Origin: Octopus sinensis
Lineage: Eukaryota
NCBI RefSeq assembly: GCF_006345805.1
Contig: NC_043003.1
Location: 92,256,001-92,320,000, forward strand
DNA length: 64,000 nucleotides
Reading direction: 5' to 3'
Shown here: positions 1 through 64,000 of the stretch, in pieces
How the letters are laid out: the number at the start of each line of letters is the position of its first letter
Numbering within the stretch: the first letter of the stretch is position 1
The notes under the pieces: model-generated
What the model saw: the letters and a program-made list of their open reading frames with translations, nothing else
What the model was told of the DNA's origin: nothing
Database searches by the model: none
Translations under genes and position numbers: made by a program

Positions 1-115
1 AGGTGTATGAATAACAAACAAGTGCATTAGTTTGACGCTGGGGAAAATGGAAAAGCGTTTTACGTTTCGAGCCATAGCTCTTCAACAGAAAGGAATAAGA
101 GAAAATAGAGATTTC
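1..115 (-). mobile_element. Fragment of a Penelope-associated repeat family carrying a hammerhead-like motif (58-92)
   Basis: Same block (gtattagtttgacgct...acgtttcgagcc...gctcttcRacagaaag) recurs at 12020-12200, 39435-39600 and 47130-47300. Minus strand reads CUGUUGA-A-GAGC-UAUG-GCUC-GAAACGUA. Confidence 0.6.
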
Positions 116-150
116 AGCGGTCCAACATGATGAATATATATATATATATG

Positions 151-182
<32 letters not shown>

Positions 183-289
183 GATACACAGATATGAAAT
201 ATACGATGTATGTAAGATTTACTTGTAAATTACAGAACCCCTCCCCTCTCAGTTCTGTGATCTCCAAGTTTTATTTCAACTATCAGCGA

Positions 290-470
290 ATTACGTTGTG
301 TTGTTATTGTTGTTGCTATTATCATCGTTGTTGTTGCTGTTGTTATTATTATTATTATTATCATTATTATTATTATCATTATTATTATTATTATTATTAT
401 CATCGTCGTCGTTGTCATCATCATCATCATCTTCATCATCATCGTAATCATCAGGATCAGGATCATCATC
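290..470. repeat. Compound trinucleotide microsatellite (TTG/TAT/CAT)n
   Basis: Directly visible; explains the low-complexity ORFs at 194-622, 230-469 and 291-533. Confidence 0.95.
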
Positions 471-483
471 AGGCCAGTGGGCT

Positions 484-650
484 GGCAGAATCGTTAGAGC
501 GTTGGAGAAAATGCTTTGCGGTATTTGTCCCAACTCTCCATTTCGAATTCAAATCCCTTCGAGGTCAACTTTGTCTGTCGACCTTTGACCTTTTCGAGTT
601 CGATAGCAAAAGGTACGAGTAAAATACATGGGTCGATGTAATAAAACCTC
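484..650 (+). mobile_element. tRNA-derived SINE family A, degenerate copy
   Basis: ggcagaatcgttag...ttcaaatcc...gaggtcaactttg core shared with the copies at 774, 20530, 24890, 33880, 34700, 47790 and 51753. Confidence 0.7.
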
Positions 651-773
651 ATCTGCTCCCTTCCCTCCCCAAGAAAAAAATGTTTAGGTTTTCTGCTAAA
701 AATAGCATGAAATATTGCTTTCAAATTTTGGTACAAAACCAACAATTTCTCGAGAGTGGGGAAAATCGGTTTC

Positions 774-910
774 ATCGACCCCAGTGCTCTTTTATCGACT
801 CCGAAAGGGATGAATGGCAAAGTCGACCTCTGTGAAATTTGAACTCAGAAAGTAATGACAGACGAAATGCCGCTAAGAATTTTACCCAGCCTTATTCTGC
901 CAGCTCACAG
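774..910 (-). mobile_element. tRNA-derived SINE family A
   Basis: Reverse complement of the ttctgagttcaaatt...gaggtcgactttgcc...gtcgataaaa core. The central domain resembles Deu/Nin-type SINE cores (recall). Confidence 0.8.
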
Positions 911-1462
911 CCTTCGAGTAGAAAGAAATATTGTAAATGTGATATAGTGGCAGAAACGGTAGAGAGCTGGAGCAATGAAGAAAAAAATTCACTGTTACTC
1001 CCCTTTATATTCTCGGTTCAAACCACACTGAAGGGAACTTTGCCGTTCATACTTCTCTCATTCCACCTTCCCCCACCCGGAGTTAATAAAATACATACCG
1101 AGCCTATACAGGGATCAGTTAATCGATTAAAAAAAAGCAAAACATTACCTACAAAAGATGCTATGGTTTTGCATATGTATCGTAACTCAATGTTTAAATG
1201 TCAAAATTTATAAAATAATAATGATAGTAATAATAAAGTTATATGTAATTCCATCTCCACACGTACATGAAAAAATCTATTTAAAGATGAATATTTAATG
1301 AAAAAAACACAAAGATAAAAATATAAAAATATGAAAAAATGCTTAAAAAATATATTTAATGCAAAATAAAATAATGCCAAATAATATTTATTCTTCAGTT
1401 TATTTTGTTATTACGCTCACTCATTCTGTCTAATTCTTCCTCTCTTACATTATATATATGTA

Positions 1463-1571
<109 letters not shown>

Positions 1572-1595
1572 TATATATTTGTGTGTGTGTGTGTG

Positions 1596-1956
1596 TGGAG
1601 CAGCAATGACCCAATGGTCGTAGGATCGCGGGTTCGTTTCCCAGACCGGGCGTTGTGAGTGTTTATTGAGCGAAAACACCTAAAGCTCCACGAGGCTCCG
1701 GCAGTGGGTGGTGCCGAACCCTGCTGTACTCTTTTACCACAACTTTCTCTCACTCTTTCTTCCTGTTTCTGTTGTACCTGTATTCCAAAGGGCCAACCTT
1801 GTCACACTCTGTGTCACGCTGAATCTCCCCGATAACTACATTAAGGGTATCCGTGTCTGTGGAGTGCTCAGCCACTTGCACGTTAATTTCACGAGCAAGC
1901 TGTTCCGTTGATCGGATCAACTGGAACCCACATTGTCGTAACCGACGGAGTGCCAC
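1596..1956 (+). mobile_element. tRNA-derived SINE family C, subtype 1
   Basis: tRNA-like head (gggttcgtttccc B-box). The 5' ~170 bp match the minus-strand copy at 15139-15326. Confidence 0.8.
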
Positions 1957-2087
1957 GATATATATATATCAGATGTTCAAGAAAGATTCACTCATTGATA
2001 TTTCTTAATTATTCAAAATAAACTTAACGTAGGATAATGAAATTTGGCACACACGTTCTAATGGAAATTCTCAATCCATTGCAGTAA

Positions 2088-3119
2088 TTACATTTCAAAA
2101 TGATCACATTTTGCCTTCACCATAGCTTGCAGACGGGTGTTCACTGAGTTGCATGAGCGTTGTGTTACCTCTCTATCTAACTTGACCCGTGAGAACTGAA
2201 GGGCTTTCTTCAAATCTGATACATTTGGATAAGAGCGAGGAGAAACATAATTCTCTAAGATTTGACCAGATAGCAAAGTCTATGAGATTGATGTCTGAAC
2301 TTGAGGCGGGGGCCATGTCGTCTTGTCCCTAAAACTGCTGAAATGCTCTTTGTACCATGTCTGTATTGTGACCTAGGGTAACAATTTCTCGTCCAACATT
2401 TTCACTTAAACTTCACAGTCAACCTTGATGCCAGCATCGACGAAGATCAAAGGAGACTTGGACCCATCACATGCAACTGCGACCCGAACCATGAGTGAAG
2501 CTGGCTTCTGACAGCATAAATGGCTCCTGCTACCTTCGGGTATGTCTCCTACAGTACGTGCATAAAACCTGTCATTCTGCCTGTTGGTAATTGCTTCCAC
2601 TGTGAAAATCTTCTATTCACACTAGATCAACACTTTGTTAGCGGCGCGCTTCATTTCAACTAACATGGTTTTACCCCTGTTGAGTCATTTCCTCTTGGAA
2701 GTTGCTGAAATTCACTGCTGGGATTGTTTCTTGTATGCAGTTAAATCCTTAAATCCTTAAAATTTTTCAGCCCGAAGGCCGCGGCCATGTTGGGGCACCA
2801 CCGCTGTTAGTTTAAAATCCCCTTTAAAAATCTTGTGATTTGACGATATCGAAATATCAAGAGATTTTGCAGTTCTTCTTGCTCTCCTGGAGGGATTTCG
2901 CTTCATTCATTTCTTCATAGCTTCAACAGATTGTTTGGTACGAATTAATAGTTTCCTACCAGGAATTGGTTTGCCAGAGGTAGTAGCAGACTCCATATAT
3001 CGTCTTTAGGTATTAAACACTATTTTACGGCACACGTTCAACTGTTTTGTTATGCTCTTGTTGCTCACTCCAGCTGTTTTCAAAGCAACAATCTGGTCAC
3101 GTTTTGTTTTTGATGCCAT
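2088..3119 (-). pseudogene. maT-like transposase pseudogene
   Basis: MASKTKRDQIVALKTAG N-terminus (ATG at 3119); KIFTVEAITNRQNDR; SLMVRVAVACDGSKSPLIFVD; WPP/SSDINLIDFAIWS with D as third catalytic residue. Stops, frameshifts and a deletion removing the QQDGA motif. Confidence 0.8.
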
Positions 3120-3164
3120 ATTTGTTTACAAACCTGTTAGAGACGAACGAAACAATAAACACAT

Positions 3165-3426
3165 TGTGGTGTGATGGTGAGGGAGTGTGACGGATGGGGA
3201 GAGCGGAAGTGTGGCTTGCAGGGCTTTGCAGGGCGCATGCGCCGGCGGAAGCGGAAGTGACAGGCAGAACGCACGTGCGGCATCGAGCAGTTGACTCAGA
3301 CACGACGAAGACACGACACGAGCGAGTTGGCGAAAGGCGATCCAAGTTCATCTCCGGCTAGGTAAGACCCAATTGCATTCCATTCCTTCCTTGTTCTGTT
3401 GTACTCTTTTCACCATTCATACAACA
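3165..3426 (+). repeat. 5' LTR (262 bp)
   Basis: Direct repeat of 7150-7411 with 3 substitutions; begins TG, ends CA. Confidence 0.97.
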
Positions 3427-3438
3427 AGCTATTTCGGC
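3427..3438 (+). other. Putative non-canonical primer-binding site complementary to nt 1-12 of tRNA-Phe
   Basis: AGCTATTTCGGC abuts the LTR end; its reverse complement GCCGAAATAGCT is the 5' end of metazoan tRNA-Phe(GAA). No TGG-type PBS is present. Confidence 0.7.
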
Positions 3439-3554
3439 AAATAATCACTGGGACCGGCAAATAATCACTCGGTTTCGTAAAAATAAAAATAGAAAAATTA
3501 TGCAGAGTGCTATGGTTTCACGCGAGCCTATAACACCGTTTTGCGGCGACACCG

Positions 3555-4253
3555 ATGTGGTCGCTGGTTGAAGAGGTGAAGTTGGTGGCGAAGCTCCACG
3601 GTATAGCTGACCTGGCGAGTTTTATGCCGTTGTATTTGGATGGCCCGGCGTTGGCGTTATATTTAGAGATGGAGGAGACGGACCAACTCAGCGCAGATAA
3701 AGTGGAAATCCGACTTATGGAGGCCTTCGCGGAAGGAATGTTTGAAGCGTACGCTCGGCTGGGTAGAATGAGATGGACTGGGCAACAGGTGGACGTGTTC
3801 GCCGGTGAGCTTAGAAGGCTGGCTAAACTGGCGGGATATGAGGGAGAGTCGCTAGAACGGACGGTTAGGTTAGCGTTCGTGACCGGCTTTCCCGACATCA
3901 TGTCGGTCGAGCTACAGAAGCTCCCGAACGTGCGTTCGATGCCGATGGCCGATATCATATCGCGGGCACGTGTACTGGTTTCATGCAGCAGGTTGACGTC
4001 GGTAGCAGCGACTGTAACGTCGAAAAGTGGCCCAGCTAGGAGCAGCGGAGAGGGGCTGAGGAAAGAACGCGTGCGATCGTTCAAAGGACAGTGTTTCCGG
4101 TGCCAAGGCTCACACATGGTCCGTGACTGCGCGTCGCCCAAGCCTGAGGTGATTTGCTACCGGTGTCGAGAGCCGGGGCATGTAACCAGCGAGTGTCTGC
4201 GGGGAAACGGACCGCGGGAGACTACTGCGCCGGTAGTTGTCCCTTTGGACTAG
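3555..4253 (+). CDS. gag: Gag of the Gypsy element with two zinc knuckles
   Basis: 232-aa ORF with CFRCQGSHMVRDC and CYRCREPGHVTSEC. The true start is probably upstream (ATG 3500 or 3512) across small deletions near 3560-3573. Confidence 0.9.
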   Translation: MWSLVEEVKLVAKLHGIADLASFMPLYLDGPALALYLEMEETDQLSADKVEIRLMEAFAEGMFEAYARLGRMRWTGQQVDVFAGELRRLAKLAGYEGESLERTVRLAFVTGFPDIMSVELQKLPNVRSMPMADIISRARVLVSCSRLTSVAATVTSKSGPARSSGEGLRKERVRSFKGQCFRCQGSHMVRDCASPKPEVICYRCREPGHVTSECLRGNGPRETTAPVVVPLD

Positions 4254-7114
4254 TAGCGGCGCGTTTATCATCGCTACCTGTGGTCGACATTCTGGTGAAG
4301 GGGAAGATGTCGCGAGCCCTGGTGGACACGGGCTGTACGACGACCCTGATGACCACAGAAGTGGCAGAGACGTGGAGTGGAGGAAGCAGTGTTAGGGCAG
4401 TTGACGGAAGAGAAGTTCACTGCGAAGGGGTTACGGATGCGCAGATTGTGGTGCAGGGACTACAGCTGACGTTGCGAGCAATTGTGGTTGGTCACTTGGT
4501 GGACGAGATCGACGTGGTGATGGGGATGGATGCAATCACCCGTTTGGGAGGTGTCACCGTCAACGAGGCTGGCGTAACGTTTGGGTTAGCGGGGAAACCG
4601 TGTAGGGCGGGACCGCGCACCGACGACAACCGTGAGGAAAAGGATGCGGCGCACACCATTGAAGACCAGGATTTTCGGGCTGTCTTTGATGGCGAAAGGT
4701 GGACAGTGGAGTGGCACTGGAAGGGAGAGCCCCCGATGTTAAAGAATAAAGTGGGCTGCTATCAGCATACTCTAAAAGGAGATGCCAGAAGTGAGTTCGA
4801 GGGGGAGGTGGAGCGGTGGATTAAGGAGGGCATACTGATCCCCTGGGAAAAAGAAGAGAGCGGAGTCCTGCCACTGATGGCGGTGATACAGCCCACAAAG
4901 CGTAAGGTCAGGCCAGTGCTCGACTTCCGAGAGCTGAATGACCACGTGTCGTGTCATACAGGCGGCGAGGCCACGGATGTCTGCGGAGACACCTTGCGAG
5001 AGTGGAGGCAGCCGACGGGGGCCTCCACGATTGTCGATTTAAAGTCGGCATACCTTCAGGTGCATGTGGCTGAGAAACTATGGAAGTACCAGCTCGTCAG
5101 GTATAGGGGCCGGACGTACTGTCTGACCAGGTTGGGATTCGGGCTGAATTCAGCGCCGAAGATTATGGCAACAATTCTCAAGGCCATCCTGGGGAAGGTG
5201 GACAGAGTAAAAAGGGCCACCAATTCATACATCGACGACATTCTGGTGGATGAAACCGTGATACCAGCAACGGAGGTCATAGGCCATCTGAAGAGTTTTG
5301 GACTGATCGCCAAGCCGCCAGAGGCTATGGAGGGAGGTGCTGCACTGGGCCTCAAGCTATGGAGAGACAAGGCCGGCGCCTTGGTGTTCCGGCGAGGGAA
5401 TGAGGTCCCTGAACTGGGCGCCAGCATGAGTAGACGGGAACTGTTCTCTCTGTGTGGGAAGCTGGTGGGACACTACCCGATTGCAGGCTGGCTCCGGACA
5501 GCATGTAGCTTCATCAAGAGACGAGCCGAAGGAGTGAAGTGGAATGATAAAGTGGGGGAGAGGACGATCGACATGATGCAGGAAGTCTTGGTCAGAGTAG
5601 GAGCAGAGGACCCAGTGAGGGGCAGCTGGTATGTTCCCAAATCAAAGAGCGGAATCGTATGGTGTGACGCCAGTAGCATCGCAATAGGGGTTGTCTTGGA
5701 AGTGGGAGGTGTCACGGTGGAAGATGCGGCCTGGCTCAGGAAGATGGATGACTGCAATCATATCAACGTGGCGGAGTTGGATGCCGTGCTGAAGGGGGTG
5801 AACCTAGCCTTGAAGTGGGGGTTGCACACCATAGAAATCAGGACTGATTCGGCCACTGTACTTGGTTGGGCGACAGCAGTATTCACCGATGAGCGGAGGG
5901 TGCGGACCAAAGGGGCTGCAGAGATGCTGGTAAAGCGTCGATTAGGAATACTGCGTGAACTAACCACTGAGTTCAATCTGAGGCTGAGCGTGATCTTTGT
6001 GCCTTCCGAGAAGAACAGGGCAGACGTCCTGACCAGGGTAAAGCGAGCCTGGTTGCAGGTGCCAGAGGATGCGAAGCAGGATGTAGCTGCAGTATGCCGT
6101 CTGAGCGACTCGGAGTTACGGAGACTGCACACCATGCATCACATGGGTGTGGACAGGACATTGTTCCTAGCCAGAAAAGTTGACTCCGACGTAACAAGAC
6201 GGAGCGTGCAGAGAGTGGTTAGCAGTTGTGACAGGTGCCAGTCCATCGACCCTGCTCCGGTCGTGCATGAAGCGGGAAGTATTCCAGTGGACCAGGACTG
6301 GAGACGACTGGCGGTGGACATAACACACTACCGGCAGGGGACATACCTCTCAATGGTTGACTGCAGACCGGGGCGGTTCGCCATATGGAGGGAGATGAAG
6401 ACGGGAACCGCAGAAGAAATTGTGAAAGTGTTGAAGGAGATATTCCTGGAACGAGGCCCCGTGGATGAACTGCTTCTGGACAACGGCACTGCATTTCGCT
6501 CGGATGTGCTGAGAGAAATGCTTGATGAGGGGAAGGTCAACCGCTTCTTCAGGGCGGCATACCGGCCAAGTGGAAACGGGGTGGTGGAAAGGCATCATCG
6601 TACCATCAAGGCCATGGCAGAGAGGGGTCACATTTCACCAGTCGAGGCCGTGTTTTGGTACAATATGTCGCCCAGATCAGGACAGGCTGAGGAGTCGGTG
6701 CCACACAGGGCAATATTCAGGTACGAGTGGAGGCATCCGTGTACTACATCAAAGCGACCCGGGGCAGAGGAAGAGCACGCCTTCGTGCAGGTCGGGGAGG
6801 AAGTCTGGGTAAAACCCCCAAACGCACGGTGTACATCGCAATGGGGAAAGGGGACAATAACCTCCGTAAATTCAAAGAATAACATCTCGGTCGATGGTAT
6901 GCCACGCCACGTTTTGGACATACGGAGGATTGTCCATGCCCCAGAGGATGGGGCCAGCAGCAGTGGGCAAGACGAAAACAACAGACAGGATGACGAGGTC
7001 GGCAGCAACACACCAGAAACAAGTCCTAGGGTCGCACTGCGACCACAGAGGGAGCGGCACCCTCCTCCCTGGTTGGCTGATTATGAAACCAGTTTCAGGT
7101 GCGGGAGCGAGTGA
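4154..7114 (+). CDS. pol: Pol polyprotein (protease, RT, RNase H, integrase) in the -1 frame relative to gag
   Basis: Uninterrupted 986-codon ORF: LVDTGC protease; DLKSAYLQ and YIDDIL RT; CDAS/ELDA/TDS/ADVL RNase H; HHCC plus VDIT/LDNG/VERHH integrase. Confidence 0.96.
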   Translation: MLPVSRAGACNQRVSAGKRTAGDYCAGSCPFGLVAARLSSLPVVDILVKGKMSRALVDTGCTTTLMTTEVAETWSGGSSVRAVDGREVHCEGVTDAQIVVQGLQLTLRAIVVGHLVDEIDVVMGMDAITRLGGVTVNEAGVTFGLAGKPCRAGPRTDDNREEKDAAHTIEDQDFRAVFDGERWTVEWHWKGEPPMLKNKVGCYQHTLKGDARSEFEGEVERWIKEGILIPWEKEESGVLPLMAVIQPTKRKVRPVLDFRELNDHVSCHTGGEATDVCGDTLREWRQPTGASTIVDLKSAYLQVHVAEKLWKYQLVRYRGRTYCLTRLGFGLNSAPKIMATILKAILGKVDRVKRATNSYIDDILVDETVIPATEVIGHLKSFGLIAKPPEAMEGGAALGLKLWRDKAGALVFRRGNEVPELGASMSRRELFSLCGKLVGHYPIAGWLRTACSFIKRRAEGVKWNDKVGERTIDMMQEVLVRVGAEDPVRGSWYVPKSKSGIVWCDASSIAIGVVLEVGGVTVEDAAWLRKMDDCNHINVAELDAVLKGVNLALKWGLHTIEIRTDSATVLGWATAVFTDERRVRTKGAAEMLVKRRLGILRELTTEFNLRLSVIFVPSEKNRADVLTRVKRAWLQVPEDAKQDVAAVCRLSDSELRRLHTMHHMGVDRTLFLARKVDSDVTRRSVQRVVSSCDRCQSIDPAPVVHEAGSIPVDQDWRRLAVDITHYRQGTYLSMVDCRPGRFAIWREMKTGTAEEIVKVLKEIFLERGPVDELLLDNGTAFRSDVLREMLDEGKVNRFFRAAYRPSGNGVVERHHRTIKAMAERGHISPVEAVFWYNMSPRSGQAEESVPHRAIFRYEWRHPCTTSKRPGAEEEHAFVQVGEEVWVKPPNARCTSQWGKGTITSVNSKNNISVDGMPRHVLDIRRIVHAPEDGASSSGQDENNRQDDEVGSNTPETSPRVALRPQRERHPPPWLADYETSFRCGSE

Positions 7115-7141
7115 GGAAGCCGGTTCAGTGATCTATAGATC

Positions 7142-7149
7142 AGGGGGCG
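7142..7149 (+). other. Polypurine tract
   Basis: agggggcg immediately 5' of the 3' LTR. Confidence 0.7.
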
Positions 7150-7411
7150 TGTGGTGTGATGGTGAGGGAGTGTGACGGATGGGGAGAGCGGAAGTGGGGC
7201 TTGCAGGGCTTTGCAGGGCGCATGCGCCGGCGGAAACGGAAGTGACAGGCAGAACGCACGTGCGGCATCGAGCAGTTGACTCAGACACGACGAAGACACG
7301 ACACGAGCGAGTTGGCGAAAGGCGATCCAAGTTCATCTCCGGCTAGGTAAGACCCAATTGCATTCCATTCCTTCCTTGTTCTGTTGTACTCTTTTCACCA
7401 TTCATACTACA
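7150..7411 (+). repeat. 3' LTR (262 bp)
   Basis: Matches the 5' LTR at 259 of 262 positions; followed by the CACAT TSD. Confidence 0.97.
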
Positions 7412-8033
7412 CACATGAACAAAAAACATATGCAAATCTTTACGTAAAATGTAAATAATATTACCAGAACTGATATTCTTTAGGAAAAGTTTTAAAAGTG
7501 GATAAATCTTTCTGGGACACCCTATATATATATCAGAGAAAGAGAAAATGGAATTCACGAGATTCTTTACTAATCACTACAATCGTTTCAACCCATCGTC
7601 CATCGATCCCTCGTGGGTGAGATTCTGTACTACTGGTTGTGGTGCATTATTCGGTGCAGATGTGCCACATCAGGTGACTTTTCAGGATGTACTTCGTTCT
7701 TTAATCTCCGTTTCGTTTGCCTGTAGCTGGTAGCGTACAAGAGAGATCGTGATTTAAAATAATTTAGAATCAAGGACAGTTTTCTTATATGTAATGAACT
7801 TACTAACAATTAATCATAAATAAAATTCATATATAAGAATCAAAAAGAGAAAATAAAATAAGTATACAATGAGCAGATTAAACAGATACTGTGCTTGACA
7901 ATCGGTGTTAATATGTTTACGTCCGCGTAACTTAGTGGGTTCGTTAAAGAAAGGAAAGAATTAGGCTTAAAAATAAGTATTGGTTCCATTCGTTCGACTA
8001 AAATTCTTCAAAGTGGCGCCCCAGGATAGTTGT

Positions 8034-8133
8034 NNNNNNNNNNNNNNNNNNNNNNNNNNNNNNNNNNNNNNNNNNNNNNNNNNNNNNNNNNNNNNNNNNN
8101 NNNNNNNNNNNNNNNNNNNNNNNNNNNNNNNNN
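8034..8133. other. Assembly gap (100 N)
   Basis: Run of N. Confidence 1.
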
Positions 8134-9584
8134 AGTGGATCTTGCAAACATGAAGTGGATTCGATCCACCATAGCCAAATTTAAATTAACACTGCAACAG
8201 AACTTTTCTCACGGTGGAACAATGGTCTTTCTCTGACAGCAGTTTTACATTTTCCAGATGCATTTAGCTAGGTCGAAATAATGTCCTCACCACTTGACCT
8301 TTTCTAATCTCTTCTACTTTACCAAAAGCTAGAATAGAGATAACAAGACCACCAACTGAATCTATTGTTTTCAATGATATATCTATCCTTCTGGATAGTT
8401 ATATAAGCATGCACTCCCCAAGCAAAAATCAGTTAGTCACAGTCGGTGACGACTCAACCAAGTAGTCACTACGGTGAAGACGAAGTATGGCTGACCAGCT
8501 AGAACTTTGGTCAGAGGGAGAAATGAAGTTTACTGTCAGCAACTGTGAGACAACACCCTACAATTCTCTCTAGCTCTAATTCGGTTCTCTTACAACATCA
8601 TTCTATTGCTATCTGCGGATTACTATCAACAATTTGTGTACGCCAAACTATGAAAAAAAAATCTACTACATCTAACTTTCTTTCGCATGCTTTCGGATGT
8701 TATAACCTGCCTGTCGAAGTATGGTCTTTTTCAACGTAACGGTAAATAAATATTTCTTTAAAACTTCATGCATTGTTCATCTTTCACATCCTACAGTAAG
8801 CACATTATAACAACTTTTTATCGTTACAACTGCTGACTTCGACATTTCATAATATTGTTTACTAATCTATTTCTCCTGCTACTATTGGTGACCCTCGACT
8901 TCAACTAAAACCTTCTCCCGTTACAGTTGGTGACCCTGAACAAGTGAATTGCAGCCTTCCCAATTACCAACAGTTACAAACTGGCGACCCGAACGTTGCA
9001 CCATAACAGGCATCGATACAAACATAAAACTTCATTGGTGAACCCGTGTAAAGAGAATTGATACATTCTGGTGCTAGATGCCGCTGCATTTTGCTGATTT
9101 GAACTAAAGAACTCCCATATCAACAGTCGCTAAACCAAAGGAAAAACAATGACAACCTTCGTCACCACCTAGATGCACGCTCCATCGACCTGCTACAGAA
9201 AGTACTATACTGGGATGCAATCAACGATGCACTTCACAACAATGCAACACTGCACAAGGCGTTTGCGGACCATGGAAGCCAATAAATGCATCATTTCAAC
9301 AGCTACATGCCCAGAAACTAACTGGAAGAAAATACGGAAGCCCGCACATGCAACCTTTTTGCTACGCACATGCTTTTCGTCTCGTCCCGACGTACAAACC
9401 CTGCATTGTTTATGAACTTTTGCCCTTAGATAAGACTCTCACATAGACTTTCAATAACTCTATTTCTTTGCATGCACATCTATTCATTTTCAGCTGTAGA
9501 CAAAGGGCATTATTTTCAGCTAAGTTCGTTATTTTCGCTTATTTTATTGTTCTTTTTTCACTGCACACTTTCATTTGTTTACGA

Positions 9585-9720
9585 GTTACACATTCCGCGA
9601 TGGACATATACCGCGATGCACACATTCCGCGATGCACACATTCCGAGATGCACACATACCGCAATGCACATATACCGCGATGCACACATTCCGCGAAGCA
9701 CACATTCCGCGATGCACAAA
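9585..9720 (+). repeat. 16-bp minisatellite (tgcacacattccgcga) x about 8
   Basis: Directly visible tandem array inside the LTR element interior. Confidence 0.95.
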
Positions 9721-11719
9721 TTCTATGACACGTTTCACTAAAACAGATAAATTCATGAGCATATCTTTTTGAATGTTCTTTATTATTATTCATATTTTGC
9801 ATGTACATTTTTTCGTTCACTTTGAAAATGTTTGTATTGTTGCATATACACACGTCTGCACCTTTCCTCAACGCCTGGCCTTGCGCACGATCTGCACACA
9901 TGATTCATACACACACAAATGCTATATCTGTCACAATGAAGCACCACACATGCCTGTCTCACTTGTTTTCTATGCTCAATGCACCCTTGTACACACAACT
10001 CATCTCCGTAAGACCCTAGGTCGGTCACATATACATAGAAGAACTTGTTTGTCCCTTACAATGCGCCAGCATAAAACACTTTTGTTCCTGCACGGTCGAG
10101 GCATATAATACCTCATGCACCAGCTGGCAGCCTCAGTCTTACTGCATTAATCACTAGCATATTCAATACTGTACACTGTATTTGTAATCAATACACTAGT
10201 CTCGCCTTGCAAGCCCTATTGCACATATGTACATGCAACTCTATCATGCATCTACTACCTTATTTTGCAACACGTCTGCATCAGCTCAATTCTTCTCCCG
10301 ACTCGAAGTAAGTCGGATGATCACATACTCTGCGCTCATGTTAAGACATAATTTCCCCCTCTTAGTCACATAATTAACAGAAAAAATGACATGTCTCACG
10401 CATCACTCCAGCATGCTAACACTGTCGTCCTTGCTAACTCAGCACGACAACTAATTCAGCACCAGACGCATTTTTCTACTGAAAAACATTCCAATGCATT
10501 TACCATGCATTTCTTTCTCTCCTTCAATCGTTCGTTTCCTTTCCAGGAACTTCAATGGCGAGAAGAGTGATGTAGTGGATCTCGCAAGCATGAAGTGGAT
10601 TCGATCCACCATAGCCAAATTTAAATTAACACTGCAACAGAACTTTTCCCACGGTGGAACAATGGTCTTTCTCTGACAGCAGTTTTACATTTTCCAGATG
10701 CCTTTAAGCTAGGTCGAAATAATGTCCTCATCACTTGACCCTTTCTAACCTCTTCTACTTTACCAAAAGCTAGAATAGAGATAACAAGACCACCAACTGA
10801 ATCTATTGTTTTCAATTATATATCTATCCTTCTGAATAGTTATATAAGCATGCACTCCCCAAGCAAAAATCAGTTAGTCACAGTCGGTGACGACTCAACC
10901 AAGTAGTCACAACGTGAGGACGAAGTATGGCTGACCAGCTAGAACTTTGGTCAGAGGGAGAAATGAAGTTTACTGTCAGTTACTGTGAGACAACACCCTA
11001 CAATTCTCTCTAGCTCTAATTCGGTTCTCTTACAACATCATTCTATCGCTATCTGCGGATTACTACCAACAATTTGTGTACGCCAAACCATAAAAAAAAA
11101 ATTCTACCACATCTAACTTTCTTTCGCATGCTCTCGGATGTTATAACCTGCCCGTCGAAGAATGGTCTTTTTCAACGTAACGGTAAATAAATATTTCTTT
11201 AAAACTTCATGCATTGTTCATCTTTCACATCCTACAGTAAGCACGTTATAACAACTTTTTATCGTCACAACTGCTGACTTCGACATTTCATAATATTGTT
11301 TACTAATCTATTTCTCCTGCTACTATTGGTGACCCTCGACTTCAACTAAAAGCTTTACCCGTTTCATATATATAATTATGTGCATGTGTGCGTGTATGTA
11401 TATATAATTCAATTGAAAGTAAGAGTTGTTTCACTTTCTGGAAAGTAGAAAACTGTTATTTCATTTTCAGTTTCTTGAGAATAAAAATATTATTTCTGAA
11501 TTCAACTAAACAAATATTGAAACAAAATATATTCATACACTTCAAATATCTCAGTTACCGAATAAAACAAAACTTACCCTATTTTTGGTAATAGGTCACT
11601 GTAGAAAATATCAAAACAAAAGGTCGAGTGGAGACACATTGTGTAGTTTATAAATATGGCAATTTAAAGTATCGTAAAGCATGAAGGTATTAGTAGCTTG
11701 TTTGTAGTGATGTATTAGA

Positions 11720-11755
<36 letters not shown>

Positions 11756-12130
11756 TTGAAACACTCCCGTCACAACCTGGGACATTGAAGACTGCTATAA
11801 TGCAAGAAAGTATACTAGTCCCTTAATATTTTATATTCATCTATTTCAATAAGACAATCAATACTTCATTTCATTTTACTATATATATATTATTTATACT
11901 ATGTATTCTATATTCAACATTAATATTATAAAGAATATAAGTAAAACATAAAAAAACAGAGTTGGAATTTCTTTGAATAATATATATATATATATACATA
12001 ACGAGAAGCTTTATGAAAATAGACAAAAGACGAAGGCAGGTTTACGGAAATAAACAAAAGACGAAGGCAGGTGGAATACAAACAAACAATTGTATTAGTA
12101 TGGCGCTCAGGAAATATAAATGAAACAAGT

Positions 12131-12166
12131 CTTTAACGTTTCGAGCCTACGCTCTTCAACAGAAAG
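12131..12166 (-). ncRNA. Minimal type I hammerhead-like motif (A6U core variant) in a Penelope-associated repeat
   Basis: Minus strand: CUUU-CUGUUGA-A-GAGC-GUAG-GCUC-GAA-ACGU-U-AAAG. Stems I and II pair; palindromic ACGU stem III. Confidence 0.55.
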
Positions 12167-12360
12167 ATACACAGAGAAAAAATACAGAAAGAAGGAGAGA
12201 AAAAAATATGCGTGCAAAAGCTAGCGAATCAACATACTTATATATATATAAATTATATATATATAAATTATTATTACTAATATTGTTGTTATACATAAAT
12301 ACATAGATAGATACAAGCATACGTAATAATAATAAAGATAATGATAATAATATAATAATA

Positions 12361-12408
<48 letters not shown>

Positions 12409-12826
12409 GTGGGTGTAAACACATGAACAAAATAAAAATAAACAAAAACAAAAACAAATTACCCGAACGTATATAAACGGAAGATACAAATATTACAGGC
12501 ATTTCCCCCCACACACACACTAACTAAACATAGACGCACATAGAGATATACGCATGCGCAAATGAAGACACATACAATAGAAATACAAAATGGCTGACAC
12601 ACAAATAAGAAAGAAGAAAGCAAAGGACCATTGATGCGGTCACAGGAGTGTGACGAAAGAACTCTGGCCGAAATAAGATTAAGATTAATGTAAAAAATAA
12701 ATAACACTGAAGCAAAGTAACACCAAATATATAGCACGTGTGTTTTTATTGGCTAAACTGGCAAAATGACCATTCCGAAATACAACAATATCTGTTTCAA
12801 CACACGATTTCACATAAAAATCTTGC

Positions 12827-12910
<84 letters not shown>

Positions 12911-13581
12911 TCATTCTTCATTCTTTCTGGTTTCCTCACAACCATTTCCTTTTTTCTCTCCCTTTCTCTTGCTCCTCCTCCTCCCTCCCGTCGTTGACCC
13001 GCGACGAGAGCTCTGCTACTGTCTTTCTGGCCTGACTTCCTTAAAGTGTGGACGGCATTTTCTGTTGCTCCTTCGCCGTTCTCAAAAATAGCGTTCATAA
13101 TAGCCCTTAACAGCCTTGTCTTGTTATTCTCCTAGTCCTGTCTTTTACTGTTTATATTTTGTACTGTCGTTTCTGTCCTGTTTTTGTTACCATTTTTACC
13201 CCACCGCAAAAAGATCTCAAATTTTATTTAATTTGCTTTTCGCGGGAAGGAAGGTTTCTATCGAAGATGCGTATCGCCTTCACCTTCGAAACGTAGAGTA
13301 GATGAAACCATGGCGACTGAAGAAGAAGACTGATATTTTTCCTGTAATCTATATTTTGTTGTTTAAGAAAAATGTCCAGTTCCTTGGTTTTGTCTTTATG
13401 TTTTCGTTTCTCCTTGTGTTCGACGTTTTTTTGTGTCCCGTACCTATATATGCGTGTATATATACATGTAGAGGTAGGTACGTACATATATGTATGTATA
13501 TATGCATATGTTTTATTTATTAATTTATGATATATATATAATATATATATAATATATAATATATACATATATTAATACATA

Positions 13582-13657
<76 letters not shown>

Positions 13658-13658
<1 letters not shown>

Positions 13659-14171
13659 TAGCAGTATCGCCCGGCGTTGCTCGGGTTTGTAAGGGAAATA
13701 ACTATATAGCATTTTTAGAGAGTTACTTCCCTTATAGATGCCAATTCGGGCTTTCTTAGCCATTTCTGTTTTGGTGTCTTCAAGCCATGAAGTCGTTGTT
13801 CTAAAAGAACGCTGGTCTCCTTGACAACGCTTTACGACGTTGATTTCCTTACACTCCCTTCCCCATAGCTTCACGAGGGAGGGAAGAAGTGGGAGAAGCA
13901 AACAGGTGCAGGTGTGACCATGGACGCCAACTCCGCCGCCATCGACACACGAAAAATTATGCATTAAAATGGAATTAAAAAATGATGTTAAATTATTTTT
14001 AAAATCGTAGACTCATCGTAGACGCGCGCTAATACCCAGAAGGGCTCGATATGGATCACGACTATAAGATACCCGAATTGGTTAAACTGCACCGCAAAAT
14101 GTGGGGAGAGTAGTTAGGAATCTAAATCGAAGGGGACAGACACTCACACAACTACAGTTTATATATATAGA
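13658..14171 (-). mobile_element. Non-autonomous Helitron
   Basis: Minus strand begins TC and ends CTAG with a subterminal hairpin cccgagcaacgccggg. Homologous to 40077-40473. Confidence 0.82.
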
Positions 14172-14191
14172 ATATATACACATATATATAC

Positions 14192-14222
<31 letters not shown>

Positions 14223-14244
14223 GATATATATATATAGATATATA

Positions 14245-14275
<31 letters not shown>

Positions 14276-15012
14276 CATATATATATACATATATATATAG
14301 ATATATATATACATATTTATAATATATACAATATGATATATAACACATTATTACACACAACACACATACACACACACAGACACACACACACACACAACAT
14401 ACACACCACACACCACACACACACACACACACAACACACACACACACACACATTATATATATATTATATATATATATATATCTTATACATATAATCTGCT
14501 TAAGAAATATATTAATTTTAAAAATTATTTCATAAAATTGCTCTTGCCCATTCTGAATCTCTGATATTAAAAACAAAAACAAAAAGATAAAATATAAAAT
14601 GCGTAAAATAGTTTTTTTCTTTCGAAAAATATATAAAGGAAACGTAATATGAATGCTATTTACAAACGCCTATCTGATCTTAATCTATTTTGAAATATCT
14701 TGTAAAATTCTTGAAATGTCCGTAACACCTACCGTAAATTTTACAAACAAAGCACCAGTGCCATTGTGAACACTGCCAACACCACTACCACCATTTATCC
14801 CCAGTCACACCTCAACCATAAGCGTCACAAACAAGTCAGAAACAGCACCAAACGTCTAGCAACAACGACACCACCTTGTAGGTACTTAGAGGAGCGTTTT
14901 AAAAATAGAGCCCTTACATAAACTTACTGGATCTGCCAGATATTCCAAACAAATCATTCTTGAATAAAATCCTGCTGTTTTGGTAATTGAAATGACGTAT
15001 TACATTATATAT

Positions 15013-15323
15013 ATCACCGTGATCACCGTGACCGACCAGGCTATCAGATGTTGCTACACATCGCTGGTCACAATGCGCTTCGCATTGTTTTAGCCTTCAA
15101 ATGACGCCACCCCGCTGGCTAAGCGAGCAGGCCAACAGAAGAAAGAGTGAGAGAAAGTTGTGGCGAAAGAGTACAGCAGGGTTCGCCACCACCCCCTGCC
15201 GGAGCCTCGTGGAGCTTTAAGGTGTTTTCGCTCAATAAACACACACAACGCCCGGTCTGGGAATCGAAACCGCGATCCTACGACTGCGAGTCCGCTGCCC
15301 TTAACCACTGGGCCATTGCGTCT

Positions 15324-15326
<3 letters not shown>
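15013..15326 (-). mobile_element. tRNA-derived SINE family C, subtype 2, with an RTE-derived 3' tail
   Basis: Intact tRNA-like head on the minus strand (ggcccagtggtt...ggtttcgattccc). Tail 15033-15081 matches the 3' end of the RTE LINE at 28505-28553. Confidence 0.85.
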
Positions 15327-15395
<69 letters not shown>

Positions 15396-16209
15396 GTATA
15401 TATAATGAGAGAGAGGGAGAAAGAAGACAGAGAGAGCTATCACGAGATCTTAGGATCAATCCCACTGCATGGTATTTTTCTAACACTCTGTACAATACTA
15501 GTTCTTCCTGAGAATAACATTGAGGCTTTACGAATCCATGAAACGCTCACCCGCTTACATGTTAATTTGGGAGTAGGTCATTCAGTTTATCGAACAACCA
15601 AATTGAGTTTAGAACAGGCAGTGGGATAACAGCAACAACAACAACAACAACAACTACAACAATCCCTGATACAGTACCAGGCACTAGCTCTCATGGCTTC
15701 TGATCTTAACTGATTGAAAGTGTTATCATGTACATTGTTTTGACTTAGTATAAATGATGGGCTACAGCAAATATTCTGCTCAATACCAGAGATTTGCTTC
15801 TCAGTTGTTTGACCTTAACCAGTTGAGCATGCCCCTTAGTGGCTGACACTATGTGCATCTCTGATCACGAGCAGAATTAGTGGGGGAGCATCATAGCCAT
15901 GTGTTGAAAGGAATTCTTGGAGGTTTGGATAATTCACCTTTGGAAACATGGGTGGTTCGTTCAACATCCTTAAACAATCCTTATTCAGGGATCTTTTGAG
16001 CGTGATGGGCTACTCGACCTGAAAAAATTGTAACTGGGCCCCTCCTGCAAAGTCATGCGCTGTTAATCTTGATATGAAATCACTATGTTGTGATTGGTTG
16101 TGATGCATGTGCCTGGTGTACTCTTATCAGACGGGTAGTCATGATGGGTATACTGGGCTTCGTATATTTGACCCCTGTGTCACTTTGATGGCATGTGCTC
16201 TCTCACTCA

Positions 16210-16215
16210 ATGATA

Positions 16216-16313
<98 letters not shown>

Positions 16314-16320
16314 AACAATA
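16210..16320. repeat. (GAT)n microsatellite
   Basis: Directly visible. Confidence 0.95.
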
Positions 16321-16329
16321 ATAATTGAA

Positions 16330-16677
16330 TCGATGGAATAAAATCCAAGCAGTTAAATACTTAGGCGATAGCATCACTTCGATATGGAGCGGGAATGGCA
16401 AAAGAGAAGTGATGAAAATGGATACCAAGACCAAGAAAATGTTGACAGTACACGGAACCTTCCACCCTAAGAGTGACACCGATAGGCTGTACTTTCCCAG
16501 GAGAAAGGGTAAGAGAGATTTGATCAGTTGCCAAGACTGTATCGAAACAGAGGAAAATAGCTTAGGGTGGTATATGAAAAATGCCGTGGAGCCATTGTTG
16601 AAACATACGAAGAAGGCCGGCGTCATCAAAATTGAAAACGGTGTAATGAAAGAAAATTTTTTTAAAGAAATGAACAC

Positions 16678-16712
<35 letters not shown>

Positions 16713-16800
16713 CACCACACACACACACACACAAAAGAAAATGCATAGAAGGAAAAAAATGTACGGTCAGTTTGCAAGAGATGTGAACGCCAAGACAGAT
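16330..16800 (+). mobile_element. Non-LTR retrotransposon relic, R4/Dong-like RT C-terminal region
   Basis: KTKKMLTVHGTFHPKSDTDRLYFPRRKGKRDLISCQDCIETEENSLGWY resembles the HPKS..RLYLPR..GGRGL motif of R4-clade elements. Confidence 0.7.
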
Positions 16801-16809
16801 AGAGAGGAG

Positions 16810-17440
16810 CGGTGGAAAAAACGCTACTGAAACTTATGAAATGCTCCAGACTGCTTATGGAATAACTTTTTCGCTCGCATAAGAGTTTCAAGGAAGGCAG
16901 AGATGAGGTGAGAGACGATGAAAGGCATAGGAGGGAGAAGGACTTCAGAACATCTGAGCTGGTCGAGAAAAATTTCAATCTTCTGAATGACGACCACCGT
17001 GTGTCTTTTAAAGACAACAAGCATACAGTTTAGAGTTGATGTAGCAACTGTACATAGAATTATGCACGAAAATCTGAACACATGCAAAATTTGAGTAAAG
17101 TCTGTTCTGAAGATGCTCAGCGACGAGCATTCTGGTAACCAACTACTTGACAGAGATGGACATCAAAACTGTCACTCATCCTCTCTACAGTCCAGACCTT
17201 GTCCCCTGTGGCTTTTGGTTGTTCCCCAAGCTGAAGGAGAACCTCAGAGACAGTTGTTTTGAAGATGAACGAGGTAGTAGACATCGTCACTTTGGTGGAC
17301 TTCCATGGGGCTTTCACGAAATGGGTAGAGCATCAAAACAAGTGCATTGAAGTTAGAGGATCCTACTTCGAAGGAAATCGAAGTTTTGTACTTGTTTGAA
17401 ATAAATGTCTCTTGAAAAAGTCTGATAAATCCGGAAATGT
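16810..17440 (+). mobile_element. Internally deleted mariner element
   Basis: KNATETYEMLQTAYG HTH region and HPLYSPDLVPCGFWLFPKLK. Same family as 27030-27662. Confidence 0.8.
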
Positions 17441-17492
17441 ATCTTGTTTGTATGCATATAGGTATACACACACATACACTCGCACGCACGCA

Positions 17493-17558
<66 letters not shown>

Positions 17559-17584
17559 AAAACCCCACCATTTATTGATTTGTA

Positions 17585-17617
<33 letters not shown>

Positions 17618-17618
17618 T

Positions 17619-17662
<44 letters not shown>

Positions 17663-17727
17663 ATATATATATATATATATATATTGCATATATATATATA
17701 ACACACATTTGTATATATATGTATATG

Positions 17728-17774
<47 letters not shown>

Positions 17775-17787
17775 TTATGTATATAAC

Positions 17788-18166
17788 TTCTTTTATTCTT
17801 TTACTTGTTTCAGTCATTTGACAGTGGCCATGCTGGAACATTGCCTTTAGTCGAAGAAATCGACCCCAGGACTTATTCCTTGTTAGCCTAGTACTTATTC
17901 TATTGGTTTCTTTTACCGAACCGCTAATTCGCCGGGACGTAACCACACCAACATCGGTTGTCAAGTGATGTTGGGAGGACAAGCACACACACACACACAC
18001 ACACACACATGCGACAGGCTTCTTTCGATTTCCGTCTACCAAATCCACTCACAAAGCTTTGGACGGTCCGAGAGTATAGTAGAAGACACTTGTCCGTGAT
18101 GTCACGCAGTGAGAGTGAACCCGGTACCATGAGGTTGGAAAGCAAGCTTCTTATCACATAGCCCTG
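17788..18166 (-). mobile_element. tRNA-derived SINE family B (CORE-like central block)
   Basis: Minus-strand tRNA-like head at ~18100-18166 and caagtgtcttctactata block. Homologous copies at 37812-38070, 47403-47690, 7895-8030 and 29905-29980. Confidence 0.8.
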
Positions 18167-18178
18167 CCTATATATGTA

Positions 18179-18252
<74 letters not shown>

Positions 18253-18541
18253 TACAGACATACGCACATATATATATACACACATGTATGTATGTGTGTG
18301 CGTGTGTGTGTGTATACTCATTTATGACTGTCAGTTACTTGACATTTCACGAATATCTTTAAGCTATTGGCAAATTTCTCGGAAAAGGCGTTGACTGAGA
18401 AGCTTTTTGTAATAGTCGCTTTACACATAACAAGTTTTTATTTCTAGAATGAAGGTCTATAATTGTGGTATTTCTCTTCACACTGGTGCAGACACACATA
18501 TATAAGTATATGCATGAATATGTATATATATTGAGCAGAGA

Positions 18542-18596
<55 letters not shown>

Positions 18597-20529
18597 CGGA
18601 GGGAGAGAGAGAGGAAGAGAGAGAGGAAGAAAGAGAGGGAGAGAGAGAAATGGACAAATAAATAAATGGAGAAACTTGATATAATCTTTAGCTCTAACAA
18701 GTTTGCTAATAAAATTCTTGCGGCAGTTCGTGTCACCACATTCTTGGTAGGTCCGGTATATTTTCGTTCCGTCAGCTACCAGCAAAATAACATGAAAGCT
18801 AATGACGTTACCTTCACCACAATTACCACCTCCACCGCCACTGCCGCCGCCGCCATCATCATCGACCTCACTAGCATAACCAGTACACAAACCATTAACC
18901 AACACCACCAACGTCAGCTATACAAAAAGTACTATTAATATCACCGTCATCACCACCAGCGCCGACACCACATTTTATACATAAATATCTAACACCTTTA
19001 TACAATAGTATTCAACTATTTTGACTTCGTTGTGTGGTCATGAAGAATGGGAGGAAAAGCAGTGAACTAAATTGATTGAAAAGACCTTTTCTGATGCCAA
19101 TTGTTCGCAGGGGAAGAATTAAAATTCATTGGTTGATTTAGTGAATTAGGGGCGATTCTTGAGACAGCTTTGTTGACTGGCTATATTGATGTTGATTGAG
19201 ACAATGAAATTGAAATTATTGCAATAGAAATAATTTCCAGGAAATCTCTGGTTGTACTTGAAATAGTGTCGTGAATTGGCATCAGCAGTCGATCAACTGG
19301 AATCATTAGGATTAATCGATTTTGGTTGAAAAAAAGAAAAACGTTTGTCGTAGAGGAAATCGTAAAGCTGTATAATCGACAAATTTATCAAGATGATATT
19401 TCTCTTCATTGATAAAATAATCCCCTCTATTTCACAAATTGTTGATCCCTCGGACGCAAAATTCTTTAGGTTTTAAAGCAAAGAAACGTACATTATCATT
19501 TTGTTAATTATTACTGATTTTTACTGATAATATGCTTACGTAAATCCCACTGTCCCTTGCCTTTGTATCGTTCTAAATGTTTCTTGCAGGCCCTATGGTC
19601 AATATGAAAATAATTATTATTATCATTATTGTTATTATTATTACTATTATTATTACTGTTGTTGTTGTTGTTGTTGAAAATAGGTGTTGTCGTAGGGCAC
19701 AAATGATGTAATGTAACCGAAATGAATTATCTTAAGTAACCGATATGAATGATCTTAACACACGAGGCAAAAAGGAAACAACACGTTGTATAACGATATC
19801 CTAAATATATTTAAAAAAAAACAAATAAACAAAATGATTAAGAAGAGAACATCTTTGAACGAATGATCACGGATAGAACGTCTTAAGATCATACGTTTTC
19901 TCAGTCGAGGCGAACTCTTCCTAAAGAGCAAAAGTAATTATCTCCATACGTAAAAATAATTACGCAGTTACGTATAAGCCTAACTAATCCTAAACAGTGA
20001 TTATATTTTCCAAGATGGCGCCAGCTTCCTTATCAAAGCCTTCCAAAAGCAGTTGGTAGTTTTGTTTGTGCAGTTCAGTTAATTGTCATGGTATCCATCT
20101 AGTAGAAACTTAACTAAAGCCTAGCCAGTTGTGAATGGATCCACAGACAGCAGCATGCCAAGTTTGCATATTATTTATCTATCAAGTCAACAGATCATTG
20201 TTACAGATTCGTTCACTGTTGTCATCAGTACAGGGCGTATCCAGGTATTCGGTTCCGTTTTGATACGCGTCGTTTGTGCAACCATTTCTGAATATTTTAA
20301 AATAAATTCATGAACTGTTGGTAGCATTAAAAATACAGTTCTTACATTGTGGTCCAAACATTCAATGAATTTCAGCCGCTGGTTGACCTTTAGCGTACAG
20401 AATACGAATCACTAAACATCGTTCTTTAGAGCAAACAGAAAGCGAGGCGACAACGGTTAGTATGTCAACGATTTAATTAGGGTATCAAGTTCAAATCTGT
20501 ACTGTGGCGATGATCTGGAAAAAAAAAAT

Positions 20530-20705
20530 CATACTTAGCCGCATTTTGTCCGTCTTTACGTTCTGAGTTCAAATTCCACCTAGGTCGATTTTGCCTTTCA
20601 TCTTTCAGGTTCGATAAAATAAGTACCAGATGAGCACTGGGGTTGATGCAACAGACTTATCCTCTCCCCCAAAATTGCTGGACTTCTGTAAAATTTTGAA
20701 ACCAA
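20530..20705 (+). mobile_element. SINE family A
   Basis: ttacgttctgagttcaaattcc...gtcgattttgcctttcatc core. Confidence 0.8.
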
Positions 20706-20877
20706 TATCATCTAAAACTTCTCTTTGGGTATCGGATACCGATGCTGTCATAGAGTAGGACTTCTCCTTTTACTGGATATCACAAACATACATATAACTT
20801 TGTACAAGGCTATATATCAGATTACAGATTATGCTAGATGTTAGATTCAATAAAATCTAATCCATATATATATAACT

Positions 20878-20953
<76 letters not shown>

Positions 20954-21799
20954 GTGCGTGCGTGCGCGTGTAAACCTGCATAACTTCTCAAGTTCGCAAA
21001 TGGGAGCATACATTACTTATGTTCCAGAAATGGTTTTAGATTCTTAAAAATATTTTCACATAATGAGTAAGGGAAGTAACTCTTTGTGAAGTAAATTTCA
21101 GAAATTGATTGTTTCCCCTTACATCCAGCGCGATTCGTCCACTTCGGCGTGTTATTAGGTAAAACTTCTATTGAACATTTTTCGTCTTTTTAAAATATTG
21201 ATATTAATTAATACTTTTTATTGACATTTAATTATTATCATAGCAGCGTCATGTCAGTTCATTGCATGTATTTCTTAAAGTTTACAACGTTATTGATATT
21301 ATTTACCTTTTTTATTGACATTTCATTATTAACGTACAGTTGTCATCTTAGTTTACGTCATATTTCTTGGCATAATGTTTCCAAAGAAGAGATCCTCCAT
21401 TGATTGAAAAGCGGCGGTAGCAGAGAAATTGACCAGAAGGAGCGCAAATGAATCGTCACATGATACTTTAATTAGACAACCACAAAATGCTGCATGAACA
21501 GCTTCTGCATGAGCAATGGAAAGCGATGAGCAACGTAGTATTCGCCTGGCCAGGAATGCTGCATTAATATGCTGAGATTGTTGTTGTTGCTGTTTCATCC
21601 ACTTGAGTTTATTGTTGAAGTGATTGTTACAGGCATGGTTACCAACATCAACAACAACAAATATACCTCTGGAATATACGGTGCAGTACAGCTAGATACA
21701 GATGAAATGCATGCTTTACAGTTACCACAAAAATTCGCCCCATATAAAAAGATAAAAAAAATTGATTGTCTGTCTGAAATTGAAAAAACGTTCTTAAAG

Positions 21800-24700
21800 T
21801 TAAGGTGGAGGTTAGGACAATACAAGAGACGGGCGTGATTGATTGAGGAATACACATTGGATGAGTCAACCGAAGGTGGTGTGCTCCGCACTGATCCAGT
21901 TTCCAAGTCCTTTTCACACGTGGGGTGGGTCTTCGAAATAATACTCCCAAGGTATGAGAAGTATTCAGCTTCTTCTAGGGATTGGGCGTTGATGCTAACG
22001 TTCGTAGGTGAACTGTTCTGGCCTGGTGCAGGTTGGATCAGGGTCTTGGTCTTTAATATATTTCCATATAAGCGTTCATAAGCCACGTTGTAAAGACCGG
22101 CCGTCCTTTGTAGGCCATCTACAATCCGGCTCGGTGTGGCATTGTCGTCGGCATAATGCACCTCACGGACTGAGATGGCGGAGGTCTTCGTCTTTGCGCG
22201 GAGACGTGCGAGATTGAAGAGTCCACCATCTAAGCGATAGCGCATGTTGATGGAAGGTGAGTCCAGTGGGATTTCGTTGAACATGGCGGCCATGTACAAA
22301 GAGAAACAGGTTGGTGCAAGAATGCATACTTGCTTAAGGCCCTCCCCCCAGTGATGGGAAACGAGTATGAGAGGGCATTTTGATGGAAAACCCTACCCAC
22401 CATGCTGTCGTGAAGGGAGCGAACCAGGGCAATGACGTCCCACATTTCAGGTTTTCTTTAGATCCCAGAAGAAGAACATTGCGGGCTGTTGTTCTTGACA
22501 TTTCTCCTGATCATGTCGATTGTGCCTTGAGAGAGTCGAAGGCCACACTGGGACTCAGGGAGGACGTCTTCAGCGAGAATGAGGAGGAGATTGAGTAGGA
22601 TACCAGCGAAGATCTTGCTTGCAATACCCAGGAGTGAGATGTCCCGATAGTTGTTGCAATCCTTTCGGTTTCCCTTTTTGTAGATAGTGATGGTAGTTGC
22701 ATCGCGGAAGTCTTTCCCAGATCTTGAGAAGGAGCGTCAGATGATTTCTGAGCTCAGGACTTCCATGCGTGAAAAACTCAAATGGGATGTTGTCTGGTCC
22801 CGGAGCTTTGCCCGGCTTCATGGGTGGCAGGGACATCCGCTGGCGGATGGAGAGCTGTGGGGTGTTTTGGAGGAGATCGTCTGTAGTGCGTGAGTGGTCA
22901 TTAAGTAGGATCTCGAAATGGGACTTCCAACGAGAATTCCTTGGGTGTCGATTATCGAAGAGCCAGCTGCGTTCTTCAGGTCACCCACTGATGACCTTGT
23001 GGTGCGAAGATCTCATTGGTTGCGGCATAAAAGCGGCGCACGTCTCGTTGGTCCGCATAGTTTTGCATCTCCCCTGCTTTTTTCTGCCACCCGATGTTCT
23101 GAGCTTCTTCAACTCCTCGCTGGCATTCTGCTAATGCTTGCTGGTGTTTTCGTTTGTTCTCTGCAGTGGCATGGTTCTAGAAGGTGAGGCGCATCCGGAA
23201 TTTGACTTTGTTGAGACAGGAAATGGTTTCATCATTCTCGTCAAACCAGTCTTGGTTCTTCTTCTGGGCAAAGCCAATCATCTACTCAGCGGCAGCGGTC
23301 ATGACACCATGAAGGCTGGTCCAGCAAACCTCAATGGAGGTCGGCTCCGGGGAGTCCATCAGGTGTCTCTCAATGGATTCCCTGAAGATCTGGGATGCCT
23401 GTGAGTTCTGGAGTTTGGTGCAGTCGAAGCGTCGGCGAGGTATGTTTGCTGAGACTCACTTTTGTGGAAGGCATAACTTGATGTCAGGCGAGAAATTAGA
23501 AGGCGGTGATCTGTCCTGCAGCCATCTGCACCAGACATGGAGCAGGTGATGCGTACATCTCGCCTGTTCTTGGATTTTGTCAGATCGTAGTCGAGGATGT
23601 ACTAGTGTTTAGACCGTGGGTGTTTCCAGGTCGTCTTTTGTCGGGTAGGGAGTTGGTGATGATGAGTTCGTGCTCGGTGCAAAGAAGGAGCTGGCCATTG
23701 GCATTGCATTTCCCAACGCCGTGATGACCAAAAGTGTCGTTCCACAGACAATGGTCACTGTCGACTCTGCCGTTAAAGGCCCCCAACACGACGAGTTTGT
23801 CATGCGTGGGGACTGTCTGGATGGTGCGGTCCAGCACATTGTAGAACGAAGCCTTGACATCGTCTTAAGATGTGAGAATAGGGTACACAGAGATTAGCGT
23901 AAGGTATCTGTCTCGAATGAGCGAGACTCGAACAGTCATCAGGCGCTTGCCGGCAGCAGTTGGGATGTGTCTGTTTTGATCCACGAGTTTCGTTTCGATG
24001 GCAAGACCAACTCCATTGATGTGTCGTTCGTTAGCATCAGAGAAGCCAGCTTCTCTGATTCTGCCTCCTCCGGGAAGCCTAGTCTCGCTTAAGGCTGCCA
24101 CATCGATGTTGAAGCGGGTAAGTTCCTTGCAGACGAAGGCTGTACGTAGCTCCGGACGATTAATGTCACTCTTGTTCTGGAAAGTGCGGATGTTCCAAGC
24201 CCCGAAAGTGAGAGGTTGCGAAACAAAGCATTTAGTAGTCAATGGTGGACGAACAGAAGTAGAGTTCCGACCGCTGAGCGGAAGGTCCGCCAGCCGCGGT
24301 ATGCTGGCCAGATCGAGTTGCCGCGTCCGATGTTTACCCCATCTTTTCTAGGGCTCCCCCTTAAGGGGTAGGTTGCGGTAATCCTAAAGAGGCCAGCCCA
24401 GTCACGAGTCCAGCTGCCGAACTCCAATGTCACAGCTATTCATTGGAGAGCAACCATCTAAGATTCGCCGCCAATGTGTAGTCACGGAGTAAAGGCTTCC
24501 AGCTTTCCAGACTTACCTTCGGCGCCCGCGATACCATCAGCATTGGGCATTTTTGTTTTGATACTCAAAGAGTAGAAAGACGAATTTAGTCGCTGAGTAA
24601 ATTGTTTGAGGTGATTGTGGCTGCGCGACGGCCACGCGCACGCACTTGACCAAGAACTTCTCCACTGCGGCTCAAAGAACTGAGACGTGCAGTCTTGTTG

Positions 24701-24890
24701 AGGTTGGTTGCAGCGAGCTGCCGGAGTCCATTCGCCTTTATCCCGCCTACCCGCCAGGTATTACACTCTTTCGCCGGAGTCTCTGAATGAGGGGTTGAGA
24801 TTGACCTCCACTACCTGCTTCGCCGTTGGGGTCTAGATGCTGGTGTTTGGTCGTGTTTAGTCTGGGACCTCATCCTCGACCTTGCCGACC
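21800..24890 (-). mobile_element. RTE/BovB-like LINE relic (5' UTR, AP endonuclease, RT), internally deleted and 3' truncated
   Basis: LTFGAWNIRT, DVAALSETRL, DKLVVLGAFNGRVD (APE); RYRLDGGLFNLARLRAKTK...HYADD (RT). Many stops and frameshifts. Confidence 0.92.
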
Positions 24891-25045
24891 GGCCGAAATA
24901 CTTAGCGGTATTTCATCTGTCTTTACGTTCTGAGTTCAAATTCCGCCGAGGTCGACTTTGCCTTTCGTTCTTTCGGGGTCGATAAATTAAGTACCAGTTG
25001 CATACTGGGGTCGATCCAATCGACGGGCCTTGTGCCAAGAGTGTG
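24890..25045 (+). mobile_element. SINE family A, 5' truncated
   Basis: Near-consensus core gttctgagttcaaattccgccgaggtcgactttgcc. Confidence 0.85.
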
Positions 25046-25075
25046 AAAGAATATAAGTCGGTGTATCCAATTGTG

Positions 25076-25134
<59 letters not shown>

Positions 25135-25337
25135 TGCATGCATACATAAATATATATATGTATGAATATATATATATATATAATCGACTGGCACCCTCCT
25201 CACCAAATTTTGGGACACAGTATTGAGTTATAAACCTTACATGCTTGGTAGTATATTATGGTTGCAAAATGAAACAGGGTATTCCATATATTAATATTAG
25301 ATTTATAAGCCCTAGAATTCATTCCATAATTCCCCAC

Positions 25338-25565
25338 GGGCATATGGCGTAGTGGTTAAGAGCGCGAGCTACTAACCCCAAGATTCCGAGTTCGATTCCA
25401 GGCAGTGACCTGAATAATAATAATAATAATAACATCGAAAAATGAGAACCCAGGTTCGAAATTTCACCAAGACACCTGATAAAGGCTGGAGGGTACATCA
25501 GCCGAAATGTCGTGTTAACAACAAACAAGATGAGGACAAATATCCGTCAAATGTAAATAATGTAT
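25338..25565 (+). mobile_element. tRNA-headed SINE-like element containing a hammerhead ribozyme motif
   Basis: A box tggcgtagtgg (25345), B box gagttcgattcc (25388), (AAT)n linker, hammerhead fold at 25471-25516. Confidence 0.75.
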
Positions 25566-26107
25566 TTAAGCAATGTATTCGTAGATAGTTAATTGGTTAG
25601 ATGTGGTGTTGAAGAAAGAGCAATATGAATATACACTAATTACCTATTTTCTGTCTTCGATTACATCGTTTACTTAGAAGTATTCATATACGAAACGTTG
25701 TAACTCTCAAAACTGGTTCTAAATTCTATTGAAAATCTATAGAAATACATTTAAAAAATATACAAAACGGAGACTAAAAATGAAAAACAAAAAAAAAATG
25801 AGAAACCTAATAGTTAAATAATTGGTGCTAGCTAATGAAAACTAATTGCTCGAAGACTAAGCTATACGAATGCAATCGTATAGTCGTGAGAGAGAAAAAG
25901 CAGCGCACGAAGCAAGGGAACGTATGTTTGCAGGAGTGTAATAATATCATCTTCCTGTCGCTCGTTGTAATTTTATGATAATGAGGAACCTCGGGGCGAT
26001 TCTCAAAATGGTTTACTGGAAATGGTTGGGTGGCAACAATTCCATGTTAATATGTTTTGTACTGTATGCAATGTACACACACACACACAAACACAAGCAC
26101 ATAGAGT

Positions 26108-26480
26108 GCGATGGGTGAATTGTCGTCATTTTATACTTTTTATTTCGCGCATGTGCATTGTTTGTTTCCGATTTTGTTGGGCGCCGTCTGTGAAAAAAAA
26201 CAAACAAACACAAGAAAACAGTACCATGACGCAATTCATTCTGCCAGAAATTTGGAAACGACATGCTGTGCTGCTTGGCATTTGCGCTGGAAGCTCCAAA
26301 TCGAACATTTCAGAGTGTTTGGGTATCAATCTGAGGACAGTGCAGAAGATCCGGAAGGAGTTGGTCGAGCTTAATGGTGATTCCGAAGATACGACAGACG
26401 GAAAACTCAGTCTGATCGCTCTGATAAGAAAAGAACTCCTGAATTTGTCGCCAGGGACATGGGAGTGTCTGAGTTTTTTA
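26108..26480 (+). mobile_element. 5' fragment of a maT-like transposon
   Basis: Homologous to 54800-55080; MTQFILPEIWKRHAVLLGICAG HTH-like N-terminus. Confidence 0.75.
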
Positions 26481-26549
26481 TTCTTTAGGAGAGGCAGTTA
26501 AAACTCTCCTAGTTTATTGAAATTTTAGTTATGGAGTAGGAGCGTTAAG

Positions 26550-26924
26550 CAGTGATATGTATAAATGCTATGTTACTACCAGTTCAAATATGCTTGTGAC
26601 ACATTTGGACAAATAAACAAGCCATTCACTGTATTTTCTCATGGAGAAAATTTCTCGCTGTTGACATCGCACGATGATTGAAATAGTATAAGAGAATCAC
26701 TATCCTTCATCAGTTTGCATCGCCCTCCGTCCAGTGTCTGTGACCGAAGAGGAGATAATCACTCCGAAATGCTGCATCTCACTGTTTGGAAAGAGGGCGC
26801 TGTCAACAGCGAGAAATTTTCTCCAGGACAAAACACAGTGAATGACTTGTTTATTAGTCCATAGTGCCACAAACATATTTGAACTGGTAGTGACATAGCA
26901 TTGTAATTTTAGTATATCATTACT
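26550..26924. mobile_element. MITE-like element with about 110-bp terminal inverted repeats
   Basis: 26565-26666 is the reverse complement of 26801-26901 (about 85-90% identical by eye). Confidence 0.75.
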
Positions 26925-27029
26925 ATACATCTAGTAATCTGGTCTGCCAACTTTTAGGCTGAAGGAGACGGCTGCATCAGCACCCTGAATACACCTTATT
27001 AAACACCATTTGTTATATTGTTGACTAGG

Positions 27030-27662
27030 TTACAGAATACGGTCGAGACGTGAAGGCAATTTGGTCGCTCGCTATGCAATAAAGCTTTGTGTTAAACTGG
27101 GTAAAAACGCTACAGAAGCTTATGAAATGCACTATACTGCTTACGTATTAACTTGCATGACTGAGCATCTATTTTTCGTTGGCACAAGAGGCCAACAAAG
27201 CAAGTCTATGATGATCTCTTTTGGGACAGTAAGGGACATCATATACATGCAGTGGATTCCCTCTAACCAGACGGTCAACAAAGAATACTTTGTGCAGATT
27301 TTGAGGGAGCTCAGTAAAAGATTTCGTTGCAAAAGCCCAGGGCGCCTGCACCATGACAACGCACAGTCGACAATTTCACCCTGTTAGAGATGGGCATCGA
27401 AATTGTTTCTCACCCTCTCTGAAGTCTCAGGTCTTCAAGTTATTCTTCAAGCTGAAGGAGAAGACGAAGGAGGTAGTTACAAGGATCCTGGATACCTTCA
27501 TTTTGGAGGATTCCATAGGACCATCACAAAATGGCTGGAGCGCTACACGAATTGCATTCATGTCAGAGGCTACTACTTTAAAGGATATTAGTTTTGTACT
27601 TGTTTTAAATTGATAAATGTCTCTCCTGAAGAAATCTGAAAACTTCTGGAATGCACCTTGTA
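27030..27662 (+). mobile_element. Internally deleted mariner element
   Basis: RYAIKLCVKLGKNATEAYEM, VNKEYFVQILREL, LHHDNA motifs. 3' end matches 17340-17440. Confidence 0.8.
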
Positions 27663-28489
27663 GGTCTGTCATGAGTCCTGAGACTCAAGGCCAGAGCTTA
27701 ATTCGGTTTCCTTGGCGTAAAGTGACTGAGTTTACAAGTCTTCCTGCACGGGCTGCGCAGGTCCGTCGCAGGGTTAACTTTCCAGATGTTACTGAACCTT
27801 TTTTACAACTGAGTGGACTGGAGCAACGTAAAATGAAGTATTTTACACAAGAACAACATACCGCCCAGTCAGGCAACCAAAACCATTAGCATACTATTGT
27901 GGCTATAACATTCGAACCACTAGTCCAGGTACATTCACTCATAAATTTTTTTTTTTAATCACCAGATCACCCTCACTTCCCTATCCGGTATTCCAGATAT
28001 CCCATTTCAAATTATCCTCTTTTGCTCTGTAGAACACTATAGATAAATAAATGAATGCATGATTAATAAACTCACCTTATCATATATGTATTGTTTTCCG
28101 ATTTAAACTAACCAATTTCGCCATGTCCTAGTTTATGTATACTATAAACAACTATAAGACGACTAATTAATAAGAATGAAAACTAATCAGATTGACTCCA
28201 CTTTCTCTCACAAAGAGAAAAATTCCCGGGTTGTTATAGTTTTGTTTACTGTTTTTACGCATCCCCCGATATTGGGGGATGCGTTCTATGCCTTGACCCG
28301 ACCATAGGACGGAACTCGCCTCTTTGAACTGGGAAATGAATGGAATGCCTGGGGTGTGTTTTGTTGTGGCTACCACCTTCTAAAAGAATGGGGAATAGAC
28401 CTGGGTATATGTATGTATAAAATGTCTGTTTATTTACAAGTATACTCTACTTATATTATAGCTCAAGTCTAAAACGCTGTGTAGTGCGT

Positions 28490-29570
28490 TATTAATGTCT
28501 GTATCGACTAGACTACCAGATATTGTTATACATCGCTGGTCAAAAAGCGCTTCCAATTCTTTCTTGATTGCGCCATTGTTTTCCATCTTACGCTAAATCA
28601 CTTCAATAAATTGTTTTCCCATTATCGTAGAGGTCTTCTAAGCTAAGTGGCTTCTTTCGATCTCTTGGATATCACTCGGCGTTTGCGCCACGGGTTGTCG
28701 GTGTACTTTGCGACATGTCCGACCTAGCATAATTATGCTTTCAGTATACTGCAATCATATTAACTCCGCTCTGTTGCCGAATTATCTCATTTCGAATACG
28801 CTCTCGTAATGATATTCCTAGCATGGATCCTTCCATGGTCCTTTATGTTATAGCCAATCAATATTCTTCCCTCGTATTAATAGCCTACATGTGTGTATAA
28901 GAGCACAAGTAGGACGGTGCTGTTGAACAGTCTAGCACGTTTGATATTGTCTAGCTTTGCTTTGAGTACAACCTTTATTGAGGTAAACGTCTTCCATTCT
29001 GCCTTATTCTCTTTGAGATTTCGGTATCCATATTTCATTGCATATTCACTGTGTGCCGTAAGTAGATGCCCTTTACTTCTACGATTTCATTCCCACCCCC
29101 ATTCGGCTTTGACCTGCGTCTCCCGACCGCATGTATTTTGTCTTCATGCGGTTCATTTTAAAGTCTACTGTTGAGCAATGGTTGTCGAGTTCTGTCAGCA
29201 TAGTCTGCATCTGAGATGTAGTTTCGGCCATAGTTCAACATCTGCAAACCGGAGGTGTGTTTGTAGCTCATCGTTGATGCTCACGCCACCTGTCCAGTCA
29301 ATGTCTCTGATGACCATTTCTAGACATACAATGAAGAGCTTTGGAGGTTGGCATCTCATGGTTTGATGCCCTTCCGAATTGGAACTCTTACTGGTAGCGA
29401 TAGCAGAGCTATATCTGTTGTGCATCCAGAATTCGCATTTCTGAACAGTTTGATGTATTGCATCTCGACACCTTGCATTCGACGGTATTCGATTATTTCA
29501 CATCGAGAGTATTTCAACCTCCTTCAGATAGCGAATGAAGCGTAGAATGATTATTTTTATAGCTCTTCAC
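28490..29570 (-). mobile_element. 3' portion of an RTE-clade LINE
   Basis: PKLF..CLEMVIRDIDWTGGVSINDELQTHLRFAD and GHVAKYTDNPW...RRPLR.W motifs on the minus strand. Confidence 0.85.
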
Positions 29571-29992
29571 TTTCGCACTTTAACATAGTGGTGCAACAGT
29601 GACAATGGTTGTTCGGTAGCTATGCCCTACTAGGTCCAGCTAAGCTACAGAGATACCGGACAACTGAGTTCATAGTATATGCGATAGAGGTTGAAAGCTA
29701 GCCAAACTGAAAAGTTAATCATGGCCTGATCGCCTAGCCAGCATGGTGACTTCATTTCAAAGCTACAATGCGAAGAAATAGACCTCAGTATACTGCAGGC
29801 TAATCTAACTGAAGAGAAGGGGAAAATCAGAAACGATGTGCTAGGGTTCTGCGAAGCACTTCAAAGGAAATAAATAAATGCTAGATGGACAGATGGAAGT
29901 GTTGTGAGTGTCTTTGAGCTAAGTAACGAGGACGTAAGCACACCAACATCGGTTGTCAAGCGATGGTGGGGATACAAACACACACACACACA

Positions 29993-30025
<33 letters not shown>

Positions 30026-30819
30026 GAAGGTGCGAAAGCAACAAGCCGTGAACGATTCGACGTTAGCAAAGAATGGGTTTCGAAAATCGTCTCCTACCAA
30101 TTGTCTTCTTCACGCATCAGAGTGCTAAATGTTTGTCACTCAGGAAATACTATCCAGGAGACCATCCAGACCTATGCTCTCACATCATGTGTGTACATGC
30201 GAACATAAATAGAAAGGTGTTAAACTGTCAACTTGCCGAGTATGCAACTTCGGATCAATTCCCGATTGATCTATACTATTTTATATACGTCCTAACACAC
30301 TTAATTTCCAGCTATATTAAGATATTTTACACCCTTCGTCTCTTAACCATTTCATGAAGACTACGTGGTCCGACACAACGAGGGATCATCTCTATGGCTG
30401 TTCCAGCTACTAGAAATTATTGCTAAATTTCACTTTGAAATTATCCCACCCCGTCATTCTTTAAAAATAAATACTGTAACCATTCGGGTTATGGTATCTT
30501 TTTACTACATATTTTTACTATGTATTTTAACATATCATTAACTATAGTGGCAACCACAAAAACAATAACAATAACATGAAAAATATCAAATATCAGATAA
30601 AAAATGAGGAGAAAGCAAAATACCAAAGACTTGAAATCTTAGGAAGCAACAGTTAGATATCGGCATTGTGAGAAACTATGGAAGTTGTTGAAAAGAAATA
30701 ATAGAAGCTTGCACCGATGATAATATATATATGTGTTTGTGTGTGTGTGTGTTAAATAAAATGAGAAAACTAAGCCAAGGCTGTGTGGAATTTTCAGGAC
30801 ATTTATAAAGAGAAAGTTA

Positions 30820-30867
30820 GTCTTACAGCTGTTTCTGGGATATTAGGGATATCTCTTCACCAGAGAC
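30820..30867 (-). ncRNA. Minimal type I hammerhead-like motif, core CUGGUGA
   Basis: Minus strand: GUCU-CUGGUGA-AGAGAUAU-CCCUA-AUAUCCCA-GAA-ACAGCUGU-A-AGAC. Confidence 0.55.
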
Positions 30868-30970
30868 GATGTGAGATGGTTAAGTAGAGTTCAATATAAG
30901 GAGCTATTTTAGAAAAGGATGGAAATAAGAAGTATAAAGGGAAATAACAGAATAAAAGGAAAAAGAGAAT

Positions 30971-31046
<76 letters not shown>

Positions 31047-31989
31047 CACCACACATATGTATATGCAAATATATAATTAAAAAATTACCATTTCAATAGC
31101 ATTGTGTCATGAACCATATTATCTAATGTTTCCGACGTTGTTCAAGAAGAGTGAAATTTTGAGGCTATTTCTAGAGGTAGAGCCATCACGTGGCATGTTA
31201 CGCTGTCTCGTATATAGAGATCTCGTATATAGTGTGTTAGATTATAGTTTAGTATGGGAATGCGATTGATTACATTTTCCATACTTTAAATGAACGTCAG
31301 CTCCTGTCATTGGAAAGAACTTGTGAGCGTGAATCAGCTCTGATTCCCTGATAGATACTAATCCGATACTTTCGTGAGGTGACACAAGATCAGAAGCAAC
31401 TGTAGACGGTAGAATGTATATTAATTACAGCCTTTTTTGTCGTCTAACGTAGAGGAATAGTTGTGCATGACCAACGTTTTCATTTTGTTGCTTAATACGT
31501 ATCACAATATCTCAATACGCTTAATTTCGCAGTTCGGATTCTTCTATTGGTAGAAGATCAGACTTAATTGAGTAGTTAACCTAAGTTCATCACACACACC
31601 TGCAGGACTATTGACTCAATTTTTCTGATAAAAATCAAAACAAACTTAGGTTAACAATTTAATTTTTAGAGTCTCAACGTATTTCTGCTCAGAAATCTCT
31701 GGTTGGCAAATAAGGTACACGGGAGAACTATGAATAATAAATGGTAGTTAGGGAGCCAATGATAAGGTTAGGCGCGAATAAATTATGTTCCACCTAATCT
31801 GTAACAATATGGCATTGTGCTGCGGTTGATAACAGATAAGCTAGAGGAGTTTTTGTAAAACATATCGCATCTCTAAAGACATAAAAACGAGTAGCATAAA
31901 CGACTTTGGAAGAGTTTCTTCATTATCAAATATAAAGGTTGTGTTATTGGAGTTAAGATGTGTGTGGTGAATTCTATGTTGGCCACCAA

Positions 31990-32477
31990 TGGAAAACGTG
32001 TCCTACAATGAGCAGCTATGCTCTACCGAGCCTCGTCAAAAGTTCTTTCTCTTTCAGCAGTATTATCTGCCCAGTCTCCTCTACGGACTGACACAAAAGA
32101 TGTCTGCTAAAGTGACACTCGAGAGAAGAGGTGGGCGTCGCAGCCCGCCCAGGGAGTATTTGTGGCCACCTTCAAGTCTGACCCGATTGGAAACAGGTGG
32201 GTGATACAACCGGGAGGAATTTCTGAGGAGTGTTACTTGGGAGTGCCTGATCCGTGGGGTGCCACTCGGGAGTGCCTGACCCGTGGAGGCCGAGGCGATA
32301 ACACCTGCCGGCGTTGCGGCAGCGCGTCCGAAACAATCTCCCACACCAGTGGCCAGTGTCTGCGTCTAAAAACACAGAGGCTGGTCAGGCACACATGAAT
32401 CTATCGGCTGGTGGCTAGAGAGGCCAAGCGTTACGGCTGGGTAGTCGGCTGGGAGCTAGTCTACCGCGTATCTGCGA
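31990..32477 (+). mobile_element. R2-like non-LTR retrotransposon fragment (post-RT region and CCHC knuckle)
   Basis: QKFFLFQQYYLPSLLYGL, then TRECLTRG...CRRCGSASETISHTSGQC...RH..YRLVAREAKRYGW. Confidence 0.75.
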
Positions 32478-32950
32478 CCAGGCTTGCGTTCAGGATATTG
32501 GTTCAGATCGTTCGCCAGGGTCGTTAGGCAACGATCAGCAGTTGCGGTGCGGTGTTCCGTTACGATCGAGTTCGAATGTCCTCCGTTGCCATGCCGGATC
32601 TCTGTCACTGTCGTACCCGTCTGTCAGTGACTCGGTTTCGTTGTCCGACCGGTAGGCAATCAATGCCGCATCGTACATCTCGCAGCTCCCATTGGTTTAA
32701 CCGTCAGTCCCGTACACAGTTGCGCGTACTTCGAGCCCACGATTCCCTCCATTTCCATCGCAGGGCTAGGTCTCAGGTACGCAGTAGACCGGCTGCCAGC
32801 CGACTACCCAACCGTAACGCTCGGCCTGCCTAGCCACCAGCCGGCAGATTCGTGTGTGCCTGGCCAGCCCCTGCATTTTTAGACGCGGACACTGGTGTGG
32901 GAGATTGTTTCGGACACGCTGCCGCAACGCCGGCAGGTGTTATCGCCTCG
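32478..32950 (-). mobile_element. Second R2-like fragment in inverted orientation
   Basis: 32771-32950 is the reverse complement of 32291-32477. The minus strand continues into a degenerate endonuclease-like segment (GSKYAQL). Confidence 0.7.
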
Positions 32951-33879
32951 AGTAGCAACCCTAATATAGTAACAATGTCAACATGAATGTAGTTGGGGGC
33001 TAAACCCTTTTTCTACAGCTACTTGATAATACCACAATTTTCAGAAGTCGTTACCAGTTACTGTTGAAATCTTCTTTGAACAGTCAGATGTCAGTTTAGC
33101 TGGAAAGAAACAATGCAGTTATTAATAAAAAGGGTTGAAATTAATGCATGCAAAATTTCGCAGCTCTAGCACCACTCCTTCATAGTCAGGCTATCCTTGT
33201 ATAAATGGAAACCAGTAAAGTGTGTTCATTATCTTCTCTTCTAGAAACAAGTGGTAGAATAGTTACGGCATTGTAGTCTAGAAACGTATTGTCTATAAGG
33301 CAGATAGGTAGATTAAAGTCACAGAAAGGAACGAAGGGTTCAGATAACACGTGAAGCTGCTCACTTTACTCTCAGTGTGAAAGTCATTTATAACAGCTTT
33401 ATCGAAGTCGACGTGTTACCTTGGTATTAACAAATGGTGGATATCTCGATACCACATCCGTTTACTGAATTTCTAGAGTGATTGATACTTATTGAGGTAG
33501 TGGATCAATTTTTCTTTTTTACTGCAGAAATTGTCTTGTTTTGTAATTACTTTATCTTTTCTCTTCTTTCTTAATCACTGGTTGGAAATAAAAGTATATA
33601 AAAGAAAGTGGGCTGATATATGTATTTGTTTTTTCTTCTTCTTAGTTCATTCGTAGCACCACAATACATAGAGATCACCAGCTTCATCTTCTTCGTTGTT
33701 GTCGTCGTCATCATGGTCAACATCATCATATTCATTGTCATCATAACAGTCATAACCATCATCATCATTAACATCATAGTCATCATTGTCATCAAAGCAA
33801 TCATCATCATCATCATCATCATCAACGTCATCGTTAGGGGAGGGGGCTAAGTCAATTAAATCAAACTTAGTGCTCAACT

Positions 33880-34005
33880 GGCACTTACTTCATCGACCCC
33901 GACAGGATGAAAGGCAAAGTCGACCCCGGCGGCATTTGAACCCACAACGTAAAGACGATCAAAATACCGTTCGGTATTTTGTCTGACGTGATAACGACTC
34001 TGCCA
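33880..34005 (-). mobile_element. SINE family A
   Basis: Reverse complement of the family A core. Confidence 0.75.
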
Positions 34006-34699
34006 ACCCATCATCAACGTCATCACTATCGTCAGTATCGTCCTCCACCACCACCACCACCACAACCGCCATGGTCACGATCATCATCAGGATCATAATC
34101 CTCCTCCTCCATTATCATCCTCATCATCATCATCATCATCATCATCACCCCCCCCCCCATCATCGCCTGGGTTCGCTACCACAATCGTATCTAAGAACAA
34201 GCAAATGAATATACACACTTTATATACATACGTTTCGATTTGCTCTTGTCTTGCTTGTTCATTAATCAAAGCCATGAAAAATAAAAAATAAAAGAAGGTG
34301 ATTGCCCTTAATATGACAATCCAGAAATTATGGAGAGCTTTCAGTTAATTTTCTGACACCATTAATAAAATATGTCTTTGGAAACAACGAATTTTTTTTA
34401 GGTAAACTTTCAATTTTATATTGATGGCTTCAACACTGTTTTCAAATATTTTTCCTCGGTATATTTGAGCTTATAGTTTGCCGATAATAGAGGAGATGCT
34501 GTTTTTGTTTTTAGATAAGCATTTTTATTGCTTTGTCATTAATCATAACATATGTGGGAAAGCTTAGGCTAAATATTGTTCAGTAAAGAAATGGAACTGT
34601 GCTGTCTTTCGTTTTCATAGATAATTCCTGTTGAAGCTAACTTTGTCTTTCAATGACTCAACTATTTTCCAGTAATAAATTCACTGAGAGAAGACGGGG

Positions 34700-34912
34700 A
34701 GCTGATAGAATCGTTATTACGCTGGGTAAAATACTAAAAAACCTAACAGCACTTCGTCTGTCCTTACGTTCTGAGTTCAAATGCCGCCGGGGTCAACTCT
34801 GCGTTTAATGTTCTCAGGGTCGATAAAATAAATACCAGTCGAGCTTTGGGGTCTAGTTAATCTACTTAACCCCCTCCCCTGAAATTGCTGGCCTTGTGCC
34901 AAAATTTGAAAT
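34700..34912 (+). mobile_element. SINE family A
   Basis: Head plus core and tail ccccctccc...ccttgtgccaaaatttgaa. Confidence 0.75.
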
Positions 34913-35224
34913 CACTAAATTCACCGAGACAACCATCTATATGGTTATTCGACTCGCTATCAATAGTCATTAAGTCTTCTTCAAATGATATCGCACCGTT
35001 TTAGAATAAAGAAACGCCGGATAACGTGATCTTGAATTTCCTGCAAATAGGAAAAAAGCAGGGTGATCTCAACTGGAATGTCTTTCATCATAAGCCTGAT
35101 CGACCAGGGTTGGTCCAGAGCTAAACAACAATACTGAGGGAACCTTCAATGTGGTCGCTAGATCCGCTAAAAATAGCCGTCAAATTTTCAAATATATATA
35201 GTTTTGAAAGTATAAAAATATCCT

Positions 35225-35560
35225 TTCAAGAAAAGTAGTGTGAGATAGGCCAAATAAAGGTAGATTCGATAAAGTAATCCTAGCTACCATGAAAAATGAT
35301 ACATTTGACAAAGTATTTCGAGATACCCTGAATAAAGATAGATTCGAAAAAGTAGTCCTTGATACACTGAATAAATTTTTATTCTGATACCCAGAATAAA
35401 GATGTATTCGGCAAAGAAGTCCTTGGTACCCCGAATAAAGAGATATTCGACAAAGTAGTTCTAGATACCCTACATAAAGGTACAATCGACTAAGTTGTTT
35501 CTAGGTATCCTGAATCAAAGTACATTCGACAAAGTAGTCCTTGATACACTGAATAAAGAC
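35225..35560 (+). repeat. 39-bp minisatellite, about 8-9 units
   Basis: Units start at 35252, 35291, 35330, 35369 (25 bp), 35394, 35433, 35472 (40 bp), 35512 and 35551; consensus about gaataaaggtacattcgacaaagtagtcctagataccct. Confidence 0.9.
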
Positions 35561-35709
35561 ATGTTAGCGAAACCGAGAATAAAATATTTATCAGTAATAT
35601 AATAATGTCAATTTCTTGCCAACATTGAGTTTCTTTACAGGAAGTAACTTATATATCTGTGTGTAAACAAAATAATAATTAACCGAAAAGGTATACATAC
35701 ATACATACA

Positions 35710-35741
<32 letters not shown>

Positions 35742-35742
35742 C

Positions 35743-35825
<83 letters not shown>

Positions 35826-35864
35826 CATATATATATATATATATATACTACATACATACATACA

Positions 35865-35957
<93 letters not shown>

Positions 35958-35963
35958 GTGTGT

Positions 35964-36067
35964 ATTAGAAAAAATAAGGCATTCAGAGATCTGGATGGTT
36001 GTACATATATAAATATTTGTATATGTACAACCATCCAGATCTCTGAATACCGTTTTTTTTTTCTAAT
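35964..36067. repeat. Near-perfect palindrome/hairpin
   Basis: 35981-36009 pairs perfectly with 36020-36048, with imperfect extension outward. Confidence 0.9.
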
Positions 36068-36267
36068 ATATAATATCTGTACATCACCTTCAAACCTTCT
36101 GATATATATAATTGTTAGAGTGCTGTACTCATGATCACGAGATTGTGGTTTCGATTCCCAGAGCGTGGGGTGCATCGTGTTCTTGAGCAAAACACTTCAT
36201 TTCACATTGCTCTGTGATCATTTCGACATCTGACATGTGGCACACTTGTGTATCTGTACAGTAAGTG

Positions 36268-36324
<57 letters not shown>

Positions 36325-36849
36325 TGAAGAAACAAAGTGTGTGCTTCTTTTTGAGAGTAGGTGTATTTCAACAGGTACTGTCGATGTTGCTGTTGCTGTT
36401 TTTAGCTCTTGGTTAACCTTGAATTGCTGACTGAGCTGACATATGCTCAAAAACATTTCAAAAAGATCATTTATGTGCGTCCAATGAGTCCTTTTTAGGA
36501 TGTGATTGCAGTGAGATTTAACCGCCATTTCTAGTAATTTTAATGGCCCCTTTAAGACACCGTCAGTGACTCGAGATATTTTTGTTGCTGTGTAACCTCA
36601 GATCTGTTCTCACCGAGTAGACGTATGATCAAAAGCGTTCTAGCCATGACACTCGGAGTTTTTTGTTTATCAGAGACTACATCGTCCATTGTTATTCTTG
36701 GGGACGTTTGATTCTTATTGATGCGGTTGATCAATATTCTTTCTTTGCGATGTCTATTGTCATGTAGTTGTTTTCTTTCTGAGCTGAGTGTACATGTGTT
36801 GTGTATGTATGTAGGTGTGTGTGTGTGTGTTGTGAGTTGTGTCTATGTT

Positions 36850-37330
36850 TTCATGATACAAGGGGCATCACATAGGTTTGTAGGCAATCCACCTGTTGTT
36901 CTAGTTGTTGTACAACTCTTCCTGGTAAAATTTCTTTTCATCTGAGAAGAACCAGATAATCCCCGGCTCAACAGGATGCCTCCGTTTGTTTAGGGGCTTC
37001 TTTACTTTCGCCAAGTAGTTCACTTTGGCTTTAGCTGTCAGAAATTGCAAAGGTCTTCATTCAGTGCCAGTTTCATTGTGGCAACTCCAAACCCATCTCT
37101 CTAGTTAAATCCTGGATTCCCTTGCTCGGATCTTCCACCGTCTTGTCCAGCAGTTGTTGGATGAAATCCGGCGCGCGGATGAAGTTAGAATCCCTGCTCG
37201 TCACGGCTTCGTAATCTCCGTTGTAGTCATCCTTGTCTCATCTTACAGCCTTTACAGTGTTCACAGAGCATTAAGCAGCGGTCATTATGTCGGCATTTTG
37301 ATAGCCGACGCGAATAATCGTGATACTGGT
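36850..37330 (-). pseudogene. maT-like transposase remnant
   Basis: Minus strand reads HPVEPGIIWFFSDEKKFYQEELYNN.NNRWIA. Confidence 0.75.
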
Positions 37331-37758
37331 AACTCTTTTCCAATATTCAGATGGCTTCCAATCGTCCATGTAAGCTAAGTTTTTCTCAACTACAACTTTC
37401 ATCTTTATGCTCTCCAACGTCGTGCACTGGCCACCAATACATTAAGCTGTCCCTGAAAAAAAGACACATAAAAATGTTCAAAGTCCGAACACACACACAC
37501 ACACACACACAGAGAAAGACACGTATGTGTGTATGTGAAAGTGTGTCATAATATTTGGACTTGGTTCTACGTTACATAAAGTTTCGGATATATGATAGAA
37601 ATTATATAATCAAAGTGTATTGCCAAATCTTCAGAGACGTATAAATGTTGTACGTAATATCACTGGATTAGTGACAGAGTTCCCATCATGGAAGGAGTTA
37701 CCAGGTTACGTATCTGGAGAGTCGACAAGGATTTTTGATTATATAATTTATATAAAAA

Positions 37759-37787
37759 CTAGCAGAGATACCCGGCGTTGCTCGGGA
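37759..37787 (-). mobile_element. Isolated Helitron 3' terminus
   Basis: ctag...cccggcgttgctcggg, same as the 3' ends of the two larger Helitron copies. Confidence 0.6.
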
Positions 37788-37811
37788 TCAAAATGGCTTA
37801 GTTTTTTTATT

Positions 37812-38070
37812 GTTTTACTTGCTACGGCCATGCTGGAGCACCGCCTTTAGTCGAAGGAATCGACCCCAGGATTTATTCTTTGTAAGCCTAGTACTTATTC
37901 TATCAGTGTCTTTGAGCTAAGTAACGAGGACGTAAGCACACCAACATCGGTTGTCAAGCGATGATGGGGATACAAACACACACACACACACACAAATATA
38001 TACGACAGTCCTCTTTCAGTTTCCATGTACGAAATCCACTCACAAGGCTTTGGTCGGCCAGGCTATAGCA
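37812..38070 (-). mobile_element. SINE family B
   Basis: Homologous to 17788-18166. Confidence 0.8.
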
Positions 38071-38375
38071 CACGCGCGCATGCTCTCTCTCTCACTTTCT
38101 CCTCATCCATCACCCTCTTGTACTGTCTTATATTCCTCCCCACCACTACAAACTCAATACCACTATAAAATGGTCAAAACTTTTCACACAGGAACTTAGT
38201 TTGATTTGAAAACCCCACTAGAATGGGAGAAAGTGCTAATACATGATCTAAGTTATATGATGTATAAAAAATGTAATATACAAATAAATATCTGTAAATA
38301 TAAGCCATCCGATTTTCTGAGTACCTCATTTCTTCTAATATACATATATATATATATACATATAATATATATATA

Positions 38376-38438
<63 letters not shown>

Positions 38439-38634
38439 TATATATATCTATATATATATATATATATATATATCTTTTATTAACTTTTAATACTTTTGAT
38501 ATTTAAAAAATTTTTTTAATAAAAAATTAATTAATTAATTAATAAATAAAATAATATATAAATATAAAATATACATACATATTATATATATATACAAATT
38601 ATATAATATATAAGTATGTATATTTGATATTTCC

Positions 38635-38830
38635 CAAGACTAACCCCAGCTCTCTGTGTCAAGACAGACACGTGCTTAGTCTTACTGATTACACGGGAAT
38701 AAAATTTCAAATGTCTTGGTTTCAAATGTCTAGCGCGCCGGCGGAACCAAGACATTTGAAATTTATTCCCGATGTAATCAGTAAGACTAAGCACGTGTCT
38801 GTCTGACACAGAGAGCTGGGGTTAGTCTTG
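38635..38830. repeat. Long inverted repeat (about 87-bp arms, 23-bp spacer)
   Basis: 38635-38721 is the reverse complement of 38745-38830 apart from three 1-bp indels. Confidence 0.95.
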
Positions 38831-38851
38831 CGGTTTGCATCTCGAGGACCG

Positions 38852-38926
38852 AATGTACTGAAGAAGTCACGGACACTTGAATTATGCAAGTATTCTTTTG
38901 TTAAGACCGAAACCGAGGTATGCATT
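38852..38926 (+). ncRNA. Type I hammerhead ribozyme motif with extended stem II
   Basis: AAUGUA-CUGAAGA-AGUC...GACC-GAA-ACC-GA-GGU-A-UGCAUU: 6-bp stem I, intact CUGANGA/GAAA core, GUA site after 38920, mismatch at pair 10.1-11.1. Confidence 0.65.
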
Positions 38927-39088
38927 TAAGTGTGTTTTTTATAATTTTTCATATGTCCTGCCCGCCCAATTTGGTTCTGGTGTTCGCTGAATTCTTCCTC
39001 TAGAGAATTTCCCTTGTAGTTTGATCGTTGATGATCTTTTTCTAGCATTCTGGACGGCTACCTAGCAGGCCAGCCCTGCCAATATATA

Positions 39089-39166
<78 letters not shown>

Positions 39167-39257
39167 ATATACATATATATATATATATACATATATACAT
39201 ATATATATATATACAATATACATATATATATATATTTACATATATATATATATTTAC

Positions 39258-39289
<32 letters not shown>

Positions 39290-39376
39290 TTACATATATA
39301 CATATATAGATATATACATATATACATATGTATAAACCGACGGTAACATTCTGCCACGAGTAATATATAGCTTGAC

Positions 39377-39411
<35 letters not shown>

Positions 39412-39434
39412 ATGTGTATATATATATGTATAGG

Positions 39435-39700
39435 GAGAATTCACAAAAAAAAAACAAAAGACGAAGACAGGTGGTGTAGACAACAAAGAGATGTATTAGT
39501 ATAACGTTCGGGAGTGAAAAAGTCGTTTCGAGCCTACGCTTTTCCATAGAAAGGAACACAGAAAGAAACAAGGAGAGAAAATAAAGAATGTGTAGTGACA
39601 GCGATCTATCATGGCGAATGCCGGACAGAAGGGTCACACAGGAGAGCATGGGAGAAGGAAGATAATAAAGTAGTGGTGATCCCAAAACGAAGGTGCGCGT
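39435..39700 (-). mobile_element. Penelope-associated repeat, degenerate hammerhead copy
   Basis: Homologous to 12020-12200 and 47130-47300. Confidence 0.6.
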
Positions 39701-39971
39701 GCGTGTGTATAAGAGAGTTTGTATGTGGGTGTGGAAGAGAGCTGATAACCTTGACGTGTGCGTGTGTGTATGTGGGTCTGGGAAGTGGTCAGTGCTGATG
39801 TGCGTGGTGGTGTGTTGTGATCTGATGTGTTGTGTGGTGTGGTGTGATGGTGTTAGGAGGTGGGGGAGGCGAGAGTGGGGAAAGCAAGTGTGGTGGGGTG
39901 TATATATACATATGTCCATACATACATATACACACGTGTTTGTGTATATGTATGTATCGACACAGACACAG

Positions 39972-40004
<33 letters not shown>

Positions 40005-40076
40005 CATATATATATATATGTCTCTACATACACACACACATGCATATAAATATAAAACTAGTCATATGTATGTAAA

Positions 40077-40473
40077 TCTTTATATATAAAAGTGAAGTTG
40101 TGTGTCTGTCTCCTACGATTTAGATTCCTAACTACTCCCACATTTTGCGGTGCAGTGTAACCAAAAGCGGGTATCTTATAGTCGTGATTCATATCGAGCC
40201 CTTCTGGGTATTAGCGCGCGTCTACGATGAGTCTACGATTTAAAAAAAAAATTACCATCATTTTTTCCCATTTTTAATGCATTTTTTGCTATTATATAAG
40301 GGAAGTAACTCTCTAAAAATGTATTATTAAATCTCAGAACGTAAAAAGCTACAGTAACACCCCCCCCCTTTGTGGTTAGCCATATTAAGATGGCTATTAT
40401 ACTTTACACCTCTAAAAATGCTTATATCATTATTTCCCTTACAAATCCGAGCAACGCCGGGCGATACTCCTAG
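40077..40473 (+). mobile_element. Non-autonomous Helitron
   Basis: A|TC...ccgagcaacgccggg...CTAG|T: canonical termini inserted between A and T. Confidence 0.88.
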
Positions 40474-41469
40474 TATATATATATATATATGTTTCAGACT
40501 GTAAAGAAAACAAAAAGACAAGGGAAATGAATGAGTTTAACATTGCTTAGTACACCGATATTTAAAACATTTCTAACTTTGAAACAATTCCTAATTCAGA
40601 AGGAAGTCTATGTAAATTTCTTTTCCATTCTTTACTTTTTTTTTTTTTGCTTTAGTTCTTTCATATTTTTGTTTATTTTTGATTTATTGTCTTATTTCAT
40701 TATTTCCTTCCATTTACCACCTTTGTATCTGGAATTCTGAGATCACTTTCATACTGATATATATTTTTTTTAAATGTTGCTTTTTGTTTCCATTACTCCT
40801 TTACTTATTTTTCTTTTTCTTTTTGTCGTAGTTTTACTAAACCCATGTCTATAATTGTTCTTTATATTTGCTGTAATTCTCATTTTCTTTCTGTGGTCTC
40901 TTTTGTTCATGTTCCTGTGCTTATTCTGGACCATTCTCCTAATCTTTGTTTTATATAATTATTCTTGTTATTGTTGCTTGTTTTTTGAGATTACTTCTCG
41001 TTTTCTTACAGCTTTCGTGGTCCTTATGCTGTTCCTGCTATCTTCGTCGTTATTGGCAGCGTCGGCACTGACTTTCTTGTCATTGTCATCATTATGATTG
41101 TGCGTCATCTTCGTCATCATAATAGCTGTCATTTATGTGATTCAGCTTGTTGTTGTAGTTGTTAATCCTTCACTTTATTTTCTTTCTTGTTGCTGCTGTT
41201 ACTGATGTTGTTGCTGTCATCGTCGTCGTCGTAGTTGTTGTTGTTGTTGTTCTTTTCCCCCTCCTCCTCCTCCTCCTCTTCTTCTTCTTCTTCTTCCTGC
41301 CCTCCCCTCCCCTTCACCCCTCCTCCTCTTCCTCCCCCCACTGCCTCGCGATTGCCTCAATTTTTATCGTCCGTTTTCAAATCATTATATGTGATGTTAC
41401 CATATTCCTACGCATCCCATCATTTCCCCAATTATTTTCCCCCTCAGTCGTTTCTCTTACCACGGTACG

Positions 41470-41742
41470 ACTATGACGACGACGACCACCACCACCACCA
41501 CAACCACCACAACCACCACCACCACCACCACCACCACCACCACCCCCACACCACCACCACCACCACCACCACCACCACCACCACCACCACCACCACCACA
41601 CCACCACCACCACCACCACACCACACCACCACCACCACCACCACCACCACCCCACCACCACCACCACCACCACCACCACCACCACCACAACCACCACCAC
41701 AACCACACCACCACCACCACACACCACCACCACCACCACACC

Positions 41743-41794
<52 letters not shown>

Positions 41795-41795
41795 T
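41470..41795. repeat. (CAC)n/(CAA)n microsatellite
   Basis: Directly visible; source of the poly-T/P/H/Q/W ORFs. Confidence 0.95.
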
Positions 41796-42449
41796 CAAAA
41801 ACGCGGAATACATTAGTATAATTGTGGTTTGGCCCCTTATTTCGTCAGAACATTTCATCACCACGCCCTTCTTCAACAGAAACACCACAACTACGCTGCT
41901 GCACCACCAGTACCAGCTGCAATACCCCTCACTACGACCAACACCTTCGCCCCTCCGCCACCGTTTTTGCCACGAACGTAGACTGGGAGTGTCTACCAGG
42001 AAGGCAAACCGTGCCTACACGAGTGTGTCTCCAACCACTGCTGCTACAACTACTCCTACTACAACTTCCACCACCACTACCACTACCACTACCATCATCA
42101 CCATCGTCACCTCCACAACCATTCCGTCACCATTACAATTCCATCACTAAAGCCACTCATTATAATCACTACCACCACTACTGTGTATAAAAGACCATCA
42201 CAACCATCACCACCGTCGCCGCCGCCAACTAAACACAATCATCAAAAAACTGAGTAAACTCTGAGTGGTCACTGGATCTACTAGAAACACCAGCCAAATG
42301 TCTCGCAACTGAAACCCTACTATCCTAAAATAAGAACAATAGAAGGTCGCATTGGTTTATACTATATAAACCATGAACGAGTAAAAGACAGTCCTATCAA
42401 CGGGTAAAAAAACAGTAAGGTCATGGCTGGAATGTCCTTTTCCGTCATT

Positions 42450-42890
42450 CATAAGCTGGCTCAGTAAGGGCACAGATCTTCACATTTTTGTTTTTGAAAA
42501 TTTTCCTCGATTCCACAATCAACATGTATCTGAACACTGGCTAAGTATCACTCCGACATTACATAAAAGTTCCAGGCCACTTCTGAAAAATGATTGACGG
42601 TGAAGGACTTGGAAACTTAGATGACAGTAGAATGGAAGGTTGCAATAAAGTTTTAAGAATTTAGAACCAATTTATCACGGTAAACTTCTTAAGTGATAAA
42701 CATCGTTGATACTCTGAAGAGGATGTGGACTGTGTCGCATCCATTGGTCCTTGATGAGAAAATGTAGGCTCACCTTTTTGAAGATTATGTGATGTATATA
42801 GACCCTCAATTCGTCATTGTAAAAACAAAAATGTGGCTAGTACTGGTGTAACATCTGATGATTACTTAACAAGATGACGTTAAGCTTATT
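42450..42890 (+). pseudogene. Transib/RAG1-like transposase C-terminal remnant
   Basis: Stitched across frameshifts and stops: FENFP...WLSITPTLHK/VPGHF.KMIDGEGLGNLDDSRMEGCNKVLR/LSR.TS.VINIVDTLKRMWTVSHPLV. Parallels RAG1 HKTLAH...GAWASEGNESGNKLFR...ARQ. Confidence 0.7.
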
Positions 42891-42999
42891 TTTGTAGTAA
42901 ATCGTATTTGTTATTCATTTTAATCCAATTATACCCGTTTAGGTGTTTTGGGTCCAAACTTTGAAAAGGATGTTTAGGCCCTTAGATTTATGGAGATTT

Positions 43000-43560
43000 A
43001 GGTCCAGACCAATGAGCCCATAAATTTTCATAATCATCTTATCAATACGCTTCTGATGAGCCCTCAACCAACTTCCAATCGTTACCTAACTCAAATCATG
43101 TCAATTTGTGTGTTTTCGGTCTTAAATATTCAAACATGGAAATTCGGCCCTAGTTACCCAGATTTAAAAAAATAATTCAAGTTTCGTAAGTTTCCTAAAT
43201 TGTGTTACCAATACACTTCCAACAAAGTCTCAACTACCTTCTTTTCGTCCAACCGATACCCGTTTTTATGTTTTAACTTAAAATGCTCACATATGGAAAT
43301 TCGGCCCTAGACCCTAAAATTGTTGAAAATTTGCAATTTTTATAGCCTTATGAATCGCTTCCAATGAGCCCTCCACCCACTTTCCAAGTGTGGTTTGAAC
43401 TCAAATTATGCCAAATTTTTTTATTTTCGGGACCAAAATGACCAAATATGAAATTAGGTTTCAGCCTCCAGATTTTTGAGAAATTTTTGAGTTTCATAAA
43501 TTTCTGGAATTGCCTTATCAATACGTTTCTAACGAGCCCTCAACCACTACCAGGAGATAA
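43000..43560 (+). repeat. Degenerate tandem repeats (period about 140-190 bp), possibly subterminal repeats of the Transib-like element
   Basis: atcaatacgcttct.atgagccctca.c motif at ~43021, 43208, 43350 and 43517; atggaaattcggccctag twice. Confidence 0.6.
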
Positions 43561-43694
43561 TTTTCTGCCAATTCGTGTCCAAATATCCACGAAATCACCA
43601 TCTCAGTCCACTTAGAAAAAAAGGGGAAAGAGAGAGGAATCTACCTCAGTACTGGACTTTTATTCGTCGATCTAGATAAATGACACCGTATTTA

Positions 43695-43910
43695 CGAGGC
43701 GTGACGAAAAGTTCCTGGTTTTAAGGGTATCGCGAAAAGCCTGATTGACAACCCGACCTTCCGAGTTCTTTTACAGGGCTTAGAAAAACTGAAGGACCGC
43801 TGCAATAAGTGTGCGAATTTGAGAGGAGAATATGCAACATAAAATCATAATTAACTGCTCCTCCTGTATTTTCTTTTATCCAAAGCCAGGAACTTTTCCG
43901 CCCCACCTCG
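43695..43910 (+). mobile_element. Mariner-derived MITE (216 bp)
   Basis: TA-flanked TIRs cgagg...aaaagttcctgg / ccaggaactttt...cctcg. Second copy at 50643-50865. Confidence 0.85.
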
Positions 43911-44422
43911 TATATTTGTTTACATAGCAGGGTTTGTGTAAACGAGTTGAGGAGTGGGATAGCTTGACCGGAAGTGATATAATCAGAGTCACAGTGAGAA
44001 TAGTTAGGGAAAAGGGGGGAAAAGAGAATGAGAGAGAGTGAGAGAGAGAGAGAAAGAGAGAAATAAAAAAGAAATGAGTGGGCTAATGAGGAAATCAAAA
44101 TATTGGTGTCTCTGTGTGTAGTTAAATGCACTTTGCTCTTATTTATACAGATGATAAATAGAATCTACACTGTGTCAAAGAGTAAAAAGTTCGCGTATTG
44201 TTGCCTGCAACAGTTATTCTTAAAGTTACACACGTACGCACGCACACACACACATACACATACACACACTCACAGACTTTTGTGCTAATGCTTGTGCTTA
44301 TGCATGATGTAGCAAGTTTATGTGGGAATAAAGATGTATTGCATTTGTGTGTAGCAAATGAGGGATATCTGCGTGTCATGGTATGGTGCAATGTGGGAGG
44401 ATGGTAGCAATGTTGTAGGGTA

Positions 44423-45699
44423 CGATGGACGTTCAATAAGTAATGCCCCTGACCCACTTGCAGTTGTTTGATCTAGCTGAAATTGCGCATGTGCAATTAT
44501 TTATATCTCTATAGATTAAGTGGTAAATTACAGCTCTGAACTAATTGTGGTTTCTGATTTACAGGTGTTTGAACTGAGTCAAGTGTGAAATGGAGCCTGT
44601 TGAGTGTCGAGCAGTGATCCGGTTTTTGTATTTGAAAGGACGCACACCACGGGAGACTTTTGATGAAATGAAAGTAACTTATGGTGATGATGCCCCATCA
44701 TATGACATTGTAAAACGCTGGCATCGTGAATTCAAACATGGTCGGAACTCTATGGAAACAGCTCCCAGATCCGCCCCCCCCCCTCTGCCATTGATGAGGC
44801 ATCTGTCCGTCAAGTTGAGGCTGCCATTTTGGAAGATCGACGCATAACTATTCGCCAAATAGCCCATGAGGTCAAGATTAGTACCGGGTCTGTGGAAACT
44901 ATCATTCATGACCATTTGCATATGCAAAAGGTGTCTGCCAGATGGATTCCCAGGTTGCTCACACCTTTCCAGAAGCAAGAACGCGTCGAGTGCTCGAGGA
45001 TGAATTTGGAGATGTGCCAAGAAGATGAGTCAACATTTTCAAAAGACTAACTACACAGGATGAAACCTGAGTCAATCACCAAAGCCCAGTCAATGCAGTG
45101 GAAGCACCGTGACTCACCTCCTCCAAAGAAGGCAAGGGTGCAGCCCTCTGCTGGCAAGGTCATGCTCACAGTCTTCTGGGACCAGGACGGAGCAGTGTTG
45201 ACAGATTTCCTGGCAAAGGGTACCACAATTGCAGGAGCCTATTATGCTTCAATTTTGAGGAAATTAAGAGAAGCTATCAAAATCAAGAGGCGGGGCAAGA
45301 TCAACAAAGGCATCCTCCTCCTGCAGGACAACGCTCCGGTCCACAACTCGCGTTTCGCCAGATCAGAAGCACAGGCATGAGGCTATGAACTCCTCCCCCA
45401 TCCCCCCTACTCTCCTGACCTTGCACCCTCTGATTTTCACCTCTTCCCAGCCATGAAGTTGTTTTTGAAAGGAAAGCGTTTCCCAGATGATGCAGCCTTG
45501 ATTTCTGAAGTCACGTCATGGATGGAGGACCAAGCTGGGGTCTTGTACAAAAACGGTCTCCAGAGCTGCATCAAACGATGGGAGAAATGCGCAACTCTGG
45601 GTGGTTCCTATGTAGAAAAAGACTAATAACTGTGCCAAGTTTCGTTGCTCTACCGCTATGGGAAGTGGGTCGGGGGCATTACTTATTGAACGTCTCTCG
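44423..45699 (+). mobile_element. Full-length mariner transposon (1277 bp)
   Basis: 37-bp TIRs with 3 mismatches; TA duplication at 44421-44422 and 45700-45701. Confidence 0.95.
44590..45626 (+). pseudogene. Mariner DD34D transposase pseudogene
   Basis: MEPVECRAVIRFLYLKG, WIPRLLT, QDE, LLQDNAPVH and YSPDLAPSD with 34 residues between the last two D. Frameshifts and a stop. Confidence 0.93.
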
Positions 45700-45753
45700 T
45701 ATATTTATGTAAACATGGCAACGCTATTCGTAAGAGAGTGTGTATGTGTGTCG

Positions 45754-45790
<37 letters not shown>

Positions 45791-45949
45791 GGGGGGAGTG
45801 TGTGAAAGAGAAAAGAGGGAGCGAGAAAGAGAGAGTGAGAAAGAGAAGAGTAGCTGATGCGGAAGATGAGGTGATGTTCTTTGTTATAATGAGAAGCAAC
45901 GGAGCCATATTATGAAATAACACCTTAGACTGAGAGATGGGAAATTGTA

Positions 45950-46650
45950 TAAGAATTGAAGATCGACACGCAACTGCCATTCCCTTCCACCGTCTTGTCT
46001 CTTATCACGTTCTTCACATCTTCAATTCTTTCTTTCTCCTAGCACTTCACTCCTCTTCTTCATTCTGGATATTAATTCCTTGTGGATTATTCATCCCACA
46101 CTGCAATAGTCTTTTCCCTCAAGCATTTCTTGGACAATTTCATTACATTAACTACAGCATCTCTCCTCTCTTCTGTCTCGATGAGCATGCCTATATCTTG
46201 AATTGTTTCTATTTCCGTGAGAAAGTTTACCAAAAGTTCCGTGGTTTGGCTATAAGAACTAGGGTGGGTTCTAGTAATGCTAATTTGTTTGCTGGTTACC
46301 ACAAAAGCTCAAGCATTTATCCAGTTGACTGGTCCTATTGCAGAACCATGGTAGGTACATAAATGATTATACATGAGCCAGCTATCTCACCCACACTCAA
46401 CTCATCACCTTCATTGATTTCGTTGATTCTTTCCACACACGGTGAACTTGCTTCCACCATTTTCTCTTCCTCAGTCAATTTTCTTGACATCTATGTCACC
46501 ATTGACTACCTAAAAATCCCTCTCTACGTCCGATGTCTATAATTTGCCTGTTTCTCTTCCCTACCTCATTTCTTGCATCCGTCCCACTCTTGGCCGCTTG
46601 CTGTCACCACTACTGTCTATTCTAATGCATTTTTTTCTTCGATTGTTCTT
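45950..46650 (+). pseudogene. Penelope-like element reverse transcriptase remnant
   Basis: LFILDINSL; LNCFYFREKVYQKFRGLAIRTRVGSSNANLFAGY (G.AMG...YANLF); RYINDY; SVNFLDI. Confidence 0.75.
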
Positions 46651-47207
46651 CTTGCCTCCTTCTGCCGTCTTCCTTTTCTGCTGCCTTCACTTTCTGTTGC
46701 CTTCACTTTCTGCTGCATTCACTTTCTGCCGCCTTTGCTTAGATCCTGCTACTTCCATATTCCATGAACGCACACACCCCTTCTTAGAACGGTGTCCAAT
46801 TTAAGTGAACTTTTAACCTGTAGCACGTAAACCCTTTCTAACACACAGTCCGGAACTTTCCCCGCTACGGAACCAAGTGTAACACATGACATAGGTTAAA
46901 GGATCGTATCTCTGAACACCATAGTAGCGACTTTAATTCACCCGCCCGTGTTATTTGCCAACTCTTAACTTTCTGATGTTATTTCATACCATGGCACTCC
47001 TGCTTCTTCTTATTGATCTTAACCCTTTTATATGTGTGTTCTTCATTGCTCCAGCATGACTGCAGTCGCATGGCTGAAACGAAGAAAAGAATATACACAC
47101 ACACACATACACACAGAAAACAAAATTTACTGAAAACAAAAGACGAAGATTGGTGAGGGAACAACAAGCGGGTGTATTAGTTTAACGCTCGGGAAGAATG
47201 GAAAAGT

Positions 47208-47243
47208 CTTTGCAGTTTCGAGCCTACGCTCTTCGACAGAAAG
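47208..47243 (-). ncRNA. Hammerhead-like motif (CUGUCGA core) in a Penelope-associated repeat
   Basis: Same fold as 12131-12166; the ACGU palindrome is mutated in this copy. Confidence 0.45.
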
Positions 47244-47402
47244 GGTTGAGAGGAAAAAAAGTGGAGAGAGAACAAAAAACGGGGAAAGAAAAAAATGTGT
47301 AGCGATTAACTGTTCAACATGTTGAGTATATCTCTTCTTAAAAGTTAAAAGAAGAAGAGAATTATAAATAGACACACACACACACACGCACACACACACA
47401 CA

Positions 47403-47690
47403 TTCTCTTTTATTCTTTTACTTGTTTCAGTCATTTGACTTCAGCTATGCTGGAGAACCTCCTTAAAGGATTTTAGCCGAAGAAATCGACCCCAGGATTT
47501 ATTCTTTCTTAGCTTAATACTTATTCTAACGGTCTCTTTTGTCGAACCGCTAGATTACGGATGCGTAAACACACCAGCACCAGTTGTCAAGAGGGGGAGG
47601 GGGACAAACACAGACACAAAGATACACAAATATATATATGTGCATATATATGACGGGCTTCTTTCAGTTTTCGTCTACCAAATCCCCAAA
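47403..47690 (-). mobile_element. SINE family B
   Basis: Homologous to 17788-18166. Confidence 0.8.
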
Positions 47691-47789
47691 AAGGTTAATA
47701 ATATCCTTATATAAGATTTCATAGCATGTTTTTAAAAAATATATTTCTTTATTATCCACAAGGGGCTAAACAAGGACAGACAAACAATT

Positions 47790-47935
47790 AAGTCGATTAC
47801 ATCGACCCCAGTGCGTAACTAATACTTACTTTATCGACCCTGAAAGGCTGAAAGGCAAGGTCGACCTCGGCGGAATTTGAACCCAGAACGTAACGGCAGA
47901 CGAAATACGGCTACGCATTTCGCCCGGCGTGCTAA
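47790..47935 (-). mobile_element. SINE family A
   Basis: Reverse complement of the family A head and core. Confidence 0.8.
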
Positions 47936-47989
47936 ACATCACCGTTACACTTTAAAACTGTATTAAGTAATTCTCATAGATTTGAAAAT

Positions 47990-48910
47990 ATATATAAACA
48001 GATTTCAAAGAAAAAAAGACTACTAGTGTTACATAGGGGAAAAGTAAAAAGAAACAAAGAAAATGCACACTAGATATAAAATTAATGGCTTTTTTAAAAA
48101 TAAAAGCAAAGATATATACTGCTCACTGACTTGTATCTGTGTATATTGGGAGAAGCGGATTTGTTCTTTGTAAAGCGTTGTTCTTCGTCTGAGGGACATT
48201 CGTGTTTGGCCTATATAGTGGTTTTTGCAGTCTAAGCAGGTAATAACATAGATTAGGTTTTCAGAGGTACAAGTGAAATTTGACTTTATCTTAAATATTT
48301 CACCGCGTTTGAAGCAAAATTTTGTACCCTCTAAAAGGTTGGGGGAAAACCACTATGTAGGCCAAACACGAATGTCCCTCAGACGAAGAACTACGCTTCA
48401 CAAAGAACAAATCCGCTTCCCACAATATATATAGATACAGTTCAGTGAGCACTTAAATATGTTAGGAACCTAAAACCAAACTTCCTAATTTTCCATTTTT
48501 ATTAATGTTCCCAGAACACCTCAGTACAGCAAAGACTAAATAAAGAGGCAACTTTCATTAATAAATATCAGCTACAACTTACCAATAATCCCACTAATCC
48601 TGATACATCCCATATACCATTCATACTCTATTAATCATGTTAACCTAATTGCATCTCTTTCAGGACTGCTTATCTCGCTTGCAAGCAATCTTTTCACTCA
48701 GCTACTATTAGACCCAATGCCGTTTGAAAATCGGTGTTGATTCAAAGACAGTGAACAGCGATGACGAAACTGGCATGACTTACTATATTGACTCATGATA
48801 ATGATTTTTATACTTCTTAATTCCGCCTCAAATAATTTATTTGTATGTATATATCTTTCTTTTTATAAAAAAAGCCATTACCCTAATGTGCATTTTCCTT
48901 ATATATGTGG
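47990..48910. mobile_element. Two divergently oriented Penelope-like GIY-YIG endonuclease fragments
   Basis: Minus strand FKIKSNFTCTSENLIYVITCLDCKNHYIGQTRMSLRRR; plus strand NHYVGQTRMSLRRR...QRLNKEATFINKY. 105-bp inverted arms at 48121-48225 and 48346-48450. Confidence 0.85.
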
Positions 48911-49568
48911 TTAAATTCTTATCAACGACGCCTTAGTAACTGGTACAGCAAAAAGAAATAAGTAACGCAAGTCTTTAACGATGACAATAAAACAAAGCAA
49001 TACAAGACAATACAGTTTATGTGCGTCAATGGACAGAAAACGAAGTATATGGTAAGGTTTGAGCTTAAATTGGAAAGTAAGCTAACGAAAGGAACAGTGC
49101 AGAGACTAAGTAGAAGTGGGAAGGTGATAGATATTAATAAAGTGGACTGAACAGAGAGATACGTTACAGAATACAAAAAAAAAGAGGCGAGAGAGAGCGC
49201 GCAGGAGTGGGTGATACCACGGCAAAATTATAAGTATTACGATACATAAAACTAAATGGTGTATCACAATATTAAAAAGGGGAGGAATTAAGTACAAAGG
49301 TTGAAAGTACAAACAAATGGAAAAATTGTAAAGGTCACCCGTTATCAACTGCTCAACATGGGAGTTTTCGCAGTTTCGTTATCAGCAGAGGAAACAACAA
49401 ACATCAGATACGGTTGTTGGAAATTCCATACAATGTAGACGAGACACGGAAGTTATGAAAACACAAGTTAAGTTTTAGCGATTTGGACAGACAATATAAT
49501 ATGATATAGCATAATATAATACATTATATGATATGATATATGTATGTATGTATGTATATGTACATACA

Positions 49569-49640
<72 letters not shown>

Positions 49641-50642
49641 ATACATATATGTATGCACCTATATAAATGTATATATGAATATATATGTATAAACCTATGT
49701 ACATATACATAATATGTCGATGATGGTTTGTTTCGCCATGATAAAGTCTGTAGGTTGTTAATCGACTGTAGCGGCTTCGCTCTTTGAAAAGGGAAGGAAA
49801 ATTACAATAATAACGACCCCCCCCCCAAAAAAAACCCCAGAAATAAGTATGTCTGTGTGCGTGTGAATGTGTATGTGTGTGTGAATAAAATAAGTTGACA
49901 AAAGTTAAATAAACAAATAAGTGAATAAAATAAAACAAATCAAAGTTAAAAAGAAAATGGAAGGGAAAAGATAAAGTAGAATTGGTAAATGTGTGGATTT
50001 TAATGATCTAAACACTGGAAATTTCCTGATTGGATGGATTCACAGCTACACCGACGGATCTGAGAACGGTTTTCGAAGTTGTTGCTCTTCATTATTCCTG
50101 TTGTTGTTGTTTTGTTGTTATTGATGGTGATAATGATAATGATGATGATTGTGGTGGTGGTGATAGTGACAATGATGATGATGATGATAGCTTTACTTCA
50201 AAGTCGAAGAAGTTGTCTGCGGTATCTAGAGCAGTAACAACAACGGCTAACGAGCCGCTGGCAACAGTAAAAGAGGACAATGAGAGAAAAGGCGACACCA
50301 CCATTGCTGCCACCGCCACCGCCACCGCCACCGCCACCGCCACCACCACCGCCACCTCCGCCACTATCACCGCTGCCACCATTTCTATCACATCTGCCAC
50401 TACCATCTTCGCTATTGCTATCGTCACCATTACAAGCAGTACCACTTCACTCACGTCGATTTTATGTCATGGACATGGTTAACATCAAGTTCTTCATCAT
50501 GGTAATGATAATGAAGATTCGGCATTATGGCTTTCGCTGCCTTCATCATTATTCTCATAGCCGCTGCTGCTGACTTCGTTGTCGTCTGCAACAATAAGAA
50601 CAACAACGAGAACATTCCGTTCATGGATTGCATTTCGGAGTA

Positions 50643-50865
50643 TGAGGGAGTGCTGAAAAGTTCCTGGCTTTAAGGATCCTGCGGAAAGCCTGGTTGGAGG
50701 CCCACCCGTCCTAGTTCTTTTACAGGATTTAGAAAAAAAAACCTGAAAGATCACTGCAATAAGTGATGTGACGCTGAATGGTGAAGATGTTGAATAAAAT
50801 CATAATTAACTGATCCTCCTGTATTTTCTTTTACCCAAAACCAGGAACTTTTCAGTATCTCCTCG
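50643..50865 (+). mobile_element. Mariner-derived MITE
   Basis: Homologous to 43695-43910, with TIRs. Confidence 0.8.
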
Positions 50866-51752
50866 TTTTTTGTTTTTTTCGAAAGAAAATACTAGACGAC
50901 ATCGCCTCAGGTTTCTTATACAGAGCTCACATTTTGGTCTACAGATGCCTGATGTCCCTGTTTCCCTGTTTTTCTACATAACTACAATGGTATCTGATTA
51001 TCAAATATAACTAGTATCCGGTCACATTCACTGAGGCTCTTCCAGATCACTCGTCTCTCCTCATCCCGTCGCCCACATACAGTTTATTCCAGCAAAATTT
51101 CACCATTTTAATCAATTATGCTCAGTCCGCCTCTCTCAGAACAACCGAAACCTCGCAATCAATTTCCAGCCCATTTTTGTCCTGCAACCATTAACTTAGA
51201 ACTAGTCAAGAGATAAACTTGCTGCGTCTACTTCGTCTATTTCCTCTATTCTCCCTTGCCAAAAATGAAATGCCTAATTCGAGCACACCAACTCTCTCTT
51301 TCTCACTCTCTCCCCCTCTGTCACTTTATATAGACATACATATAAGCATACATACACACTGACGCACACACACAAGCACACATATATCCATGTAGAGAAT
51401 TGATGTATAAGCGTCAAAGAATAAATCCACGTTAAGGGCTTAATTCACACCTGATCATTAAGCACTGTTAGGTTATTATATTGCAGTGAATCCAAGTGGA
51501 ACTGATTTACATGTAAACATAATCGGCTAAAACGATCTTTACGAGCAACGCATATAGTTTATAATGTAACTGGACGCAACAACTGTTTTCATTAAGTTAA
51601 ACACCACCAAATGTATAGTCACATAATTGCGATACATAATTAAATTATATAAAACTATTTTAAAAACTTTTTTTTACCAAAATTATGAAGAATGTGAGTT
51701 TTTCTGTTCCTCATGGCTGGGAAAACAGATTTTAAATTAAATGTTTACTTTA

Positions 51753-51967
51753 AGGCGGCGAGCTCACAGAATCTTTAGCATGCCGGGCAAAATGCTTAGC
51801 GGTATTTCGTCCGTTTTTACGTTCTGAGTTCAAATTCTGCCGAGGTCGACTTTGCCTTTATGCCTTCGAAGTCGATAAAATAAGTACCAGTTGAGTACTG
51901 TAACTTATGTACTCAACTTATCTCCACCCCACAAAATTTCTGGCCTTGTGCCAAAATTTGAAATCAA
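51753..51967 (+). mobile_element. SINE family A, near full length
   Basis: ggcggcgagct head, gttcaaa B-box, core and tail. Confidence 0.85.
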
Positions 51968-52128
51968 ATTAATGTTTACTTAATTTAGTTTATGGTTATA
52001 TATCACTATTATATAATTATACGTTTGATGGTGTTTTTCTTAATGAAACAACTGTTGAGCTTAAAAGTGAACGATATACGAAATTTCTGTTTTTCTAATT
52101 TCTCTCTCTCTCTCTCCCGGTCCCTCAG

Positions 52129-52163
<35 letters not shown>

Positions 52164-53260
52164 TGTATGTATGTATGTATGTATGTATGTATGTATGTAT
52201 TTCTGTATGTATGTATGTATGTATGTATGTATGTATGTATGTATGTATGTATGTATGTATGCATGTATGTGTGTATGTAAGTATATATTCATGCATATAT
52301 TCATTGAATCATACATACATGGTGGCTGTCAACTCGTCGACAGGTATGACCATTACTGACAAATTATCTTATCCTAGAATTTAAAGACAATGGCTGTAAG
52401 CAATGCTTGTGCTGAAATTTGAAAGTCACCGCTATGATTCTCACCTACAAAACCAAGCGGTCCAGAAACAAGAAGGCAAGATCTTCAGCTTCGCAATAAG
52501 GCAGGTATTATTTCGGAATTTTCTTTAAGAAAAATATCTAAACTAGGACAAGGGGTCTCTCACTCCCATGTGTTGGATAGCCGTTGACTCTATTGACTAC
52601 ATTCATCCATTGTCGAGTTTTGCTTTTCACTGTAGATCGTCAAACGAAAACCACCTTTCTTACCAAGCAGGCTTGGTAGGGTTTATTCACTTACGATTCG
52701 ACCATGCAGCAGATTGTATTGAGTAACATGTTATCCTTAGCACTAAGAGTGACTTGGCATAACATAACTTTGCAGTTCCGTATAGGAGACGATAAATAAA
52801 AATAAATATATTTCTCGAATTATTCGACTAAACCCTTCAAGGTATACCCCATCATGGCCATACTCAAATGAGTGAAGCAAATAAAATAATAGAATTCAGC
52901 CTCAGATCAGTCTGACAAATATCGCAGCCCACTCCTGGTTTTGGTGGCGGAAGCTGTGTGACATTAATGGTACGTAACACCATAATTCATGTTAAACGCA
53001 TCATGCAAAGTATATTCACCACAAGGTGGCAAATATTGTCATACGTCATTGAAAGGTAGTCGGCAATGTGGCGGTATCATTAGAGTGGCAGATAAAATGG
53101 GTTGCATTGTTTAGTCAGGTCTCTTTTTGTAAGGCTTGAGTTAACGTACTCTTTCTCTTTCTTTCACACACACACACATATATGTATATATATGTATATA
53201 CATATATATGTGTATATCTGTGTATATGAATGTACATATATGTGTGTATACGTATATATA

Positions 53261-53296
<36 letters not shown>

Positions 53297-53304
<8 letters not shown>

Positions 53305-53416
53305 ATCACGTGACCGACCAGACCATCAGATGTTGTTACATATCGCTGATCACAATGCGTTCGCATTGTTTTAGCCTTCGAATGACGCCACCCCGCTGGC
53401 TAAGCGAGCAGGCCAA
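53297..53416 (-). mobile_element. 3' tail of SINE family C subtype 2
   Basis: Near-identical to 15013-15135. Confidence 0.85.
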
Positions 53417-53639
53417 TATATATATACATACATACATACATACATACATACATACATACATACACACACATACATATATACATACATACATACATACATA
53501 CATACATACATACATACATACATACATACATACATACATACATACATACATACATACATGAAGTCTAGATCTTCGTGAAGAATGTGTGATCCAGTGTACC
53601 CTAAGCAATAATAATACCTTATACAAAATTCATAAACAC

Positions 53640-53960
53640 TGATCTAGAATTCTCAGTGTCTTGTTGCTCTGACGGCAGCGATCATAGAGAGAAGGAATCT
53701 CAGTACGGGACTCGTAATTTACAGTAGGAGTAGACATCATTAGTTTTACCAATGCCATTTGATAGGGTCTCGTCTCATTGAAATGGTGAAGAAATTTTGA
53801 GTGCTGGCGAGATAGATTTTAAGCTTCCTCGCATTGAAAAATAAATGAGTATATGTTTACAAAGCCGGTGCTCTTGGATTTTCAGTCTGCTTTGAACATG
53901 TCCGGGTGAGTAGGAGCTCTATTCAATGTGTTAAGAAGGAAGGACAGACTCTCGTTATTT
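53640..53960 (-). mobile_element. Possible LINE AP-endonuclease N-terminal relic
   Basis: FNARKLK.YLAS...ETRPYQMAL weakly resembles N.RGLR.N....L....PDILAL.ET; heavily decayed. Confidence 0.3.
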
Positions 53961-54704
53961 GGCATGACTTTTAGCCCATGAGTCAGTTATCCATGTATTG
54001 ATACTTGAAATATTGACTTCTTTCTGCATTTCAAGATGTGTGAGGGAACTTTTAAGGCAATATTTTGGATAAGCACTCATGCAGTTTACCACCAAAGAAT
54101 TCACAACCAGCTGACACCCACTAGAGGTGGGTACCTATTTCTCTACTTCTTTTTGTAATGCTTATAGATTTGGCACTTAAAAATGTAAAAAGCTATTCGG
54201 AAAGAATGATGATCAGAACACATCGTACAGCCAGCGAAGACCGCTTAACTGAATGCCATTCCCATCAGAGTAGAGATAAGGAGAGGCGTGAAACGAACAA
54301 ACAAACAAACAAACAAAATAAACGCCCTTATCACGGTTGGATGAACTATTCAAATATCGACTGCATGCATCAGCCCCACAACATTCAAATTATAAATTAT
54401 AACCAATGCACTGTCAGATTAAGAAATTTATCGTGGAATTAGGGAAGAGTTGATCTCATCGATTAAAGAACAGCTAATTAATAACTGTAGCTGTGTCTAT
54501 GTAGCATCACTAAATGATGCCTAAAGAGATAGCGAGTCGATGCCGGTCTTGAGAAGAGACGAGCAGAGTAAGCTAGTAAATAAAAACACTAGAGGAATGG
54601 TAAATCAGGTAAGTATTTTCCCAAGGAAAATCACAAATCTGCTGACAATGGCTTGGAGATCTATGATCAGCGATGCCTGTGGGTGTGGTACATCGAATAA
54701 TACT

Positions 54705-54737
<33 letters not shown>

Positions 54738-54767
54738 ACATACACACATACACACACATACAGACAG

Positions 54768-54799
<32 letters not shown>

Positions 54800-54801
<2 letters not shown>

Positions 54802-55880
54802 CACGATGGGTAAATTGTCGTCATTTTATATTTTTAATTTTGCTGTGCTGCTTGGCATTCGCACCGGAAGCTTCAGAGTGCTTAGCTGTCAATCTGAGGA
54901 CAACGCAGAGGATTCCGAAAGTGTTGAATAAGTCTAATGGTGATTATGAAGATATATCAGCTCGGATTGTTTTGATAAAAAAAGAACTCCCGAATTTGTT
55001 GGTGAGATCCAGGCCATGATTAACAATGATTACTCAATCAGGTCCATTGCCAGGGACATGGGAGTGTCTGAGTTTCTTATCAGGCAGGTAGTGCATGAAG
55101 ATATTCGGTATTCTTCATACAAGATGAGAAAGGGCCAATTTTTATCCCAAGCCATCAAGAACAAAAAGAAAGACTGCGCTGTGAAGCTTTTGAATAAACC
55201 CAAGCATCCCCTCCAGCCGAACATGCTCTGGTTTTTCTCAGATAAGAAAATTTCTACCAGGACCAGATGGTGAACACACAGAACAACCTTTGGCTTGCCG
55301 TGTCCTCAGAACATGTACCGAGTGATAAAAATCAAACATCCGGTCAACATGTTGGTCTTTGGAGTGATCAGTAGTGATGGTGACGTTATGACTCCATTCA
55401 TCTTCCCACACGGCCACAGGGAAGCCTACATTAAGTGCCTGGAAGATGTATGCTGTCCTGGGTCAAGAGAGTTGTTGCTGGAGGACCCTATGTCTGGCAA
55501 CAGGACCCTGAACCATGCCACATAAGCAGGAGAACCCAGTCATGGCTGTCAGATAATTTCTGCGACTACATCACGCCTAACATCTGGCCACCTAACTCTC
55601 CAGACTGCAAACTCTTGATTAATATGTGTTGGGCGTAGTTGAGCGAGAGACAAACAAAACTGCATGTAACACTAACGATAAACTGAAGGCAAGGATTATG
55701 GCAGCGTTTACCAACTTAAACAAGGAAACCGCCCAGAATAGTTGCAGGAGATTCCGGAGTGGTGGTTGAACCAATGGCGATTTATTGAATAAATTTACTC
55801 TTTAATATTTCAAGATATATATCTGTTAAATGAGGTGTCAATTTTATTTTCATTTTTACGTAATTTATTCACAGCACCCA
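54800..55880 (+). mobile_element. maT (DD37D) transposon relic
   Basis: WFFSDKK, WQQD and WPPNSPDC..LD with 37 residues between the last two D after correcting a 1-bp deletion. Right TIR-like end acagcaccc-ata. Confidence 0.85.
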
Positions 55881-55969
55881 TATATATATATATATATTAT
55901 ATATATATATATTATATATATATATATGTTCACTGACAAAGCTTCGTGTTGCACGTGTATATATATATA

Positions 55970-56428
55970 CACGAGGGGAAGTCGAAAATTATCCGTACTT
56001 TCGCAATAACATATCTTTATTATTGTAACACTACCTTCTGCGCAAGCATTTTCATAGTTGGTACTATTGTGGTCACCTGATCGATTGGTGGAGGTTGACG
56101 GGCGTCCTGGTCATTCTTCGTGCGTCACGCTTGTTCGGCCACTTTTAAACTTCTCAATCCACTCATACACACTTCTACGCGGTAGGACACTGTTCCCGTA
56201 TTGTGCTAAAAGCCTCCGATGAATTTCAGCATCTGACACACCTTCCAACCAGAGAAATCGGATCACTGCTCTTTGCTCTTCCTTGGTGCACATTGCTAGC
56301 GGAGCAACCATGCTTACACTGTAAAGCCAGGAAAAAATGGTGCGATCAGGCTCAAACTCCGATCACGTGGCCACAAATAAAGATATGTTATGGCAAAAGC
56401 GCGGATAAGTTTTGAGTTCAACCCGTTT
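55970..56428 (-). mobile_element. Internally deleted mariner element
   Basis: Imperfect TIRs; ORF 56111-56311 (EQRAVIRFLWLEG...VYEWIEKFKSGRTS) is a mariner HTH. Confidence 0.85.
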
Positions 56429-56451
56429 ATACACATACATACAAACATACT

Positions 56452-56799
56452 AAAGCCCTGAATGAGGCTGGATACAATAATAATATTAAATTCTTTAATT
56501 TCTACCAGGACCAGAACATAATTATAATTTAAAAGATAATTATTTTAATGATTTTTATAATGATAAACCTAATTATTTGTGTTATGATAAATCTTATTTA
56601 GGAACTTATCGCCTTAATAATAATAGGAATTTTGATGATGGAAATCTTAAATTTAATATTAGAATAAAAAAAAAGTATGGTAATAATAATAAAAATAAAA
56701 GTATAAATAAAAATAAGATTAAATTTAATTCAGTTAAAGAAGATAATAAATTTAATAATTATAGTAATAATAATGATAGTTATAATAATAATTATAATG

Positions 56800-56864
<65 letters not shown>

Positions 56865-57602
56865 TATAATCATAATGTAAAAGATATAAATAAAAATAAA
56901 ATTTGGCTAATTATTCCTTTTGGGACTCAGGTTTAAACATAAAAGAGATTTTACATATAATTGAAATATTTATTAGAGATAATAAAAAATATTATAATAT
57001 TTTTCTAGAGATAATTTGGGAGTAGGTTATTCTACAACTAATAATGTTGGTAATATAATTTCTTCATGTAATATTTTTAAATTAAAGAAATTTTATAAAG
57101 ATAGATTAGATATAAATTCTAATTATAATAATAAAGACCAAGAGTTTGATTTCTTGTACATGTAGGGATAAGTCTACATGTAAATTGAAAAATTATTGTA
57201 ATTTAGATAATGTAGTCTATAGATGTAGGGTAACTATAATAGATGATAAGAATTTGAATCATCATAATTTAAATACTATTTATATAGGGTCTACTTCGAA
57301 TAAAATTTAAAATAGAATTTCCCAACATATGTATTCTTTTAGGAATAAAAATCTTATAAACTCAACAGGTTTCAATAAATATATTTGGAACCTTAAATTT
57401 AGATCTATTAAATATAAATTAAATTGGGATATTATTTGTAGGGCTAAATAATCTACTATAGGGAGTAATAGTCGTTCTCTTTGTAATAACGAAATTAGGG
57501 TAGATATTATTTCATAACAATTGTGCGTTGATAAACTCTTTGAACGAACGTAAAATTAAATGTAAACATAAATTAAAGTACCTTTATAATAGATTTAAAT
57601 GA
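56452..57602 (+). pseudogene. 5'-truncated Penelope-like element: RT thumb end plus GIY-YIG endonuclease
   Basis: ALNEAGY; KIWLIIPF; SRDNLGVGYSTTNNVGNIISS; CTCRDKSTC; VVY (57211) and YIG (57281); NSTGFNKYIWNLK; LCNNE. Stops and frameshifts. Confidence 0.88.
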
Positions 57603-58349
57603 TAAATAAATAATTATATTATTTTAAAATAAATATTATAGTAATATAAATTATTTTCAACATAATATATATGTATTTTAGTTGATTACTTATTATTTAG
57701 ACTTTAAATTTATAGTAAATAGTCTTTTAAATTAAATGATATTTTAATTTTATGTACTTATATATTACATTTAACTTTTTTTTAGTATTATTAAACCTTA
57801 TTTTGTCTTATGTGGCTTATTTATTTTATTGTAGATATTATTTAATAGTATTAGATTATTTTTTACTGTTTTATTATAAATTATAGTAATATTTTAAATA
57901 TAATGACGAATAATATTTGTTGATGGTGAGTTTGAGATGAGTTTTGGACTTCATGTGTTGGAGACTATGGGAAGGGTTAAATTGTGGGGGATAGTCGGCT
58001 GTGAATTAATTTGATGTTAGTTGGCAGTTTGTTGTAGATTGGATTTTGGTAGTGATGGTAATAATTAATAATGATATTAATAATGTTAATAATTATGTTG
58101 ATAATCATAATATTAATGATAATAAAATTTATAATCGCGTACGGCTTGTTGTAGGGTCCGGGTAGTGTTGTTGAACAAGTAATACTTAATATACTATTTT
58201 TACTATTTCTATTAATTTTATTTGATTCATGAAGTTTAGATAATTCCCGTATTTCATTAAAAAATTCATTTTAGCTTTTTCATTTATGATTTTATTCTGT
58301 TTTTCCACGCAACGTCTCCACGAGTTTTATTTCTTATAGACGCTAAGAA

Positions 58350-59193
58350 CTATTCTTTACGTTTGTAATCTAGCGATATCTTCTCAACTAACTTAGCAAC
58401 GTTCTTTTCTCCTTTTCGTTTGGATTTTGTATTAATTTGGGATTAATGTTTAGCTGTGGTTAATTTTGTTATTGATATATTAACAGGTGTCTGTTAGTTT
58501 TAGTTGGGTGTCTTTATATTAGTTTCTCCATAAGTTGTGTTTTTTTCTCACATTTCTTTAGCTCATGAGGCTTTAATGTTTTTTTTGTATTTTTCATTGA
58601 TAAAAATATTTGCCATTTCATTGAGTATTTATTCTATTTCTTTGCTCTAAGTCTCCACGCGATAAATTTTATAAACATTTTAACTGTATACTTTAAAAAT
58701 CAGTTACTCTTTCACTTCGTAAAGCTAAGTTTGACATTTTATCGTTTCTCTATTTCGTTATGTTTTTGAAATATTATTTTTCTTGTTATTATTATTGTTT
58801 GTTGTAATATTATTATTTAGTTATAGTTTATCATTGTTATTGTTATTGACTGGCTTTGTATAGGACTATTGATTGTGGTTGTACATCTTCTTAGTGTATT
58901 GTTCTGTGGTTCTAATATTTTTGCACCTTTCTTTAATTTTGGGGTTGATAGGTTTTCTTACTATTATTTACGTTTATAATCTAGCGATATCTTCTCAACT
59001 AACTTAGCAACGTTCTTTTCTCCTTCTGTTCGGATTTTGTATTATTTTGGGATTAATGTTTAGCTGTGGTTAATTTTGTTATTGATATATTAATAGGTGT
59101 TTGTTAGTTTTTAGTTGGGTGTCTTCGTATTGTTCTTTGATTCTAATATTTTTGCACCTTTCTTTAATTTTGGGGCTGATAGATTTTCTTACT
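58350..59193 (+). repeat. Direct repeats A...B-A-B downstream of the Penelope ORF
   Basis: A = 58350-58514 and 58961-59125 (165 bp); B = 58896-58962 and 59127-59193. Confidence 0.9.
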
Positions 59194-59255
59194 TTCCATT
59201 AAAATATTATTCTCACTATTATATATTTATGTATATTGATACATATTAATTCCCT

Positions 59256-59383
<128 letters not shown>

Positions 59384-59394
59384 TATGTATATAT

Positions 59395-59459
<65 letters not shown>

Positions 59460-59982
59460 ATATAGATATATATATATATATTTATATATAAGGGATCTAA
59501 CGACTTAAATTTAATTTAATTAAGAATTTATTTAGTCAGACAATATATTATTTAATCATTAGGTGGCTTATTTATTTGTAATATTAAATTTTAAGTTAAT
59601 TTGGTATTATATTATTTGATATTTAGTCAGTTTTTTTAAATATATTCTTATATTAAATCTATAGATACTACACATGTATTTTTATTATATGGTTAGCTTA
59701 TTTAAGGAGTTTGTCTATATTTGAACCATTTCTTATTTTGATTACAATTTAATGACTTGTACTAGCTTTGTGTATTTTATTTAATTTTAAAGTATTTAAT
59801 AATTTAAGTATTGTTTTAGTTTTCACTATGTATATTTAGTATTTTCATATATATCTTATATATATAATATATATATATATATAATATATATATTATATAT
59901 ATATATATATCTAATATATATATATAATATATATATTAAAGCATATTTATTAATTAATTATTTTATTGTTCTAGTTTATTTT

Positions 59983-60071
59983 TAACCTGATGAGTGACTA
60001 TATTTATATCGAAGTGATATCTCTATCACTATGATCATTTCTTAAATATAGCCAAGAAACACGTGTCGTTA
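59983..60071 (+). ncRNA. Type I hammerhead ribozyme with long stem II, likely in a Penelope pLTR
   Basis: UAAC-CUGAUGA-[stem II]-GAA-ACACGUGU-C-GUUA: canonical core, palindromic stem III, GUC site after 60067. Confidence 0.75.
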
Positions 60072-60619
60072 TTCTACAATTTATATGCGTTATTATTATT
60101 ATTGTTGTTATTATTAATATTATTATTATTATTATTATTATTATTGCAATTTATTTAATCATTAGACATTTTATTGTTATTTTAATGTTAATATTTCTAT
60201 TATATGTAATTTTCTAGATGGTATAATTTAATTGTTCATTTTGAATTTATAAAAGGTGTTTTTTTCTAAAATTTTTAGATATATATTATATTGTGTGAAA
60301 TTTGATTTAGTATTTCTAAATTGAATTTTTTTTCTTGTAAGTTTTGGATTTATTCCCTCAAATATTAATAATTATATATATATATATATACACTTCTTCC
60401 CAGGAATCTAATGCTCTTAGCTTAGTTTTTCCTTGGGGCTGGCCAGATTTAGCAATCTCGAGTATAATTAGCCGAAATTGCGAAGGAAATCTGGTACTCG
60501 ACTGAGGAAAGAAAATTTCGAATGAATCGTCCTTGTTTTCTTTGTATCGTCTATCTGGATGTTTTGCTGTCCCATTTTTCTCCGGATGTTTTGGTTCTTG
60601 TCCCATTTTCTATTTTTAT

Positions 60620-60621
60620 AC

Positions 60622-60658
<37 letters not shown>

Positions 60659-61223
60659 ATATACATAAATATCTATACATATATATATACATACATATAT
60701 ACACATACATACATATATATATATATACATACATACATATATATATATATATACATACATACATATATATATTATATATATATTTATATACATATATATA
60801 TATACATATATACACATGCATATGTATATATACATATATATATACATATCTATACATATATATACACGTGTATATACATATCTATACATATATATGCATA
60901 TCTATACATATATATATATATATCTATACAATTATATAATATCTATACATATAATATATACATATCTATACATACATACAATATATCATACATATATATA
61001 TATATACAGCTATACATACATATATATACATATATATACATATCTATACATACATACTATATATCTATACATATATATATATACATATCTATACATACAT
61101 ACATATATATCTATACATATATATATATACATATCTATACATACATACATATATATCTATACATATATATATATACATATCTATACATACATACATATAT
61201 ATATATACATATCTATACATACA

Positions 61224-61290
<67 letters not shown>
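60620..61290. repeat. Long (TA)n/(TACA)n compound microsatellite
   Basis: Directly visible; source of the YI-rich ORFs. Confidence 0.95.
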
Positions 61291-61488
61291 AAAATATGTT
61301 ATAAAAAGAAAATATAAAATATACGTGGAAATGTAAAGGGAAAATAAGAAAAATCAAAGAAAATGCACATTGTAAATAAAAAAAAGAAATGGCTTTTTAT
61401 GAAAGGTAACGACAGATATATACATTTAGATGGACTGAGGTAGTAATAAAAGTCATAAAAGTCATTATTATGAGATGATTAAAAAGTC

Positions 61489-61549
<61 letters not shown>

Positions 61550-61589
61550 AGGGTGTCCACATAGAGGTAATCCCTCTCATATGTATGTA

Positions 61590-64000
61590 ATACTATATAT
61601 GTTGGACAACATGTCGGGGGCTTCCATGGCATACATGGAGGCTATGGTTTTGGCTCTCGCAATGAAGAGGGAACCAGGCTGCTGGAGTTCTTTGACGCAA
61701 ATGATCTTATGGTTTGCAACACTAACTTCAGAAAACCTTCCTGCCACTTAGTCACCTACCGCTCTGGCAGACACACTAGTCAGATCGACAACATCCTCAC
61801 CAGAAAAAGGGAAAGATGGCTGCTTATAAATGCCAAAACCTTCCCAGGCGAAGAATGTACCCCACAACATAGACTAGTAGTTAGTGACTTCAGGATCAGG
61901 GCTAAATGGATGCCCAGAAGACGACCATCAAGGAGAAGAAAGGTCTGGAGACTTAAAGATCCTGCAAATGGACAGAGATTTAGAGACATATTACTCAAAG
62001 CCTTTGACGAAATAGAAGGGGATATAGCTTCACATGGTATAGAAGTCAACTGGAGGTTCCTACAGGACAACCTGCTAAGGGCCACCGACCAGATCTGTGG
62101 ATGGTGCAAAGTCCCCTCCCGACCCAAAATAACGTGGTGGTTGAACAATGTTGTTGACAGGGCTATTAGACAAAAGAAACAGGCTTGGAAGGACTGGAAG
62201 AACGGTGGTAGCAGGGAAGTGTATCAGACTGCCAGAAGGGAAGCTAGGAGGCAGGTATATTTAGCCAGAGGGGAAGCAGATAAGAAAAGGTTTGCCAAAG
62301 TTCTGCGCCGTGAGGACGAAAGATTTGAGGTATTTCGTGTTGCAAGATAGTGTGTGAGAGAGAATCGTGATGTGGTAGGAGAGAAATGTGTTCGCATGGA
62401 TGATGGTTCACTTGCGCTGAATGAGGATGCAAAGAGAGAGGTTTGGCGACACCACTATGAAAGGTTGCTGAATAAGGAAAATGAGAGTCTGCCGAACGTC
62501 GACCCAACAGAGGGACCAGCTATCTGAGTTGACAGTTCCTAGGTAGTTAAGGCAATTAGAAGCATGAAAACAGGGAAAGCCCCAGGCCCATCAGGAATTA
62601 CTGCAGAGATGCTCAAAATATCTGGCAATGTCGGCTATAGCCTAGTCACCCGTATAGTTAACCAGGTGATACATGAAGGAGTCATACCCAATAACTGATG
62701 TAGCAGCATAATAGTCAACTGCTACAAAAGTAAAGGTGACGCTTTAGATACAAATAATTACAGAGGTATCAAGCTGTTGAATCAGGTAATGAAGGTTACG
62801 GAGAGGGTCATAGCCCAACTGATTAGGGAGAGAGTCAGCTTGGATGAGATGCAGTTTGGTTTCGTGCCAGGGGAAAAGCACCACTGATGCCATATTTCTG
62901 GTAAGACAGCTGCAGGAGAAATACCTAGCCTAAGATAAACCTCTGTACCTGGCTTTTGTTGACATGGAGAAAGCCTTTGACAGGGTCCCCCGATCCCTTA
63001 TCTAGTGGTCAATGAGGAAACTAGGGATAGATGAATGGTTAGTGAGAGCTGTGCAAAGCATGTACAGGGACGCTGTAAGTAAGGTGAGGGTTGGCAACGA
63101 GTACACTGAAGAATTCAAGGTAGACGTAGGGGTCCACCAAGGTTCAGTTCTCAGCCCCCTCCTATTTATCATAGTCATCCAAGCAATAACGGGGGAATTC
63201 AAGACAGGATGCCCCTGGGAGCTCCTCTATGCTGATGACCTTGCTCTAATTGCTGAGTCACCATCAGAACTAGAGGCGAAGTTTCAAGTGTGGAAACAAT
63301 GATTAGAATCGAAGGTCCTTAGAATCAACCTAGCTAAAACCAGAGTCTTAATATGTAGGGAGGCAGGCAAACCAAAAATCCCTTCAGGTAGATGGTCCTG
63401 CTCAATCTGTAGTAGAGGTGTAGGTAGAAACTCTATAAGATGCACCCAGTGTAAGCTATGGACACATAAGAGGTGAAGTAACATCAAAGGGAGGCTAACG
63501 GGGGAGATAGTTTTTGTCTGTGGCAGATGCTCAGGAGCAATAAACACTGAAAATGCGCAGAGAACAACTTCCACCACATTCCAGGGAGAAAAACTAGAAG
63601 TGGTTGATAGCTTCCGTTACCTAGATGACCAAAGCAGTAGCAGGGGAGGGTGCACTGAAAGTGTAGCTGCTAGAATAAGAATAGTCTGGGCAAAGTTCAG
63701 AGAGCTCTTACTTCTGCTGGCGACAAAGGGCCTTTCACTCAGTGTAAAAGGTAGACTACGACGCTTGTGTACGAACAGCCATGCAACATGGCAGTGAAAT
63801 ATGGGCTGTGACTGCTGAGGACATGCGTAAGCTCGCGAGGAATGAAGCCAGTACGATCCGATAGATGTATAATGTCAGTGTGCACACTCGACAGAGTGTA
63901 GGTACCTTGAGAGAAAAGTTGGACCTAAGAAGCATCAGATGTGGTGTGCAAGAGAGACAACTGCGCTGGCATGGTCATGTGGCAAGAATGGACGAGGACA
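61590..64000 (+). mobile_element. RTE-clade LINE, 5' truncated, continuing beyond the window
   Basis: GYGFGSRNEEGTRLLEF and SQIDNIL (APE); KAPGPSG; YLAFVDMEKAFDRVP; VGVHQGSVLSPLLF; LLYADDL. Several stops and frameshifts. Confidence 0.93.

Follow-up and report, generated by a model that had tools for sequence, protein, structure and literature searches.

Structure of the element and its surroundings

A complete LTR retrotransposon was identified at positions 3165-7411 of the window (the whole 64-kb stretch of DNA that was analysed). The 5' LTR (3165-3426, plus strand) and the 3' LTR (7150-7411, plus strand) were 262 bp each, differed at 3 positions and read TGTGG...ACAACA, with TG...CA ends. 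Both were flanked by the 5-bp target-site duplication (TSD) CACAT, at 3160-3164 on the left and 7412-7416 on the right. The window held only this one copy and no solo LTR. The internal part comprised a gag gene of 232 aa (3555-4253, plus strand) with one CCHC zinc knuckle (aa 200-214) and a pol open frame of 986 aa (4154-7114, plus strand) in the -1 frame relative to gag. A candidate -1 frameshift heptamer, G GGA AAC, was present in the gag frame at 4202-4208, inside the gag/pol overlap and positioned correctly for slippage, although its function is inferred. No record matching gag was found, the large ORFs of the window gave no informative Pfam hits and an Rfam search of the window found nothing. 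A 207-aa antisense ORF with a TTG start (3518-4141, minus strand) overlapped most of gag and is probably spurious.

Pfam hits and the secondary structure of an AlphaFold2 model (mean pLDDT 72) gave the pol domain order as protease (4283-4543), RT (4736-5323), thumb (Pfam DUF7047, 5429-5608), RNase H (5648-5998) and integrase (6116-6628). Residues at the positions of the expected RT, RNase H and integrase catalytic motifs were invariant in an alignment of 25 homologues and present in this copy, while the protease Asp (D58) was nearly invariant. Downstream of pol, the perfect palindrome GATCTATAGATC (7130-7141) was followed by the polypurine tract AGGGGG (7142-7147), 28 nt after the pol stop and abutting the 3' LTR. 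The form GATC-N-GATCA-G(n) recurred in six of nine relatives whose polypurine tract was read, and was seen before the 3' LTR in the related loci L002-L005 and L021.

The first base after the 5' LTR started the 12-mer AGCTATTTCGGC (3427-3438, plus strand), which occurred once in the window even when one mismatch was allowed on either strand. The LTR boundaries are firm and the 12-mer is therefore internal sequence that begins at the first base after U5. A human qPCR primer (PMC10505166) and a Drosophila northern probe (PMC7038984) both showed that tRNA-Phe(GAA) begins GCCGAAATAGCTCAGTTGGGAG, and the 12-mer is the exact reverse complement of its nt 1-12. The tRNA-Phe of the host itself is assumed here from human-Drosophila conservation, as no tRNA gene was found in the window. 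tRNA nt 13-15 (CAG) would need CTG at -3 to -1 whereas the LTR ends ACA, so pairing stops at the LTR edge, as the earlier note had stated. No TGG-type primer-binding site (PBS) was found next to the LTR, and the closest match to a conventional tRNA-Phe PBS (TGGTGCCGAAAC) was inside gag with 2 mismatches. The leader after the site carried a 14-nt direct repeat, GGCAAATAATCACT (3436-3449 and 3456-3469, 20 nt apart), of which the first copy overlapped the last 3 bases of the site. This repeat was not seen in relatives, whose leaders were often only 0-30 nt long.

A second LTR element without a long ORF was found at 8134-11366. Its direct repeats of ~792 bp (8134-8925 and 10574-11366) were 96-97% identical and flanked about 1.65 kb. 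Two bases after its left repeat (...TTACA gt) came TGGTGACCCTGAAC, an ordinary TGG-type PBS, and the same genome therefore also hosts conventionally primed elements. In addition, TGGTGCCGAACCCTG at 1709-1723 resembled the reverse complement of the tRNA-Phe 3' end (TGGTGCCGAAACCCGG) with one base missing, and may be a relic of a conventional tRNA-Phe PBS or of a tRNA-derived repeat. Arrays of degenerate short-period repeats with spacings of 8, 10, 12 and 17 nt were present at 1430-1611, 12800-14376 and 17493-18319, with the same repeat family scattered over several places.

Conservation of the 12-base site in related elements

The pol protein had about 700 strong homologues at 49-65% identity. 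The named ones came from Argonauta hians (GCA_054771915.1), Petrolisthes manimaculis (GCA_034508575.1) and Oratosquilla oratoria (GCA_046742065.1), while most of the rest came from environmental or run-level assemblies on contigs of about 4 kb. A search of IMG/VR returned no relatives. Eight loci were fetched by pol protein identity alone, so that the choice could not be biased by the site, and their LTRs were located by self-alignment. All eight had AGCTAT-NNN-GGC as the first 12 bases after the 5' LTR, a position whose conservation had been proposed beforehand as a test. Argonauta carried AGCTATTTCGGC, as in the window. Petrolisthes, two Oratosquilla copies on different chromosomes, two copies of a further family and one more family carried AGCTATCTAGGC, and one family carried AGCTATCCCGGC. 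TSDs were 5 bp in these elements (L001-L003, L005 and L093-L095) except in L004, where none could be read, and their LTRs were 97-100% identical. The set included second copies at other genomic sites with different TSDs and LTRs of 98.7-100% identity, and the elements therefore transposed recently with this site. Neighbouring genes of other retroelement types, a BEL/Pao-like DUF1759 gag (L094, 1-1697) and an Integrase_H2C2 gene (L005, 7958-8955), were found next to CTA-type elements (those with CTA at the three variable positions), and the PBS sequences of these neighbours could reveal host tRNA acceptor stems.

A metagenome scan gave 76 further loci, and the motif was present in 31 of them, always on the pol strand. 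Over all 84 loci (312 kb) the motif occurred 40 times on the sense strand against 1.2 expected and 0 times on the antisense strand, and in 36 of the 40 it was preceded by CA. Three more loci carried one- or two-base variants at the same place. Most loci without the motif were short contigs that did not reach the junction, and in six divergent or degenerate loci the LTR/leader junction could not be located. Many contigs were circular permutations with terminal overlaps, as expected when two identical LTRs collapse in assembly. The contigs of L007-L013, L016, L020, L022, L029, L034 and L035, about 4 kb in length, began and ended with the same 99-840 nt and thus assembled as circles carrying a single LTR. 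This is most simply such an assembly collapse, but would also fit one-LTR circles or tandem copies.

In 31 distinct elements, information content was high only at -3 to -1 (ACA, the integrase end) and at +1 to +12, and fell below 0.5 bit at +13. The nine pattern positions were fixed by the way the 31 were selected, but the sharp edges and the eight unselected loci were not. Only positions 7-9 of the site, corresponding to tRNA positions 4-6, varied, with counts of TTC 11, CGC 9, CAC 5, CTA 3, CCC 2 and CCG 1 in that set, and CTA rose to four families when further protein-fetched loci were added. Position 7 was only T or C and position 9 was C in 27 of 31. On a neighbour-joining tree of the RT-RNase H core the types were interspersed, and TTC appeared in at least four separate clades. 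Distinct elements from one sample or host mostly shared a type, although two sample sets held both CAC and CGC types. CTA was seen in four families, two of them from named crustacean genomes, CGC three times in one soil sample, and TTC in all four loci from one related set of ENA assemblies. The type therefore seems to follow the sample or host rather than the element lineage.

Candidate primers and comparison with other retroelements

Read as a primer, the site gives GCC-NNN-AUAGCU, in which G1 C2 C3 and A7 U8 A9 G10 C11 U12 are constant and acceptor-stem positions 4-6 vary. This is how the 5' ends of related tRNAs differ from one another. Searches of the literature with the primer sequences found only tRNA-Phe and, for the CCG type, the start of human tRNA-Lys3, whereas four of the six types (primers GCCUAGAUAGCU, GCCGCGAUAGCU, GCCGUGAUAGCU and GCCGGGAUAGCU) matched no tRNA among those that could be checked. 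Crustacean tRNA-Phe is expected, from human-Drosophila identity, to start GCCGAAAUAGCU and would mismatch the crustacean CTA sites at two positions, so that either another crustacean tRNA is used or mismatches are tolerated. A scan of viral contigs returned phage Thr, Val and Phe tRNAs with the pattern GCC-NNN-ATAGCTCAG..., which is uninformative for eukaryotic hosts but shows that the 12-mer alone does not name an isoacceptor. ARAGORN on 69 loci (L001-L061 and six others) found only one tRNA, a tRNA-Val(CAC) gene at 1595-1667 of L003 (Oratosquilla oratoria), about 195 bp upstream of the 5' LTR of the element and on the opposite strand. No tRNA gene lay near the other full copies or in the window, so there was no sign of general pol III targeting.

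The earlier note had also proposed that GGGACC at about 3451 could pair with GGUCCC of the same tRNA. This was rejected, as the GGGACC was not conserved and the longest helices between tRNA-Phe nt 13-76 (with an assumed sequence for this remainder of the tRNA) and U5 or the leader were 7-11 nt, at inconsistent places, and no better in TTC-type than in control elements. Mimicry of the tRNA 3' acceptor strand plus discriminator was likewise rejected because the base at +13 was not conserved.

The note had called the element Gypsy, which is only loosely right. The PR-RT-RH-IN order, the TG...CA ends and the 5-bp TSD (4-6 bp being expected) agree with Ty3/Gypsy (Metaviridae) elements, but the lineage is divergent. 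RVT_1 scored 24.5 bits against a cut-off of 29.6, the integrase hit was also below its gathering cut-off and RT_RNaseH families were not hit. Sequence searches of the PDB listed only retroviral RT and integrase chains, with no Ty3 chain among these matches, and Foldseek against the PDB was not discriminating. The retroviral matches suggested the Odin group of sea anemones, which is sister to lokiretroviruses (PMC9040795). Like the present element, Odin elements are compact gag-pol animal elements without env and with PR-RT-RH-IN order. However, Odin has a tether domain (a degenerate RNase H) between the RT thumb and an acquired second RNase H, whereas in the model the catalytic YIDD is at aa 359-362, the thumb helices at 427-485 and the RNase H fold, directly following, at 499-615. 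About 135 aa separate YIDD from RNase H, which by comparison with HIV-1 RT (~250 aa) appears too short to hold a tether. The absence of the Odin feature thus rests on a model only. In addition, Odin was reported only from Actiniaria, while the present family is in cephalopods, crustaceans and many metagenomes. Troyka, with CG...CG termini and 3-bp TSDs (PMC12440569), is excluded by the termini and TSDs found here.

Three modes of priming have been described, namely the tRNA 3' end, the anticodon-region 5' half of a tRNA (copia, Ty5, Tca2) and self-priming (the Tf1 group). The canonical retroviral and Ty3 PBS has the same position next to U5, a host tRNA as partner and the same LTR anatomy with TG..CA ends, a 5-bp TSD and a polypurine tract. 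Here, however, there is no TGG start and the opposite strand of the acceptor stem would be used, the element RNA having the same sense as the tRNA 3' acceptor strand (UUUCGGC) instead of being complementary to it. In copia, Ty5 and Candida Tca2/pCal, a cleaved 5' part of a host tRNA rather than its CCA end also supplies the primer, but the PBS pairs with the anticodon stem-loop region at the 3' end of a fragment of about 39 nt, usually from initiator tRNA-Met. The present site is complementary to the extreme 5' end (nt 1-12), no conserved complementarity to tRNA-Phe nt 13-76 was found near it, and the cut would lie in the D stem, giving a primer about one third as long. Tf1, Tf2, Tj1 and the sushi group share a short PBS (11 nt against 12 nt) directly after U5 with no TGG start, and a primer 3' end that must be created by an endonucleolytic cut at the end of an RNA:RNA duplex, made in Tf1 by the RNase H domain (PMC4600332 and its references 14-17). 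In Tf1 the primer is the first 11 nt of the element's own mRNA, so site and primer co-vary within each element. In the six elements tested here, the best match of the primer sequence in the LTR or elsewhere in the element was 7-9 of 12, which is at chance level, and the site was held constant across distant elements in a tRNA-like pattern, which makes the partner a host RNA acting in trans. No published description of a PBS complementary to a tRNA 5' end was found, which is weak evidence as the literature searched lacked most older retrotransposon papers. The Odin paper does not mention PBS, primer or tRNA, the Troyka paper does not mention primers and the BEL/Pao survey does not mention PBS at all.

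Interpretation of the site as a putative primer-binding site

Overall, the observation made in the earlier note, a 12-mer directly after the 5' LTR complementary to tRNA-Phe nt 1-12, was confirmed and holds across the family. Its interpretation, that the family primes with a 12-nt 5' tRNA-Phe fragment perhaps cut by its own RNase H, was only partly supported, since the primer is not always tRNA-Phe-like and the cut remains a reasonable analogy with Tf1. The reading considered more likely than not is that the 12-mer is the minus-strand PBS of a structurally intact element. In this view, the site in the genomic RNA would anneal to the 5'-terminal 12 nucleotides of a host tRNA (acceptor-stem strand 1-7, U8, A9 and the first three bases of the D stem), which in this host and in Argonauta would be tRNA-Phe(GAA), with a predicted duplex energy of -18.7 kcal/mol. 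A primer needs a paired 3'-OH next to U5, so the tRNA must be cut between U12 and C13 or a pre-made 12-nt 5' fragment must be used, after which RT would extend into U5-R. The most likely cutter would be the RNase H of the element acting on the RNA:RNA duplex, as in Tf1 and Tj1 but applied in trans to a host tRNA, with the Gag zinc knuckle helping to unwind the tRNA. RNase H-type cuts leave a 3'-OH, whereas angiogenin-type tRNA cuts leave a cyclic phosphate that cannot prime, and this favours the element's own enzyme. The 5' end of the tRNA would set the far edge of the site, as plus-strand strong-stop synthesis can copy the primer only as far as G1, which would explain why conservation stops sharply at +12. 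The three variable bases probably track whichever host tRNA is used. The analysis itself established the anatomy, the exact complementarity, the family-wide conservation and the absence of other primer sites, whereas the annealing, the cut, the nuclease and the identity of the tRNAs for the non-TTC types are inferred from sequence alone. Moreover, 12-nt 5' tRNA fragments are not a recognised abundant class and a cut inside the D stem is unusual.

Among the alternatives, it is possible but unlikely that the site is the PBS and the primer, rather than being cut from a mature tRNA by the element, is a pre-existing host small RNA ending ...AUAGCU-3'OH, such as a trimmed 5' tRNA fragment, or another pol III transcript with a tRNA-like 5' end, such as a tRNA-derived SINE RNA. 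The anatomy fits this equally well, the 12-mer does not identify a single RNA species and several variant types matched no tRNA that could be checked. However, the sharp end of conservation at +12 implies a primer whose 5' end is G1, as in a mature tRNA, exact matches to tRNA-Phe and tRNA-Lys3 starts exist, and the known 5' tRNA fragments are 14 nt or longer and many carry cyclic-phosphate ends that cannot prime. Somewhat less likely still, tRNA-Phe may serve all elements while the middle three positions tolerate mismatches and drift, because the PBS is inherited from the template rather than recopied from the primer, in which case the variants would say nothing about host tRNAs. The six 3'-terminal and three 5' primer bases pair in every type, tRNA-Phe still gave -10 to -14 kcal/mol on the variant sites, and Ty1 and Ty3 are reported to inherit the PBS strictly from the template (PMC7472051). 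Drift should nevertheless give many types, and only six were seen, shared by unrelated elements and largely consistent within samples and hosts.

A role of the 12-mer as a packaging or dimerisation signal, a protein-binding site or a translation element, with coincidental tRNA complementarity and priming by some other way, is improbable. AGCU is self-complementary, the leader is very short so that signals must be packed close to U5, and the link of the site to priming rests on sequence alone. On the other hand, no other candidate primer site was found, the block begins exactly at the LTR edge where a PBS must be, its length is close to the 11 nt of Tf1, its invariant and variable positions follow tRNA 5'-end architecture and it matches tRNA-Phe at 12 of 12 positions. 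Finally, Tf1-type self-priming, which site length and the lack of a TGG PBS might suggest, is refuted at the sequence level by the absence of a self-complement in the six elements tested. A self-primer would also co-vary freely, yet 9 of 12 bases were fixed across elements whose pol proteins share only 37-63% identity with that of the window.

How reverse transcription is primed is a defining trait of retroelement lineages and only a few modes are known. It remains possible, at somewhat less than even likelihood, that a widespread and still active lineage of LTR retrotransposons, found in named cephalopod and crustacean genomes and in marine, freshwater and soil metagenomes, starts reverse transcription from the 5'-terminal 12 nucleotides of host tRNAs, tRNA-Phe in this host and Argonauta and other tRNAs elsewhere, with the primer made by a cut in the D stem, probably by the element's own RNase H. 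This would be a fourth, undescribed priming mode and a trans-acting counterpart of the Tf1 mechanism, linking tRNA priming with Tf1-style primer cutting. The system looks easy to test, as the site is only 12 nt and its partner in this host is a very well studied tRNA. Standard LTR annotation tools look for complementarity to tRNA 3' ends and would report these elements as lacking a PBS. A PBS read from the 5' end of a tRNA would also give 5' tRNA ends or fragments a direct role in retroelement replication. Host 3'-tRNA-fragment silencing aimed at PBS sequences would not recognise this site, whereas 5' fragments would be perfectly complementary to it and could either prime or block.
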